A stretch of DNA of 63,992 bases, filler included, from an uncultured bacterium (GTDB lineage: Bacteria; CAYSBA01): NCBI GenBank assembly GCA_964429075.1. It is 8 parts of 8 records of this genome, joined end to end, with 100 filler letters (N's around TTAATTAATTAA, not from the genome) between each part and the next. Parts side by side here need not be neighbours in the genome. Positions count along the whole stretch, not along the records: positions 8,677 to 17,094 come from CAYSBA010000040.1; 7 more parts are not named here. One strand, 5' to 3'. Below the pieces are notes generated by a model, which made no database searches, was not told the origin of the DNA, and saw nothing but the letters and a program-made list of their open reading frames with translations. Positions 1 to 63,992 of the stretch are shown here, piece by piece. Position numbers and translations under genes: made by a program. Numbering within the stretch: the first letter of the stretch is position 1; each line of letters begins with the position of its first letter.

Positions 1-84
1 TAATAATTTATAGTAATAATGTATTAAGACAAAATGGGTATTGTATTGACAAGTTAAAAGTTTTATAGCATAGACTTTGCTACT

Positions 85-1137
85 ATGTGGATACTGATAA
101 TAATCTTGAAGGTAATCCTTGCCTTCACTTTTGTGATGGCGCTTACTACACTCCTTACACTTGCAGAAAGGAAACAAAGCGCATGGATGCAGGACAGAAT
201 AGGTCCAAACAGGGCGGAGATTTTAGGATTTACCCTTGGAGGTCTCTTTCATCCGATAGCAGATGCGATTAAGCTAATTACAAAAGAGGATTTTGTACCA
301 GAAGAGGGCAATTCATTTATTCACACCCTTGCACCTTTTTTTATGATGGTACCAGTACTGGCAATGATATCTGCCTTCCCCTTTGCTTCTGGTGATTTTT
401 ACATATCAAACATAGACATTGGCATCCTCTTTGTTCTTGCAATGGCCTCTATGACCGTCTATGGTGCAGTCCTTGCCGGCTATGGCTCAAACAACAAATT
501 TGCGATCCTCGGTTCTTTAAGGGCAGCCTCTCAAATGCTCTCCTATGAGCTTGTAATGGGCCTCTCTGTAATCGGTATAATCCTTTGTATGGGTACACTA
601 AACCCTGTTGAGATGGCACAGTACCAGCAACACATGATATTGGGTTTTATTCCAAGGTGGGGTGTTTTGATTCAGCCAGTCGGTTTTATACTCTTTTTAA
701 CAGCAGCAATTGCAGAAAACAAGCGTACACCTTTTGATCTTCCTGAGGGTGAATCAGAGATAATCGGATACTTCATCGAGTATTCAGGGATCAGATGGGG
801 TATGTTCTTTATTGGAGAATTTGCTGAGATTGTAATAATCTCTATGTTAATTACAACACTCTTTTTTGGTGCATATAATATCCCCTTTCTGTATAACGAT
901 GGTTTTCATTTTGGCAACACCATCTTTATTCTACCTCACTGGCTCGTTATCATCCTTCAGATCCTCTCATTTATTTTCAAGGTTATCTTCTTTTCCGCAT
1001 TTCAACTCCTTATAAGATGGACCCTTCCAAGATTTCGCTTCGACCAGATTTTGAGACTATGTTGGAAGTACCTGTTTCCTATTGCTGTTTCAAATCTAAT
1101 AGTTACTGCCTTTGTAGTTACATTAATTAACAGTTAA
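85..1137 (+). CDS. nuoH: NADH-quinone oxidoreductase subunit H (orphan paralog)
   Basis: ERK..A.MQDRIGPNR, ADAIKLITKED, ENKRTPFDLPEGESE, RWTLPRFRFDQ motifs; multiple TM helices. Confidence 0.95.
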   Translation: MWILIIILKVILAFTFVMALTTLLTLAERKQSAWMQDRIGPNRAEILGFTLGGLFHPIADAIKLITKEDFVPEEGNSFIHTLAPFFMMVPVLAMISAFPFASGDFYISNIDIGILFVLAMASMTVYGAVLAGYGSNNKFAILGSLRAASQMLSYELVMGLSVIGIILCMGTLNPVEMAQYQQHMILGFIPRWGVLIQPVGFILFLTAAIAENKRTPFDLPEGESEIIGYFIEYSGIRWGMFFIGEFAEIVIISMLITTLFFGAYNIPFLYNDGFHFGNTIFILPHWLVIILQILSFIFKVIFFSAFQLLIRWTLPRFRFDQILRLCWKYLFPIAVSNLIVTAFVVTLINS

Positions 1138-1140
1138 AAG

Positions 1141-1677
1141 ATGCCAAATAAAAAAGGTCTGATATATCTTTTTACCGGTCATGGCAAAGGCAAGACCTCT
1201 GCTGCCCTTGGAATGGCCTTAAGATCTATTGGCTGGGGATACAGGGTAAGGATCATACAATTTATGAAAAGTACCACAAAATATGGTGAGAATCGTGCAA
1301 AGAAACTTCTTGGAGATCTGCTTGAAATCGATGTATGTGGTGCTGGTTTCTACGGTATCAAGGGTGATGTGGCTACCGAACAGGAACACAAAGAGGCTGC
1401 CCACAAAGCACTTTTGCTTGCCGAAAAGGTCCTTACTGAGGGCAATTATCACCTTGTAATACTCGATGAGATAAACAATACCGTGCACCTTGGACTCCTC
1501 GATCAACAGGATGTCATTTCAGTTTTGGAAAAGAGAAAAGAGGGAGTCCATGTGGTACTAACAGGAAGAGATGCCCCTCCTCTTTTTGAAAAGATAGCAG
1601 ATCTCGTTACTGAGATGAGAGAGATAAAACACCCCTTTTACAGAGGTATTCCTGCAGCAAGAGGACTTGATTATTAG
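1141..1677 (+). CDS. cobO: cob(I)yrinic acid a,c-diamide adenosyltransferase (CobO/BtuR)
   Basis: TGHGKGKTSAALG, IQFMK, ILDEIN, VVLTGR, ADLVTEMREIKHP, RGLDY. Confidence 0.92.
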   Translation: MPNKKGLIYLFTGHGKGKTSAALGMALRSIGWGYRVRIIQFMKSTTKYGENRAKKLLGDLLEIDVCGAGFYGIKGDVATEQEHKEAAHKALLLAEKVLTEGNYHLVILDEINNTVHLGLLDQQDVISVLEKRKEGVHVVLTGRDAPPLFEKIADLVTEMREIKHPFYRGIPAARGLDY

Positions 1678-1701
1678 ATCGAATCTTCCTATCTATTACA
1701 T

Positions 1702-2493
1702 ATGAATTACTCTTTTTACCAAAGGATAGCCAATCTTATAAAGGAACGAAGGACATTTGTCATAGTTAAGATCATAGACACAAAGGGTTCAACCCCCAGA
1801 GAGAGTGGTACAGGTATGATCGTTTATCCTGACAGAAAAAGAGAATTTACCATAGGCGGTGGTCCCCTGGAGGCGATGGTAATCACAGATGCTTTAGAGA
1901 TTATAGAAAACAGAGGTCCCCTTTTTGTTGAAAAGGAGTATCAACTCACTGAAGATAGCATAAAGAGCTTCTGTGGGGGGAAGGTACGGTGTCTGTTTGA
2001 GTTGATACGGCCAGAAAAAAGATTAATAATATATGGTGCAGGGCCTGTAGGGGTTGCGATCGCAAAGGCTGCCCTTTTGACTGAGAGATTTTCAGTTGTT
2101 TTGATAGACGATAGAAAAGATATTGGTAATCAACTCGATATTAATGATCCTCTCTTTAGTTTTTATCTGGCTGATGAAAATTTTAAAGGCGATATCATAC
2201 TACCCGAACAAAACGATTTTTGTGTTGTGGTAACTCGCTGTCATGAAATTGATTTTTCTCTCTGCAAAAGAATCCTCCCACAACGACCAAAATTTATCGG
2301 AGTAGTTGGAAGTAAAAGAAAGGCAAAGCACCTTCATAACTTTTTGAAAACACATGGATTTGATGATGCAAACATAGCAAAAATAGACTGTCCATGCGGG
2401 ATTGAAGGTATAGGTAAAGAGCCAGGGAGTATTGCTATCTCTGTTGTTGCAAAAATGTTGATTACACAAAAGGAAGATGGAAAAAAAAGGTAA
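1702..2493 (+). CDS. XdhC/CoxI family molybdoenzyme maturation factor
   Basis: GSTPRE, TIGGG.LE, CGG; C-terminal IYGAG, VVTR.H..D, IGVVGSKRK, GKEP..IA.S. Confidence 0.88.
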   Translation: MNYSFYQRIANLIKERRTFVIVKIIDTKGSTPRESGTGMIVYPDRKREFTIGGGPLEAMVITDALEIIENRGPLFVEKEYQLTEDSIKSFCGGKVRCLFELIRPEKRLIIYGAGPVGVAIAKAALLTERFSVVLIDDRKDIGNQLDINDPLFSFYLADENFKGDIILPEQNDFCVVVTRCHEIDFSLCKRILPQRPKFIGVVGSKRKAKHLHNFLKTHGFDDANIAKIDCPCGIEGIGKEPGSIAISVVAKMLITQKEDGKKR

Positions 2494-2656
2494 CAAAAAA
2501 AAGAGACTACTTCGCTGCCCTGTATGTAAAAAAGAGGTCAAAAGGGAGAATAAAGATTTTCCCTTTTGTAGTAAAAGGTGCAGGGAGATAGATCTCGGGA
2601 ACTGGTTGCTTGAGGATTATCGCATCAGTACGCCAATCAAAGAGAATAAAGATTAA
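2477..2656 (+). CDS. yacG: DNA gyrase inhibitor YacG (59 aa, absent from the ORF track)
   Basis: Manual translation MEKKGNKKKRLLRCPVCKKEVKRENKDFPFCSKRCREIDLGNWLLEDYRISTPIKENKD; CPxC...FPFCSxRCxxIDLGxW signature. Confidence 0.92.
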   Translation: MEKKGNKKKRLLRCPVCKKEVKRENKDFPFCSKRCREIDLGNWLLEDYRISTPIKENKD

Positions 2657-2710
2657 TTAATCCTATTTTTCCTTGCACTACACAATTTTTTGAAGTATTA
2701 ACATGTTTAA

Positions 2711-4270
2711 ATGAAAAGACTACCTTATTATTTTCTTTCAGTTATATCTGGAGTTTTATGTTCTTTTGGGTTGCCCCTGGTCATACCTTATATCTCAGAG
2801 ACACCCATCAATGACTCTATTTTTTTTAGCCTTTTCCCCGTTGCCGGTATATGTCTGCTTTATGCATTAACAAAGAATAAAAATCCAAAAGAGGTCTTCT
2901 GGAGCGCCTTTGTTGCATCCATATCCTATTATATGGTGGTTCTATACTGGATAAATATAGCAATCGTTGTGTTTGGCCATGTAAACATAGCACTGTCACT
3001 CTTTGCATATCTACTTCTCTGTCTTTATTGCACGCTCTTCTGGAGCAGCTCCTTCTGGTTATGGAGAAAGATAGAGATCAATCTCCCCTTATCAGGCAAT
3101 CTTGTTATAGCCTTTGTCTTTGTAGGTCTTGAGTTTTTACGAAACTACCTCTTTACAGGCTTCCCCTGGGGACAGATTGGTTACTCAGGTTACAGGACTT
3201 TTTATATAAGGGTAGTAGCCTCAATGGGAGGCGTCTATCTTATTACATTTATCTATATACTTTTTTCTACATCTATCATAGATATCCTGACAAAAAAGCA
3301 TAAAAAATTCGCTTTTTTAGGTGCGGGGTTGTCCATTTCTATAGTTATATTATCTATCTTTATGTGGAATATCCTCCCTGAAAAAAATGTTACCAATCTT
3401 AAGGTAGCGATCCTACAAGGAAATGTGGAGCAGGGAATCAAGAATAAATGGAGACTCTATTCAAATCAGATATTAAAGCGCTATTTAAGATTACTCGATG
3501 AGGCCTCATCAAAAGAGGTTGATCTTGCAGTCTGGCCAGAGGCATCAGTCCCCCAACAGATTCCACTCTACACCAAGAGGCTGAGCCTATTAGCTGACCG
3601 TGTTGACTGGCAGGTGTTAGGAGTCATTGGTACTGAAAAAAGGGATAAAATCTACAGGATATATAACAGTAGTATTTCAATAAACAGGGATGGAGAGATA
3701 ACGGGATGGTATCATAAGAGCCACCTTGTACCATTTGGAGAGTATGTGCCTCTTAGGTGGTTACTCCCTGTAAACAAGATTGTGCCGGGGATGATGGATA
3801 TGACCCCTGGCAGAGATATTCATCCTATTAAAATAGGTAATATCAGATCTGGTATCCTTATATGCTATGAGGGGATATTCCCTGAGATATCAAGACAGTT
3901 CACAAAAAGAGGAGCAGATCTTATGATAAACATTACTAATGATGCCTGGTATGGTATCTCTTCTGCACCATATCAGCACCTTGCCTTTTATCAGTTCCGC
4001 GCAGTGGAAAATGGGTTATCAATAATAAGGGCAGCAAACACAGGTGTATCTGCCTACATAGATGAAAAAGGTAACATCCTAAAACGCTCTAAAATCTTTA
4101 GCACCCTTATACTTGTTAATGACGATTTTAAAATAAGAAAAAAAGTAACTCTTTATACCTATCTTGGTGACTGGATTGGTGAATACGGATTAATCCTTAC
4201 AATCTTTGCAATAGGTGCCAACTTTTGGAAAAGATCATCAAAGTCCTCGCAAAATAGACATCAGACCTGA
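2711..4270 (+). CDS. lnt: apolipoprotein N-acyltransferase
   Basis: TM N-terminus, GFPW, QGNV, catalytic triad in WPEAS / YHKSHLVPFGEY / ICYE, TNDAWYG, RAANTG. Confidence 0.95.
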   Translation: MKRLPYYFLSVISGVLCSFGLPLVIPYISETPINDSIFFSLFPVAGICLLYALTKNKNPKEVFWSAFVASISYYMVVLYWINIAIVVFGHVNIALSLFAYLLLCLYCTLFWSSSFWLWRKIEINLPLSGNLVIAFVFVGLEFLRNYLFTGFPWGQIGYSGYRTFYIRVVASMGGVYLITFIYILFSTSIIDILTKKHKKFAFLGAGLSISIVILSIFMWNILPEKNVTNLKVAILQGNVEQGIKNKWRLYSNQILKRYLRLLDEASSKEVDLAVWPEASVPQQIPLYTKRLSLLADRVDWQVLGVIGTEKRDKIYRIYNSSISINRDGEITGWYHKSHLVPFGEYVPLRWLLPVNKIVPGMMDMTPGRDIHPIKIGNIRSGILICYEGIFPEISRQFTKRGADLMINITNDAWYGISSAPYQHLAFYQFRAVENGLSIIRAANTGVSAYIDEKGNILKRSKIFSTLILVNDDFKIRKKVTLYTYLGDWIGEYGLILTIFAIGANFWKRSSKSSQNRHQT

Positions 4271-5575
4271 TCCACCAAGTGATTTAAAGCGTTTTAACAT
4301 CTTTTTCATCTCTTTAAATTGTCTTATCAGATTGTTAACATCCTGAACAGTCGTTCCGCTTCCTTTTGCTATCCTTCTTTTTCTGCTTGCATTTAGTATT
4401 TCTATCTTTCTCCTCTCAAGGGGTGTCATGGAGTTTATTATTGCTTCAATCTTTTTCAATTCTTCGTCTGGCGGTGCAAGTTTTTCCAGCTGTTTCATCT
4501 TCAAAGACATACCAGGAATGAGCTTCATAAGTTCCTGCAGGGATCCCATCTTCTTTATCATCTTTATCTGTTCTCTGAAGTCTTCAAGGGAATAATCCTT
4601 GGAAAATACCCTTTTTTGCATCTTTCTCGCCCGATCTGTATCCACAACCTTCTGCGCCTTTTCTACCAGAGTTACGATGTCACCCATGTTCAGTATCCTC
4701 GAGGCAATACGATCTGCCCTGAAGACCTCTATCTGATCGAGTTTCTCACCGGTTGTGCAGAACTTTATTGGGGCACCCACCACAGATTTGATTGATAGAG
4801 CAGCTCCACCTCTTGCATCTCCATCTGTCTTTGTTAAAATTACACCTGTGATACCGAGTCGTCCGTGAAATTCTCTGGCAACATTTACTGCGTTCTGGCC
4901 GGTCATTGCATCAACAACAAGTAGCTTTTCAGCAGGATCTGTAACAGCCTGAAGTATCTCAAGTTCCTGCATCAACTCCTCATCTATCTGTAATCTACCA
5001 GCCGTATCAACAATTAGGGTATCATATCCCCATGTGCTTGCCTCCTCTAAGGCTTCTTTGCAGATCTGTTCAGGTAGTTGATCTGGCTTTACCGGATGGA
5101 CTGAAACACCTGCCTGTTCGGCAAGTCTGTTAAGCTGATCGATTGCAGCAGGCCTATAGATGTCTGCAGGCACAAGATAGGTAAGTCTCTTGTAATCCTC
5201 CTTCAGAAGCTTTGCAAGCTTGGCTGCAGTTGTGGTCTTACCACTACCCTGAAGACCAAAAAGCAATATTACAACAGGAGGCTTTCTCTTTATATTCAGT
5301 TGTGGAGCAGAATCCCCCAAAAAATATACAAGCTCATCATAAACTATCTTAACAAACTTTTGATAAGGCGTTACACTCTCAATAACCTCTGTCCCAAGGG
5401 CCTTTTCTTTTACCCTTGAAACAAAATCCATTACCACATGGTAGTTAACATCAGATTCGAGTAGGTTTAGTTTTACATCGTTTACTGCTTTTTCGATATT
5501 TGATGGTGTAAGTTTACCAACACCACGCAGTTTTCTAAAGGTTCTGTTCAGTCTCTCACCAAGACCATCAAACAT
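4238..5575 (-). CDS. ffh: signal recognition particle protein Ffh
   Basis: GLQGSGKTT, DIYRPAA, DTAGR, TKTDGDARGG; M-domain SMTPLER...SRKRRIAKGSG. Confidence 0.97.
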   Translation of the reverse strand: MFDGLGERLNRTFRKLRGVGKLTPSNIEKAVNDVKLNLLESDVNYHVVMDFVSRVKEKALGTEVIESVTPYQKFVKIVYDELVYFLGDSAPQLNIKRKPPVVILLFGLQGSGKTTTAAKLAKLLKEDYKRLTYLVPADIYRPAAIDQLNRLAEQAGVSVHPVKPDQLPEQICKEALEEASTWGYDTLIVDTAGRLQIDEELMQELEILQAVTDPAEKLLVVDAMTGQNAVNVAREFHGRLGITGVILTKTDGDARGGAALSIKSVVGAPIKFCTTGEKLDQIEVFRADRIASRILNMGDIVTLVEKAQKVVDTDRARKMQKRVFSKDYSLEDFREQIKMIKKMGSLQELMKLIPGMSLKMKQLEKLAPPDEELKKIEAIINSMTPLERRKIEILNASRKRRIAKGSGTTVQDVNNLIRQFKEMKKMLKRFKSLGGSGLMSILRGL

Positions 5576-5590
5576 AACTTTTTACCTACC

Positions 5591-6805
5591 CTATTTTTTC
5601 AGGCTTGCCAGATATCTCTCTGCCTCAATTGCAGCCATACAGCCCATCCCTGCAGCAGTTACTGCCTGCCTGTAATCTGGATCACAGACATCACCACATG
5701 CATATACACCTTCAAGATTGGTCTTTACCCTACCGTCTTCTGTCTTTATATATCCCCTTTCATCAAGAGGCAGGATATCAGCAAAGGGCTCGGTGTTGGG
5801 CTTATGACCAATTGCGATAAAGATCCCATCAAAATTTTCTTCCGTGATCTCACCTGTCTTTGTATCTTTCAGTTTTGCACCTGTTACCTTCATCCCATCA
5901 CCAAGCACCTCTTCTACAACCTTATTCAACCGAAACTCTATCTTTGGATTCTCTTTGAGACGGGTCTGCATTATTTGACTCGCCCTGAGTTCATCCCTTC
6001 TATGAATCAAAACTACCTTTGATGCAAAACGTGTCAAAAATAGTGCTTCCTCTGCAGCCGTATCACCCCCACCCACAACTGCAACCTTCTGGTCTCTAAA
6101 GAAAAATCCATCGCATGTTGCGCAGGCACTCACGCCTTTGCCCTTGTATTTAGCTTCAGACTCAATACCAAGATACTTAGCACTGGCACCAGTTGCGATT
6201 ATTAAAACCCTGCAAATAATTATATCCTTATTTGAGAGCTCCACTATCTTCAGTCTGCTATCCCTGTCAAATTCAACCTTCTGCACCATCGAAGACTTAA
6301 ATCTTGCACCAAATCTCCTCGCCTGTTTCCTCATACGGTCCATCAAAACAGGTCCATCTATCCCCTCCTCAAAACCTGGATAATTTTCCACCTCACTTGT
6401 GGTTGTAAGCTGCCCCCCGGGCTCAAGACCATCAATCACAAGGGGATTTAGCATTGCTCTCGATGCGTAAATAGCTGCAGTCAAGCCGGCCGGCCCTGAC
6501 CCTACAATCAATACCCTTTCCACAGATACATCTGTATCAGGTTTTTTGACATCCAAAAGCTCACCAAGCTTACCGGAGTCTATCATCTTCTTCAGATCAT
6601 CAAAACCTCCTATGTGCCTGCCCTTTATAAATATTTGTGGAACTGTAGTCCTTCCTCCAGATTCCTCTTTCATTCTTTCAAAAGTATCTTTATCTTTTGA
6701 TACATCTAATCTCTCAATATCCTCAATCCCGCAATGGCTGAGAAGCAGTATCGCAGCCTTACAGTATGGACAGTTTGGTTTGCTATAGATCTTTACATCT
6801 GACAT
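5591..6805 (-). CDS. trxB: glutaredoxin-thioredoxin reductase fusion
   Basis: N-terminal Grx (CPYC, TVPQIF, IGG) then GSGPAG, GGQL, CATCDG, GGGDTA, HRRD, GDV...YRQAVTAAG. Confidence 0.92.
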   Translation of the reverse strand: MSDVKIYSKPNCPYCKAAILLLSHCGIEDIERLDVSKDKDTFERMKEESGGRTTVPQIFIKGRHIGGFDDLKKMIDSGKLGELLDVKKPDTDVSVERVLIVGSGPAGLTAAIYASRAMLNPLVIDGLEPGGQLTTTSEVENYPGFEEGIDGPVLMDRMRKQARRFGARFKSSMVQKVEFDRDSRLKIVELSNKDIIICRVLIIATGASAKYLGIESEAKYKGKGVSACATCDGFFFRDQKVAVVGGGDTAAEEALFLTRFASKVVLIHRRDELRASQIMQTRLKENPKIEFRLNKVVEEVLGDGMKVTGAKLKDTKTGEITEENFDGIFIAIGHKPNTEPFADILPLDERGYIKTEDGRVKTNLEGVYACGDVCDPDYRQAVTAAGMGCMAAIEAERYLASLKK

Positions 6806-6833
6806 CTATGTCTCTCCCTAATAAATTTAAATG

Positions 6834-6863
6834 AATGTAAGTCACAAGACCTTGAGATGTCAA
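6834..6863 (-). promoter_or_regulatory. putative sigma70 promoter of grx-trxB/ffh
   Basis: minus-strand TTGACA (6863-6858), 18 bp spacer, TACATT (6839-6834). Confidence 0.45.
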
Positions 6864-6866
6864 GCC

Positions 6867-8234
6867 TTATGCAATCCACAGAGTCTTTATGTTTACAAAC
6901 TCCCTTATTCCCTCCTGTGAGAGTTCCCTGCCATAACCAGACATCTTAACACCACCAAAAGGCAGTCGCGGATCGGATTTTACAAGTCCATTTATAAATA
7001 CCGATCCTGCCTCAATATTCCTCGCCAGATCCACTGCCTTTTCTAAATCCTTTGTCCAGATAGAGCATCCAAGACCATACCTTGAGGAGTTTGCAACATC
7101 CAGCGCCTCATTCACATCCTTTACCTTACAGATGGCAGCCACAGGACCAAAAGTCTCTTCTGTAAAGACCCTTGTTTCTCTTGTATGGTCTTCTACAAGA
7201 GTGACAGGGAAATAATATCCTTTTTCCATTGATAATTTTGTTGACATCAGTCTTTTTGCACCTCTATGCAGACTATCTGTGACCTGTGCTGATAATTCTT
7301 CCCTAAGATCAGCCCTTGCCAATGGCCCTACTTGAGTCTGTTGTTCTCTCGGATCTCCAACTACCAACGCTGACAGCTCCTTAATAAATTTTTCAAGAAA
7401 TAGATCGTATACCTCTTCAGTCACAATAAAACGTTTTGCAGCAATACAGCTCTGACCAGAATTTATTGTCCTTGCTAAAGCCGCTATCTTCGCTGCCCTA
7501 TCGAGATCTGCATCATCAAGGACAATGAAGGCATCACTCCCACCAAGCTCCATAACAGTCTTTTTTATCTGAGACCCTGCAATTGATGCAACACTCGCTC
7601 CTGCCTTTTCACTACCTGTAAGGGTTGCCGCCTTTATCCTGCTGTCACATATCACTTTTTCAACCTTGCCTGCATCTATAATTAGGGTAGAAAAACAACC
7701 TTCTGGTAATCCTGCAAGTCTAAATACCTCTTCAATAGCAAGGGCACAACCTGTCACATTTGATGCATGTTTTAATATACCTGTATTCCCGGCCATAAGG
7801 GCAGGTGCTGCAAAACGAAAAACCTGCCAAAAGGGGAAGTTCCATGGCATCACTGCTAAAACAGGTCCGATTGGATCGTAAACAACCATGCTCTCTGAAG
7901 CATCTGTCCTGACCATTCTATCCTTAAGGAACTCTTCTGCTTTTTCTGCATAAAATTCACATACCCATGCACACTTTTCTATCTCTGCCACTGCCTGGGT
8001 TATCGGTTTACCCATCTCTTTGGTCATAAGAAGGGCATAACGATCTTTATGCTCAAGAAGTACATCTCTTGCCTTAAGTAATAAAGATGACCTCTCGTTG
8101 AAGCTCCTTTTCCGCCAGTCTCTAAAGGCCCTTTCTGATCTTTCGATATATGAATCTATCTTAGAATTATCAAATTCCTCATACTCTGCAAAGACCTCTT
8201 CTGTGGAAGGATCAATACTTTTCAGTAACTTCAT
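6867..8234 (-). CDS. gabD: NAD(P)-dependent succinate-semialdehyde dehydrogenase (Sad/SsaD type)
   Basis: MPWNFPFWQVFRF, LKHASN, TGS, MELGGSDAF, NSGQSCIAAKRF, EETFGP, PFGGVK.SGYGREL; start placed at second Met after GAGG. Confidence 0.85.
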   Translation of the reverse strand: MKLLKSIDPSTEEVFAEYEEFDNSKIDSYIERSERAFRDWRKRSFNERSSLLLKARDVLLEHKDRYALLMTKEMGKPITQAVAEIEKCAWVCEFYAEKAEEFLKDRMVRTDASESMVVYDPIGPVLAVMPWNFPFWQVFRFAAPALMAGNTGILKHASNVTGCALAIEEVFRLAGLPEGCFSTLIIDAGKVEKVICDSRIKAATLTGSEKAGASVASIAGSQIKKTVMELGGSDAFIVLDDADLDRAAKIAALARTINSGQSCIAAKRFIVTEEVYDLFLEKFIKELSALVVGDPREQQTQVGPLARADLREELSAQVTDSLHRGAKRLMSTKLSMEKGYYFPVTLVEDHTRETRVFTEETFGPVAAICKVKDVNEALDVANSSRYGLGCSIWTKDLEKAVDLARNIEAGSVFINGLVKSDPRLPFGGVKMSGYGRELSQEGIREFVNIKTLWIA

Positions 8235-8250
8235 AAGCCTCTCCATAAAA

Positions 8251-8576
8251 TTATTCCATAAGATTCATACTGCTTAATTTTAAATTTTCTGAATAGTCCA
8301 CCTTGACTTCAACCACCACAGGGGTATCTGAATTTAATGCCTCTCTAATTGTAGGTTCAAACTCTTCAGCAGATTCTACTTTTAGCCCCTTGCAACCAAA
8401 GGACTCCGCAAGCCTTGAAAAATCCGGGTTCTTAAAATCGTTATAGACTGATCTATTGTAGGCTGAAAGTTGTTTCCACTTTATAAGACCATAGGAACCA
8501 TCTACCCATACAAGAAATACAGCAGGGATGTTGTACTGTACAGCAGTAGCAAGCTCCTGTACATTCATTAAAAATC
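8251..8576 (-). CDS. ThDP-dependent enzyme, acetolactate synthase-like, possibly 2-oxoglutarate decarboxylase (3' fragment, cut by contig end)
   Basis: MNVQELATA, DGSYGLIKWKQ, NPDF..LAESFG, VDYSEN; ends just upstream of SSADH. Confidence 0.75.
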
Positions 8577-8676
8577 NNNNNNNNNNNNNNNNNNNNNNNN
8601 NNNNNNNNNNNNNNNNNNNNTTAATTAATTAANNNNNNNNNNNNNNNNNNNNNNNNNNNNNNNNNNNNNNNNNNNN
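8577..8676. other. artificial contig linker
   Basis: 44 N + TTAATTAATTAA + 44 N. Confidence 0.98.
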
Positions 8677-10504
8677 ATATTGTCCTTATTGTTAATACAC
8701 CCTTTACAAATATTGCATAATATATCTCATCTACATAGTATTTATTGTAAACAAGTTTGTATATTTGTTTGAAACGAGTTGCAATCTTCTCTGGCAGATC
8801 ACGTCTTAAAATGTAGAGATAGTAGGCAACAGCGATACCGATTATACCAACCACAACACTCAGGGCCATGAGTCCGTATTCTAAGATCGCTGAATAGTGT
8901 TCAGCTGAGGCCTCTGGTATCCTGGCAATAGATGGCTCAAGCCACCTTTCAAAAATGTTTGAGCCACCAAGGGCCTCAGGCCATCCAAGTGCCCCACCAA
9001 CAAATGAGAGAATCGCCAGAACAACCAATGGTATAACCATTGTCCATGGTGATTCGTGGACATGATGCTTAAGCTCATCTCCACCTCTAAATTCATTAAA
9101 AAAGGTCATAAAAACAAGTCTAAACATGTAAAAGGCTGTAAAAAGGGCAGCAACAGTGCCAAGTAACCATAAGATCAACCCTCCTCGTGGTGAAACAAAA
9201 GACTGGAACAGGATCTCGTCTTTACTGACAAAACCCGAAAGTGGTGGGATACCAGATATTGCCAGCGTGGCTATTAAAAAGGTCTTATATGTCCATGGAA
9301 TTTTATCCTTCAGTCCACCCATCTTTCTCATATCCTGTTCACCACTCATTGCATGTATCACACTGCCGGAGCCCAAAAAGAGACATGCCTTAAAAAAGGC
9401 ATGAGTAACAAGATGAAAAATTCCAGCCGCAAATGCACCCACCCCTACTCCCAGGAACATGTAACCAAGCTGGCTAACTGTAGAGTAGGCAAGGACCTTT
9501 TTAATGTCGTTCTGTGCAATACCGATTGTAGCAGCAAACAGGGCAGTTAGTGCTCCAACTGTTGCTACAACTCCCATTGCAGTTGATGATAGAACGTATA
9601 GATAACTCAATCTTGCCACCATGTATACACCTGCTGTAACCATGGTTGCCGCATGAATTAAAGCGCTAACTGGTGTTGGACCGGCCATTGCATCAGGTAA
9701 CCAAACATAAAGTGGTATCTGTGCAGATTTTCCGGTTGCACCTACAAATAAAAATATACAGATGAGTGTCACAACAGGTATACCAAATAGACTCTTTTGG
9801 GCGAGTATTGCAGCATGATCTCTCAAATCAATAAAATTTAAGCTGAACAGATCTCTGGATGTAAAGGCATATCCTCCTCCACGCCAATCCCCACCAAGGG
9901 CCCAGAATATCAGCATAATCCCAATGATAAATCCAAGATCACCTATTCTATTTACGACAAAGGCCTTCATACCTGCCTTTGCCTTCTGGATATCCTCAAA
10001 CCAAAATCCTATTAACAGATATGAACAGAGCCCTACTCCTTCCCATCCAACAAACATAAGCAAAAGATTATCACCAAGGACAAGAATAAGCATAGAGAAC
10101 ATAAAAAGATTTAAATATGTAAAATAACGGCCAAAAGATCTATCACCATGCATATAACCTATGGAATAGAGATGAATCAATGAACCAACACCGGTGACAA
10201 CAAGTGTCATTGTGCATGATAGAGGATCTAACAATAGTGAGAAATATGTCTTAAGGTCTCCTGATACAAGCCATGGGAAAACCCTATCTATTAGTATTCT
10301 TGACTCTGAATCGAGAGAAAGGAGCTTAAAAAAGAAATAGCATGTTACAATGAATGACAGAAAAGGCATTAAGACTGCAGGGATATATACGATCTTTTCG
10401 CCATATCTATTATGCTTCCATGTCCCAAACAGGGCATTGTAGATACTGCCAAGAAGCGGAAAAAGTGGAATCAACCAGATGTAGTTTGTGTATGTAACCT
10501 CCAT
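8677..10504 (-). CDS. nuoL: NADH-quinone oxidoreductase subunit L (3' truncated)
   Basis: GWEGVGLCSYLLIGFW, KAFVVNRIGD, GKSAQIPLYVWLPDAMAGPTPVSALIHAATMV, HAFFKA. Confidence 0.96.
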
Positions 10505-10508
10505 GCCC

Positions 10509-10820
10509 TCAACCTTTCAACAGTTTCATCTCATCTGCATCTATCTTATGATGATAAAGATAGTATGCCATGACAAGTGCAATGGCAACAACAGCCTCTG
10601 CTGCAGCAATCAATATAACAAAGAGTGCCACAGTCTGTCCTTCTGCACCAAGTTTCCCATATTTAGAAAAGGATATCAGATTTAGATTTGCTGCATTTAA
10701 CATAAGCTCTATGCCGAGAAGCAGACCTATTAAATTCTTTCTTATAAGAATACATAAGATACCACTTGTAAATACAAAGGATGCAACCAGCCCGAAATAT
10801 GTCCCACTGCTAAAAATCAC
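10509..10820 (-). CDS. nuoK: NADH-quinone oxidoreductase subunit K
   Basis: IELMLNAANLN, AAAEAVV, C-terminal LKG. Confidence 0.93.
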   Translation of the reverse strand: MIFSSGTYFGLVASFVFTSGILCILIRKNLIGLLLGIELMLNAANLNLISFSKYGKLGAEGQTVALFVILIAAAEAVVAIALVMAYYLYHHKIDADEMKLLKG

Positions 10821-11311
10821 TTCTCAATCTCCTTTTTAATTAGAACAACTGCACCTATCAGTGCTGCTACCAGAAGAATACTTACAGCCTCAAATGGGAA
10901 AAGATACTTGCCAAGTAAAAGATTACCTATATCGGAAAGAACTATTTTTTTGCCACCTGTATGGTTAATAGAGTTGTACGTATTAAAAATAGATATTGCT
11001 AAAAGCACAAAAGCAGCAAGAAATATTAAAACTCTCTTTTTTGTACCAGACAGTGGATTTGAACCCCTTCCCTGCCCTATCTTCTGGGTTAACATGATAC
11101 CAAAAAGAAAAAGGACACAGATCCCACCCACATATATAAGAAGTTGAATCATTGCTACAAAGGGTGCATCAAGATAGAGGTAGAATCCTGCAAAGGATGC
11201 AAGGGTTACAAACAGTCCAACAAGCGAATGCATCAGGTTCTTGCTAAAACACACAAGAAGACAACCAACAACTGTAAAGACTCCAAGTATTATGGCAAAT
11301 ATCTCACCCAC
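10817..11311 (-). CDS. nuoJ: NADH-quinone oxidoreductase subunit J
   Basis: QLLIYVGGI.VLFLFGIML, YLFPFEAVSILLVAALIGAV. Confidence 0.93.
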   Translation of the reverse strand: MGEIFAIILGVFTVVGCLLVCFSKNLMHSLVGLFVTLASFAGFYLYLDAPFVAMIQLLIYVGGICVLFLFGIMLTQKIGQGRGSNPLSGTKKRVLIFLAAFVLLAISIFNTYNSINHTGGKKIVLSDIGNLLLGKYLFPFEAVSILLVAALIGAVVLIKKEIEK

Positions 11312-12388
11312 TTATAACTCCGTTGGATGAATAGAAAATAGAAAATCCGTGTCTTTACTCACCCTGCCATCAGGTCCAACTCCCATAAACCGATCTTCAT
11401 CGCCAGCAACCTCTTCTGCCACCTCTGTTTTTTTCTGTTTAGTTTCAGAAACATTATCGCCGGCAAAACGTGCCTTAATCAGCGATTCGATACTGATTTT
11501 AGTTTCATCGCCACCAGGTTCACATAATGTAAGATCCTTCTCCTCACCAGTAGTAAGGGCCTTTGCATATCCTTCACAATCATCATAACCGCAGGCACCA
11601 CAATCTGTACCTGCAAGTTTACTCTTTAACATCTCCTTAAAATCTTCAATACTAAGTTCCTTAATTTTTGAGCTATCTTCTCTTGGTTTCTGGATTAAGG
11701 ACTTTTCTTTGCGCACCTCTTTCTTTGCGATTAGCTCTTCGGGGCATGTTGCAGGATCAGAAAATGAAGGCCATCCACTTTTGTCTGTCTGCAGGTGTCC
11801 TCTTCTGTGAGGATATACCATATTTATAGATGCTAATTGTGGACTATAATCTGTTAGGAAATGTTCTCTCAATATTGAACCTAATGGCTTTCTCTCAGGG
11901 TCTACGCCCTTTTTTGGTTTATAGACCTTTTTTGGCTCACCATATTTAATAAATTGAAACACAAGCTTATCCTGATCTGTAACTGCATATTGAAATTCTT
12001 TTGTATGCATTATAGCTCCAGTTGGACAGGGTTCGCTACACAATCCGCAAAACATACATTTGGAGTTATCTATATCAAATAACAGGATGTATCTGTCTTT
12101 CTTTTCATCGCCCCACTTTTCAACAACAATATTTATCACTCCGAGTGGACATGCCCTCATGCAGGCCTTGCAACCGGTACAAATGTCAATATCAACCTCT
12201 AAAAGACCACGAGAACCCTCCGGTATATAGTCTCTTATATCTTTTTCTATCCTGTCTGGATACTGGATTGTATACGGCCTCCTAAAGAGGTATGATAATG
12301 TTACACTCATGCCTTTGAAGATACTGACAAATGTATCTTTTATGTTTGTTAAGTAAGTGTTTTTATTTTGTTTTGCAGTAGTTACCAT
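11312..12388 (-). CDS. nuoI: NuoI with C-terminal extra putative [4Fe-4S] domain (RnfB/AcsC N-terminal type)
   Basis: TIQYP, CTGCKACMRACP and CMFCGLCSEPCP; extra DCGACGYDDC...CEPGG; lies between nuoH and nuoJ. Confidence 0.9.
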   Translation of the reverse strand: MVTTAKQNKNTYLTNIKDTFVSIFKGMSVTLSYLFRRPYTIQYPDRIEKDIRDYIPEGSRGLLEVDIDICTGCKACMRACPLGVINIVVEKWGDEKKDRYILLFDIDNSKCMFCGLCSEPCPTGAIMHTKEFQYAVTDQDKLVFQFIKYGEPKKVYKPKKGVDPERKPLGSILREHFLTDYSPQLASINMVYPHRRGHLQTDKSGWPSFSDPATCPEELIAKKEVRKEKSLIQKPREDSSKIKELSIEDFKEMLKSKLAGTDCGACGYDDCEGYAKALTTGEEKDLTLCEPGGDETKISIESLIKARFAGDNVSETKQKKTEVAEEVAGDEDRFMGVGPDGRVSKDTDFLFSIHPTEL

Positions 12389-13563
12389 ATCTGTTTTAAA
12401 GTAATAGTTTCTTTTGCACCTTTTACGTAACCAATTGCCCTCTTAAGCATCAGAACAAAGGCAAAAACAAAACTCAAAAATGTTAAAACACCAAAGATTG
12501 GTTCTGTTGGCCTAAAGAAAAACAACCATAATCCGGCTATAAAAAGGGCTAGAAATCCTATCGGTACAAGATACTTCCAGCACATCTCCATCATCTGATC
12601 TATCCTCAATCTTGGAAGTGTCCATCTCAACCAGATGATAACGAAAACGAGTATAAACGCCTTTAACATAAAGATAACTATTGACAATATCGGATAAAAT
12701 TTGCTGCTTTGATCGATCAAAGGTACCTGCCAGCCTCCCAGAAATACAGCTGTTGCAATTGCAGATATAACATAAAGATTTGCCCATTCTGAAAGAAAGA
12801 AAACTGCAAATCTAAAACCGGAATACTCGGTATTGTATCCTGATACGAGTTCACTCTCTGCCTCTGGAAGATCAAAAGGTGTCCTGTTTGATTCTGCAAG
12901 TGATGATATAAAGAAGATAAAAAAAGCTATCGTGCCTGCAGGGTTTCCAAAAACATTCCATTGCCAGGGCCATGGACCCTGAAGCATTATTATCTTTTGA
13001 ATGCTAAGTGTTCCCGACAAAAGGACTATTGTTGTTAGCGCAATACCACTCGGAATTTCATAGGCAATTATCTGTGCTGCAGACCTCAACCCACCAAGAA
13101 CCGACCATTTATTGTTTGATGACCACCCACTCAGGATTATTCCTATAACGACAAGAGATGATACAGCAACAAGATACACGATGGCAACATCAAAATCTAT
13201 CCCAACCACATGACTCCCAAAAGGTATGACTGCAAAGGTTGCAAACATACCGGTAAACACAAGATAGGGTCCAATATGGAACAAAAGTGAATCTCCAGCA
13301 GGCGGGATAAAATCCTCTTTTAAGATTACCTTAATGCCGTCTGCAATCCATTGCAGTATTCCCTGTGGACCGACCCGGTTTGGACCGATCCTTGCTTGCA
13401 TTCTACCCGCTATCCTGCGCTCAACATAACTCACAATTCCTGCGAATGGAGCAGTAAAGATAAAGAGCACCAAAAATGCATAAAGCAACGCAACTATAAG
13501 CATCAGGATGTTATTATCTTTTGAAATTTGAAGCAGCTCTATTATACCTTCTGGGAATTGCAT
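12382..13563 (-). CDS. nuoH: NADH-quinone oxidoreductase subunit H
   Basis: ERRIAGRMQARIGPNRVGPQG, ESNRTPFDLPEAESELVSGYNTEYSG, RWTLPRLRIDQ. Confidence 0.96.
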   Translation of the reverse strand: MQFPEGIIELLQISKDNNILMLIVALLYAFLVLFIFTAPFAGIVSYVERRIAGRMQARIGPNRVGPQGILQWIADGIKVILKEDFIPPAGDSLLFHIGPYLVFTGMFATFAVIPFGSHVVGIDFDVAIVYLVAVSSLVVIGIILSGWSSNNKWSVLGGLRSAAQIIAYEIPSGIALTTIVLLSGTLSIQKIIMLQGPWPWQWNVFGNPAGTIAFFIFFISSLAESNRTPFDLPEAESELVSGYNTEYSGFRFAVFFLSEWANLYVISAIATAVFLGGWQVPLIDQSSKFYPILSIVIFMLKAFILVFVIIWLRWTLPRLRIDQMMEMCWKYLVPIGFLALFIAGLWLFFFRPTEPIFGVLTFLSFVFAFVLMLKRAIGYVKGAKETITLKQIW

Positions 13564-14687
13564 TATCTATCTACCTCCGGTGCAACAACATCCATGCTTG
13601 CAATAAGGGTAATCATATCTGCAATCAGAATACCTTTTGCCTTTTTCTCTATTGCGTGCATTGCAGAAAATGATCCTGTTCTTATTTTCACCCTGAATGG
13701 CGTTTCACTGCCATCCCCAACAACAAAATAACCAAGTTCACCCCTTGAACTCTCAACTGCGGTGTAGGTCATCCCATCTACCTTTAATTTTCTTGGCAAT
13801 TTTGCCATAATCGGCCCATCTGGCAGGTTCTGAAGGCACTGTCTGATCATCTTTACAGACTCTCTCATCTCGCCAATTCTTACAACAAAACGATCAAAAC
13901 TATCCCCTACTGTGCCCATTTCTCCCTTGCCGACAACCACATTAAAATCTAACTCTGGATATATTGAATAGGGCATGTCTCTCCTCAAATCCCAGTCTAC
14001 TCCACTTGCTCTTAAGTTTGGCCCCACAAGACCAAAATCCAGTGCCTCCTTATCAGTTATTACGACCACATCTTTGAGCCTTTCAATATAAATTTTATTA
14101 TATGTAATAAGATCGTTAAACTCATCTATAAAGGGTTCAAAAGAGTCCAGAAATTTCAAGCAGGCATCCTTCCACCCATCTGGGATATCCCTTGCAACTC
14201 CACCAATCCTCATATAATTATATGTGAGACGTTGTCCACACAACCACTCCATCAAATCATTTACCTTTTCCCTCTCTTTTAAACCAAGGACAAATGGAGT
14301 GACTGCTCCAATATCCATTGCCATAACACCAAGCATCAGAAGGTGGCTTATAATTCTGTTGAGCTCATCAGCAATAACCCGTAGATACTCTGCCCTTTTT
14401 GGGACCTCAATACCGAGTAATTTTTCAACAGCCATTGCATATCCATGATTGGCAAGCATCGCAGATAGATAATCAACCCTATCTGTATAGGGCATAAAGC
14501 CATTGTAGGTCACATCTTCTGCACACTTTTCAATAGATCTATGAAGATATCCAACAACCGCTCTGCATCCAAGTATTAACTCACCATCTGTCTCGAGCAC
14601 AAAACGCAGTACACCATGTGTGGAGGGATGGTGTGGCCCCATATTAAGAATAATTTTGTTGCTCTTTTTATCTACAAATTCTATCAA
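13563..14687 (-). CDS. nuoD: NADH-quinone oxidoreductase subunit D
   Basis: NMGPHHPSTHGVLR, GYLHR, DRVDY, ESSRGE, EVDR; no NiFe CxxC motifs. Confidence 0.95.
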   Translation of the reverse strand: MIEFVDKKSNKIILNMGPHHPSTHGVLRFVLETDGELILGCRAVVGYLHRSIEKCAEDVTYNGFMPYTDRVDYLSAMLANHGYAMAVEKLLGIEVPKRAEYLRVIADELNRIISHLLMLGVMAMDIGAVTPFVLGLKEREKVNDLMEWLCGQRLTYNYMRIGGVARDIPDGWKDACLKFLDSFEPFIDEFNDLITYNKIYIERLKDVVVITDKEALDFGLVGPNLRASGVDWDLRRDMPYSIYPELDFNVVVGKGEMGTVGDSFDRFVVRIGEMRESVKMIRQCLQNLPDGPIMAKLPRKLKVDGMTYTAVESSRGELGYFVVGDGSETPFRVKIRTGSFSAMHAIEKKAKGILIADMITLIASMDVVAPEVDR

Positions 14688-15217
14688 TCCTTTTCCTCTA
14701 TACCATATTTATCTTTTGCAAAAACGGCACCTCTCTCGAGTAGATTTGGCCTGAAGGCAGTTATATTGTGATAGGATGTCGGAAACTGATAGTCCTTTCT
14801 CATCGGAAATCCCTCCCAGTCATCTGGTAGTAGTAGATGATCTGTAACATCGAGGCCTTCAAATTCTACTCCAAAAAGCTCTTTGGTTTCTCTCTCAAAC
14901 CATGATGCAGATTCGAAAAGTGAACTTATAGACCTTACTACAGGTTTATCTCTATCCAATGCAACAAGCAGGCTGAATAATGTCTTATTCCTGTAGGACC
15001 AGAAGTGATAAACAATCTCAATTACCTTTTGATCAGGCCTATCAATGCCTGAAATACAATCCAGTACTGCCTCAATATCTCTGTCTTCTTTTAGTCCTTT
15101 TACAACATCAAAAAGACCATCCTTTGAGATCACCAGACACGGTTCCTTTGAGACATCAAGGGTCTTTTCAAAAAAATTTTTTGAGATATCCTTAAGCCTT
15201 GTCAACAAATCTTGCAT
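14684..15217 (-). CDS. nuoC: NADH-quinone oxidoreductase subunit C
   Basis: [29 protein letters not shown]. Confidence 0.92.
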
Positions 15218-15800
15218 CCTTTATCTTTGCCTCTCTTGGTTCATCAATACGCTTTAACCAGTCTTCTTTCATCATGAGTTCCTGTATTTTCATCATACCC
15301 CACAACAATGCCTCAGGCCTTGGAGGGCATCCCGGCACATAGACATCAACAGGTAATATCAAATCAACACCCTTTACCACAGAATAGCTCCTCTGAAAAA
15401 GACCGCCAGAGGTTGCACAGCTTCCCATTGCAAGACAGTATTTTGGCTCGGTCATCTGTTCGTATAAGAGAAGTGCTCTTTCTGCCATTTTATAGGTGAG
15501 GGTCCCGGAAACAATTAACAGATCTGCCTGTCTAGGAGTTGCTCTAAAGACCATACCAAATCTATCAAGATCTGTTCTTGGACCACCTGTCTGCATCATC
15601 TCAATGGCACAACATGCAAGACCAAAGAGCAGATACCATAAAGAGGATTTACGAAGCCAGTTTACCACATCATTCCCACCATGTTCGAATAACTCTTTTA
15701 AAAACTGATGCATTGTCACGGTATCGGTAACGACTATTCCACCGTCACCAGTAGATTCAACCCTTAAGTTTAGTTTAATGTCTTCGGATCCTTTATCCAC
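15192..15800 (-). CDS. nuoB: NADH-quinone oxidoreductase subunit B
   Basis: [36 protein letters not shown]. Confidence 0.96.
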
Positions 15801-16165
15801 TTAAGATCTCCCTTTTTCCAGCAATAAATAAGAGCGGCAAAAAGGATTGCCACAAAAAGCATAATTTCAAAAAATGCAACAGGCCCATGACCCCTTCTTA
15901 AAAATCCCCTGTAAACTGCAGCAACAGGGAAAATGAGGGCAAGCTCTACATCAAAGATCAAAAATATTACAGCAAAAATATAATATCTCGGGTTATATTG
16001 GAACCAGCCACTACCATAAGGGATTTCACCACATTCATAGGTTGTTGCTTTCCCTACTGTGTTATGTGCACGGGGTCTGAGAAGGGCACCAATCAAAAGA
16101 GTGATTCCAACAAATATAGGTGCTGCGACTATAAATGTAAATGCAACAAGAAACTCTGAGCTCAT
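15770..16165 (-). CDS. nuoA: NADH-quinone oxidoreductase subunit A
   Basis: [28 protein letters not shown]; start reassigned to ATG at 16165. Confidence 0.93.
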
Positions 16166-16193
16166 AACACAACGCCGTTTAAAAATTGTTGCA

Positions 16194-16222
16194 TCTATAA
16201 TTGAATTTATAAAATGTGTCAA
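16194..16222 (-). promoter_or_regulatory. putative sigma70 promoter of nuo operon
   Basis: minus-strand TTGACA (16222-16217), 17 bp spacer, TATAGA (16199-16194). Confidence 0.5.
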
Positions 16223-16331
16223 GGTAGGATTTCATATTGTCCCAATTATGACAAATGAAATCTATATTTACCAGACTTTATATATTCTGTTTTTCATTGT
16301 ATATAGTTCCTGAACAAATTGGTAAGTCACT

Positions 16332-17094
16332 ATGAACGAAGTTTTTTTTAGATTTTTTATTTTACTATATTTTTGTTTTAGTCTCTTTGCTTGCACAAAG
16401 ATTAGTTCTGTCAAGTTAGTACCCCTGTCAGGTGAAGACAGGCTTGTTGATAGTCCCGATATTAAAAAAGGCTATGTTGGATGGTATCCCTCTATTGTTA
16501 TTGGTAAAGATGATACAGTCTATCTCTTTTACTGTAACGGACATTATGGCTATCTTGAGTTGTTCTACGGGAAAAAGGGAGACTTCAAAAAGGTCACAAT
16601 AGACGACCAGGGGGCAGTCGGAATGTATATAGATGCCTTAATGGACAAAAATGGTACAATACACGTAATCTATGGGGATCAGGGTAAGCAGAGGCTTAAG
16701 TATGCCAGAGGCAACCCTGAGATAGGCTGGAAAATAAAGGTTATCGATTGGGGCAAGGATGTTGGTATGGCATCAAGGATACTTCTGGACAAATCTGGTA
16801 TGGCACATTTCTTTTACTATGATCATAAGAATCGTTTAATCCATCTATACTTTGATAATGGAGTCTACAAAAGAGATATTATTAAACATGCAGGTGGTAG
16901 CCATTCTGTCAAAATTGGTGTGGCAATAGACGATTCTGGCACAATGTATGTCAGTTTTATTGACTTTCAGATAACAAGTTCAACCTTTTACCTTGCTAAA
17001 GGAACAACCCATAAATGGCAGATCTATACAGTTGAAGATCTTAATGCCCCGGGCTGGAACAGTGATATAATACTTAAAAAAGACAATAAAATAG
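16332..17094 (+). CDS. putative lipoprotein with repeated beta-propeller-like blades (3' truncated)
   Basis: signal peptide ending LFAC; repeated G.Y....D..G..H..Y.D....L.YA-like units. Confidence 0.6.
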
Positions 17095-17194
17095 NNNNNN
17101 NNNNNNNNNNNNNNNNNNNNNNNNNNNNNNNNNNNNNNTTAATTAATTAANNNNNNNNNNNNNNNNNNNNNNNNNNNNNNNNNNNNNNNNNNNN
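17095..17194. other. artificial contig linker
   Basis: 44 N + TTAATTAATTAA + 44 N. Confidence 0.98.
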
Positions 17195-17195
17195 T

Positions 17196-18356
17196 CTTAA
17201 GGGGTTATACGAAAGACGCTTTCTAAAATATGAAGAACTTCCAAGATATTTTCAAAATTATCTATACACAGAAAAGATTGCAGAGAGGTTAAAGGAGGAT
17301 CCGGATACCTATCTTAACTCCTTAATTAAAACACCTACGCGAGAAAAGTTGTTAGAGCGTGGTCCAGTATTCCTCATCACTCTTGCAAGATTGATAGAGG
17401 CATCAGAGTGGGAGCTTGCCGAAAGATTGCTAAAGACCCTGAAGGTTGCCTTTAAGGAGGCAGATTTATTAGATATGTACAGAGATGCAATCTCCTCTTT
17501 GTGTCAGACTGACCTTGTTAATATACTAAAAGATGCATTTAAAAAGGAACAAAAAGAACAAAGAAGACATATAACCTACATTATTAAGGAATTTGGCGAT
17601 CATATGGTAGATGAGGTAATCTCTGTTTTGAAGGAGAGTGAAAATCAATCTGTAAGACACGACGCTATTGAAATCCTTGTAGCTATCGGGGAGAACTCGG
17701 TTCCAGGACTTGTAGAGGAGCTAATGAATAAAGACAACCCCTGGTACCTAAAGAGGAACATCCTTGTTATCCTTGGAAAGATAGGGATACTCCATCCAGG
17801 TATAGATTTTAGAGCCCTTATGAAGGATGAGAATATAAAACTTAAAACAGAGGTGTTAAAAACTGCATTTACCCTGATGGGTCATGATTCACTACCACTA
17901 TTTAGCGAATTTCTTAGAAATGCTGATCCAGAGGGATTTTCAGAGGCTATTAAGATTGTCACAGGTTCATTTAGAATCAATAGAGAGCTTGCAAATCTCT
18001 TTATTCCACACATTACTAGATATAATGTATCTGAAAGGTATCTTGAAGTAGCACAGATCTGTATGAGGTCTCTTATTTCTACAACAGACATAGATCAGGA
18101 AGGAAAAGAGGCCATAGAGGCTGCAATAATCCAGATCCTTGAGCTGGCAATACAGAATAAAAAGAAAGATTTTCTCACTCGTATAAAAGGGATTGTCAAA
18201 AAAGAGTTGCCAATAGACGATGAGCTCTTTGAGCTGTTCATTGCCTTTTTATCCAGACAAGGTGGACAAAAAACCAAGGACTTTATTGTTAGATATAGAA
18301 ATGAGCTACCGGAATTTGCAATCAAAAGGACAGAGCACCTTTTTCATTCAAAATGA
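17196..18356 (+). CDS. HEAT-repeat protein (5' truncated)
   Basis: frame open from contig start; VRHDAIEILVAIG and WYLKRNILVILGKIG HEAT-like units. Confidence 0.7.
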   Translation, partial: LKGLYERRFLKYEELPRYFQNYLYTEKIAERLKEDPDTYLNSLIKTPTREKLLERGPVFLITLARLIEASEWELAERLLKTLKVAFKEADLLDMYRDAISSLCQTDLVNILKDAFKKEQKEQRRHITYIIKEFGDHMVDEVISVLKESENQSVRHDAIEILVAIGENSVPGLVEELMNKDNPWYLKRNILVILGKIGILHPGIDFRALMKDENIKLKTEVLKTAFTLMGHDSLPLFSEFLRNADPEGFSEAIKIVTGSFRINRELANLFIPHITRYNVSERYLEVAQICMRSLISTTDIDQEGKEAIEAAIIQILELAIQNKKKDFLTRIKGIVKKELPIDDELFELFIAFLSRQGGQKTKDFIVRYRNELPEFAIKRTEHLFHSK

Positions 18357-19741
18357 AAAGGGATAGTAAGGCAGGGACATACAGGGTCATAAGGTTGCTT
18401 GGACAGGGTGGAATGGCACAGGTATATCTTGCCGAAAAGCATGGTCCTGCTGGTTTTAGAAAGAGGGTAGTACTGAAAAGAATCCTTGGTGGAAGAGAAC
18501 GGGACCACGAGTTTGAAGATCTATTTACAAAAGAGGCAAAGATAGCATCTCTACTCGATCATCCAAATATTGTTAAAATTTTTGACTTTGGAAGGGATGA
18601 GGAGGGTTACTATATAGTAATGGAATATGTCGAAGGTATAACTTTAAAAGGGCTTTACCCTCTTCTTATAGATCTTGATCCAATAGACAGATTGAGACTG
18701 GCTGTGTGGGTTATTAAAGATGTTGCAAGGGCACTCTCTTATGCCCACAATTATCAAAGAGATGGCATACTTGGTATTGTACACCGGGATGTAAGTCCGC
18801 AAAATGTCCTGTTGTCCATTCATGGGGAGGTAAAGCTGAGTGATTTTGGTATTGCAAAGGCGCTTGAAGTTACTGACTACACACAGACAGGCAGAATAAT
18901 CGGAAAACTTCCATATATGGCCCCAGAGATGCTTGAAAATGGCATTTCATCCAAAAAGACCGATGTATTTGCACTCGGTGTCCTTAGCTGGGAGATGGTA
19001 TGTGCCAGAAGGCTATTTGATGCTAAATCTCATAATGAAATAAGAAGGCAGATAATTGATGGTCTGGTCCCGCCACCATCAGTCTTCAATGATGATATAC
19101 CCGATTATCTCGAAAGCTTGATCCTTATGATGCTTCACAAAAAACCTCATCTAAGACCAGATGCAGCAACAATTGTGGATATGCTTTCCAGGGCCGCTTT
19201 AAGTGGTCTTGGAGTTATGACTGAAGAGGCAGGAGATATAATAAAAGAGATAGTTAATAAGAGGTTCCACTTAGTGACAACACAGATTTTTGCTGACACT
19301 GACACTAACAAAAGAAAGACAAACAAAAAACAATATGCTTTTCTTTTTGGCATTTTTATTTTGTTTTTTTNNNNNNNNNNCGCAGATCCTTATAATATTT
19401 TTAGAAAAGAATTGCCGTTCTCAAAAAACCGCAGCTCAAAAAATTTGGCAACAGACAAAAAGGTGCTAAAGAGATCTCGAGTTATACCAATAAAAACTAT
19501 AGCAACAACAAAAAATTCAAAAGGATATGGGTTTCTTACAGTAAACACAATACCATGGACTTCAGTTTATATAGACGGTAGATATGTTGGCTCAACACCT
19601 ATTTCGGCTTTGAGATTAAAGGAAGGGGTGCACAACGTGGTTGTAAAAAATACCAGCTTTGGCATAATTAAAAAGAGTAGAATTACAATTAAAAAGGGTA
19701 AAAAAGAGAGATTAATATTATCATTAATGGATAAAGAATAA
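18353..19741 (+). CDS. membrane Ser/Thr protein kinase with C-terminal PEGA-like domain
   Basis: LGQGGMAQVY, VVLKRI, HRDVSPQN, DFGIAK, YMAPE; TM segment spanning a 10-N gap; LTVNTIPWTSVYIDG...G.TP. Confidence 0.92.
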   Translation: MKRDSKAGTYRVIRLLGQGGMAQVYLAEKHGPAGFRKRVVLKRILGGRERDHEFEDLFTKEAKIASLLDHPNIVKIFDFGRDEEGYYIVMEYVEGITLKGLYPLLIDLDPIDRLRLAVWVIKDVARALSYAHNYQRDGILGIVHRDVSPQNVLLSIHGEVKLSDFGIAKALEVTDYTQTGRIIGKLPYMAPEMLENGISSKKTDVFALGVLSWEMVCARRLFDAKSHNEIRRQIIDGLVPPPSVFNDDIPDYLESLILMMLHKKPHLRPDAATIVDMLSRAALSGLGVMTEEAGDIIKEIVNKRFHLVTTQIFADTDTNKRKTNKKQYAFLFGIFILFFXXXXADPYNIFRKELPFSKNRSSKNLATDKKVLKRSRVIPIKTIATTKNSKGYGFLTVNTIPWTSVYIDGRYVGSTPISALRLKEGVHNVVVKNTSFGIIKKSRITIKKGKKERLILSLMDKE

Positions 19742-19850
19742 TTTGATTACTGTTTTCTTTTTTTGAAAAAAAAGAGACTTTATAACAATCAGACCCTTCC
19801 CATTTTTTATATTTGCAATAAATTTATTCTTATTCTATAAGACTTATGAA

Positions 19851-20309
19851 ATGGGAGATACCAAAAAGGAGGGCCAGCGAGTAAAACCGAGGACTCTGGG
19901 TCGAAAGGCACTTCTTAGAGAATACAACCGCCGTAGAAGAAGAGGCGAACAAGACCCCGAGCTTCTCGAGATGATGGAGCGGATAGAAGCAATAAGACCA
20001 AGGAGACGTGCCGAATGCAGAGATGGCATAAGGCCGTGTCCTTTCATCCTGTGTCGTTACAATCTCTACATTGATGTAAATCCAAGGACAGGTTCAATCA
20101 AGTTCAATTTCCCTGGTAAAGATATTTGGGAGCTCGAAGAAACCTGTGCGTTGGATGTTGCAGAAAGAGGTGCAATTACACTGGAAGAGGTGGGTAAGAT
20201 AATGAATCTTACCAGAGAAAGGGTAAGGCAGATAGAACAGGATGCCCTCAATAAACTCAAAGCCTACATTGAAGAGATCAAGGAGGTGGATAAAGGTGAT
20301 GATGAATAA
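19851..20309 (+). CDS. stand-alone sigma70 region-4 HTH protein with Cys4 domain
   Basis: [27 protein letters not shown] preceded by C-x6-C-x4-C-x30-C; no sigma region 2. Confidence 0.8.
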
Positions 20310-21870
20310 TCCAAATGAACCCCTAAGGATCACGCGAGCCTTATTTAGTGTATGGGATAAAGAAGGCATTGAGAGACTTGCAACCACTTTGTCAAGATTT
20401 GGTTGTGAGATTATCTCCACCGGTGGTACTGCACGTTATCTACAGGAAAAGGGTTTAGAGATTGTAAGGGTTGAAGATCTTACAGATTTTCCAAGTATAT
20501 TCTCCGGGCGGGTAAAGACCCTGCATCCAGTTATCTTTGGTGGTATTTTGATGAGAACAAACAACCCTGTGGATCAAAAAGAGGCAGAAACACATAAGAT
20601 ACAGCCAATTCAACTTGTGGTCATAGACTTTTATCCCTTTGAACAGGCAAGAGAGAAAGAACATGAAATAGAGAAATTACTTGAATATATAGATATCGGG
20701 GGCCCTTCAATGGTAAGGGCAGCTGCCAAGAACTATCCTAATGTCGCTGTACTCTGTTATAAAGAGGACCTTGATGGGGTTGTTGATGAGTTGAATAGAC
20801 TTGAGGGAAGATTGTCACTTTTGACACGAAAGAGATTGGCCTACAGGGCCTTTGCCTACACAGCCTATTACGACTCCTTAATATGGCGTACCCTGTTAGA
20901 AAAAAATAGTATATCAGACAACATCTTCCCCACCTTTTATACAGCGGGATATAAAAAGGTCATGGATCTTCGATACGGTGAAAATCCACATCAAAAGGCT
21001 GCACTATATAAGGACCCTATTTCAATTTCAAAAGGACTTATCGATGCGGATGTACTCTGGGGGAAGCAACTATCCTACAACAATATGGTAGATGCAGATG
21101 CCTGTCTTCAGTTAATCTTGGAATTTGACAGACCCTGCTGTGCTATCTTAAAACACACAAATCCATGTGGTCTATCTGTAGGGAAAAAGAGTGCCAAAGA
21201 GGCCTTTGAATCAGCCTTCGAATGTGATCCTGTATCAAGTTTTGGAGGCATTGTTGGCTTTAATCATCAGGTTGATTTAGAGGCTGCAAAATCAATCTCA
21301 AAGATATTTGTTGAGATAGTGCTTGCACCATCATTCACAGAAGATGCATTGAGCCTTCTGAAGCAGAAAAAGAATCTCAGAATTGTCAGATATCATACAA
21401 AAAAGATATCTCCATCACTATCCCAGAAGAGCATTTTAGGTGGTCTTCTGGTGCAGGAAATTGATACAATTAAAGAGGATGTTTCGCAGTTTAGTATTCC
21501 TACAAAGAAAAAGCCGGATGAAAAACAGTGGGCAGATCTTATGGTAGCATACAGGGCTGTAAAGCATGTCAAATCCAATGCAATAGTCATAGCAAAGGAT
21601 GGACTCTTAATAGGTGTTGGTGCCGGACAGATGAGTAGAGTAGAATCTGCAGAGCTTGCAATAAAGCGATCAAGGGTATCCACAGAAGGCGCAGTCGCTG
21701 CATCTGATGCATTTTTTCCATTCAGAGATGGGGTGGATGTGCTGTGTGATGCAGGCATCAGTGCTATAATCCAGCCGGGTGGATCCATAAGAGATAGTGA
21801 GGTGATATCTGCTGCGGATGAGAGAGGGATATCAATGGTCCTGACCGGTCATAGACATTTTAGACACTGA
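20299..21870 (+). CDS. purH: bifunctional AICAR transformylase / IMP cyclohydrolase
   Basis: [54 protein letters not shown]. Confidence 0.97.
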
Positions 21871-21891
21871 GCTTTCTTACTGGGAGAGGAT

Positions 21892-23179
21892 ATGAAAGTA
21901 CTTGTTGTTGGTTCTGGTGGAAGAGAACATGCCATTTGCTGGAGACTTAAAAAGGACGGAGCCCAGGAGGTTTTTTGTGCCCCCGGAAACGCAGGCACAC
22001 AGATCGACGGTATAGAAAATATTGATATAAATCCTGATGAATTTGGTGCCATAGCTTCATTTTGTAAAAAACGCGGGGTGGAACTTGTTGTAGTTGGACC
22101 TGAAAAACCCCTATGCAATGGGATTGCTGATTATTTGATGGGTGAAAATATAACTGTATTTGGTCCTGTTAAAAGGGCGGCTATGCTCGAAGGCAGCAAG
22201 ATCTTTGCAAAAAGATTTATGAAAAAATACAAGATACCTACCGCTCAATTTGACACAGCACATGATGCCAGCCATGCATACGAGATCGCAAAAAATATGA
22301 ACTTTAGATGTGCAATTAAAGTGGACGGTCTTGCAGCCGGCAAGGGTGTTTTTGTTTGTAGAAGTGAAAGTGATGTTACAGATGCACTTGATGTGATTTT
22401 TAAGGAAAGACGCTTTGGAGCTTCAGGCAGTAGTGTTGTAGTAGAAGAGTTGTTAGAAGGAGAAGAGGCCTCATATATCGTTATGGTGGGAAGGGGTGGT
22501 TATATCAGTTTTCCACCTTCACAGGATCATAAACCTGTCTATGATGGAGATAGAGGTCCAAATACCGGTGGAATGGGTGCCTACGCACCTTGTCCACTTG
22601 TGGATGAAAGGCTTGAACATAAGATTATAGATACTATTGTTGAGCCAACCCTGTCCGGACTTAATAACGAGGATATCGATTTTTTTGGATTTCTGTACAT
22701 AGGTTTGATGATTGATGAGGAGGGTCCGAAGGTTTTAGAGTTTAACGTACGAATGGGTGATCCTGAGACTCAGCCTTTACTGTTCGGTATTGATGATAAT
22801 TTTATCGATCTTTTGATAGAGGCTAAAGATGGCGCTTTTCATACAAAGAGGGTATCGTTCAGTGGATACACCGTATGTGTGGTGATGGCGCAGAGTGGAT
22901 ATCCAGGATCGTATAAAAAAGGTATGCTTATCAGTGGTCTTGATGACCCANNNNNNNNNNAACGATTGGATAAAGGTATTCCATGCAGGTACAGTAATCA
23001 AAGAGGGTTCAGTTTTTACAAATGGTGGGAGGGTACTTGGCATTACTGCAAGGGGTGATGATATAAAAAGTGCCATAAAGAGGGCCTATGAGGGTGTTGA
23101 TAAAATCCACTGGGAAGGCAGATATTTCAGAAAAGACATTGCCAAGAAGGCACTTAAGAGATTGCAACAGACCTATTAG
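21892..23179 (+). CDS. purD: phosphoribosylamine-glycine ligase (spans a 10-N gap)
   Basis: GSGGREHA, LEGSK, DGLAAGKGV, QDHK, GPNTGGMG, EFNVRMGDPE; after the gap FHAGT, NGGRVL, FRKDIA in another frame. Confidence 0.95.
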
Positions 23180-23664
23180 ATAGGGATGCGTGAAAATTCT
23201 CTGAACCCGGCATTGTTGTATAATTCTTCAGAAGATTCCGTAAAATCTGGCCATTTAAGATCTTTTATTATCTTTTGAGCAAAAGGTCTATCCATGATAG
23301 CAGGATGGGGGATCTTAAGCTCTGGTGTGTTTATATATTGTTGTTCCCAAAGAAGTATGTCGATATCAATTGTTCTTGGTAGATTCTTCCCTTTGTTACG
23401 CCGTCCGAGTCTTTTTTCTATTAACTTCAACATCTCTAAAAGATCAAAGGGATCCAGAGTTGTCTCTGCAAGAAGTCCACAGTTTAAATAGTCGGGATGG
23501 CCTTTGACTCCTATGGGTCTGGTTTCATAGATTGGGGTGATTCCAAGGAGTTCTAACCCTTTGATGCGTTTTATCATACACACACACAACCTTATATTGG
23601 CAAGCCTGTCGCCAAGATTCGAACCAAGGAGTAAAATCAGTCTGTTTTTTTTGTTGTTATGCAT
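23176..23664 (-). CDS. folK: 6-hydroxymethyl-7,8-dihydropterin pyrophosphokinase
   Basis: LGSNLGDR, YET.P, YLN, PRTIDIDIL, IPHP. Confidence 0.93.
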   Translation of the reverse strand: MHNNKKNRLILLLGSNLGDRLANIRLCVCMIKRIKGLELLGITPIYETRPIGVKGHPDYLNCGLLAETTLDPFDLLEMLKLIEKRLGRRNKGKNLPRTIDIDILLWEQQYINTPELKIPHPAIMDRPFAQKIIKDLKWPDFTESSEELYNNAGFREFSRIPI

Positions 23665-24847
23665 CCTGCAGCCCCTCTTTTAAAAGATATATCAAATCTC
23701 TTAAATCCTCAACCCTATGATCAGCACAGATGCCAATCCTTAACATTGCCCTATTTTTTTCTACAGTTGGGTAGCGTATTGGTCTGATGAATATACCTTT
23801 TTCGAAAAGAAACTCAGAAATTTTTAGGGCCCTTTTTTCATCTCCAATAAAGACGGGTACAATCTGGCTGTCAATTTTAAATAGTTCGGATAGGCCATTT
23901 TGTTTTACAAGCCTTCTTAGTGTGTTGATATTATTTCTTAGTTTCCTTCTTTTATCGTCCGACTCAAACACCCTTTTTATTCTGTATCTTATTATGTTTA
24001 CCAGTGCAGGTGGTAGTGATGTTGAGAATATGTAAGATCTTACGGTGCTAATTAAATACTGTTTTAGTGATGGAGAGCAGATAAGAAATGCGCCAACTGT
24101 TGCTGCAGCCTTACCGAGGGTAATTACCAGTAGATCTACATGCTCCAGATATTCAGAAGCGATACCAAGCCCCCTTTTACCACATACCCCAAATGAATGG
24201 GCCTCATCTATCATTAAATGAAAGCCATACCTTTTTTTTAAATCAACAACCTCTTTTATGGGGACTTTATCACCATCAATAGAAAAGATCCCTTCTGTAA
24301 TGTAGAGGATCTCTTTTGTATTGCTTGTTTTTTTCAGTGTATCCTCAAGGGCATTCATGTCGTTGTGAGGGATTATAATCTTGTGAGTACCAGATAATCT
24401 TATTCCATCAATAATGGATGCATGATTTTTCTGATCACTAATAACAACAAAGCTGGAGATTGAAGTTATAGCAGGTATTACTCCGGTATTTAGATGATAA
24501 CCGCTGTTAAAGAACATGCATGCTCTATTGTATTGATCTGAAACAAATTCCTCAAGCTCTTTGTGGGAGTTATGCGTCCCTGTTAATAATCTGCTACCTG
24601 TTGAGCCCCATTTTAGTTTAAGCACCTCCTCTAAAACATCCTCAGGAAGATCCTCTTTAGCAAGTCCAAGATAGTCGTTTGAACAGAAATTGATAAACCT
24701 TTTGCCATTAATTTGTGTAGATCCATTGAGGGAGCTATCGAGTACTATCTCAGACCTTAAAAGATTCTGTCTTTTTAATCTATCAAGTTGCAATAATACA
24801 AGTTTTTCGAGTTTACTTTCTTTCATTTCTGACAAGATATCTTTCAA
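23657..24847 (-). CDS. bioF: 8-amino-7-oxononanoate synthase
   Basis: FCSNDYLGL, GSRLLTG, NHASIIDG, DEAHSFG, TLGKA, IRYPTV. Confidence 0.85.
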   Translation of the reverse strand: MKDILSEMKESKLEKLVLLQLDRLKRQNLLRSEIVLDSSLNGSTQINGKRFINFCSNDYLGLAKEDLPEDVLEEVLKLKWGSTGSRLLTGTHNSHKELEEFVSDQYNRACMFFNSGYHLNTGVIPAITSISSFVVISDQKNHASIIDGIRLSGTHKIIIPHNDMNALEDTLKKTSNTKEILYITEGIFSIDGDKVPIKEVVDLKKRYGFHLMIDEAHSFGVCGKRGLGIASEYLEHVDLLVITLGKAAATVGAFLICSPSLKQYLISTVRSYIFSTSLPPALVNIIRYRIKRVFESDDKRRKLRNNINTLRRLVKQNGLSELFKIDSQIVPVFIGDEKRALKISEFLFEKGIFIRPIRYPTVEKNRAMLRIGICADHRVEDLRDLIYLLKEGLQDA

Positions 24848-25451
24848 TTTTTTTTACATCATCTTCGGTATCAAGATCAATCTGACTGAAACCCGGCAAA
24901 AGGATCTCTTTTACCCTCAATCTTTTTTCTTTCAAGAATTCAGAACCGTAGCCTCTGTAGCCCAGAAACTGGCTTAATGATTCTATATTAAAGATGACAG
25001 GGTGTCCTTTTGTGCCTGCAACATCTGTTCCATAAACTACATCGTATTTTGAAGAAATAAATTCTGTGGCTATTTTATCGATAAATTTTTCATTTATAAA
25101 TGGCATATCTGCAGGGATGAATAATATACCACAAAGATCTGAATAATTGTCGATCGCATATCTGATCGCCAGGTCTCTTGAGGTAAAAACACCATGCTGC
25201 CATTTTTTATTATGAATAAGTATGAGTCTTTTTTGTGTTTTTACTACATCAACAATCCTTTCTCTATCAAACCCTGTGACTAACAACCAGTCTTTTATTA
25301 ATTTTGATGATAGACAGTTGTTTATACACCACATTAAAAGAGGCTTGTCAGCAATTTTAACAAGGAGCTTATTTTTGTAATTGCTAAATCTTTTTCCCAT
25401 CCCTCCTGCAAGTATTACACCAACAACCCTTTTTGTTGAATTATGTGCCAT
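24813..25451 (-). CDS. MocA/MobA-like nucleotidyltransferase
   Basis: VILAGGMGKRF..NKLL, ADMP, GHPVIF, DLDTEDD. Confidence 0.8.
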   Translation of the reverse strand: MAHNSTKRVVGVILAGGMGKRFSNYKNKLLVKIADKPLLMWCINNCLSSKLIKDWLLVTGFDRERIVDVVKTQKRLILIHNKKWQHGVFTSRDLAIRYAIDNYSDLCGILFIPADMPFINEKFIDKIATEFISSKYDVVYGTDVAGTKGHPVIFNIESLSQFLGYRGYGSEFLKEKRLRVKEILLPGFSQIDLDTEDDVKKIERYLVRNERK

Positions 25452-25516
25452 CTTTGATTTTAATAACAAACAAGAGGATTGTACACAAGAAAAGAGGATA
25501 TTCAACAGCTATGATA

Positions 25517-25616
25517 NNNNNNNNNNNNNNNNNNNNNNNNNNNNNNNNNNNNNNNNNNNNTTAATTAATTAANNNNNNNNNNNNNNNNNNNNNNNNNNNN
25601 NNNNNNNNNNNNNNNN
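25517..25616. other. artificial contig linker
   Basis: 44 N + TTAATTAATTAA + 44 N. Confidence 0.98.
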
Positions 25617-25617
25617 A

Positions 25618-25863
25618 TGTAATACCATGCATGAGTTTGACTCAAAATTGAGCTTTTTATCAGAGTGTAAAAGAGTGCTTAAAAGAGGTGGTACACTTCA
25701 TATAATTGATTGGCTTCCTGTAGAAACACCGATGGGACCTCCAATAAAAGAGAGGTTGGTGCCGGACAACGTTAAAAAACTACTTGAGGAAGAAGGGTTC
25801 TGTGAAATTACCTCTGTAGATATATATAAGTACCACTTTTATATTAAAGCAAAAAAACAGTAG
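25618..25863 (+). CDS. class I SAM-dependent methyltransferase (3' fragment)
   Basis: HE...FLSECKRVLKRGG.L.IIDW, MGPP. Confidence 0.75.
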   Translation, partial: CNTMHEFDSKLSFLSECKRVLKRGGTLHIIDWLPVETPMGPPIKERLVPDNVKKLLEEEGFCEITSVDIYKYHFYIKAKKQ

Positions 25864-25866
25864 ATA

Positions 25867-26715
25867 TCAAAGGCCCAGCAACAACCGGTATCTCTCTTGA
25901 AGTTCACTATTGAGTGTGCTTATATCTGTTAAAACTGCACTGTCAAGCGCATGATGACACTGGCAATCTTTTTGGGTATCGTAACGCAATATGAATTCAG
26001 ATATCAACTCCTTTGATAACTCTTCATTCTTTTTTAAAACCTTAAGAACTGCATCAACCGAAACATCCTCTTCAGATTCATGCCAGCAGTCATAATCGGT
26101 TACCATGCAGAGGGTCAGATAACAGATCTGTGCCTCCCTTGCCAGTTTTACCTCAGGTACATTTGTCATACCAATGACATCAACACCAAAACTCCTGAAG
26201 AGATGGGACTCTGCCTTTGTGCTGAAAGATGGACCTTCTATACATACATATGTGCCACCAAGAAAATGTTTTGTACCTTTGTCTTTTAAAACCAAAGCCA
26301 TTGTATCAAAAAGATCTTTACAGATAGGTTCAGAAAATTGAATGTGTACGGTAATACCCTTATCAAAAAAGGTATAGTCCCTTTTTTTGGTCCAATCAAT
26401 GAATTGATCAACAAGTACAACGGATCCCGGGACATACTCCTCTTTCATGCTTCCAACCGCACTTACAGAAAGTATTGCCTTTGCACCAAGTTTTTTAAAT
26501 CCCCAGATGTTTGCACGATAATTTACTGCAGAAGGAGGAAACTGATGATGTTTTCCATGTCTTGGTAGAAAGGCAACCCTCTTGCCGTGTAGTGTACCAA
26601 TTAGATAGGGTGCCACAGGTTGTCCAAAAGGTGTATCTAACTCTATCTCTTTTATATCTGAAAGACCTTCTATGTTGTATAAACCGCTGCCACCGATAAT
26701 TCCAATCTCTACCAT
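25867..26715 (-). CDS. mtnP: S-methyl-5'-thioadenosine phosphorylase
   Basis: IGIIGGSG, PRHG, NYRANI, EGPSFST.AES, GMTNVPE, TDYDCW. Confidence 0.92.
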   Translation of the reverse strand: MVEIGIIGGSGLYNIEGLSDIKEIELDTPFGQPVAPYLIGTLHGKRVAFLPRHGKHHQFPPSAVNYRANIWGFKKLGAKAILSVSAVGSMKEEYVPGSVVLVDQFIDWTKKRDYTFFDKGITVHIQFSEPICKDLFDTMALVLKDKGTKHFLGGTYVCIEGPSFSTKAESHLFRSFGVDVIGMTNVPEVKLAREAQICYLTLCMVTDYDCWHESEEDVSVDAVLKVLKKNEELSKELISEFILRYDTQKDCQCHHALDSAVLTDISTLNSELQERYRLLLGL

Positions 26716-26748
26716 AACAGCCTCCCCTGATACGAAGAGTAATATCAA

Positions 26749-27168
26749 CTAAACAAATTCAATGTTGGAAAAGAAAAAAGCAACCTCTCTTTTAGCAGAC
26801 TCCAGATCTGCTGATCCATGAACGGCGTTTCGTTCTATATTTGTTCCAAACTGTGCCCTGATTGTGCCCTCCTTTGCATTCTCAGGATTTGTTGCACCGA
26901 TCACCTCTCTCCATCTCTCAACAGCATTGTTTGAAGCCAAAGCAAGCACATATATTGGTCCTTCTGTCATAAAGGATATAAGACTGCTAAAAAAAGGCTT
27001 GTCTTTATGTTCCTGATAAAAGCCTTCGGCCTGTAGCTTTGTCAGTCTTATCTTTTTTAATGCCCTTATTTCGAATCCTTCATTAAGGATACGATCAATT
27101 ATCTTTCCTTCGAGTTTTTTACTTACTGCATCTGGTTTTATAATTGCGAGTGTAAGCTGCACAGACAT
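26749..27168 (-). CDS. ndk: nucleoside diphosphate kinase
   Basis: IIKPDAV, GTIR, NAVHGS. Confidence 0.97.
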   Translation of the reverse strand: MSVQLTLAIIKPDAVSKKLEGKIIDRILNEGFEIRALKKIRLTKLQAEGFYQEHKDKPFFSSLISFMTEGPIYVLALASNNAVERWREVIGATNPENAKEGTIRAQFGTNIERNAVHGSADLESAKREVAFFFSNIEFV

Positions 27169-27183
27169 TACAAATCCCTCCTT

Positions 27184-27729
27184 TTATGACTTATACAGTG
27201 CAAATCCTGCCTTCAAAGCACGCCTGTTTAACTCTTCTGTGCCTTTTGGTACTTTCTTCAATAGCGCCTTTTCAAGGGACTCTAATTTCACAACACCTGT
27301 GGAAGAGGCAATCACTCCAAGTGCAACTACATTTGCGACAAAGGCCTTTCCAACCTCTTTAACAGCTGTATCTATAATTGGAACACTGACAACTTTATAT
27401 TTTGACAGGTCCATGCCATTTGTCTTTACATCAACTGAATCAACAATGAGTGTACCACCCTCTTTAAGACTATCCTTAAATTTGTTGAAGGAATCCTGTG
27501 TCAGGCTCAGCAACATATCAAGATCCGTTGTTTCAACATAATCTATGGGTTCATCATCAATAATCACATCTGCCCTTGAAGCCCCTCCCCTTGCTTCTGC
27601 ACCATAAACCTGACTCTGCAACACAAATTTACCTTCATAAAGGGCAGCGGCCTCACCAAGAATAACCGAAGCGAGTATTATACCCTGTCCTCCGGAACCG
27701 CTGAGCCTGATCTCATATCGCTTTCCCAT
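27184..27729 (-). CDS. korC: 2-oxoacid:ferredoxin oxidoreductase gamma subunit
   Basis: GSGGQG, YGAEARGG.S, NVVALG, N.RAL.AG. Confidence 0.92.
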   Translation of the reverse strand: MGKRYEIRLSGSGGQGIILASVILGEAAALYEGKFVLQSQVYGAEARGGASRADVIIDDEPIDYVETTDLDMLLSLTQDSFNKFKDSLKEGGTLIVDSVDVKTNGMDLSKYKVVSVPIIDTAVKEVGKAFVANVVALGVIASSTGVVKLESLEKALLKKVPKGTEELNRRALKAGFALYKS

Positions 27730-27739
27730 AATACCACCC

Positions 27740-28879
27740 TCAATTTATGTTATTCTCAATATAATCAACAATCATGTCTGGAGATATTGGATGCCCTGTT
27801 ACATCACAGACTGAGTGTACTTTTGCTCTTCCATTGTTGATTCGTTCCACCTCAAGTACAAGCTGTCCAAGGTTCATCTCAGCTACAACTACATGTTTCA
27901 CACCCTTTGCCAGAAGTTCCACAAGCTGTCTTTCAGGGAACGGCCATACAGTAACGGGTCTAAAAAGACCTATCTTTTTCCCCTTTTCCCTTAATATCTT
28001 AACTGCCCTCTGTGCAGAGCGTGAGATTGAACCAATTGCAACAATAATTAACTCTGCATCTTCAGCCATAAAATAGTCTACCCTGTCTATGTAATCTCTA
28101 TGTTTTTCGATCTTTTGAAACAGCCTTCTTTCCTCTTTGTCAACAAAATCACTCTTTGTTGTTGGGAATCCTGTTTCATCATGATTCAGCCCTGTTGTAT
28201 GGAAACGGTGCCCATCACCATATGCTGCCATTAGTGGGATTACATCACCTTCGGGCACTTCGTATGGACGATATTGCTCAAGCTCTTTGCCAGGTTTTTT
28301 TCTATCTATAACCTCAAGCTCACCCTCCTGTGGTATCTTTATCTTTTCACGCATATGCCCAACAATTTCGTCAGAGAGAATAATAACAGGGTTTCTTATT
28401 AGCTCTGCTATGTTAAAGGCCCTGACAGTTTCAGTAAACATCTCATAAACTGATGAAGGTGCAACTGCAACTATAGGATGATCACCATGAGTTCCCCACC
28501 TTGCCTGCATAATATCAGACTGAGATGGTTGTGTGGGTAGACCTGTGCTTGGTCCGCCTCTTTGAACGTCTACGATCACACAGGGGACTTCAGTAATACA
28601 TGCATAACCAAGGTTTTCCTGTTTTAATGAAAATCCAGGGCCACTCGTTGCTGTCATGGCCTTGAGACCTGCCAGTGATGCACCAATCACCGCTGCCATT
28701 GAACCTATCTCATCTTCCATCTGAATAAATCTACCTCCATACTTTGGTAGTTCAAGTGCCATTTTCTCAGCAATCTCAGAAGATGGTGTGATAGGATAAC
28801 CTGCAAAAAACCTGCACCCTGCATAGATTGCACCCATTGCACAGGCAATATTTCCCTGTAAAAATTCTATCTTTTCCAT
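27740..28879 (-). CDS. korA: 2-oxoacid:ferredoxin oxidoreductase alpha subunit
   Basis: AGYPITPSSEI, QMEDEI, TATSGPGFSL, QRGGPSTGLPT, EMNLGQ. Confidence 0.95.
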   Translation of the reverse strand: MEKIEFLQGNIACAMGAIYAGCRFFAGYPITPSSEIAEKMALELPKYGGRFIQMEDEIGSMAAVIGASLAGLKAMTATSGPGFSLKQENLGYACITEVPCVIVDVQRGGPSTGLPTQPSQSDIMQARWGTHGDHPIVAVAPSSVYEMFTETVRAFNIAELIRNPVIILSDEIVGHMREKIKIPQEGELEVIDRKKPGKELEQYRPYEVPEGDVIPLMAAYGDGHRFHTTGLNHDETGFPTTKSDFVDKEERRLFQKIEKHRDYIDRVDYFMAEDAELIIVAIGSISRSAQRAVKILREKGKKIGLFRPVTVWPFPERQLVELLAKGVKHVVVAEMNLGQLVLEVERINNGRAKVHSVCDVTGHPISPDMIVDYIENNIN

Positions 28880-28913
28880 TTTTTTCTCCGAAGAGGTTTG
28901 TTTTTTAAGACTT

Positions 28914-29240
28914 TTACTTTTTCTTCTTCCATTTTTTCAGGACATCCACCCAGATGGCAAAGTCTGGGCAGCGCATTTCACATAGCATGCACTGTGTACA
29001 GATTGTCACATCATTAACATAGACACTATTTCTCCCAAGTGTAAGACAGTGGACAGGACAGAAATCAACACAGATTCGACAATTTTTACAGAACCTTTCG
29101 TTTACAGAGATTATTGTAGTATCACAAATGTAGTGGACAATATCGGGATTCTCTTTGTCAGTTTCAACAATGGCATTTACAAGGACCCCTTCTCTTGTCT
29201 TTCCCTGGGAGACCTCATTCTTTTGAGGGCTGGTATTCAT
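28914..29240 (-). CDS. korD: 2x[4Fe-4S] ferredoxin-type delta subunit
   Basis: CKNCRICVDFCP and CTQCMLCEMRCPDFAI; directly upstream of korA. Confidence 0.88.
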   Translation of the reverse strand: MNTSPQKNEVSQGKTREGVLVNAIVETDKENPDIVHYICDTTIISVNERFCKNCRICVDFCPVHCLTLGRNSVYVNDVTICTQCMLCEMRCPDFAIWVDVLKKWKKKK

Positions 29241-29255
29241 ATTATGACTCCTAAA

Positions 29256-30134
29256 TTAGTCTTTCTGCTCCAGTGCCATTTTCATGGCCTTACCCATTTC
29301 TGCAGGAGTCTCAGCAACAACAACCCCTGCAGCTTTAAGGGCCTTTATTTTATCTTCTGCCTTGCCCTTGCCCCCAGAGATTATCGCACCGGCATGCCCC
29401 ATACGTCTGCCTGGCGGTGCGGTTCTACCTGCAATAAAAGCAGCTACAGGTTTTTTAAAATATTTTTTTATGTACTCTGATGCATCCTCTTCGGCGCTCC
29501 CACCAATTTCACCAATCATAAAAACACCTTCAGTGTTGGGATCATCGTTAAACATCTTAAGTAGTTTAATAAAATCAAGCCCAATGATTGGATCTCCACC
29601 AATGCCGATACAGGTAGACTGCCCAAGTCCAAGCTCACTTAGCTGCCACACTGCCTCATAGGTTAATGTACCGCTTCTTGAAATAACACCAATTTTACCT
29701 TTTTTGTGAATGTAGCCCGGCATAATCCCAACCTTACATTCATCTGGTGTAATCACTCCAGGGCAATTTGGTCCAATCAACTTAACACCTCTTTTATCAA
29801 GGTAGGACTTAACCTTTAGCATGTCAAGGGCAGGAATTCCCTCTGTAATACAAACAATGAGATCTACACCTGCATCTGCCGCTTCAATCAGTGCATCCTT
29901 TGCAAAGGCTGGCGGTACAAACACAACTGAACAATTCGCACCCTCCTTTTCGACTGCCTTTGCAACAGAATTGTATACCGGAACACCCTCTACAACCTGA
30001 CCCTCTTTGCCAGGGGTGACTCCTGCAACAATCCTGCTACCATATTCGAGCATGAGTTTTGTATGAAACCTTCCGGCACTTCCTGTTATTCCCTGACAGA
30101 CTATACGTGTATCTTTTCCTACTAATATACTCAT
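29256..30134 (-). CDS. sucD: succinyl-CoA synthetase alpha subunit
   Basis: [32 protein letters not shown]. Confidence 0.97.
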
Positions 30135-31303
30135 AGGGAATTCTCCTTAGCCTTTTTTACTGCAAGCTCTGCAGCCTCATAGAGTGTCTCTGCAGTGTAA
30201 ACCTTTAGGGGGAGATTATTTATAATCTCTCTACCCTTTTCCACATTGGTTCCCTGTAGTCTAACTACAACAGGTACATTTACTGTTGTTTCACTCAATG
30301 CAAGCCTTATACCTTCTGCAATGACATCACATTTCATGATCCCGCCAAAGATGTTTACAAGTATTGCCTTTACATGTTCATCAGATGTTAGGATCTTGAA
30401 GGCTGCCTTAATCTGATCTACCTTTGCACCACCACCCACATCAAGAAAATTTGCAGGCTCACCACCGTAGTACTTTATAATATCCATTGTGGCCATTGCA
30501 AGGCCCGCGCCATTTACCATACAACCAATATTCCCCTCAAGGGCAATGTAGTTTAATTTGTATTTTGATGCTTCAAGCTCTTTTTTATCAATCTCCCTTA
30601 TGTCTTCAAGTTCTTTTATTTCTGGATGACGGTAAAGACCGTTATCGTCAAAATTTACCTTTGCATCAAGTACTGTAAGATGATTCTTTTTTGTAACAAT
30701 TAAGGGATTTATCTCAACAAGTGAACAATCCTTCTGGATGAAAAGCTTAAACATCCCATCCAGTATCTCAAAAAGCTCCTTTCTGAGTGAAAGGTCGAGC
30801 CCCAGTGCCTCAAGCATTGCTATTGTATGATGGTTGAGTACACCAATAAATGGATCTATGTGAATCTTAAAGATCTTTTCAGGGAATTCAGCTGCAACCT
30901 TTTCTATCTCCATCCCACCTTCTGTGGATGCCACAAATACCAGATCTTCTGTCTCTCTGTCTATAAGGAGTGCAAGATACAACTCCCTATCGATCTCAGA
31001 AGCCTTCTCCACATACAGCGTATGTACAATTTTCCCCTCCTGACCGGTCTGAGGAGTAACCAATCGCATTCCAAACATATCCGATGATACCCTTTGTGCC
31101 TCTTCAACACCCTCTACAATTCTGATACCACCGGCCTTCCCTCTGCCACCAGCATGAACCTGCGCCTTCAAGACAACTTTGCCACCACCTAAGGACTCTA
31201 CAGCCTTTTTTACCTCATCTATGTTGTTTGCAACAAAACCTTCAGGTACTGGAAGTCCAAACTGCTTAAAAAGTGCCTTAGCCTGATATTCATGTATCTT
31301 CAT
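30131..31303 (-). CDS. sucC: succinyl-CoA synthetase beta subunit
   Basis: [48 protein letters not shown]. Confidence 0.97.
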
Positions 31304-31333
31304 CTTTGTTTCCTAAAAATTTGGATTATTATA

Positions 31334-33545
<2,212 letters not shown>

Positions 33546-33698
33546 TCTCTACTCCTTCTTTAATGTTATTGCACAAAAAAACTTGACCTTGCAATTATTA
33601 CAAGCTGTGCATTATGTCAAGGAAAAACATCTTATGTATTTTTTATGATTATTTGGGCTTGACAAATATTACGATAGTTGTAAAAATATCTAAATAAA

Positions 33699-33895
33699 AT
33701 GATTATGAATGAAAAATTATTCAATAAAATATCAAAGGCACTATCAGACAGAAGAAGGCTCGAGATCCTTGAGGTTATAAGCAGACACAAAGAGATTTCC
33801 TGTGGAAAGATTGCAGAGCTATTTCCTATTGGTCAGTCCACAATATCCCACCACCTCAAGATGCTTACAGATTCTGAAATAGTAAATGTAAGAAG
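33699..33895 (+). CDS. ArsR/SmtB family regulator (3' truncated)
   Basis: KALSDRRRLEIL, QSTISHHLK.L. Confidence 0.85.
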
Positions 33896-33995
33896 NNNNN
33901 NNNNNNNNNNNNNNNNNNNNNNNNNNNNNNNNNNNNNNNTTAATTAATTAANNNNNNNNNNNNNNNNNNNNNNNNNNNNNNNNNNNNNNNNNNNN
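33896..33995. other. artificial contig linker
   Basis: 44 N + TTAATTAATTAA + 44 N. Confidence 0.98.
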
Positions 33996-34033
33996 AAACT
34001 GTCTATTGATACAGGATAGGGGACTTAACAGAA

Positions 34034-34453
34034 TTATTCGCCAATAATCTTTACAAGTACCCTTTTCTTACGTCTGCCATCAAATTCGCCGTAGAAGATC
34101 TGTTCCCATGGACCAAAATCCAGTCTACCATCTGTAATTGCAACCACAACCTCTCTACCCATTATCTGTCTTTTGAGATGCGCATCTCCGTTGTCTTCCC
34201 CTGTAAGATTATGTTTGTAGTTTGATAGTGGTTCATGCGGAGCAAGCTCTTCAAGCCATCTCTCATAGTCTTGATGAAGCCCTGGCTCATCATCATTTAT
34301 AAAAACAGATGCTGTAATATGCATTGCATTTACAAGGCAGAGACCCTCTTTTACACCACTTTCTTTTACACATCTTTCTATCTGATCAGTTATATTTATA
34401 AATGCCCTTCTTGTTGGAACATTAAACCATAGTTCCTTCCTATAGCTTTTCAT
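34034..34453 (-). CDS. yjbQ: YjbQ/UPF0047 family protein
   Basis: [30 protein letters not shown]. Confidence 0.9.
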
Positions 34454-34454
34454 C

Positions 34455-35837
34455 TTAATGCTCCTTTTTTGAATTTATTGCATCAATTATCCTCTGTTTC
34501 ATTCTATATGCATCCTTTATGCAATCTGCAAGCGATATCCCCCTGTAGGCATTACCTACAAAGAATATCGATCCGTTTTCCTTCGAAATACGCTCTATTG
34601 CCTCTACTTTCTTTGAGTGACCCACATTATACTGCGGTATCCCCTTTGGATGACGATATATTTTTATAAGCCCTGGCTCCTGTTTAATACCTACTATATC
34701 CTTTATTTCATCCTTTGTAATCTCTATCAATTCGTTATCTGACTTTTCAATCATCTCTGGCCGTTTTGCTCCGCCAAGTATCGTTCTTATCAAAAACTTA
34801 TCTTCCGGGGACCTGAAACCAGGGAAAATACTCGATGTCCAGAGACTTCCAAGTATATTTCTCTTTTCTTTTGATGGAATTAAGAATCCAAAACCATTGA
34901 GTTTTGACTTAAGTTCTCTGTCTGGATCATCATATGAAAAGGCAACAACCACGCATGGTGCATAGGGTATCTCATTAAAAACCTCTGCATCACTACCGAT
35001 AAAATCCTTTACAAGATCATGGGTAATGTATGCAGGTGTGGCGAGTACAACAAATCTTGATTCGTACTCAAAACCATCTCCATAAACCACCCATCTATCC
35101 TTTTTAAAGTAAACCCTTTCCACCTGTCTTTCTGTCTCTACCTCCACCTTTTTTGCAAGTTCCTTTAAAAACCATCCCTGCCCTTTTTTAAAGGAAGTGA
35201 GCACACCAGCTGGACCGGCAGGCCCTCCTTTTAACTTCTTTTGTTTTTTCAGCCTGACCATACCCTTAAAAAGTCCACCATAGTTACTCTCGAGTTCAAA
35301 GATCTTTGGGAAGCTGCTTTTTAGACTCAATCTGTATGGGTCTCCAGCAAAGACTCCAGTTACCATTGGGTCAATTAATCTATCAAGGGCCTCTGTTCCA
35401 AGTCTCCTGATAGCAAATTGAGCAACCGTCTCATCATCAGTCCCCTTCTTTTGGCTCATGATTGGTTCGGAGAGTAATCTGAGTTTACCGGCAACTGAAA
35501 GTAGCCTGCTCTTTAAGAACTCCTTTGGATCTTCAGGCAGCTTGTGAAGTGTACCGTTATGTAAGACAAAACGCTTTCTTGCTGCATCACTTGAATATAA
35601 AATATTATCTGTAAATCCTGCATCTTTAACAAGTTCAATGGCCTCCTCTTTGCTGCTTAAAAATCCATTTGGACCTATCTCAATTAAATGACCCTCTACC
35701 TCTTCGGTACGGTTTTTACCACCTACAGATGCCTTTTTTTCTAATACAAGTACATCTAAAGGATGTTCACCCTTTTTTAAAAGATATGCAAGGGAAAGAC
35801 CGGCAATTCCTCCTCCGACTACAATTACATCTCGCAT
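34455..35837 (-). CDS. hemY: protoporphyrinogen oxidase, HemY type
   Basis: [41 protein letters not shown]...DC. Confidence 0.92.
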
Positions 35838-36805
35838 ATCTCACTCCCAATCTTTAATTTTGCCTCTATCAAATCAGCAAGTGACTTTGCAAGTCCACTG
35901 TCTTCATTGTGACAGGGTAACCTTATATAGTCAACCTTAGCGTTCTCTATCTTCTTTTTAAACATTATATCGAGTTCATAAAGGGTCTCAAGGTTTTCAG
36001 TCACAAAACTTATAGGGACTATAATAATCCTTTTAAAGTCTTCAGCAATGCACTTATTCACAACCTCTTTTAATGACGGACCAAGCCATTCAATTGGTCC
36101 AACCTTACTTTGAAAGCCAAGCCTGTAGTTAAAATCTAAAGAGGTTCTCTCAACTATTCTTTTTACAGTTTCCTTAACCTGATTTTCATAGGGATCCCCT
36201 CTTTTTATCTGCCTATATGGAATACTATGTGCACTGAAGATAACCACATCCTCTTCTTGTGGACCTATATCTTTTATATTAGATACATAATGGTCGATAT
36301 AACCCTGCTCCAGGTGGAAGCTTCTGATAAAATGTATCTTTTTTTGAGAAATTCTGTACCGCTTTGCAAGGATCTCCAACTTTTTCTCAATCGCACCTGT
36401 TGTTGAATATGAATAGTGAGGGAACATAGGAACAATTATAATCCTTGTATCATCTTCAATATATTCTTTTATCTTTCTAAGGACATCATCTAATAGTGGT
36501 TCAGAATACATCATCGCCCATCTTACTTCGGTATCTAATTCTTGTTCGTTGAGTATCTTTTTGATTAACTTTGCTTGATTTTCTGTAATTCTCAAAAGGG
36601 GTGAATCCCATCCTATAGCATCATACATTTTTTTAGTCTTGTTTGTCCTTATCCTTGTTATAATACCTGCCAGTACCATCTGAAGTGACTCACTGAAAGG
36701 AGTTCTGATCAGGTTCTTATCAGAAAACATTCTGAACAAAAATGACTTTACCTCAGCCGGGCTAGAAGGTCCTCCAAGGTTCACAAGTATTACAAAGTCT
36801 GCCAT
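35825..36805 (-). CDS. hemH: ferrochelatase
   Basis: LVNLGGP, SPL, P.YS.ST, FSAHSIP, GDPY, FQSKVGP.EWL.P, ETLYELD. Confidence 0.93.
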   Translation of the reverse strand: MADFVILVNLGGPSSPAEVKSFLFRMFSDKNLIRTPFSESLQMVLAGIITRIRTNKTKKMYDAIGWDSPLLRITENQAKLIKKILNEQELDTEVRWAMMYSEPLLDDVLRKIKEYIEDDTRIIIVPMFPHYSYSTTGAIEKKLEILAKRYRISQKKIHFIRSFHLEQGYIDHYVSNIKDIGPQEEDVVIFSAHSIPYRQIKRGDPYENQVKETVKRIVERTSLDFNYRLGFQSKVGPIEWLGPSLKEVVNKCIAEDFKRIIIVPISFVTENLETLYELDIMFKKKIENAKVDYIRLPCHNEDSGLAKSLADLIEAKLKIGSEICEM

Positions 36806-36812
36806 TTATGAT

Positions 36813-38207
36813 CTAAATAGTTCTACTAAATTTTGCCCTACCTGACTTGTTTAGCTCTGGTAGATACTCATCAAAGATCATAGCGATGTTTCTTAGGAAG
36901 AACCTGCCCTTTGGTGTAACGTACAGACCATCTTCTCTTAGATCAACGAGATTCTCATTTTGCAGATCTAAAAGCCGTTCAAGCTCTAAATGGAACTGAT
37001 CTGAAAAACTTTCTATACCAAAAAGAGCAGAAACCTTTTCGTAATTAACCCTGAGATTACACATAATTTCTCTTATTATGTAGCCTCGAAGGTTATCGTT
37101 TTGTGTCTTTATATAACCTTTTTCAGTTGCAAAAGATCCTTTTGAGATAGCAAGATGGTAATCACCAAGGCGTCTTAGATTTTGAAAATATCCATCCTTA
37201 ACCTCACCAATAGATGTGACACCAAACCCTATAAGATCGTCTGCCCTCTTTACTGTGTAGCCCTGAAAATTTCTGTAAAGATTGCCATTTTTAAGACTTA
37301 TACAGAGCTCATCATCAGGTTTGGCAAAGTGATCCATACCTATCTGTTCATACCCAGCATCCATCAACATATTAACAGTCTGTGCGAATGTATTAAATTT
37401 TTCTACAGGCTTAGGTAGCCACTCCTTAAGGATCTTTTTCTGATGTGGTTTCATCCAGGGGACATAGGCAAAACTAAACAGTGCAATCCTATCAGGAGAA
37501 AGTTCAATGACCTTCTCAACCGTATATCTAAATGTATCCCAGCTCTGACCCGGTAATCCATAGACAAGATCTATATTGATACTTTTGAACCCTGACCTTC
37601 TACATGCCTCAAAAATTGGTATGGTAACAGATTCTGGTTGTATGCGATTTATCAAACGTTGAACCTTTGGATCAAAGTCCTGTACCCCCATACTTATCCT
37701 GTTAAATCCAAGCTCTCTAAGAAAAAAGATCTGATCCGGGGATGAAGATCGGGGATCTATCTCAAGGGCAATCTCGGCATCTTCACTAAAGGAAAAGTGA
37801 CTTTTAATACTTGAGAAAAGTCTTTTTATTCTATCATCTCCTATGGAATTTGGAGAACCACCACCCCAATGCATCTGAGATATTATACGCCTTCTGCCAA
37901 GAATATCAGACACAAGATCCATCTCTTTATCAAGATCATCCAGATACCTATCAATTATATCCTTCCTCTTTATAACCATGGCATTACAGCCACAGAAATG
38001 ACACATTATCTTACAGAATGGGATATGAAAGTATACAGAAATTGGTTTTTCTGATTCTCTGGCCGATTTCTTTAGATGATTTATGTAGTCCTGTTGACCA
38101 ACACCCTTATGAAAGATTGGAGCTGTTGGATAACTTGTATAACGAGGCCCCGGGATATCATATTTGAGTAACGTCTCGACATCAATCCTGAATCTTTCAT
38201 CTGCCAT
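36813..38207 (-). CDS. hemN: oxygen-independent coproporphyrinogen III dehydrogenase
   Basis: GPRYTSYPTA, YFHIPFC...C..CGC, WGGG.P, GMDHFA, RNFQGY, FSRTI. Confidence 0.95.
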   Translation of the reverse strand: MADERFRIDVETLLKYDIPGPRYTSYPTAPIFHKGVGQQDYINHLKKSARESEKPISVYFHIPFCKIMCHFCGCNAMVIKRKDIIDRYLDDLDKEMDLVSDILGRRRIISQMHWGGGSPNSIGDDRIKRLFSSIKSHFSFSEDAEIALEIDPRSSSPDQIFFLRELGFNRISMGVQDFDPKVQRLINRIQPESVTIPIFEACRRSGFKSINIDLVYGLPGQSWDTFRYTVEKVIELSPDRIALFSFAYVPWMKPHQKKILKEWLPKPVEKFNTFAQTVNMLMDAGYEQIGMDHFAKPDDELCISLKNGNLYRNFQGYTVKRADDLIGFGVTSIGEVKDGYFQNLRRLGDYHLAISKGSFATEKGYIKTQNDNLRGYIIREIMCNLRVNYEKVSALFGIESFSDQFHLELERLLDLQNENLVDLREDGLYVTPKGRFFLRNIAMIFDEYLPELNKSGRAKFSRTI

Positions 38208-38210
38208 AAT

Positions 38211-39278
38211 CTATCCACTAAAATTATGTACAATATCAACAATAAGGTCAATCTTGTCAGGATCTGTCTGTTTTAGAATTCCATGACCAAGGTTAAATAT
38301 GTATCTGTTTTGACCATTTTTCAATGCACCAGAGAGGATATATCTCACATCCTCTACTAATTCCTTATCAGGTTTAAATAGAGCAGCTGGATCAAGATTA
38401 CCCTGAATAACAATATCACCAAGTATAGACCTTGCTATTTCAATATCAATACGCCAATCAATGCTTATACATTGAGCACCACACTCTTTTATAATATCGA
38501 GATAGGAGCTTGTACCGTTTGAGTAGTAAATAACTGGTACATTCCGTTCTTTTACAGCTGAAATTAGTTGTTTAATGTAAGGCAGATTTTTTGTTTTATA
38601 GTCAACAGGACTCAATGCACCTGCCCAGGAATCAAAGATCTGAACAAGATCTACCCCTGCATCAATTTGGGCAAAGAGATACTCTTTAAGTGACTCAGTA
38701 AGCCTTTCCATAAGGGCAAAGAAGTTTTTCTGTTCCATATTCATGTATCGTTTTGCAGTATCAAATGTCCTTGATGTACGCCCCTCTATACAATAGCACG
38801 CAAGTGTAAAGGGAGCACCACAAAATCCAATCAGGGGGAGTCGGTTATTTAGTTCATCTTTAACAAGCCTTATAGTTTTAAAGAGAAAATCAATCTTTGA
38901 TAAATCAATAGTTTTACCTGAGCCTTCAGGGAGTTTATTAATTCGAGAAAGACAATTTGTAATATAGGGCCCTTTTTCATCAAAAACCACATCAAAACCA
39001 ACAGGTTCTAACGGCACAAGTATATCTGAAAAGATTATTGCTGCATCAAGGTCATAGCGCTCAACAGGCTGAAGTGTGATCCTTGTTGCAATCTCTGGTG
39101 TCTTACACATGATAAAAAAGTTTTTGCCCTCTCTGATCTTTCTGTATTCAGGGAGATAGCGTCCAGCCTGACGCATAAACCAGACGGGAGTACGATTCGG
39201 TTCCTTGCCTCGTAGAACGTCTAAGAGGGCTGAATTTTTAATTTTTGATTCCAAGGACTTCTGATAGCGAGTTAACAA
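38211..39278 (-). CDS. hemE: uroporphyrinogen decarboxylase (exact start uncertain)
   Basis: PVWFMRQAGRYLPEY, AIIFSDIL, FDSWAG, QGNLDP, FNLGHG. Confidence 0.95.
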   Translation of the reverse strand: MLTRYQKSLESKIKNSALLDVLRGKEPNRTPVWFMRQAGRYLPEYRKIREGKNFFIMCKTPEIATRITLQPVERYDLDAAIIFSDILVPLEPVGFDVVFDEKGPYITNCLSRINKLPEGSGKTIDLSKIDFLFKTIRLVKDELNNRLPLIGFCGAPFTLACYCIEGRTSRTFDTAKRYMNMEQKNFFALMERLTESLKEYLFAQIDAGVDLVQIFDSWAGALSPVDYKTKNLPYIKQLISAVKERNVPVIYYSNGTSSYLDIIKECGAQCISIDWRIDIEIARSILGDIVIQGNLDPAALFKPDKELVEDVRYILSGALKNGQNRYIFNLGHGILKQTDPDKIDLIVDIVHNFSG

Positions 39279-40335
39279 ATCGATTGTTTTCCTCTGGCAA
39301 GCCTATTGTTACCCTGAAGTGGGTTGGCATCTCATAGGGAACGAGAGGCCTTATAATAACACCACGTTTTAACATTTCCTGAAACACCTCACCAGATGGT
39401 CTTTTTACATCTATCAGTATAAAGTTCGTATTTCCTGCAATATGCCAGATAGCAAGTTCAGACATCTTTTCTGTAAGGAACTCTCTACCTCTGTCTGCAA
39501 GTTCTTTGCTCCTTTTAACATGCTCTTTATCATCCATTGCTGCGATTGCTGCTATCTGGGCAAGGCTGTTACAATTAAAAGGATTTCTGACCCTGTTGCA
39601 GTAGTTAACAATATCCTCATGTGCCACAGCGTAACCAACCCTGAGACCGGCAAGACCGTATATCTTTGAAAAGGTCCTTAATGTAACAATTCGTGGGTCC
39701 TTAGAGATATAAGTACTTGAATCGGGGTAATCATTCTGATCCACATATTCAAAATAGGCCTCATCCATAACAATTATAAGATGTTCTGGGGTGTTTTCCA
39801 GGAACCATTCAAATTCATCTTTTGTGATGTAAGTGCCTGTTGGATTGTTAGGATTGGCTATAAAAACAATCTTTGTCTTATCGGTTACCGCATGAGCAAG
39901 GGCCTCTACATCAAACCTCCAGTCTTTCATTGGGACCTCAACTATCCTTCTATCATGAGCCATTGCACCGATCTTGTACATGATAAAGGAGTATTTTGAT
40001 AGGAGGACTTCCTCATCCGGTCTGACAAGGGCCCTTATTAAGATATCAATAATCTCATTAGTCCCATTTCCAATCAGGATGTTTTTTAACTCTACATAAT
40101 GTTTTTGAGCCAGCTTTGTTCTGAGGTGATAAGCACCTCCATCAGGGTATAAAAAGACCTCCTTCAAATATGAACTGATTGCTTCAACAGCTTTTGGAGA
40201 TGCACCAAGGGCGTTTTCATTGCTGGCGAGTTTTATTATATCGGTTATACCATATTCCCTTGATACTTCGTCTATAGGCTTTCCTGGTTCATATGGCTTT
40301 AGCTTTTTAATAGATTCGGTAACCTCAATATGCAT
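39238..40335 (-). CDS. hisC: histidinol-phosphate aminotransferase
   Basis: YEPGKP, KLASNEN, NPNNPTG, DEAY, RTFSKIYGLAGLRVGY. Confidence 0.93.
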   Translation of the reverse strand: MHIEVTESIKKLKPYEPGKPIDEVSREYGITDIIKLASNENALGASPKAVEAISSYLKEVFLYPDGGAYHLRTKLAQKHYVELKNILIGNGTNEIIDILIRALVRPDEEVLLSKYSFIMYKIGAMAHDRRIVEVPMKDWRFDVEALAHAVTDKTKIVFIANPNNPTGTYITKDEFEWFLENTPEHLIIVMDEAYFEYVDQNDYPDSSTYISKDPRIVTLRTFSKIYGLAGLRVGYAVAHEDIVNYCNRVRNPFNCNSLAQIAAIAAMDDKEHVKRSKELADRGREFLTEKMSELAIWHIAGNTNFILIDVKRPSGEVFQEMLKRGVIIRPLVPYEMPTHFRVTIGLPEENNRFVNSLSEVLGIKN

Positions 40336-40361
40336 ATTACCCCCTATTTCTATAAAAAAAG

Positions 40362-40435
40362 CGGGGTGGACGGGACTCGAACCCGCGCCCTCCGACGTGA
40401 CAGGCCGGCGTTATAACCAACTTAACTACCACCCC
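40362..40435 (-). tRNA. tRNA-Asp (GUC), CCA not encoded
   Basis: GGGGTGG/CCACCCC acceptor stem, anticodon arm CCGGC-CTGTCAC-GTCGG, T-loop TTCGAGT. Confidence 0.95.
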
Positions 40436-40484
40436 GCATATTCCTTTTTATAAGTCTCTTGTAAAAGATCAATATATATCTATC

Positions 40485-40556
40485 TGGGCGGAACAGGGCT
40501 CGAACCTGCGACCTTCGGCTTGTAAGGCCGACGCTCTCCCACTGAGCTATCCGCCC
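40485..40556 (-). tRNA. tRNA-Val (UAC), CCA not encoded
   Basis: GGGCGGA/TCCGCCC acceptor stem, anticodon arm TCGGC-CTTACAA-GCCGA, T-loop TTCGAGC. Confidence 0.95.
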
Positions 40557-40569
40557 GATTGGGTAATCA

Positions 40570-40598
40570 GTTATAAAACAACAGTTTGGTGTTGTCAA
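40570..40598 (-). promoter_or_regulatory. sigma70 promoter of the tRNA-Val/tRNA-Asp unit
   Basis: minus-strand TTGACA (40598-40593), 17 bp spacer, TATAAC (40575-40570), 13 nt before the tRNA 5' end. Confidence 0.7.
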
Positions 40599-40673
40599 GA
40601 CTATTTACTTGAAAGGTTGACATTGTTTGTGCAATACTATAATCAATGAGAAAATTTTAAAAAGGAGATAGGT

Positions 40674-41099
40674 ATGAAAATTTACATGAAAGTCTTACAG
40701 ATTGCCTTTTTGGGTTTAATTACTGTACCCTTTTTTGCTTCGTGTGGAAGTATGAACTTAGATGACTACATACAGAAGTCTTCTGAGTCCTTCTGTAAGA
40801 AGTACGATGAGTGTTTTACTGATCAGGAAAAATCAGATATGGCACAGTATGTTGGATACTCCAATTATGATGAGTGTGTAAGTAAAATGGAACAAAATGC
40901 GAAGGACTCTGATCAATACAAAGCTATCAAAGATGGTACCTGTGACTTTAATTCAGACAATGCCCAGAAATGCCTCGATCATTTTGATAAGGAATATACG
41001 TGTGACGATATGAAAGGAAAGGGAAGCTATCAGGATGATCCATCGTGTAATGAGGTGGTATCTGGAAGTGACCCGGTCTGTCAGAATCAGAACAAATAA
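40674..41099 (+). CDS. Cys-rich secreted lipoprotein
   Basis: signal peptide ending FFASC; 8 further Cys; AGGAG RBS. Confidence 0.75.
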   Translation: MKIYMKVLQIAFLGLITVPFFASCGSMNLDDYIQKSSESFCKKYDECFTDQEKSDMAQYVGYSNYDECVSKMEQNAKDSDQYKAIKDGTCDFNSDNAQKCLDHFDKEYTCDDMKGKGSYQDDPSCNEVVSGSDPVCQNQNK

Positions 41100-41173
41100 A
41101 AGACCCATAGAGATATTGACATTATTCCATCTCTTTTATATCAAGAGATTATAACTTTTCGGGGAGAAAGAGA

Positions 41174-42103
41174 ATGATAAAGTGCATGAATTGTGGAAGG
41201 GAGAATGAGGACAGCTTTGAGTTTTGCATAGATTGTGGGAGTCCCCTCAAACAGGTAAATGACAGGCCTGTCACACTCACAGATGTGGTGGACGAACAGC
41301 CTGCTCCACAGAAATGTCCTAATTGTGGTGCTGAGGTGCCAGCTGGCTTTAAATTTTGTGGTAGCTGCGGGACAAAATTGACCGATGAACCAATACAGCC
41401 TCCTGGTGGTGGAAAGACTATGTTTATGCATGCAATCAAACCAGAAGAGGTGGCAGAACCAAAACCATTTCTAATAACCATACATCCTGATGGTACTGAA
41501 GGGATGAAATACAATCTCGGAGCCCCTGAAAATGTGGCAGGAAGACTCGATGGCACAATTCTTTTTATGGAAGACAACTATGTTTCCCCGAAACACGCGA
41601 TCTTTCATAATGAAAACAATGTGCTTTCTGTTGAAGATGCAAATAGCCTGAATGGAGTATTTATAAGGATAAAAGAGCAGGAGATACAGCCTGGTGATCA
41701 GATAAGGATAGGTAGAGAGCTTTTACGTTTTGATAATTTAAAGAATACTCCAGTTATCAATTTTAATCTACCAGAAGGAGATGATACCCTTTTTTACGGA
41801 AGCATTGATGCAGGTTACTGGGGCAGACTTATTCAGATACTTGAAGGTGGCAAGATTGGCTCTATCTTTCTCTTGGCAAAGGAGAATGTTACTATCGGTC
41901 GTGAAGGCTGTGATATAAACTTTGTTAACGATAACTATGTCTCTGGTACCCATGCCCAGATAACACGAGTTGGTGATAGAGTGATTCTGAAGGATCTTGA
42001 CAGCAGTAATGGAACCTATATCAGAATAAAGAGCAGGCAACAGCTGAAAAAGGGTGATCTGCTTCTCATCGGTGAACGTTTGTTGAAGATAGACTACAGA
42101 TAA
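41174..42103 (+). CDS. double zinc-ribbon plus tandem FHA-domain protein
   Basis: CMNCG..FCIDCG and CPNCG..FCGSCG; FHA motifs GR..VSPKHA..SLNGV and GR..VSGTHA..SSNGT. Confidence 0.88.
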   Translation: MIKCMNCGRENEDSFEFCIDCGSPLKQVNDRPVTLTDVVDEQPAPQKCPNCGAEVPAGFKFCGSCGTKLTDEPIQPPGGGKTMFMHAIKPEEVAEPKPFLITIHPDGTEGMKYNLGAPENVAGRLDGTILFMEDNYVSPKHAIFHNENNVLSVEDANSLNGVFIRIKEQEIQPGDQIRIGRELLRFDNLKNTPVINFNLPEGDDTLFYGSIDAGYWGRLIQILEGGKIGSIFLLAKENVTIGREGCDINFVNDNYVSGTHAQITRVGDRVILKDLDSSNGTYIRIKSRQQLKKGDLLLIGERLLKIDYR

Positions 42104-42188
42104 GGCCCTCTGTTTATTTAACAAAGAGGTAGTAGATACTGAAAACTGGATAGGGTGATTTTTCACCTATTAATGATCCTCCGTATCC

Positions 42189-42288
42189 NNNNNNNNNNNN
42201 NNNNNNNNNNNNNNNNNNNNNNNNNNNNNNNNTTAATTAATTAANNNNNNNNNNNNNNNNNNNNNNNNNNNNNNNNNNNNNNNNNNNN
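42189..42288. other. artificial contig linker
   Basis: 44 N + TTAATTAATTAA + 44 N. Confidence 0.98.
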
Positions 42289-43016
42289 GCTTTTATATCC
42301 CTCTCAACAAGTTGTTTTATCTTTTCAGATTTTAAATCTCTCTTAAATTTCTTCAAATCAAGATCTATCGATTTTGCTATACTGTTTATCATACTGTCAT
42401 CGAGGACCTCCTGATTTTCAAACAGGGCTTTGTACATCTGCCAAAACTTTCCCTGTTTGAGTGCGGCAACTGCAGAAATTGCAGCTTTTTTTGAGTACTT
42501 ATGAATAGTTAAAGGAAAATTTTTAAAGTAGATCACAACCTTATTACGGTTGGCATTGTAGATCTTTTTTATAAGTTTTGCAGCAAGTCTACAGTATGGA
42601 CACTGAAAATCTGCAAATTCAACAATCACAACAGGTGCATCTTTGTTGCCAAGTTTTGGGGAATCCTTAAGATTAAAACTTATGGGTTTTGATCTCACAT
42701 CCCTTTTTATACGCATCAGCTGCTCTTTTATGTAAAGGGAATCTGGTCTTAGCGATGCTGCAGAGAGGATGTATTCGAAAAGGGCGATCGCGTCCCTGCA
42801 TGGTGAGGATGATAACTCGCCAAAAAGGGTCATAGGATTGCCGCATGGTGATATCTCATCCTTAAGGACATCTTTTACCACTCCCTCAATCCTCTCAACT
42901 CCACCCTCAACATCTATACCAAAACGTTCTGCAAGATCCTTGATCTCTCCAGCTATGGATACTTTATAAAAAAATAGAACAATAAAAATTATGCAGCCTA
43001 TTCTCTTGAAAAACAT
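42289..43016 (-). CDS. DsbA-like thioredoxin-fold protein (3' truncated)
   Basis: signal peptide; G..DAPVVIVEFADFQCPYC, NFPL..H, QGKFWQM. Confidence 0.85.
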
Positions 43017-43055
43017 AATTGCACTATAACAATAAAAAAAGATAATGGTCAAGCC

Positions 43056-43084
43056 TTGCTATATTAAAATTGATATGTTAAACT
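43056..43084 (+). promoter_or_regulatory. putative promoter of gdhA operon
   Basis: TTGCTA, 17 bp spacer, extended -10 TGnTAAACT; AGGAGG RBS downstream. Confidence 0.5.
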
Positions 43085-43121
43085 ATTTTAAATTAAAAAC
43101 AGCTCAGAAAGGAGGAAAACA

Positions 43122-44348
43122 ATGGGTCTTTCTGCAACCAACTATTATCTCAAGATGGCAGCTTCAGAACTTGGCCTTTCAGAAAGTTTAAAAAAGCTGT
43201 TAATTACGCCGTATCGAATAATAAAGAGTGAGATCTTGATAGAGAGTGACGATGGAAGAATATTAACCTTTTTTGGTTATCGTGTCCAGCACAATAATGC
43301 GCGTGGACCAATGAAGGGTGGGCTCAGATATCACCCGAGTGTAAATGAAGAGGAAGTGATGTCTCTTGCCTCACTGATGACCTGGAAAACCTCCCTTGTC
43401 AATATACCATTTGGTGGTGCAAAAGGTGGAATTATGTGTGATCCTCAGACATTGAGCGAGGGCGAGGTCGAAAGACTCACAAAGGCCTTTGTAGATAATC
43501 TCAAAGAGGTAATTGGACCCAATCTGGATATCCCTGCACCCGACGTTAACACAAACGCACAGATTATGGCATGGATCATGCATCAGTATTCTAAACATTA
43601 TGGTTTCTCTCCTGCTGTTGTTACAGGCAAACCTGTTTATCTGCACGGAAGTCTCGGGAGAGAAGAGGCCACTGGAAGAGGGGTTTTTTTGTGTTCAAAA
43701 TGGATCCTCAATCTTGATAATATATCTGTAAAAGATGCAACCTTTGCGATACAGGGATTTGGAAATGTTGGTTCAAATGCTGCAAAGTTTATCCATAACT
43801 CAGGGGGAAAGGTTGTTGCTGTATCTGACATATCTGGTGGGCTTTACAATCCTGAAGGAATCGACATCCCTGCCCTTTTAGAATATGTAAAAGAAAACAG
43901 GGTGATCGATGGTTTTCAGGGCGGTGAGAATATTGATAACCAACAACTACTCACAACAGATTGCACTGTCTTAATCCCTGCTGCACTGGGTGATGTATTT
44001 GATAAAGATCTTGCTAAAGAGGTAAAGGCGCGCTATATTGTGGAAGGTGCAAACGGACCTACCTCTCCAGAGGCGGACGAAATATTTGAAAAAAGAGGTA
44101 TAAAGGTTGTACCAGACATACTTGCCAATGCTGGAGGTGTTACCGTTTCATACTTTGAATGGGTTCAGAATATACAGCGTTTCAGATGGACTCTGGAAGA
44201 GGTTCAGACAAGGATGGAGTCAATACTTAAAGAGGCCTTTGACAAGGTAATCGAGGTGTCTAAAAATAAAAAATGCAATTTGAGAAAATCTGCGTTCATT
44301 ATCGCCCTTGGCAGGGTAGCAAAATCGCAGGTCACTCTTGGTATTTAA
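43122..44348 (+). CDS. gdhA: Glu/Leu/Phe/Val dehydrogenase, most likely glutamate dehydrogenase
   Basis: RGPMKGGLRYHP, MTWK, PFGGAKGG, DIPAPD, GFGNVG, EGANGP, NAGGVTVSYFEW. Confidence 0.93.
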   Translation: MGLSATNYYLKMAASELGLSESLKKLLITPYRIIKSEILIESDDGRILTFFGYRVQHNNARGPMKGGLRYHPSVNEEEVMSLASLMTWKTSLVNIPFGGAKGGIMCDPQTLSEGEVERLTKAFVDNLKEVIGPNLDIPAPDVNTNAQIMAWIMHQYSKHYGFSPAVVTGKPVYLHGSLGREEATGRGVFLCSKWILNLDNISVKDATFAIQGFGNVGSNAAKFIHNSGGKVVAVSDISGGLYNPEGIDIPALLEYVKENRVIDGFQGGENIDNQQLLTTDCTVLIPAALGDVFDKDLAKEVKARYIVEGANGPTSPEADEIFEKRGIKVVPDILANAGGVTVSYFEWVQNIQRFRWTLEEVQTRMESILKEAFDKVIEVSKNKKCNLRKSAFIIALGRVAKSQVTLGI

Positions 44349-44367
44349 ATAAAATTTGGAGGATCAA

Positions 44368-44877
44368 ATGGTTAAGATTGAAGATGTAAAAAATCTATCT
44401 ATTTTTTCTGGGTTAAATGACAATGAGATCAATGATATTTTATATAGATGCTCAACAAAAGAGATAAATGCCAGGGATTTTCTATTTCATCAGGGAGACA
44501 GAGGCGATGATATGTACATCCTGTTAAAAGGTCAGGTTGAGGTTTTAGTTGATAGCAATGGCGAGCTTGCAAGAATAACCACCCTTGGCGAGGGTTCGGT
44601 TATTGGAGAACTTGCAGTTTTGACCTCTGAAAACAGGACCGCAACCATACGGGCAACCGAGGATTCAACACTACTATCTATAAGCAAGGTCAATTTCAAG
44701 AGATTGATTGCTGAAAAACACCAGGGTGCTTTGAGATTGGCCTACAACTTAGCTATAATCGTATCAAAAAGACTACAGATGATGGACAAAACCTTTGTTC
44801 AGATTATGAAGAGTCTTGGCAGAAAAAATGAACTCTATGAATATAGAAAGCGCTCATTTACAGACTGGGACTTTTGA
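44368..44877 (+). CDS. stand-alone cyclic-nucleotide-binding domain protein
   Basis: LFHQGD.GD.MYI, IGELAVL...RTATIRA; no HTH; GGAGG RBS. Confidence 0.85.
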   Translation: MVKIEDVKNLSIFSGLNDNEINDILYRCSTKEINARDFLFHQGDRGDDMYILLKGQVEVLVDSNGELARITTLGEGSVIGELAVLTSENRTATIRATEDSTLLSISKVNFKRLIAEKHQGALRLAYNLAIIVSKRLQMMDKTFVQIMKSLGRKNELYEYRKRSFTDWDF

Positions 44878-44888
44878 GGAGAGTTTCT

Positions 44889-46034
44889 ATGGACCTTGTC
44901 TATCTTTTGAAAGAGCTAAACCGTATAGGTATTGCCCTCAGTGAAGAGAAAGAGATAAACAGCTTATCTGAGAAGATCCTCGATGAAGCGATAAGGATAA
45001 GCAATTCAGAGGGGGGGAGTATCTATCTCAAAGAGGACGATCGACTTATCTTCAAGGTGGCAAAAAACAGAAAACTAACAATAAACGGAAGTAGTTTATT
45101 TTTTGACAAACCAATAGATATAAACGGTGATGGAATTGCAGCATACACATGTAGAAGTGGCCAGATAGTAAATCTTGAAGATGCGTACAATATATCACCC
45201 GAAATGCCATATCGATTTAACAAAGAATATGATATTAAAAATAATTACAGAACAAAATCTCTTCTTTCCTTGCCCATGAAAGATTCAGATGGCGAAGTAT
45301 TTGGAGTTCTTGAACTCATAAATGCAAAAGATAAAGATGGTAGAATTATTGCTTATAATCAAGATACCATAAACATAATGAGATCCCTCGCTTCGCAGGC
45401 TGCAGTTGCAATTAAGAAGATTATGCTAACAGAGAAACTACGCCAGTCCTACATAGAAACAATAATGAGATTATCTATTGCAGCTGAATATAGGGATGAC
45501 GACACTGGGAATCATATCAAAAGGATAAGTAGGTTTTCTGAAATCCTTGCAAAAAAACTTGGACTGTCTGAAAAACAGATCTATAGCATTAAATATGGTA
45601 GTCCTATGCATGACGTAGGCAAGATAGGAATCAGGGATTCGGTTCTTAAAAAGCCAGGGAAACTAACCAATGAGGAGTTTGATGAGATAAAGACGCATAC
45701 TATAATAGGTGCCAGAATTCTGTCTGGCTCTGAGGCAGACATACTGAAGGTTTCAGAAAGGATTGCTATATCTCACCACGAGAAGTTTGATGGCTCGGGC
45801 TATCCATATGGTCTCCGTGGCGATGAAATACCCCTTGAAGGTAGAATAGTTGCAGTTGCCGATGTTTTTGACGCACTTACCTCAAAGAGGTGTTATAAAC
45901 CTGCATTCAGCATAGAAAAATCTGTGGATATTATAAAATCTGGAAAGTGTCAGCACTTCGATCCAGATATTGTGGATGTATTTCTTGACTCTGTAGATGA
46001 GTTTGCTGAAATAAAAGCTATGCTAAATGATTAA
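44889..46034 (+). CDS. GAF + HD-GYP cyclic dinucleotide phosphodiesterase
   Basis: GAF (YRTKSLLSLPM, GVLELIN); MHDVGKIG, HHEKFDGSGYP, ADVFDALTSKRCYK. Confidence 0.92.
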   Translation: MDLVYLLKELNRIGIALSEEKEINSLSEKILDEAIRISNSEGGSIYLKEDDRLIFKVAKNRKLTINGSSLFFDKPIDINGDGIAAYTCRSGQIVNLEDAYNISPEMPYRFNKEYDIKNNYRTKSLLSLPMKDSDGEVFGVLELINAKDKDGRIIAYNQDTINIMRSLASQAAVAIKKIMLTEKLRQSYIETIMRLSIAAEYRDDDTGNHIKRISRFSEILAKKLGLSEKQIYSIKYGSPMHDVGKIGIRDSVLKKPGKLTNEEFDEIKTHTIIGARILSGSEADILKVSERIAISHHEKFDGSGYPYGLRGDEIPLEGRIVAVADVFDALTSKRCYKPAFSIEKSVDIIKSGKCQHFDPDIVDVFLDSVDEFAEIKAMLND

Positions 46035-46054
46035 AAAAGGGCCCAGAGGGCCCT
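46033..46054 (-). terminator. intrinsic terminator between convergent genes
   Basis: AGGGCCC-aga-GGGCCCT hairpin; A6 run on its left gives a U-tract on the minus strand. Confidence 0.6.
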
Positions 46055-46085
46055 GATCTTATTTTTTAAAATTTTTTTATTCTTA

Positions 46086-47111
46086 TCAGTCTCCGATATT
46101 GTTTCTGCTATCCTCACTATTGACTGTATTACTGGAAGGATCTGATAGGGTGTGAAAGGCACCAAGATAAAATCCTCTATAACCGTTTAAGTATGCACCA
46201 TCCAGTGTCCCCTCTTTGTTTCTTAATCTGTTGATCCATTTACCTTTAAATTGTCCGTTTTCATAACCACCCATCAAAATACCCCTGAAAATTCCACCTA
46301 CAGAGATCCATTTGCCAAAAAAGAGCTTTTTACCATCCCTTCTCTGTCCAAAAATCCCTTTCATCGCTCCTACGATCCTTCCGGCGGCATCAACCCATAG
46401 CCCTTTGAATCTACCCAGTTCACGGTTTCTAAAACGCTTCCAGTGACCAACTATAAAACCACTTTTTGAATCCTCTGTTATCCTTACAGCCCTTACTGCA
46501 ACTGCTGGCCCACCAGGTCCACCAAGAAGATCTACCAATGTCTTTCTGTCAATATCTTTTAGTTTTACCATGCCGGTATACGATTCTGTTTCAAATCTAA
46601 GCTCACAATCATCTTTTGCAACAGTAAGAGCTGCAATACCATCAAAGTGCGGTAGGGTCCTTGATCTCCACTTCAAAAAGTCTGAACCAGCATTATCCAG
46701 CAATCTATCCTGCCATTTTTCGAATAAAACAGGTCTCCTATAGACAAAAAGGCCGTTTGAGAGCTTCATACCTCCATCCCAGATAAGAAATGGAGCACCT
46801 GCAACAGGACCTGTCAACATACCCCAAAAGATGACTATACCATACACAGACTCATCCGATTCTACTTTTAACTGAGTGGAATTTAAGTCTAGGCCGATCT
46901 CATCGCCAGTTACAACAAATTCATCCTCAACAAGACTCTGAATATCTGGATCATCAAAATAGGGAAGTTCATCATTAAAATTAAACCCACCAAAATCCAT
47001 CTCAAGCGAATCAGCAACTGTCTCTTCATCCTGATCTACGGTATCATTTGATAAACAGCTGATCATACTTAGCATAACAATAACAGCCAAAAGAGACTTC
47101 AGAAGTTTCAT
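46086..47111 (-). CDS. hypothetical lipoprotein with repeated G-x-F-x-G-x-W motifs
   Basis: signal peptide ending MISC; acidic N-terminus; GFIVGHW, GRFKGLW, LFFGKW, GQFKGKW. Confidence 0.7.
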   Translation of the reverse strand: MKLLKSLLAVIVMLSMISCLSNDTVDQDEETVADSLEMDFGGFNFNDELPYFDDPDIQSLVEDEFVVTGDEIGLDLNSTQLKVESDESVYGIVIFWGMLTGPVAGAPFLIWDGGMKLSNGLFVYRRPVLFEKWQDRLLDNAGSDFLKWRSRTLPHFDGIAALTVAKDDCELRFETESYTGMVKLKDIDRKTLVDLLGGPGGPAVAVRAVRITEDSKSGFIVGHWKRFRNRELGRFKGLWVDAAGRIVGAMKGIFGQRRDGKKLFFGKWISVGGIFRGILMGGYENGQFKGKWINRLRNKEGTLDGAYLNGYRGFYLGAFHTLSDPSSNTVNSEDSRNNIGD

Positions 47112-47219
47112 CTTCTCCTCCATCTTACGTTCTCACCCTTATAAACAACAAAAAACAAAAAAGGTTTCACCCGTTGATACTTTACATTTCATCAATATGA
47201 TGATAACTCCATATTCGAG

Positions 47220-48098
47220 ATGAGAGGAGTTCACACAGCCATAGTAACCCCATTCAAAAATGGTCTTATAGATTTTTCTGCCTTTGAAAGGCTTATATCA
47301 AGACAGATTGAAGCAGGCATCCATGGGATCGTGGTTTGTGGTACCACAGGCGAATCGCCTGCACTCTCTATCGACGAGAAAAGGGCACTTTTCAAAAAGG
47401 CTCGAATACTGATCCCAGAAAATACTCTATTTATCGCAGGAACAGGCACAAACTCTACAGAAAAAACCCTCCAGTTGTGTAGGATTGCTGAAGATGAAGG
47501 TGCAGATGCCCTTCTTGTAGTAACTCCCTACTACAACAGACCACCACAATCTGCACTTGTAGACCACTATGTCTATGTTGCCGACAGGGTCAGAATCCCT
47601 GTTATTCTATATAATGTACCCACACGTACAGGAGTAGATCTATCCTTAGAATCAATCTCTATATTATCACAACATCCCAACATCAAAGGAATAAAAGAGG
47701 CATCTTCTGATATGAAAAAGATAGCAAGAATTAAAAAAGAAACATCTTCATCAGATTTTATTATCCTTTCTGGAGATGATAACACCTTTTTGCCCTTTCT
47801 CTCCCTTGGTGGCGATGGCATAATTTCAGTCTATACCAATCTTAATCCAGATAGATTTCTAATGATCTTTGATGCAATAAATTCCAGCGACCTCAATAGA
47901 GCTCGCAATCTCTTCCTCCAGACCCTGCCTGTACTTTTTGCTCTCTCAATTTCAACAAATCCTATACCAATAAAAGAAGCCCTATCTATTTATGGTTATA
48001 TTGAAAGAGAATTCAGATTACCACTTAAACCACTCAATGACAATGATTTAGAACTACTAAAAAATGCACTAATTAAGAATGAAGGCCCTGTTAAATAA
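47220..48098 (+). CDS. dapA: 4-hydroxy-tetrahydrodipicolinate synthase
   Basis: VTPF, CGTTGE, PYYN.P, LYNVP.RTG, GIKEAS, SGDD, NPIPIK. Confidence 0.95.
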   Translation: MRGVHTAIVTPFKNGLIDFSAFERLISRQIEAGIHGIVVCGTTGESPALSIDEKRALFKKARILIPENTLFIAGTGTNSTEKTLQLCRIAEDEGADALLVVTPYYNRPPQSALVDHYVYVADRVRIPVILYNVPTRTGVDLSLESISILSQHPNIKGIKEASSDMKKIARIKKETSSSDFIILSGDDNTFLPFLSLGGDGIISVYTNLNPDRFLMIFDAINSSDLNRARNLFLQTLPVLFALSISTNPIPIKEALSIYGYIEREFRLPLKPLNDNDLELLKNALIKNEGPVK

Positions 48099-48837
48099 AA
48101 GAATAGTTATAATCTTTATATCTATCTTTTTATTTGGCACAAAATCTGGTGCAGCTATAAAAGACTACGAAGATGCCATTGACTACTTTAATTCCGGAAA
48201 TTATACAGAGGCGATTAAAAGATTTGAGGATATTAGGAACCGTTATCCCTTCAGTCGTTATGCAAGGCTATCTCTCTTGAGGATAGCAGATTCGTACTTT
48301 AAACAGGGTAATTATCAGGAAGCTGCATCTTCATACAGTACATATGTTGAACTATATCCAGATAGCAAAGAGTATGAATATGCACTCTATAGGATCGGTA
48401 AATCCTATCAAAAAGATGCACCATCCAATCTCTGGATTTTTGCACCACCTCCATATGAAAGATCACTTCAATCACCAAAAAAGGCAATTAATATCTTCAA
48501 AAGATACCTGAATGAGTTTCCACATGGTAGATGGTCAAAGGATGCAAAAGAGGGAATAGAGAAGATGGTAGCTCTTTTGATAAAAAAGGAGATCTACAGT
48601 GCACAATTCTATGAGAAGAGAAAAGGCTATGCAGGTGCACTTTTCAGGTATATCCATCTTTTAAAGAGGTATCCAGAATATAAGACCAGAATTGCCAAAA
48701 AGATTTCCTGTGATACAAAACTTTTGCTCTCTGAGGATGCAGATGGAAAAGAAAAGCTAAAGGAGATCAAACGAACTGTAAAATCTATGGGACTTGATGT
48801 AGAAAGCCTATTTAAGGTGAATGGTGATTGTGGCTAA
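48079..48837 (+). CDS. bamD: outer membrane assembly factor BamD-like TPR protein
   Basis: RYPFSRYA, ADSYF, TPRs, E...AQFY......AGA..RY. Confidence 0.75.
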   Translation: MKALLNKRIVIIFISIFLFGTKSGAAIKDYEDAIDYFNSGNYTEAIKRFEDIRNRYPFSRYARLSLLRIADSYFKQGNYQEAASSYSTYVELYPDSKEYEYALYRIGKSYQKDAPSNLWIFAPPPYERSLQSPKKAINIFKRYLNEFPHGRWSKDAKEGIEKMVALLIKKEIYSAQFYEKRKGYAGALFRYIHLLKRYPEYKTRIAKKISCDTKLLLSEDADGKEKLKEIKRTVKSMGLDVESLFKVNGDCG

Positions 48838-48841
48838 ATTT

Positions 48842-48870
48842 TTGAAACAAAGCAATATCTTTGTTATATT
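48842..48870 (+). promoter_or_regulatory. putative promoter of the FHA/DUF4388 gene
   Basis: TTGAAA, 17 bp spacer, extended -10 TGnTATATT; AGGAG RBS downstream. Confidence 0.5.
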
Positions 48871-48901
48871 ATTGAGTTGATATTAAAAAAGGAGTCACAA
48901 G

Positions 48902-50197
48902 ATGGCAAAAAAGGCACGTTATGCATTGAGATTTATCTCCGGAAAATATGAAGGTGGTGAATTCCCATTAGAAGATGGCAAAGAAATCATTGTTGGTCGC
49001 AGTAACGATATAGATATTGTAATTGTAGAGGATATGGTCTCACGTAAACACGCCAAGATCACAGTAAATGGCGATAACATCGTTCTTGAGGATCTCGGCA
49101 GTACGAATGGAACCTTTGTTAATGGCAATAAGATAAAAAAGACAAATCTAAAAGTGGGTGACCGAATTATATTTGGTACATCAATATTAAAACTTGTTGA
49201 GCTTATACCCGATGAAAAGGAGGTTGATATTGATGATGATCTTGAAATAGTGGACAACAATGAAGAAGAAGCCCTGATTGAAGACGAACAGATACTGGAA
49301 GAGGAAGAGATTATAGATGAAATAGATGACGATATGATATTGGAGGATGAAGAGATTGATGAAAAAAAGGTAGCACAATCCGATGCAAAGAGTATGGATG
49401 TAGAAGAAGAACTTGATGTACATGAGGAAGAAGAGGAGGAAGAAGAAGAGCTAATAGAAGATGTGGAGGATCTAATTGAAGAGGAAGAACTAATTGAAGA
49501 CTCACAAGAATCAAAAAAGACCGACGAGAAAGAGGTAAAGAAACAAAAGGATATAAAAGAGGAAAAAGATCATCAAAAGCCCTCCAAACCAGAACCAAAA
49601 TTGAAGATGGTAAAAAGTGGCAAGAAGATCCCCTACAAGATCGACAGTGGCAAAAAGATTATGAGCGGGACATTGGACGAACTTGAAATTGGTGATGTCC
49701 TGCAGATGATAGGGACAATGAAAAAAAGTGGTAAACTTATAATAAAATCTGGCGATATAACCGGCTGTATTGTCCTTCAAAAAGGTATCCTCAAATCCTG
49801 TTATATCGAAGGAAGCCAGGCATCCTCTGAACACGATTTATATACACTGTTGGATGTCCAGGGTGGTGAGTTTGAGCTTCTAAGTTTTTCAGCAGACGAA
49901 AAACCCGAAGATATATTCAATCTTTCAATAGAAGAGGCCATCCTTAATGCTACAAAAAGAAAGGATGAACTTAACAATCTATTTGAGTCTTTTCCAGAAT
50001 TAAAGAACAACCTTAAGATGCCACATCCACTTGAGCCAAAACTGTCAGATCTTTCAAAAGATGAATTAGATCTATTTCAGGAGGTAATAAACAAAGGCAA
50101 TGTCCAGACTATTCTGACAACAAAGAATGTAGACGAAATTGAGCTCTACAAACAGGTGTCACATCTTATTAAAAAGGGATATCTGATTGGCGAATGA
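48902..50197 (+). CDS. FHA domain, acidic low-complexity linker, DUF4388-like domain
   Basis: VGRSND..VSRKHA..STNGTFVNG; long E/D tract; MSGTLDEL...DVLQMI...KKSG.L. Confidence 0.85.
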   Translation: MAKKARYALRFISGKYEGGEFPLEDGKEIIVGRSNDIDIVIVEDMVSRKHAKITVNGDNIVLEDLGSTNGTFVNGNKIKKTNLKVGDRIIFGTSILKLVELIPDEKEVDIDDDLEIVDNNEEEALIEDEQILEEEEIIDEIDDDMILEDEEIDEKKVAQSDAKSMDVEEELDVHEEEEEEEEELIEDVEDLIEEEELIEDSQESKKTDEKEVKKQKDIKEEKDHQKPSKPEPKLKMVKSGKKIPYKIDSGKKIMSGTLDELEIGDVLQMIGTMKKSGKLIIKSGDITGCIVLQKGILKSCYIEGSQASSEHDLYTLLDVQGGEFELLSFSADEKPEDIFNLSIEEAILNATKRKDELNNLFESFPELKNNLKMPHPLEPKLSDLSKDELDLFQEVINKGNVQTILTTKNVDEIELYKQVSHLIKKGYLIGE

Positions 50198-50445
50198 AAA
50201 GACCTATGGCACAAAACTAATTATTGTTACCGTTAGTGGTTTTGGTGCTGGATACTCTCCAGTTGCATCTGGTACAGTCGGAACCATAGTTGCTATACCT
50301 CTTGGCTGGGTATTTTCTCGATTTTCTTACTGGGTCTGGTTTATATCGCTCTTATCTCTCTTTTTTGTTGCATGCTGGTTATCAGAGAGGGCAGAAGAGA
50401 TATTTGAAGAACATGATTCTTCGAAGATAGTAATTGATGAAATAG
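50187..50445 (+). CDS. pgpA: phosphatidylglycerophosphatase A (3' truncated)
   Basis: FGAGYSPVASGTVGT, HDSSKIVIDEI. Confidence 0.9.
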
Positions 50446-50545
50446 NNNNNNNNNNNNNNNNNNNNNNNNNNNNNNNNNNNNNNNNNNNNTTAATTAATTA
50501 ANNNNNNNNNNNNNNNNNNNNNNNNNNNNNNNNNNNNNNNNNNNN
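50446..50545. other. artificial contig linker
   Basis: 44 N + TTAATTAATTAA + 44 N. Confidence 0.98.
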
Positions 50546-50546
50546 T

Positions 50547-51065
50547 CTTTATAACATTCATGAGATACCCAAAGATGGTCTTGAAATAAAAGGGACTATT
50601 GCCATAGATGATTTCTCTAAGGAATACGAGGATCTCTGTGAAGGTGTAAGTTTTATAGAGCCCATTTTTGTGCAGGCCTTCATAAAAGAATCTCCAGAAG
50701 GTGGATACAGGGTAAAGGGGGTATTCAAATTTGTCTGTAGCCTTATTTGTATAAGGTGTCTTGATGAATTTGAAATAGAGATCGAGAAACCTTTTAATGT
50801 TCTTGTAAAAAGGGTCGTGACAGAGGGTAAATACGAGGTTGAGCTTACAAGAGAGGACCTTGAAACCTATCCTCTTGAGGGTGAAAATATCGATATATTT
50901 GTCTTAATAGCAGGAGAGCTCTACATGTCTTTACCCGATTACCCTCTATGTGATGAAGATTGCAAAGGTCTTTGTCAATTTTGTGGTATCAATTTAAATT
51001 ATTCAACTTGTGAGTGTTTAACAGGACAAAAGAAAGATCAAAAAGGATTGGCAAATCCAGCTTAA
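50547..51065 (+). CDS. YceD/DUF177 family protein (5' truncated)
   Basis: CIRCL and PLCDEDCKGLCQFCGINLN...C.C; upstream of rpmF. Confidence 0.88.
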   Translation, partial: LYNIHEIPKDGLEIKGTIAIDDFSKEYEDLCEGVSFIEPIFVQAFIKESPEGGYRVKGVFKFVCSLICIRCLDEFEIEIEKPFNVLVKRVVTEGKYEVELTREDLETYPLEGENIDIFVLIAGELYMSLPDYPLCDEDCKGLCQFCGINLNYSTCECLTGQKKDQKGLANPA

Positions 51066-51080
51066 TAATGGAGGATCGAG

Positions 51081-51272
51081 ATGGCTGTACCAAAAAAGAG
51101 GACATCCAGAGCAAGGAGAGATAAAAGAAGGTCTCAGTGGATGAGGAAATCTACCGAGACTATAAATGCAACAAAGTGTCCAAACTGTGGTACTCCTGTA
51201 CTGCCACACAATGCCTGCCCAAAATGTGGTACCTACAGGGGTAGAAAGGTTATGGATGTAGAAGAGGAATAA
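51081..51272 (+). CDS. rpmF: 50S ribosomal protein L32
   Basis: MAVPKKRTS..RRDKRR, CPNCG...H.ACPKCG.Y. Confidence 0.97.
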   Translation: MAVPKKRTSRARRDKRRSQWMRKSTETINATKCPNCGTPVLPHNACPKCGTYRGRKVMDVEEE

Positions 51273-51278
51273 CAAAAA

Positions 51279-52271
51279 ATGGCAGATCTTAGAATCCTTG
51301 GGACCGGCAGAGGTGTCCCTGAGAAGGTGGTAGACAATCACTATTTTGAAAAAATCGTGGACACCTCAGATGAATGGATAACAGAAAGGACAGGTATAAA
51401 AAAAAGACATTTCATAGGGGAAGGTGAGGCTGCATCTACCTATGCAACCATTGCTGCAAAGAAGGCGATAGATTCTTCAGGGTTATCACCGTCTGATATT
51501 GATTGTATAATTGTCAGTACTGTTACAGGGGATATGCGATTACCATCCACAGCCTGTTTCGTGCAGAGAGAACTCGGGCTAAAGGGTTGTGCAGCCTTTG
51601 ATATATCTGCTGCATGTGCAGGTTTCATCTATGGCCTTTCAATTGCATGGGGATATCTTTTGTCAGGACAGTTTAAAAGAATACTTTTGATTGGTGTGGA
51701 GATACTCTCTCCATTCCTTAATTTTGAAGACAGGACCACCTGTGTTTTGTTTGGTGATGGAGCAGGTGCTGTGGTACTCGATCTTGCAGAGGAAAAAGAA
51801 AGGTTTTTTGATTTTTGTATATATGCAGATGGTAATTATGCAGATTCACTGTCCATACCAGCTGGCGGGTCCCGTTATCCTGCTTCAGAACAGACCGTTA
51901 GAAAAAAGATGCACACAGTGCATATGAATGGGAGAGAAATATACAAGGTTGCAGTAAAAAATATAGCAGGCAGCTTAAGAGAGATTATGGAAAGAAAGGG
52001 ACTTGATTCTGACATGGTAGACCATGTAGTAGCACATCAGGCGAATCTACGTATTCTAAAACATGTGGCAGCAACTTTGAAGATGGACATTTCAAAATTC
52101 TACATAAACATCCATGAATATGGGAATACCTCTTCTGCATCCATTCCGATTGCCCTCGATGAAATGTTAGAAAAGGGACTGATAAAGAGTGGTCAAACAA
52201 TCCTTATGTCTGCACTTGGAGGGGGTATTACATGGGGGGCTGCTACGATAAAATGGTATAAAGAGGGCTGA
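51279..52271 (+). CDS. fabH: beta-ketoacyl-ACP synthase III
   Basis: TSDEWI..RTGI, AACAGF, LFGDGAGA, HQANLRI, GNTSSAS. Confidence 0.95.
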   Translation: MADLRILGTGRGVPEKVVDNHYFEKIVDTSDEWITERTGIKKRHFIGEGEAASTYATIAAKKAIDSSGLSPSDIDCIIVSTVTGDMRLPSTACFVQRELGLKGCAAFDISAACAGFIYGLSIAWGYLLSGQFKRILLIGVEILSPFLNFEDRTTCVLFGDGAGAVVLDLAEEKERFFDFCIYADGNYADSLSIPAGGSRYPASEQTVRKKMHTVHMNGREIYKVAVKNIAGSLREIMERKGLDSDMVDHVVAHQANLRILKHVAATLKMDISKFYINIHEYGNTSSASIPIALDEMLEKGLIKSGQTILMSALGGGITWGAATIKWYKEG

Positions 52272-52275
52272 AAAA

Positions 52276-53205
52276 ATGAAAAGATATGTCTTGATGTTCC
52301 CTGGTCAGGGTTCTCAGAAGGTAGGAATGGGTAAGACATTTTATGATACTTATGATTTGGCAAAGGAGACATTTGATCTTGCAGACAGGGTTCTTGGTTT
52401 CAATCTGAGCAAAATCTGCTTTGAAGGTCCTATGGATGTTCTTACCCTTACACAGAATGCACAGCCTGCAATACTCACCACATCCATTGCAATACTCAGG
52501 GTTCTACAGGAAAGGATTGAGCTTAAACCTCTTTTTACTGCAGGACATAGTCTCGGTGAATACAGTGCGGTTGTGGCATCGGGAGGGCTTTCATTTGAGG
52601 ATGCCTTAATTGCGGTTCACAAAAGGGGTAAATATATGCAGGATGCGGTCGCACCCGATAAAGGTGCAATGGCTGCTGTGATTGGTAAGGACCTATCAAA
52701 GGTAGAAGAGATCCTTTCAGATATCGATGGTATTGTGACCCCTGCAAATTACAATTCTCACAATCAGATTGTGATTTCTGGTGAAAAGGGTGCGGTTATT
52801 GAGGCTATGGAAGTACTTAAAAAAGAGAGATTTAGAGTAATTCCTCTAAAAGTTAGTGCTCCATTTCATTGTCCGTTGATGAAGCCTGCACAGGATCGTC
52901 TTTCTGAATTCCTGGATCAACTTAAATTTAACGATCTTAAGCCTCCTGTTATATCTAATGTTACTGCAGAACCTGTAGATAAAGGCGATGTAGAAAAAAA
53001 ACTTTTGAAAGATCAGGTGTGTTCCCCTGTTAAATGGACACAGACACTCAATTCTTTTAGAAAACAAGATGTAGAACTTCTGATTGAGATCGGTGAGGGC
53101 AAGGTATTATCTGGACTTGCGAAAAAGACTGTTCCAGAGATTGAGTGTATATCTATCTCAGATCCATCTACACTCGAAAAGGCTTTAGAGATTCTAAATA
53201 ATTAG
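52276..53205 (+). CDS. fabD: malonyl-CoA:ACP transacylase
   Basis: FPGQGSQ, AQPAI, GHSLGEYSA, VSAPFH. Confidence 0.96.
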   Translation: MKRYVLMFPGQGSQKVGMGKTFYDTYDLAKETFDLADRVLGFNLSKICFEGPMDVLTLTQNAQPAILTTSIAILRVLQERIELKPLFTAGHSLGEYSAVVASGGLSFEDALIAVHKRGKYMQDAVAPDKGAMAAVIGKDLSKVEEILSDIDGIVTPANYNSHNQIVISGEKGAVIEAMEVLKKERFRVIPLKVSAPFHCPLMKPAQDRLSEFLDQLKFNDLKPPVISNVTAEPVDKGDVEKKLLKDQVCSPVKWTQTLNSFRKQDVELLIEIGEGKVLSGLAKKTVPEIECISISDPSTLEKALEILNN

Positions 53206-53209
53206 TCTG

Positions 53210-53255
53210 TTGACAAATCAAAATATCATAATTATCATAGCATTGGTGATAATTA
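53210..53255 (+). promoter_or_regulatory. sigma70 promoter of rrf2-suf operon with overlapping inverted repeat (likely operator)
   Basis: TTGACA (53210-15), 17 bp spacer, TATCAT (53233-38); TAATTATCA-N9-TGATAATTA at 53229-53255. Confidence 0.7.
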
Positions 53256-53265
53256 GAATCTTGTT

Positions 53266-53670
53266 ATGTTAAACTTTACAAAAGCAACAGACTATGCACT
53301 CTGTTTCCTTGTAAATCTTTCAGCAAGGGACGGGTTGAGATGGAGTATCAGTGAAGCAGCAAAGGAGCTGAAGATTCCAAAGCGTTTCCTTGCCAATATA
53401 GTTCATACCCTTGCAAAAGGTGGTATAGTTAGGACAACCAAGGGTGCAGGTGGGGGAGTAAAGCTTGAGAAAGATCCTTCAACAATAAGTGTTTTTGATG
53501 TTGTAAGGTTGTTTGAGGGTCGTGTAATGGAAGGGTATTGTAGAGATGGTCAACTATGTCCGGACGAGAGTCTCTGTAGGATGATGCGTTTCTGGGAAAG
53601 GCTGCGAAGTGATATCCTCAGTACTCTCAAAGAAACATCAATTAAAGATATGGGAGCTGGCTATGGATGA
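53266..53670 (+). CDS. Rrf2 family Fe-S regulator
   Basis: TDYAL, wHTH, GAGGG..L, C-x5-C-x5-C. Confidence 0.9.
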   Translation: MLNFTKATDYALCFLVNLSARDGLRWSISEAAKELKIPKRFLANIVHTLAKGGIVRTTKGAGGGVKLEKDPSTISVFDVVRLFEGRVMEGYCRDGQLCPDESLCRMMRFWERLRSDILSTLKETSIKDMGAGYG

Positions 53671-54424
53671 ACTTTTAAGGATTGATGATCTTTATGTAAC
53701 CACTGAAGAAAAGGCCATATTGAAAGGGCTCAGTCTAACAATAAAGGAGGGGGAGGTACATGCAGTGATGGGGCCAAATGGATCTGGCAAAAGTACCCTT
53801 GTTAATGCAATAATGGGAAACGATAGTTATCATATTTCTAAAGGAAAGATCTACTTTATGGGCAATGACATAACAAATATGCCTACCGAAGATAGGGCAA
53901 GGCTTGGGATATTTCTGGGTTTTCAGTATCCTGTGGAACTTCCTGGTATAAAGCTGACAAGCCTTTTAAACAGGGCCATTGGAGCAAGAGAGGATAGATT
54001 AGGATATAAGAGTTTAAAAGATACTGTGGCGAGGATAGAAGATATATCAAAAAAGGTTTCTCTTGATAAGACATTTCTGTCTCGATCACTTAATGAGGGC
54101 TTTTCTGGTGGGGAGAAGAAAAAGGCAGAGATAATCCAGCTCGGTGTATTGAAACCAAGGCTTGCCATACTTGATGAGATTGATTCAGGGCTTGATGTGG
54201 ATGCATTACGTTCTGTGGGACAGGTTATAGAAGAACTACTCAATGGGAAGAGGGGGGTTCTTATTATAACACACTATCCAAGGATCCTTGAGTATGTTAG
54301 GCCAGATATGGTGCATATACTAATTGACGGCAGGATCGTAACGCAGGGTGATGGTTCTCTTATAGAGACAATTGAGGATAGAGGTTTTGAACCCTTTTAT
54401 GGTAAGGTAGAAAATCATGGTTAA
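53663..54424 (+). CDS. sufC: Fe-S assembly ATPase SufC
   Basis: [44 protein letters not shown]. Confidence 0.96.
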
Positions 54425-55826
54425 GAAAGATAGAGATAAAACCTTTTTAGAACACGAATATAAATATGGATTTAAGACCCCTGAGAAATACCGTTTCAAG
54501 ACAAAACCAGGTATTGACAGAGAGGTTGTTGAGTCAATCTCACGGATGAAAGGTGAACCCGATTGGATGCTGGAGTTTAGACTGAGATCACTTGAGATAT
54601 TTTTAAAAAAACCATTGCCCCTTTGGGGATGTGATCTTACTAATATCGATTTTCAGTCGATACACTACTACATAAAGCCTACTGATGAAACAACTGATAC
54701 ATGGGATATGGTACCTGAAGAGATAAAAGAGACCTTTGACAAGCTTGGTATACCCGAGGCTGAGAGAAAGTTTCTTGCAGGTGCAGGTGCACAGTATGAA
54801 TCAGAGGTTGTTTATCATAGATTAAAGGAGGAGTGGGAGAAAAGAGGGGTTATATTTCTTGATACAGATAGTGCGTTAAAGGAACATCCAGAGATTTTTA
54901 AAGAGTATTTTGGGACTGTTGTTCCTCCTGAAGATAATAAGTTTGCTGCTCTGAACTCAGCTGTATGGAGTGGAGGTACCTTTATATATGTACCCAAGGG
55001 TGTGGAGATACCGATACCACTACAGGCCTATTTTAGAATAAACGCAGAGGCGATGGGACAGTTTGAAAGGACCCTTATCATTGCTGATGAGGGTGCCAAA
55101 ATACATTATGTTGAAGGATGTACAGCCCCTATCTACACAAAGGCATCTCTCCATGCTGCTGTTGTAGAGATAATTGCAAAAAGGGGAGCAAGGGTCCAGT
55201 ATACCACTGTGCAGAACTGGTCCGGAAGTGTCTATAACCTCGTCACAAAGAGGGCTATTGCTCATCAGGATGCTGAAGTTATATGGGTTGATGGAAATAT
55301 AGGCAGTATGAAGAGTATGAAGTATCCTGCAGTATATCTGATCGGAGAAAATTCAAGGGCCGATATACTATCTCTTGCAATGGCAGGTAAAAGCCAGCAT
55401 CAAGATACAGGTGCAAAGGTGATCCATGCTGCCTCAAATACCCATTCAAACATCACATCAAAATCTGTAAGCTTTGGTGGAGGCAGGACATCCTACAGGG
55501 GTCTTGTTAAAGTAACACGTAGTGCAAAAGGTATAAGATCTAATGTTAAATGCGATGCTTTAATACTTGATAACATAAGCGCCTCAGATACATACCCCTA
55601 TATTGAGGTAGAGAATCGGACTGCAAAGGTTGAACATGAGGCAACGGTTTCAAAGATTTCAGAACAGCAACTCTTTTATCTTAAATCACGGGGAATTTCT
55701 GAAGATGAGGCACGTTCTATGATAGTTGCAGGTTTTGTGGATGAAATAGTTAGAGAATTACCAATGGAATATGCGGTAGAGATGAATAGATTGATACAGC
55801 TTCAGATGGAGGGTTCAGTAGGATGA
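54417..55826 (+). CDS. sufB: Fe-S assembly protein SufB
   Basis: [45 protein letters not shown]; no intein. Confidence 0.97.
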
Positions 55827-56818
55827 ATGATAAGACCATACTTTTTAAAAAAGAACTACATAGGGAATGGTGGCGGAGATCAAAAAGGGGTGAATATGAA
55901 ATAGATGGTGATTCAATTGTCTTATTAACCAAAGGTATTGAAAAAGTAGAGGATCTTGAATCTTCTTTGTTCCATCACTATTTTGAAATAGCAGATTGGT
56001 TTGGCTCTTCCGATGCTATACAGAAACTTGTCTCATCTAACATTCCGACTCTCATGCCTCGGCAAAAGATGTGTGATATCGATATTGAAGGTAGTGGTTG
56101 TAAGGTATTCAATCTTGTTGTGCCAGAAGGAAAAGATATTTCTGTAAAAGAGAGTATTAAAAGTGGTAATAAAGGGGGAAAGACAGTATTTTTTCTTGAG
56201 TTAAAAGAGGGTGCAAAAGTTACACTCGATCGATATATAAAAACAGAAAGCAGTCTTTATTCAGTGTTTTATGTTATAATGCACAGAGATAGTATGTTGG
56301 ACCTAAGAGGCCTCCTTTTAGCTGGAGGATCAGCAAGGCTTGAATACGCATTTCTTTTAAAAGGTGAGGGAGCAAGATTACAGGTTGGTCACTTTAATTC
56401 ACCTCAAAACAGGGATAGGCATCTTGTTCTCTTTCAGGCAAAGCAGGTTGCAGCCAATACAAATACGCAGGTAAATCTTGCATCAGTACTTAAAGATTAT
56501 AGTTACAGTCTTCATCATGCACAGATTACAATAGAGAAAAATGCAAAAGGTTCGGAGAGTTCATTGAAGACACGTCAACTTCTGTTGACTAAAGATGGCA
56601 GGGCTGATAGTATTCCAAAATTGGTGATTGACACAGATGATGTGAAAGCGGGTCACGGTGCCGTTGTCAGTGAAATCGAGGACGATGTGATGTTTTATCT
56701 TAGATCGAGAGGTATTGGGAAAGAGGTTGCTGAGTCACTCGTGGCAGAGGGTGTGGCAGAGAGTGTGTTAAGGAATTCTGCTCTTTCTAAGGAATTGAAA
56801 GCTGCTCTGGAGGGCTAA
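55823..56818 (+). CDS. sufD: SufD-like protein (divergent N-terminus)
   Basis: C-terminal [22 protein letters not shown]. Confidence 0.85.
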
Positions 56819-56821
56819 CCT

Positions 56822-58018
56822 GTGTGGAGAGCCGATTTTCCAATATTCAATGATAATAATCTTGTATATCTTGACAATGCTGCCACAACTCAAAAACCCA
56901 GCATAGTGATCACATATACATGTGGATTCTGTTTAAGAGACTATGCAAATGTACATAGAGGTATTTACCCCCTATCAGAGACAGCAACCATGCAGTATGA
57001 AAGAGCAAGGGAGACAGTTGCTGAATATATAGGTGCATCCTCACAAAAGGAGATTGTCTTTGTAAGAAATACAACTGAAGCAATCAATCTTATTGCCTAC
57101 TCATTTTGTGAGGACAACCTCAAAGAGGGTGATCGTATAATGGTGACTGTAGCTGATCACCACTCAAACTTTGTACCATGGCAACAGATGGCAAAGAAGT
57201 ATGGTGCAGAGTTTGTTGTGGCCCCTGTTGATGAAAAAGGCTTGATTGATATTGATTTTGTGCAAAAGGAGTTAGAAAAAGGTATAAAATTATTTGCATT
57301 TCCGATGATCTCAAATGTGCTTGGCACCCTCTTCCCTGTAAAGAAACTATGCGAAATTGCAAAGAGGTATAATACAGTAACTGTTGTAGATGGTGCACAG
57401 GCAGCAGGCCATATGAAGGTTGATGTCTCTGATATCGGCATGGATTTTTTTGCTTTTTCAGGACACAAGATGTATGGACCAACGGGTGTTGGAGTACTAT
57501 ATGGCCGTTATGAAATGCTATCAAATATGAGGCCTTTTCTCTTCGGTGGTGAAATGATAAGGGTGGTTAAGGTAGATCATACTACCTTCAGTGATGTGCC
57601 CTATAGATTTGAGGCAGGGACCCCATCTATCGCTGAGGCAGTTGGTCTTGGTCAGACGATTTCCTATATCAAAGGTGTCGGTATTGAAAGGATAAAGAAA
57701 TATGAGGATGAGCTTGTGGCATATGTCTATAATGCATTAAAAGATTTTGATGGGATAAATATATATGGTCCAGGGCTTGATAATAGGATGAGTCTTGTTG
57801 CCTTCAATCTCGAAGGAGTGCATCCTCATGATGTTGCAGGAGTTCTTGGCTCTGAAAATATATGTATAAGGGCTGGTCATCACTGCGCTCAACCACTTCA
57901 CAATCATCTTGGAATAAAGGCATCCTGTAGAGTAAGTGTTGGTATGTACAATACAAAAGAAGATATAGATCGATTTCTGGATGCCCTTGAAAAGGTAAAA
58001 AAAATATTCAGGGTATAA
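56822..58018 (+). CDS. sufS: cysteine desulfurase SufS
   Basis: YLDNAATTQKP, ANVHRG, HHSN.VPW, SGHKMYGPTG, RAGHHCAQP. Confidence 0.96.
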   Translation: MWRADFPIFNDNNLVYLDNAATTQKPSIVITYTCGFCLRDYANVHRGIYPLSETATMQYERARETVAEYIGASSQKEIVFVRNTTEAINLIAYSFCEDNLKEGDRIMVTVADHHSNFVPWQQMAKKYGAEFVVAPVDEKGLIDIDFVQKELEKGIKLFAFPMISNVLGTLFPVKKLCEIAKRYNTVTVVDGAQAAGHMKVDVSDIGMDFFAFSGHKMYGPTGVGVLYGRYEMLSNMRPFLFGGEMIRVVKVDHTTFSDVPYRFEAGTPSIAEAVGLGQTISYIKGVGIERIKKYEDELVAYVYNALKDFDGINIYGPGLDNRMSLVAFNLEGVHPHDVAGVLGSENICIRAGHHCAQPLHNHLGIKASCRVSVGMYNTKEDIDRFLDALEKVKKIFRV

Positions 58019-58019
58019 G

Positions 58020-58375
58020 GTGGACGATCTTTATAAAGATATTATCCTTGAACACTATAGAAATCCTTACCATAGGGGTAGGCTCGAAGATGCAGATATA
58101 TCTGCGAACGACGAAAATCCACTCTGTGGTGATGAGCTTACACTGAGTCTGAAGATAGATGAAAAAGACAAAAAGATAATAGATTGCCGTTTTGATGGAC
58201 ATGGGTGTTCAATTTCTCAGGCTGCAGCAGATATACTTTGTGAAAATATAATCGGGAAGGATATTAAAGAGGTCCTTGCCATGACAAAAGAGGATATGCT
58301 TGATTTGCTTGGAATTGAGCTTGGCCCAGTGAGAATCAAGTGTGGCCTTCTAGCACTCAAGGTTGCAAAAGTTGC
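58020..58375 (+). CDS. sufU: SufU/NifU-like protein (3' truncated)
   Basis: LY..IILEHY.NP, NPLCGD, GCSISQA, RIKC. Confidence 0.9.
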
Positions 58376-58475
58376 NNNNNNNNNNNNNNNNNNNNNNNNN
58401 NNNNNNNNNNNNNNNNNNNTTAATTAATTAANNNNNNNNNNNNNNNNNNNNNNNNNNNNNNNNNNNNNNNNNNNN
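58376..58475. other. artificial contig linker
   Basis: 44 N + TTAATTAATTAA + 44 N. Confidence 0.98.
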
Positions 58476-58553
58476 AATTTTAACTGAAAGGTATATTGTT
58501 ATCTACTTAATGAGATCTGTTTAATATGATCCTGAAATAGATATTGATAAAAA

Positions 58554-59303
58554 TTAATCATATATACGTTTAATCCTTTCAAACATAACACCTATCCATA
58601 TAGAGATCTCATATAAGATTATGAGCGGGAGTGCAAGGCTGATTTGAGTAACCACATCAGGAGGCGTGAGTACCGCTGCCACAACAAAGCATGCAATGAT
58701 TACATAACGACGTGCATTTTTCAGAGTCTTTGTTTCAACAATCCCTGCAAGATTTAAAAGTAGTACAAAAAGAGGCAGCTCAAAGACTATTCCAAAGGCA
58801 AGAAGTAATTTAGTTGAGAAAGCAAGGTATTCTCGGACGGTCAGTATCTGCTGCATATCTTCAGAGGCAAAGGAAAGTAGAAAATGAAATCCATAGGGAA
58901 AAACTACAAAGAAACCAAAAAGTGCACCACCAATAAACAGAAGACTCCCAAAGATTAATAAAAAATATCCATATATTCGTTCTTTTTTATAGAGACCTGG
59001 TGCAACAAATGCCCAGATCTCATATATTAGAATTGGAGCTGAAAGGACAATTCCACCGATCAGAGAAACCTTAATATAAGCAACAAATGGTTCAATAAGA
59101 TTGGTAAAATGCATCAACTTCTGTGAATCCGGCACCGCACGATAAAGTGGTTCGAGGATAAGTCTAAACAGCTTTTCCCTGTAAAAAAAGGAAAACAGAG
59201 TGGCTATTATAAACGAGACTACCCAAACGATGATGCGTCTTCTGAGCTCAGCGAGGTGCTCAAGAAAGGTCATTCTAACGAGCTCTTCTTCCTGTTTTTT
59301 CAT
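58554..59303 (-). CDS. tatC: twin-arginine translocase TatC
   Basis: MTFLEHLAELRRR, W.FVAPGLY..E, FELP, LTPPDVVTQ, LYE. Confidence 0.96.
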   Translation of the reverse strand: MKKQEEELVRMTFLEHLAELRRRIIVWVVSFIIATLFSFFYREKLFRLILEPLYRAVPDSQKLMHFTNLIEPFVAYIKVSLIGGIVLSAPILIYEIWAFVAPGLYKKERIYGYFLLIFGSLLFIGGALFGFFVVFPYGFHFLLSFASEDMQQILTVREYLAFSTKLLLAFGIVFELPLFVLLLNLAGIVETKTLKNARRYVIIACFVVAAVLTPPDVVTQISLALPLIILYEISIWIGVMFERIKRIYD

Positions 59304-59503
59304 TTATCTTCTTTATCCTCTGGTGGTAGAGAATCTGCCCTAATCTCCTGATCAATCGAATCAATGGCTTTTTTTATCTCACCTGTAGCCTTTTTTATCT
59401 CCCTTACAACTGCACCCACCTTTCTCGCAAGATCTGGAATACGTTCCGGGCCGAGCAAAATTACTGCGATTATTAAAATTAGAAGGATCTCTGAGAATCC
59501 CAC
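59300..59503 (-). CDS. tatB: twin-arginine translocase TatA/TatB family (TatB-like)
   Basis: GFSEILLILIIAVILLGPERIP followed by an amphipathic helix. Confidence 0.8.
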   Translation of the reverse strand: MGFSEILLILIIAVILLGPERIPDLARKVGAVVREIKKATGEIKKAIDSIDQEIRADSLPPEDKEDK

Positions 59504-59510
59504 CTTTCTA

Positions 59511-60554
59511 TCATCCCTTTTCTATGGTTACATCAAAAGCAGGAATTTCAACTATTCGTTTCTTCTCTCCAAAACAGTATCCAATTATTTTAGCATCAAA
59601 GTCTGATAAAAGATCAACAACTCTGTCTACCCATTTCTGCTCAACCACAATACAGAAGCCAATTCCCATATTAAATATCCTGAACATCTTATCTATCTCT
59701 ATCGACCCAATTTTCATTACAAGTTCAAACTCCTTAGGTATCTCTTCTATACCATCTAATCGAAAACCTACCTCTTTTTTTGTCCTCAAAAGATTAAACA
59801 TCCCATCACCGGTTATATGAAACAGGCCTTTTATCGGGATTTCTTCTTTAAAAAGTCTTTTTATTGCCTGCACATATATCTTTGTTGGTTTTAAGAGGAT
59901 ATCTTCTAATGTTTCAGAAAAGCCATCAGGTGTCCATTTGAGATCGTAATTGTTTTCTTTAAAAAATATCTGTCTCAGAAGTGAATAGCCGTTGCTGTGA
60001 AATCCATTTGACCTTAAACCAATAACTACATCATCCTTTTTTATATCCTGTGTGGTTATTAAATTACCCTCAACCAGGCCCACTGCTGTTGCAACAAGAT
60101 CTAAACCCTTTCCATCGACAGATGCCCTTATCATATCCTTCACCTGTGCAGTTTCACCCCCAATTATTGCAACCTCAGCATCCCTGCACGCTGTTAAAAA
60201 GCCCTCTTTAAGCTGACTGAATATATCAGCATCTATCTTTTGAACTGCAATATAATCAAGCAGACATACAGGTGTTGCACCAACACAGATAATATCATTT
60301 ACATTCATTGCTACACAATCTATTGCCACAGTATCATATTTGTTTGCCAGTTGTGCCACCAACAGTTTGGTGCCCACTCCATCTGTGCTTAAAGCAATTA
60401 ATCTGCCATCAATGTCTATGACGTTTGCATAGTATCCGAATTCTAAACACACATTTGCAAATTCAAAGGTCTTTTTTATCCCAGACAAAAAATTGTAAAA
60501 AACCCTGTCGCCATCAAGTGTCTTTACACCACTTTTTTCGTACGTATCGATCAC
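59511..60554 (-). CDS. purM: phosphoribosylformylglycinamidine cyclo-ligase
   Basis: STDGVGTK, DCVAMNVND, GGETA, SNG.HSNGYSL, HITG, FNMGIG. Confidence 0.94.
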   Translation of the reverse strand: MIDTYEKSGVKTLDGDRVFYNFLSGIKKTFEFANVCLEFGYYANVIDIDGRLIALSTDGVGTKLLVAQLANKYDTVAIDCVAMNVNDIICVGATPVCLLDYIAVQKIDADIFSQLKEGFLTACRDAEVAIIGGETAQVKDMIRASVDGKGLDLVATAVGLVEGNLITTQDIKKDDVVIGLRSNGFHSNGYSLLRQIFFKENNYDLKWTPDGFSETLEDILLKPTKIYVQAIKRLFKEEIPIKGLFHITGDGMFNLLRTKKEVGFRLDGIEEIPKEFELVMKIGSIEIDKMFRIFNMGIGFCIVVEQKWVDRVVDLLSDFDAKIIGYCFGEKKRIVEIPAFDVTIEKG

Positions 60555-61945
60555 TATTTGTCTCCATCTTCTAAACCATACTCTTTTAGCTTTTTATAAA
60601 GCTTTGTTCTCGAAATTCCAAGTGCCTTTGCCACATTGGATTTATTGTAGTCAAACTTTTCAAGGGCTGCAAGGATCATATCTTTTTCCACCTCTTTGAG
60701 ATTTCTTATTGTCTGCATCGTGCTGTAGCTCATAACAGAAGACTTGGCTTCATCCTTCATATATTCCGGTAGATCTGTAACATCTATCTCTTCGGTTATA
60801 TTTATCGTAAAGGCAGACTCAATTATACTTTCAAGCTGTCTCACATTGCCATCCCAGCTCTGTGTAAAAAGTTTATCCAAAAAGGCAGGGGTAACGCCTC
60901 TTACAACCCTTCTGTATTTTTCATTAAATCGATTTATAAAATGTTGTACAAGAAATGGTATATCTTCTATACGTTCAGCCAGTGTTGGCAGATTTATTTC
61001 AATCTTGTTTGCCTGATAATATAGCTCTTCTGGGATCTTTTTTGCCCTTATGCTTCTTTCAAGTACACTTAAGATTATTCGAGTCTTTAAAGGTTGTTTT
61101 TTAGATCTATTCCCGAGAGGCCTATAGGTGCCATTTTTTAACACATCAGCAAGCCTGATGGCAACATGTTCTGGTAGAAAATTTGCCTCATGGATCAGAA
61201 GGGTTCCACCCTCTGCTTCCTTGATCATGCCCTCTTTCTTCTCAAGCTTCCCATCAAAACGCTCCTGACTGAACCCGAACAGTTCCACTTCGACCATACT
61301 CTCTGGGATGGATCTTGTATTAAATACTACAAAAGGACCATTTTCTCTGTTTGAGTTATAGTGGATTACTCTTGCAATATGTTTACGCCCCGTACCTGTT
61401 GCACCTTTTATCAGGATTGGATGGTCATACTTAGCAGCAAGTTTGGCAAGCTCGATAACCTTTATCATCTTTGGTGATCTACCAACAATCGTATCAAATC
61501 CATATTCTTCAGGTACGTTTTTCTCAAGCATCTTAAGTCTTTTGTTCATGGTGACAATTAGTGCAATTCTGTCTATAACAGTGAGCATCTCATCTTTATC
61601 AAAGGGTTTGGTTATGTAGTCATAGCACCCTGCCTTAATGGCAAGCACTGCGTTTTCGATAGTACCATAGCCTGTCATGATTACAAAAAAGATGTTTTCA
61701 TCTATCCTCTTTACCGCCTTCAAAAGCTCAATCCCATCCATTACTGGCATCTTAAGGTCAGCTAATACAACATTGTAAGAGGGATCTGTTGCTATCATTC
61801 TGAGTGCTTCCATTGGATCAACTATCGATTCGGCATTGTAACCCGCCTTTAAAAACATCTTTTTGCATGTATTACCAAGATCACGATCATCATCAACAAT
61901 AAGAATTTTTATCAGACTCTTATCAATTTTTTCAGGGTTCATCAT
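60554..61945 (-). CDS. NtrC-like response regulator (REC-AAA-Fis HTH) with degenerate sigma54-activation domain
   Basis: REC IVDDD / ADLKMP / TKPF; AAA GATGTGRK, ELFGFSQERFDGK, TLLIHE; HTH AKALGISRTKLYKKL. Confidence 0.88.
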   Translation of the reverse strand: MMNPEKIDKSLIKILIVDDDRDLGNTCKKMFLKAGYNAESIVDPMEALRMIATDPSYNVVLADLKMPVMDGIELLKAVKRIDENIFFVIMTGYGTIENAVLAIKAGCYDYITKPFDKDEMLTVIDRIALIVTMNKRLKMLEKNVPEEYGFDTIVGRSPKMIKVIELAKLAAKYDHPILIKGATGTGRKHIARVIHYNSNRENGPFVVFNTRSIPESMVEVELFGFSQERFDGKLEKKEGMIKEAEGGTLLIHEANFLPEHVAIRLADVLKNGTYRPLGNRSKKQPLKTRIILSVLERSIRAKKIPEELYYQANKIEINLPTLAERIEDIPFLVQHFINRFNEKYRRVVRGVTPAFLDKLFTQSWDGNVRQLESIIESAFTINITEEIDVTDLPEYMKDEAKSSVMSYSTMQTIRNLKEVEKDMILAALEKFDYNKSNVAKALGISRTKLYKKLKEYGLEDGDK

Positions 61946-63266
61946 GCTTACCTCCAATCTTTTGCTTTGGAAAGATCAACCTAAAAAGACTCCCTTTACC
62001 TTTTTCTGATTCCACCTCAATCTTTCCTCCAATACTTTTCATTATACCATAACACACACTTAGTCCAAGTCCAGTACCTCTACCTACCCCCTTGGTGGTA
62101 AAAAAAGGCTCAAATATTTTGTCTATCATATCCTTTGGTATCCCTGTACCTGTATCCTTAATTTCACAGATTATCCTTTCTGATGTGCTCCACATCTTTA
62201 TATCTAACCTTCCACCACCCTCCTCTATCGCATCTATTGCATTTGAAATAATATTGAAAAAAACCTGTTCAAGCTGATTTTTGTCGCCAATAATAGTCAA
62301 GTTGTCATTTTTTATATCAATCTTTTTTTCTATTCCAAGATGTTTGATCCTTTTTTCAAATAATTCCATAATATTGTAAAGTACTTCCTTAAGATCAATT
62401 ATCTTTGCATCTGATCTTGCAGGTGCATGTGTGTATTCCATCAGCTTCTTGATCACCTCTTTTATATATTTGACCTTTGTCTCTATTAATTTCAACTCAT
62501 CATATAGCTCTTTATCTTCTTCTCTTTCTTCCATTAACATCTGGGTTGTAAGCAATATTGCACCAAGGGGGGTGTTTACCTGATGGGCAATACCAGCTGC
62601 AAGTCTTCCAATACCTGCGAGCTTCTCTGCCTCCTGCATCTCCTTGAACATCCTGATATCCTTTGTGATATCCCTGCCTATACCTACTATCCCTATTATG
62701 TCTCCATTGTAATTTTTAAGTGGATGTAGACTCAGTTGCACATCCAGTAGTCTTCCATCTTTTGTTATCCTTTTGGTAATATGTTTTGATACTGCCTGGC
62801 CCGACTTAACCTTATCATACAAAGTTTTTAGTTCATTGATTTTATCTTCCGGGATTATCATAAATGGTCTACCAATGACCTCTTCCCTCTTATACCCATA
62901 CATCATCTCTGCACCTTTGTTCCACTCAAGACATATCCCATCTGGAGTTGCCACAGTAATTGCATCTGATGAATGCTCGACAATACCACGAAACTTCTCT
63001 TCTGATTTTAGAAGTTCTTCCTGATAGGACCTCTGATATACAAGAATATACCAGATCGCCCATAAGGCTACTGTAAAGGTAACAAGGATAGATCGTGAAA
63101 TGTACAGGTAGCTGAGAGTATCAGTGCTATTATTATTCAATATAAAGTATTTTCTGATAAATTCTGAACTTGCAAAGAGAAAGGCCACAATTATTACACT
63201 TAAGATAATAATTGTAACAACCATCTCAAGATTGAGAATCTTTAGTCTTTCAGGCCTTTTTGACAT
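61932..63266 (-). CDS. membrane PAS sensor histidine kinase
   Basis: two TMs; PAS WNKGAE..YGY; H-box AGIAHQVNTPL; NAIDA, DTGTGI, FEPFFTTK, GTGLGL; start uncertain. Confidence 0.93.
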   Translation of the reverse strand: MSKRPERLKILNLEMVVTIIILSVIIVAFLFASSEFIRKYFILNNNSTDTLSYLYISRSILVTFTVALWAIWYILVYQRSYQEELLKSEEKFRGIVEHSSDAITVATPDGICLEWNKGAEMMYGYKREEVIGRPFMIIPEDKINELKTLYDKVKSGQAVSKHITKRITKDGRLLDVQLSLHPLKNYNGDIIGIVGIGRDITKDIRMFKEMQEAEKLAGIGRLAAGIAHQVNTPLGAILLTTQMLMEEREEDKELYDELKLIETKVKYIKEVIKKLMEYTHAPARSDAKIIDLKEVLYNIMELFEKRIKHLGIEKKIDIKNDNLTIIGDKNQLEQVFFNIISNAIDAIEEGGGRLDIKMWSTSERIICEIKDTGTGIPKDMIDKIFEPFFTTKGVGRGTGLGLSVCYGIMKSIGGKIEVESEKGKGSLFRLIFPKQKIGGKHDEP

Positions 63267-63992
63267 ACTCTCTGAATGCATCCATCAATCTCTTCGTGAG
63301 TGGACCGGGAACCGGAGAAAAGTTATGCTGATCCACCTTAAAAACAGGCATGATCTCCTTAATTGTACCACACAAAAAGATCTCGTCTGCACTGTATATA
63401 TCCTCTTTTGTGAGATTCTTTTCAAATACTTCAATGTTTAGAGCTCTTGCAATCTCAATTACTATCCCTCGTGTAACACCTTCAAGGATACCGGCATTAA
63501 GTGGAGGAGTAAAAAGAGAGCCATCCTTTATTATGAATACATTACTCGTTGTAGATTCTGTTATGTAGCCATCTATATTTAACATAAGTGCGTCATCAGT
63601 GCCCTTTTCTTTGGCCTCTTTCAGAGCAAGGACATTATTAAGATAGTTGCCAGATTTGATTGCAGGATCAAGACTGCATCTTGGATTCCTCGTTATACCT
63701 ACAATAGAAAGACTGCAACCCTTTTTATAAAATCTGTCAGGAGGTGGATCTATCGGTTTAACAATAATAATTGTGTTTGGTGAATCTGCTAAGTTCACAT
63801 CAAGCCCTATTTCCCCGCAACCTCGTGTCACTATTATTCTAATGTATAGGTCCTTTTTGGATGATATAGAATTGATAAGTCTTTTTATATCTCTCAAGAG
63901 TCTATCTTTTGTAAATGGAAGTGATATACCTATCCTCGATGCAGAATTTGTTAGTCTTTTAAAGTGTCTTTCAAACATAAATGGTCTATTAT
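63250..63992 (-). CDS. class IV PLP aminotransferase (IlvE/Dat/PabC family; 5' end outside the window)
   Basis: H..RL..SA, YIRIIVTRG, KSGNYL, E.TTSN.F, ILEGVTR, ADEIFL.GT. Confidence 0.9.
   Translation of the reverse strand, partial: NRPFMFERHFKRLTNSASRIGISLPFTKDRLLRDIKRLINSISSKKDLYIRIIVTRGCGEIGLDVNLADSPNTIIIVKPIDPPPDRFYKKGCSLSIVGITRNPRCSLDPAIKSGNYLNNVLALKEAKEKGTDDALMLNIDGYITESTTSNVFIIKDGSLFTPPLNAGILEGVTRGIVIEIARALNIEVFEKNLTKEDIYSADEIFLCGTIKEIMPVFKVDQHNFSPVPGPLTKRLMDAFREYVKKA

Follow-up and report, generated by a model that had tools for sequence, protein, structure and literature searches.

A complex I operon without NuoEFG encodes a NuoI fused to an RnfB-type FeS domain that may be its built-in electron entry point

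Which partner delivers electrons to a complex I whose operon encodes no NuoEFG? Complex I-like enzymes of 11 subunits are widespread in bacteria, and two reports describe their electron donor as open, since at least 2011 (PMC3144371) and still in 2024 (PMC11238625). A nuo locus of an uncultured bacterium (GCA_964429075.1) raises the question in a particular form: the gene for NuoI runs on, past its two cluster motifs, into a further cysteine-bearing domain, which the original prediction took to be a mobile cluster relaying electrons into NuoI.

The window, the whole stretch of 63,992 nucleotides that was analysed, is a chain of several MAG contigs separated by artificial joints (N44-TTAATTAATTAA-N44). 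Two of these joints bound the nuo contig, which occupies positions 8677-17094 and measures 8418 bp (Table 1). The contig ends within nuoL, so that the genes that appear to come after nuoL belong to another contig and nuoM and nuoN lie outside the visible stretch; because the window is such a chain, the lack of NuoEFG is a property shown for the operon alone. ORF coordinates and Pfam matches reproduce the predicted order nuoA-B-C-D-H-I-J-K-L, in which genes abut or overlap and the interval between D and H is empty, where nuoD and nuoH share one base and leave no space for nuoEFG. The fusion gene sits between nuoH and nuoJ, as it does in related loci wherever the flanks fall within the locus. 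The CCxxE, GSC and GCPP motifs of nuoB, which we take to be those of cluster N2, are all present. No donor gene linked to the nuo operon was found.

Table 1. Features of the nuo contig and related elements, in window coordinates (res, residues of the fusion protein).
Feature	Coordinates	Strand	Basis or remark
Second NuoH paralogue, canonical (nuoABCDGHI) type, other contig	85..1137	+	PF00146, E 2e-98; then cobA
Artificial contig joint (N44-TTAATTAATTAA-N44)	8577..8676	.	N-linker starts at 8676
nuoL, 3' end lost at contig end	8677..10504	-	PF00361, PF00662, PF01010
nuoK	10509..10820	-	PF00420
nuoJ	10817..11311	-	PF00499
nuoI-FeS fusion gene	11312..12388	-	358 aa + stop
Acidic C-terminal tail, res 325-358	11315..11416	-	no counterpart in alignment A1; pLDDT <50
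FdI/PF04060-type single [4Fe-4S] domain (predicted) + next helix, res 246-324	11417..11653	-	Pfam, RnfB model
Variable hydrophilic linker, res 176-245	11654..11863	-	alignment, pLDDT
Basic clade-specific C-terminal extension (YKPKKG..R.PLG), res 137-175	11864..11980	-	conserved residues, charge
NuoI core, res 1-136	11981..12388	-	Fer4/Fer4_7 + TIGR01971
CxxCxxCxxxCP motif 2, C111-C121	12023-12058	-	N6a/N6b ligand motif (predicted)
CxxCxxCxxxCP motif 1, C70-C80	12146-12181	-	N6a/N6b ligand motif (predicted)
nuoH, 11-subunit type	12382..13563	-	PF00146, E 1e-112
nuoD	13563..14687	-	PF00346, E 6e-89
nuoC	14684..15217	-	PF00329, E 2e-31
nuoB	15192..15800	-	PF01058, E 3e-28
nuoA	15770..16222	-	PF00507, E 7e-28
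Matching artificial joint	17095-17194		other end of nuo contig

The ORF and its Pfam matches agree with the predicted NuoI of 358 residues carrying two CxxCxxCxxxC motifs and an extra C-terminal domain. In the core, Pfam places two Fer4 motifs at residues 64-126 (Fer4_7, E 1.4e-10), and the TIGR01971 model of NuoI aligns to residues 26-145 over 117 of its 121 positions, with 89.7 bits, below the cut-off of 113; the fused NuoI proteins of relatives likewise score under this cut-off. All eight cysteines (C70, C73, C76 and C80; C111, C114, C117 and C121) are invariant in alignment A1 of 30 homologues, and the two motifs are the predicted ligands of clusters N6a and N6b. The basic extension that follows is found in unfused relatives too, whose matches span residues 1-175. 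It contains K157, K160, G161, R166 and G170, invariant in the 30 homologues, and its net charge is +4 (family median +3, positive in 29 of 30). Over the linker the homologues cannot be aligned, and pLDDT falls below 50 for residues 176-215; together, extension and linker place ~110 residues between the core and the FeS domain. The KD19 scan detected no TM-like or hydrophobic segment anywhere in the protein, linker included, the maximum of 1.23 lying in the core at residues 67-90. Unconserved, modelled at low confidence and free of a TM segment, the linker has the features expected of a flexible tether.

The C-terminal domain is identified by several comparisons. The PF04060 model ('FeS') matches residues 258-289 (11522-11617) over model positions 1-31 of 33, with an E-value of 2.1e-8 and 34.2 bits against a Pfam cut-off of 23, so that the hmmscan proposed earlier returns both Fer4 and PF04060, the latter above its cut-off. 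Cysteines 263, 266, 271 and 289 form the pattern C-x2-C-x4-C-x17-C, followed by PGG, at 11510-11602, in agreement with the earlier placement. The TIGR01944 model of RnfB aligns positions 38-108 to residues 252-324, and scores 69.8 (cut-off 68.7) by way of three separate stretches; all four cysteines also find their counterparts in the RnfB chains 7zc6_B (E 0.004) and 8ahx_B (E 0.0055). The net charge of the domain is -6, which is also the median over 25 copies, negative in 24 of them. Judged by sequence, the extra domain is the PF04060 four-cysteine domain of RnfB-N/CoFeSP-N type that had been predicted as RnfB/AcsC-like, and it would bind a single [4Fe-4S] cluster.

The FdI domain of RnfB (7zc6_B, 8ahx_B, 9eri_B) shares with it the Pfam family, the CxxCxxxxCx17C spacing and perhaps the fold, but its setting differs. 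In RnfB, FdI follows an N-terminal TM anchor, precedes the Fer4 region and serves the iron site of RnfAE; here the domain is C-terminal and follows Fer4. An assignment of the whole fusion protein as an RnfB was rejected: Fer4 (64-126) comes before FeS (258-289), the opposite of the RnfB arrangement, no TM anchor is present, and the neighbours are nuoH and nuoJ, not an rnfCDGEAB operon. The second known counterpart, the N-terminal domain of the CoFeSP large subunit AcsC/CfsA (2ycl, 4djd, 4c1n, 9fzy), is also a small helical single-cluster domain, to which PMC9588780 ascribes the fold and the motif of FdI. There it feeds the cobalt of the TIM-barrel corrinoid protein to which it is joined, whereas the domain described here is carried by NuoI. 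A PDB search gave no significant sequence match to AcsC/CfsA.

The fold matches of the predicted structures carry little statistical weight. In the AF2 model of the whole protein, mean pLDDT is 53.6, the FeS domain reaches 81-91, and the Foldseek matches are weak and confined to the NuoI core, the NDH-1 structures 6l7o and 6khi among them. Modelled alone, the FeS domain has a mean pLDDT of 70.9 and no significant Foldseek match. It superimposes on RnfB 9eri_B with Z 5.3 and an rmsd of 2.4 Å over 59 residues, but unrelated helical chains tie with it in Z; the best low-rmsd Foldseek matches are the CoFeSP chains 4djd_C, 4c1n_G and 2ycl_A (2.1-3.7 Å over 53-59 residues, 23-28% identity), at non-significant E-values of at least 2.4. 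When NuoI residues 1-175 (A1), the FeS domain (A2) and three 4Fe-4S clusters were co-folded without controls, the score was 0.03 beside a mark of 0.32, a result that counts neither for nor against contact.

An assembly chimera or a frame artefact would make the FeS domain foreign to NuoI at this locus. The contig belongs to a low-coverage MAG (depth ~6-10), and a single DNA run, a hot-spring metagenome that is probably the source, matches the locus; no matching RNA sequencing run is listed. One Logan contig of that run spans 11259-11904 with zero differences and joins the start of nuoJ to the FeS domain, its linker and the codons of the NuoI-clade residues R166 and G170, but 11905-11942 is covered by none of the Logan contigs of the run. 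The gene is moreover a single open frame whose normal stop abuts nuoJ, and the same architecture recurs across many independent assemblies: of the 120 homologue clusters listed, 117 have it, 61 with a single motif and 56 with a tandem pair. An artefact is extremely improbable. The four cysteines, together with AGTDCG and PGG, are invariant in the 30 aligned homologues and in 25 domain copies, and the motif is for this reason not a product of chance. At the level of aligned sequences the fusion is a conserved family, and the predicted architecture with its conserved cysteines holds well beyond this MAG. Most members are Myxococcota MAGs, with fused NuoI in 11 of 151 sampled genomes of that phylum, and no cultured host came to light. 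For the MAG of the window itself, Ffh matches of 48-56% identity (best 56%) are spread over many phyla and do not assign it to any one of them. Public annotation names them 'NADH-quinone oxidoreductase subunit I' or '(Fe-S)-binding protein', and searches of freely accessible article texts turned up no account of a NuoI fused to PF04060, in keeping with the earlier remark that no characterised example was known.

Within the wider clade the domain is an option. Of the 80 related loci, 28 carry the FeS motif, the domain is missing from most of the 11-subunit clade, and NuoI is unfused in the relatives that NuoD places nearest (L108-L110, 62% identity); the FeS domain is therefore dispensable for the function of the enzyme. 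The NuoI-core tree does not group the protein of the window with the main fused clades, and it calls for a minimum of 4 gains or losses (10 in the most parsimonious count); with 15 of 99 branches starred and some 'unfused' rows probably being fragments, this poorly resolved tree does not tell a single origin from several. No additional gene that is convincingly conserved lies in the gaps between nuoI and nuoJ of loci L010 and L017. Locus L001, the one locus that the single-protein search retrieved, was dropped from the family, since the query had matched the RnfB of an ordinary Rnf operon. A domain that so many clade members do without could be a sensor or an assembly or regulatory cluster, for example in oxygen- or redox-sensitive control, off the catalytic path, and host habitats both oxic and anoxic (record titles; the hot-spring run) would suit such a role. 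We consider it very unlikely: the two PF04060 contexts described in PMC9588780, RnfB and CoFeSP, are both electron transfer, and a duplication of the domain is hard to account for in a sensor.

The claim that this complex I lacks NuoEFG is upheld for the operon; at the level of the genome, the relatives point the other way. In 60 of 60 loci D lies directly next to H, in an operon of the type nuoABCDHIJKLMN without E, F and G, and three antiporter-like genes follow K in related loci that are long enough. NuoF is nevertheless encoded in all five fused-NuoI genomes tested, with clear nuoJ-K-L-M-N matches beside it in four; NuoE was confirmed upstream of NuoF in the one fused genome checked, and a second, unfused NuoI-like match is present in 5/5. 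In the long fused loci L004, L010, L015 and L017, a divergent canonical nuo cluster adjoins the 11-subunit operon. By gene content, these relatives encode the fused enzyme and, apart from it, a canonical complex I that has NuoEFG. The same probably applies to the MAG of the window. When its operon NuoH is compared with those of relatives, the median identity is 52% for the plus-strand (11-subunit operon) proteins and 36% for the canonical type; for the NuoH of the other contig, the corresponding medians are 36% (11-subunit) and 44% (canonical cluster). The canonical complex of the relatives and the canonical NuoH of the window together make the fused enzyme an additional, specialised complex.

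NuoEFG encoded elsewhere in the genome had been named in the original prediction as a finding that would count against it. The genes found in the relatives formally answer to it, but they sit with a second full subunit set, and this grouping means that they do not prove use by the fused complex; the NuoE and NuoF found in fused genomes do leave room for an N-module shared with it. On that basis the FeS domain could be a fixed extra cluster or docking adaptor, a wire without swing that plugs NuoEF(G) from elsewhere, a hydrogenase or a formate dehydrogenase onto NuoI. The adjoining canonical clusters would fit co-regulation, and the tandem two-domain forms resemble a wire. Yet the EFG genes are grouped with a complete set that includes its own NuoI (loci; PMC2330069), the long, variable linker predicted to be disordered is ill-suited to a fixed wire, and the homologous RnfB domain forms no fixed interface (PMC9588780). 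This arrangement appears unlikely.

The reading that we prefer, and to which we give an even chance, has the FeS domain, on its tether, carry one electron at a time between a low-potential partner in the cytoplasm and cluster N6a of NuoI. In this mechanism, the acidic ferredoxin-like domain, joined to the C-terminus of NuoI behind the basic segment and flexible linker, would take single low-potential electrons from the partner, which may be a soluble ferredoxin or the ferredoxin-like module of KOR, POR or another such oxidoreductase. The domain would then swing and hand the electrons to the solvent-exposed distal cluster N6a, from which they would pass through N6b and N2 to the quinone; tandem two-domain variants would lengthen the same relay. 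The opposite charges of the acidic FeS domains and the basic NuoI extension count in favour of the shuttle, as do the intact N2 motifs of NuoB and the intact N6a/N6b cysteines of NuoI. The predicted mobility of the cluster gains support from RnfB, whose homologous FdI domain, held between two flexible linkers, is described in PMC9588780 as highly mobile and is proposed to swing by ~65 degrees as an electron shuttle.

The same parts could also work in reverse, the proton-motive force driving quinol electrons up so that the tethered domain reduces ferredoxin or a reductive 2-oxoacid:ferredoxin oxidoreductase. Rnf, home of the closest relative of the domain, is reversible (PMC9588780), and reverse flow from quinol to ferredoxin has been proposed in Nitrospina for a form of complex I with additional Fe-S clusters (PMC3578206). 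The canonical NADH complex I of the relatives would already serve forward flow, and KOR-type genes are present in the MAG. Against this, the sequence gives no direction, and no CO2-fixation or nitrogenase context is seen in the scanned part of the window; reverse working is unlikely. A broader form of the shuttle reading is less likely than not: an input module built as a true swinging arm, which would be the first of its kind among complex I relatives. It would accept electrons directly from several cytoplasmic oxidoreductases, or return them under proton-motive force, and would need neither soluble ferredoxin nor an N-module of its own, its reach set by the one- and two-domain forms.

Known complexes without NuoEFG or with added clusters resemble the fused enzyme in part. 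The cyanobacterial and plastid NDH-1 has 11 core subunits without NuoEFG, and ferredoxin electrons enter it near NdhI; it binds soluble ferredoxin through the small subunits NdhS, NdhV and NdhO and is not known to carry a fused cluster domain. The Chlorobium-type 11-subunit enzymes and the third nuo cluster of Anaeromyxobacter dehalogenans have the same nuoABCDHIJKLMN order without EFG, and the 11-subunit operon stands back-to-back with the myxobacterial nuoABCDGHI cluster (loci; PMC2330069). The described 11-subunit members have a plain NuoI, however, and the Anaeromyxobacter loci match only ~residues 1-175, with no FeS motif. NUO-2 of Nitrospina and Kuenenia, an uncharacterised complex I variant with added [4Fe-4S] clusters and a hypothesized ferredoxin interface, carries these clusters in NuoF2 and NuoG2, in a modified N-module and from another domain family, whereas here the domain is on NuoI (PMC3578206).

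In conclusion, the fused FeS domain may be a built-in electron entry point of a NuoEFG-less complex I. A conserved, predicted [4Fe-4S] domain tied to NuoI, the subunit of the entry clusters, marks a likely site of electron entry in an architecture that public annotation names have masked. The FeS domain offers an experimental handle, and the one- and two-domain forms provide a natural series for testing the shuttle idea. If the swinging-arm reading is true, it would give, for one clade, a first concrete answer to what feeds the bacterial 11-subunit complex I.

The fused nuoI gene encodes a NuoI core, a linker and a C-terminal PF04060 domain. Residues 26-145 match the NuoI model TIGR01971 (NCBIfam) over 117 of its 121 positions at 89.7 bits, short of the curated cut-off of 113, and the ligands of clusters N6a and N6b are intact in this core. 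The protein contains 13 Cys residues: the two CxxCxxCxxxCP motifs account for eight, the linker for one (C215) and the C-terminal part for the other four. The last four (263, 266, 271 and 289; DNA 11510-11602) form the C-x2-C-x4-C-x17-C pattern of the original prediction, followed by PGG. The assignment to PF04060 made there also holds, through a Pfam match above the gathering score of 23 and separate from the Fer4-type motifs, and residues 252-324 align with the RnfB model TIGR01944 (NCBIfam) over its positions 38-108. The abutting or overlapping genes of the operon comprise nuoA, B, C, D and H upstream and nuoJ, K and L downstream, all with strong Pfam matches. NuoB retains the Cys ligands of cluster N2.

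Positions of the features in the window (res, residues of the fused NuoI)
Feature	Position	Strand	Remarks
nuoI-FeS fusion gene	11312..12388	-	one open reading frame, 358 aa
NuoI ferredoxin-type motifs, two	res 64-126	-	Pfam
PF04060 'FeS'	res 258-289	-	Pfam E 2.1e-8, 34.2 bits
nuo contig	8677-17094		8418 bp
Second NuoH paralogue	85-1137	+	followed by ATP:corrinoid adenosyltransferase
ATP:corrinoid adenosyltransferase	1141-1677	+
Glutaredoxin domain fused to pyridine nucleotide-disulphide oxidoreductase	5591-6805	-	side observation
2-oxoacid:ferredoxin oxidoreductase cluster	27184-29240	-	adjoins sucCD and mdh
delta-type ferredoxin	28914-29240	-
alpha subunit	27740-28879	-
gamma subunit	27184-27729	-
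Contig joints	8577-8676, 17095-17194, 25517-25616, 33896-33995, 42189-42288, 50446-50545, 58376-58475		N44-TTAATTAATTAA-N44
10-N gaps, two more	19371-19380, 22951-22960

For the C-terminal 118 residues, the solved sequence relatives are RnfB chains alone: 7zc6_B (E 0.004), 8ahx_B (E 0.0055) and 9eri_B (E 0.31). In the first two, the four Cys residues line up with those of the N-terminal RnfB cluster site. The FeS domain is the only part that the AF2 model predicts with confidence (residues 241-310, pLDDT 81-91). In an exhaustive structural comparison, RnfB 9eri_B ranks second (Z 5.3, rmsd 2.4 Å over 59 residues), its Z-score tied with those of unrelated helical chains, and Foldseek with the domain alone places the N-terminal domain of the corrinoid iron-sulfur protein (CoFeSP) first and at several lower ranks (rmsd 2.1-3.7 Å, 23-28% identity) at a non-significant E of at least 2.4. 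The predicted fold thus agrees with the sequence evidence and adds little weight to it. The fused NuoI was also considered as an RnfB and rejected: its domain order is reversed, and it has neither a transmembrane anchor nor an rnf context.

As described for the Clostridium tetanomorphum Rnf structure (PMC9588780), FdI (residues 40-90), the N-terminal single-[4Fe-4S] domain of RnfB, is highly mobile between two flexible, solvent-exposed linkers and shares its fold with the N-terminal domain of CoFeSP. A swing of ~65 degrees is proposed for it, by which it would ferry electrons between fixed centres. The linker of the fused NuoI is variable and hydrophilic, lacks a hydrophobic stretch and is modelled with low confidence.

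A search of 5.8 billion proteins (E <= 0.001) returned 645 homologues, of which the best 120 were examined, downstream of their second Fer4 motif, for the strict pattern C-x2-C-x4-C-x12-22-C-x-[PA]GG. One copy is present in 61 of these 120, two tandem copies in 56 and none in 3, two of which carry a looser version. Across 30 aligned homologues, the four C-terminal Cys, AGTDCG, PGG and the eight NuoI Cys never vary, and the linker is unalignable; 25 domain copies taken from loci show the same invariance. Also invariant is a YKPPKG..R.PLG segment directly after the NuoI core (K157, K160, G161, R166, G170), which is common to unfused relatives, whose matches end at about residue 175. Among the best 150 of a representative library with one protein per 50%-identity cluster, about ten clusters are fused, and the ESM Atlas holds three Fer4+PF04060 clusters (109, 50 and 61 members), with Myxococcota commonest. 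Among 151 genomes sampled evenly from that phylum, NuoI is matched (E <= 1e-20) in 63, and the match runs through the FeS domain in 11 of the 63. The motif occurs in 28 of 80 related loci from species-representative genomes and is doubled in 6 of those 28; in every case the source is a MAG, under the label Myxococcota, Myxococcia, Polyangia, 'Deltaproteobacteria' or 'uncultured bacterium'. This family-wide occurrence speaks against the reading of the fusion as an artefact, and a chimera, the concern raised with the original prediction, can be set aside. One Logan contig, from the only sequencing run with the gene, a hot-spring metagenome, joins the start of nuoJ to the FeS domain, the linker and the clade residues R166 and G170 with zero differences; none of the Logan contigs of that run spans 11905-11942.

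In the tandem form (P0002-P0054 and others of the 56 listed proteins; loci L002, L005, L007, L008, L009, L011), the two PF04060 domains are parted by an Ala/Pro-rich spacer. Separately, the 263-aa protein P0166 carries three tandem PF04060 stretches (E 8e-24) and no Fer4, and by its sequence looks like a stand-alone multi-cluster form of the same module.

The fused NuoI belongs to the 11-subunit complex I type. The last base of nuoD is the first base of nuoH, leaving no gene between them. In all 60 related loci holding nuoD, nuoH and nuoI, the distance from D end to H end is 1.2-2.2 kb (median 1373 bp), thus with space for nuoH alone, and the gene order in relatives is A-B-C-D-H-I-J-K, then three antiporter-like genes. 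The window is split by its seven joints into at least eight contigs, and genes flanking a linker are not true neighbours. The 8418 bp of the nuo contig equal the longest contig recorded for the fused NuoI. Consequently, nuoL is cut by a contig end, the lack of nuoM and nuoN is artefactual, and the genes that seem to follow nuoL, a TPP-enzyme fragment and an aldehyde dehydrogenase, sit on a different contig. For the same reason, the predicted complex I lacking NuoEFG stands for the operon only.

All five fused-NuoI genomes tested also encode a protein of the NuoF type that passes the Pfam cut-off, with clear nuoJ-K-L-M-N matches beside it in four and weak J and K alone in the fifth (locus L092); NuoE lies upstream of NuoF in the single genome checked by Pfam. 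All five contain at least one extra unfused NuoI-like match elsewhere, in three on the contig of the fused gene. In several long loci, the 11-subunit operon stands back-to-back with a divergent nuoA-B-C-D cluster, and in one unfused locus a NuoG-like gene lies between D and H of that divergent cluster. The canonical complex I of fused-NuoI genomes is split, with nuoE-F-J-K-L-M-N apart from nuoA-B-C-D-G-H-I (L088-L092, L025, L010) and the latter half back-to-back with the 11-subunit operon. This two-place layout agrees with the one published for myxobacteria in PMC2330069, where nuoEFJKLMN and nuoIHGDBA are separate; in Anaeromyxobacter dehalogenans, nuoIHGDBA lies back-to-back with a third cluster, which is Chlorobium-like. 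The hosts therefore have a canonical NADH complex I and an 11-subunit enzyme. In the window, the second NuoH has a median identity of 44% to the canonical-cluster NuoH of relatives (n=18) and 36% to the 11-subunit NuoH (n=70); for the operon's own NuoH the order is reversed (52% to 11-subunit versus 36% to canonical). The paralogue suggests two complex I-type enzymes in this MAG, which probably shares the arrangement of its relatives.

The fused FdI-type domain is most likely a tethered one-electron shuttle. The analysis establishes the identity and conservation of the domain, the properties of its tether and the operon type; we infer that the domain binds a cluster and is mobile, and likewise where it docks, with which partner and in which direction electrons flow. 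The domain would collect a single electron from a low-potential cytoplasmic partner and hand it to the exposed distal NuoI cluster, which in the canonical complex I of T. thermophilus faces NuoG; the electron would then follow the normal N6a-N6b-N2-quinone path. Two-domain forms would lengthen the relay. A clade-specific segment (11864-11980, -) is basic, with a net charge of +4 (family median +3, positive in 29 of 30), and the FdI-type domain (11417-11653, -) is acidic, with -6 (family median -6, negative in 24 of 25); the acidic C-terminal tail is not conserved. The basic NuoI extension and the acidic FeS domain could form a putative docking pair. As rivals to the shuttle, the FeS domain may sit fixed as an adaptor to some large partner, possibly including the NuoEF module, or be a sensor, or the complex may operate in reverse. 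The KOR-type genes of the MAG lie on a different contig without a link to the nuo operon, and no TPP-binding beta subunit frame occurs among the delta, alpha and gamma genes.

NuoD of the nuo contig is 62% identical to that of three MAGs, two labelled Myxococcota or Myxococcales, and the NuoI of all three is unfused (~190-215 aa). Ffh, on another contig, has no match above 56% identity, and the G+C content of the window is 39%. On a poorly resolved NuoI-core tree, fused proteins group together more than by chance, since none of 500 label shuffles gave as few changes. The fused state still requires 10 changes, at least four of them forced by well-supported branches, and the window's protein falls outside the main fused clades; so either repeated loss or gain of the FeS domain took place, or fragments are present among the 'unfused' rows.

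The enzyme with the fused NuoI falls within the known group of 11-subunit complex I-like enzymes, extended by a PF04060 member. Its relatives differ from it in electron input. In NDH-1, small ferredoxin-binding subunits provide it. In Fpo, input occurs via FpoF (PMC3144371), and in Nitrospina NUO-2 the NuoF and NuoG subunits carry additional clusters (PMC3578206). The available text of two papers on 11-subunit enzymes (PMC3144371, PMC11238625) treats a NuoC extension and candidate donors and holds no NuoI-PF04060 fusion. In line with the original prediction, no characterised example or other description was found in the main text of openly searchable articles. In conclusion, the fusion turns the old donor question of the 11-subunit complex I into ordinary experiments.
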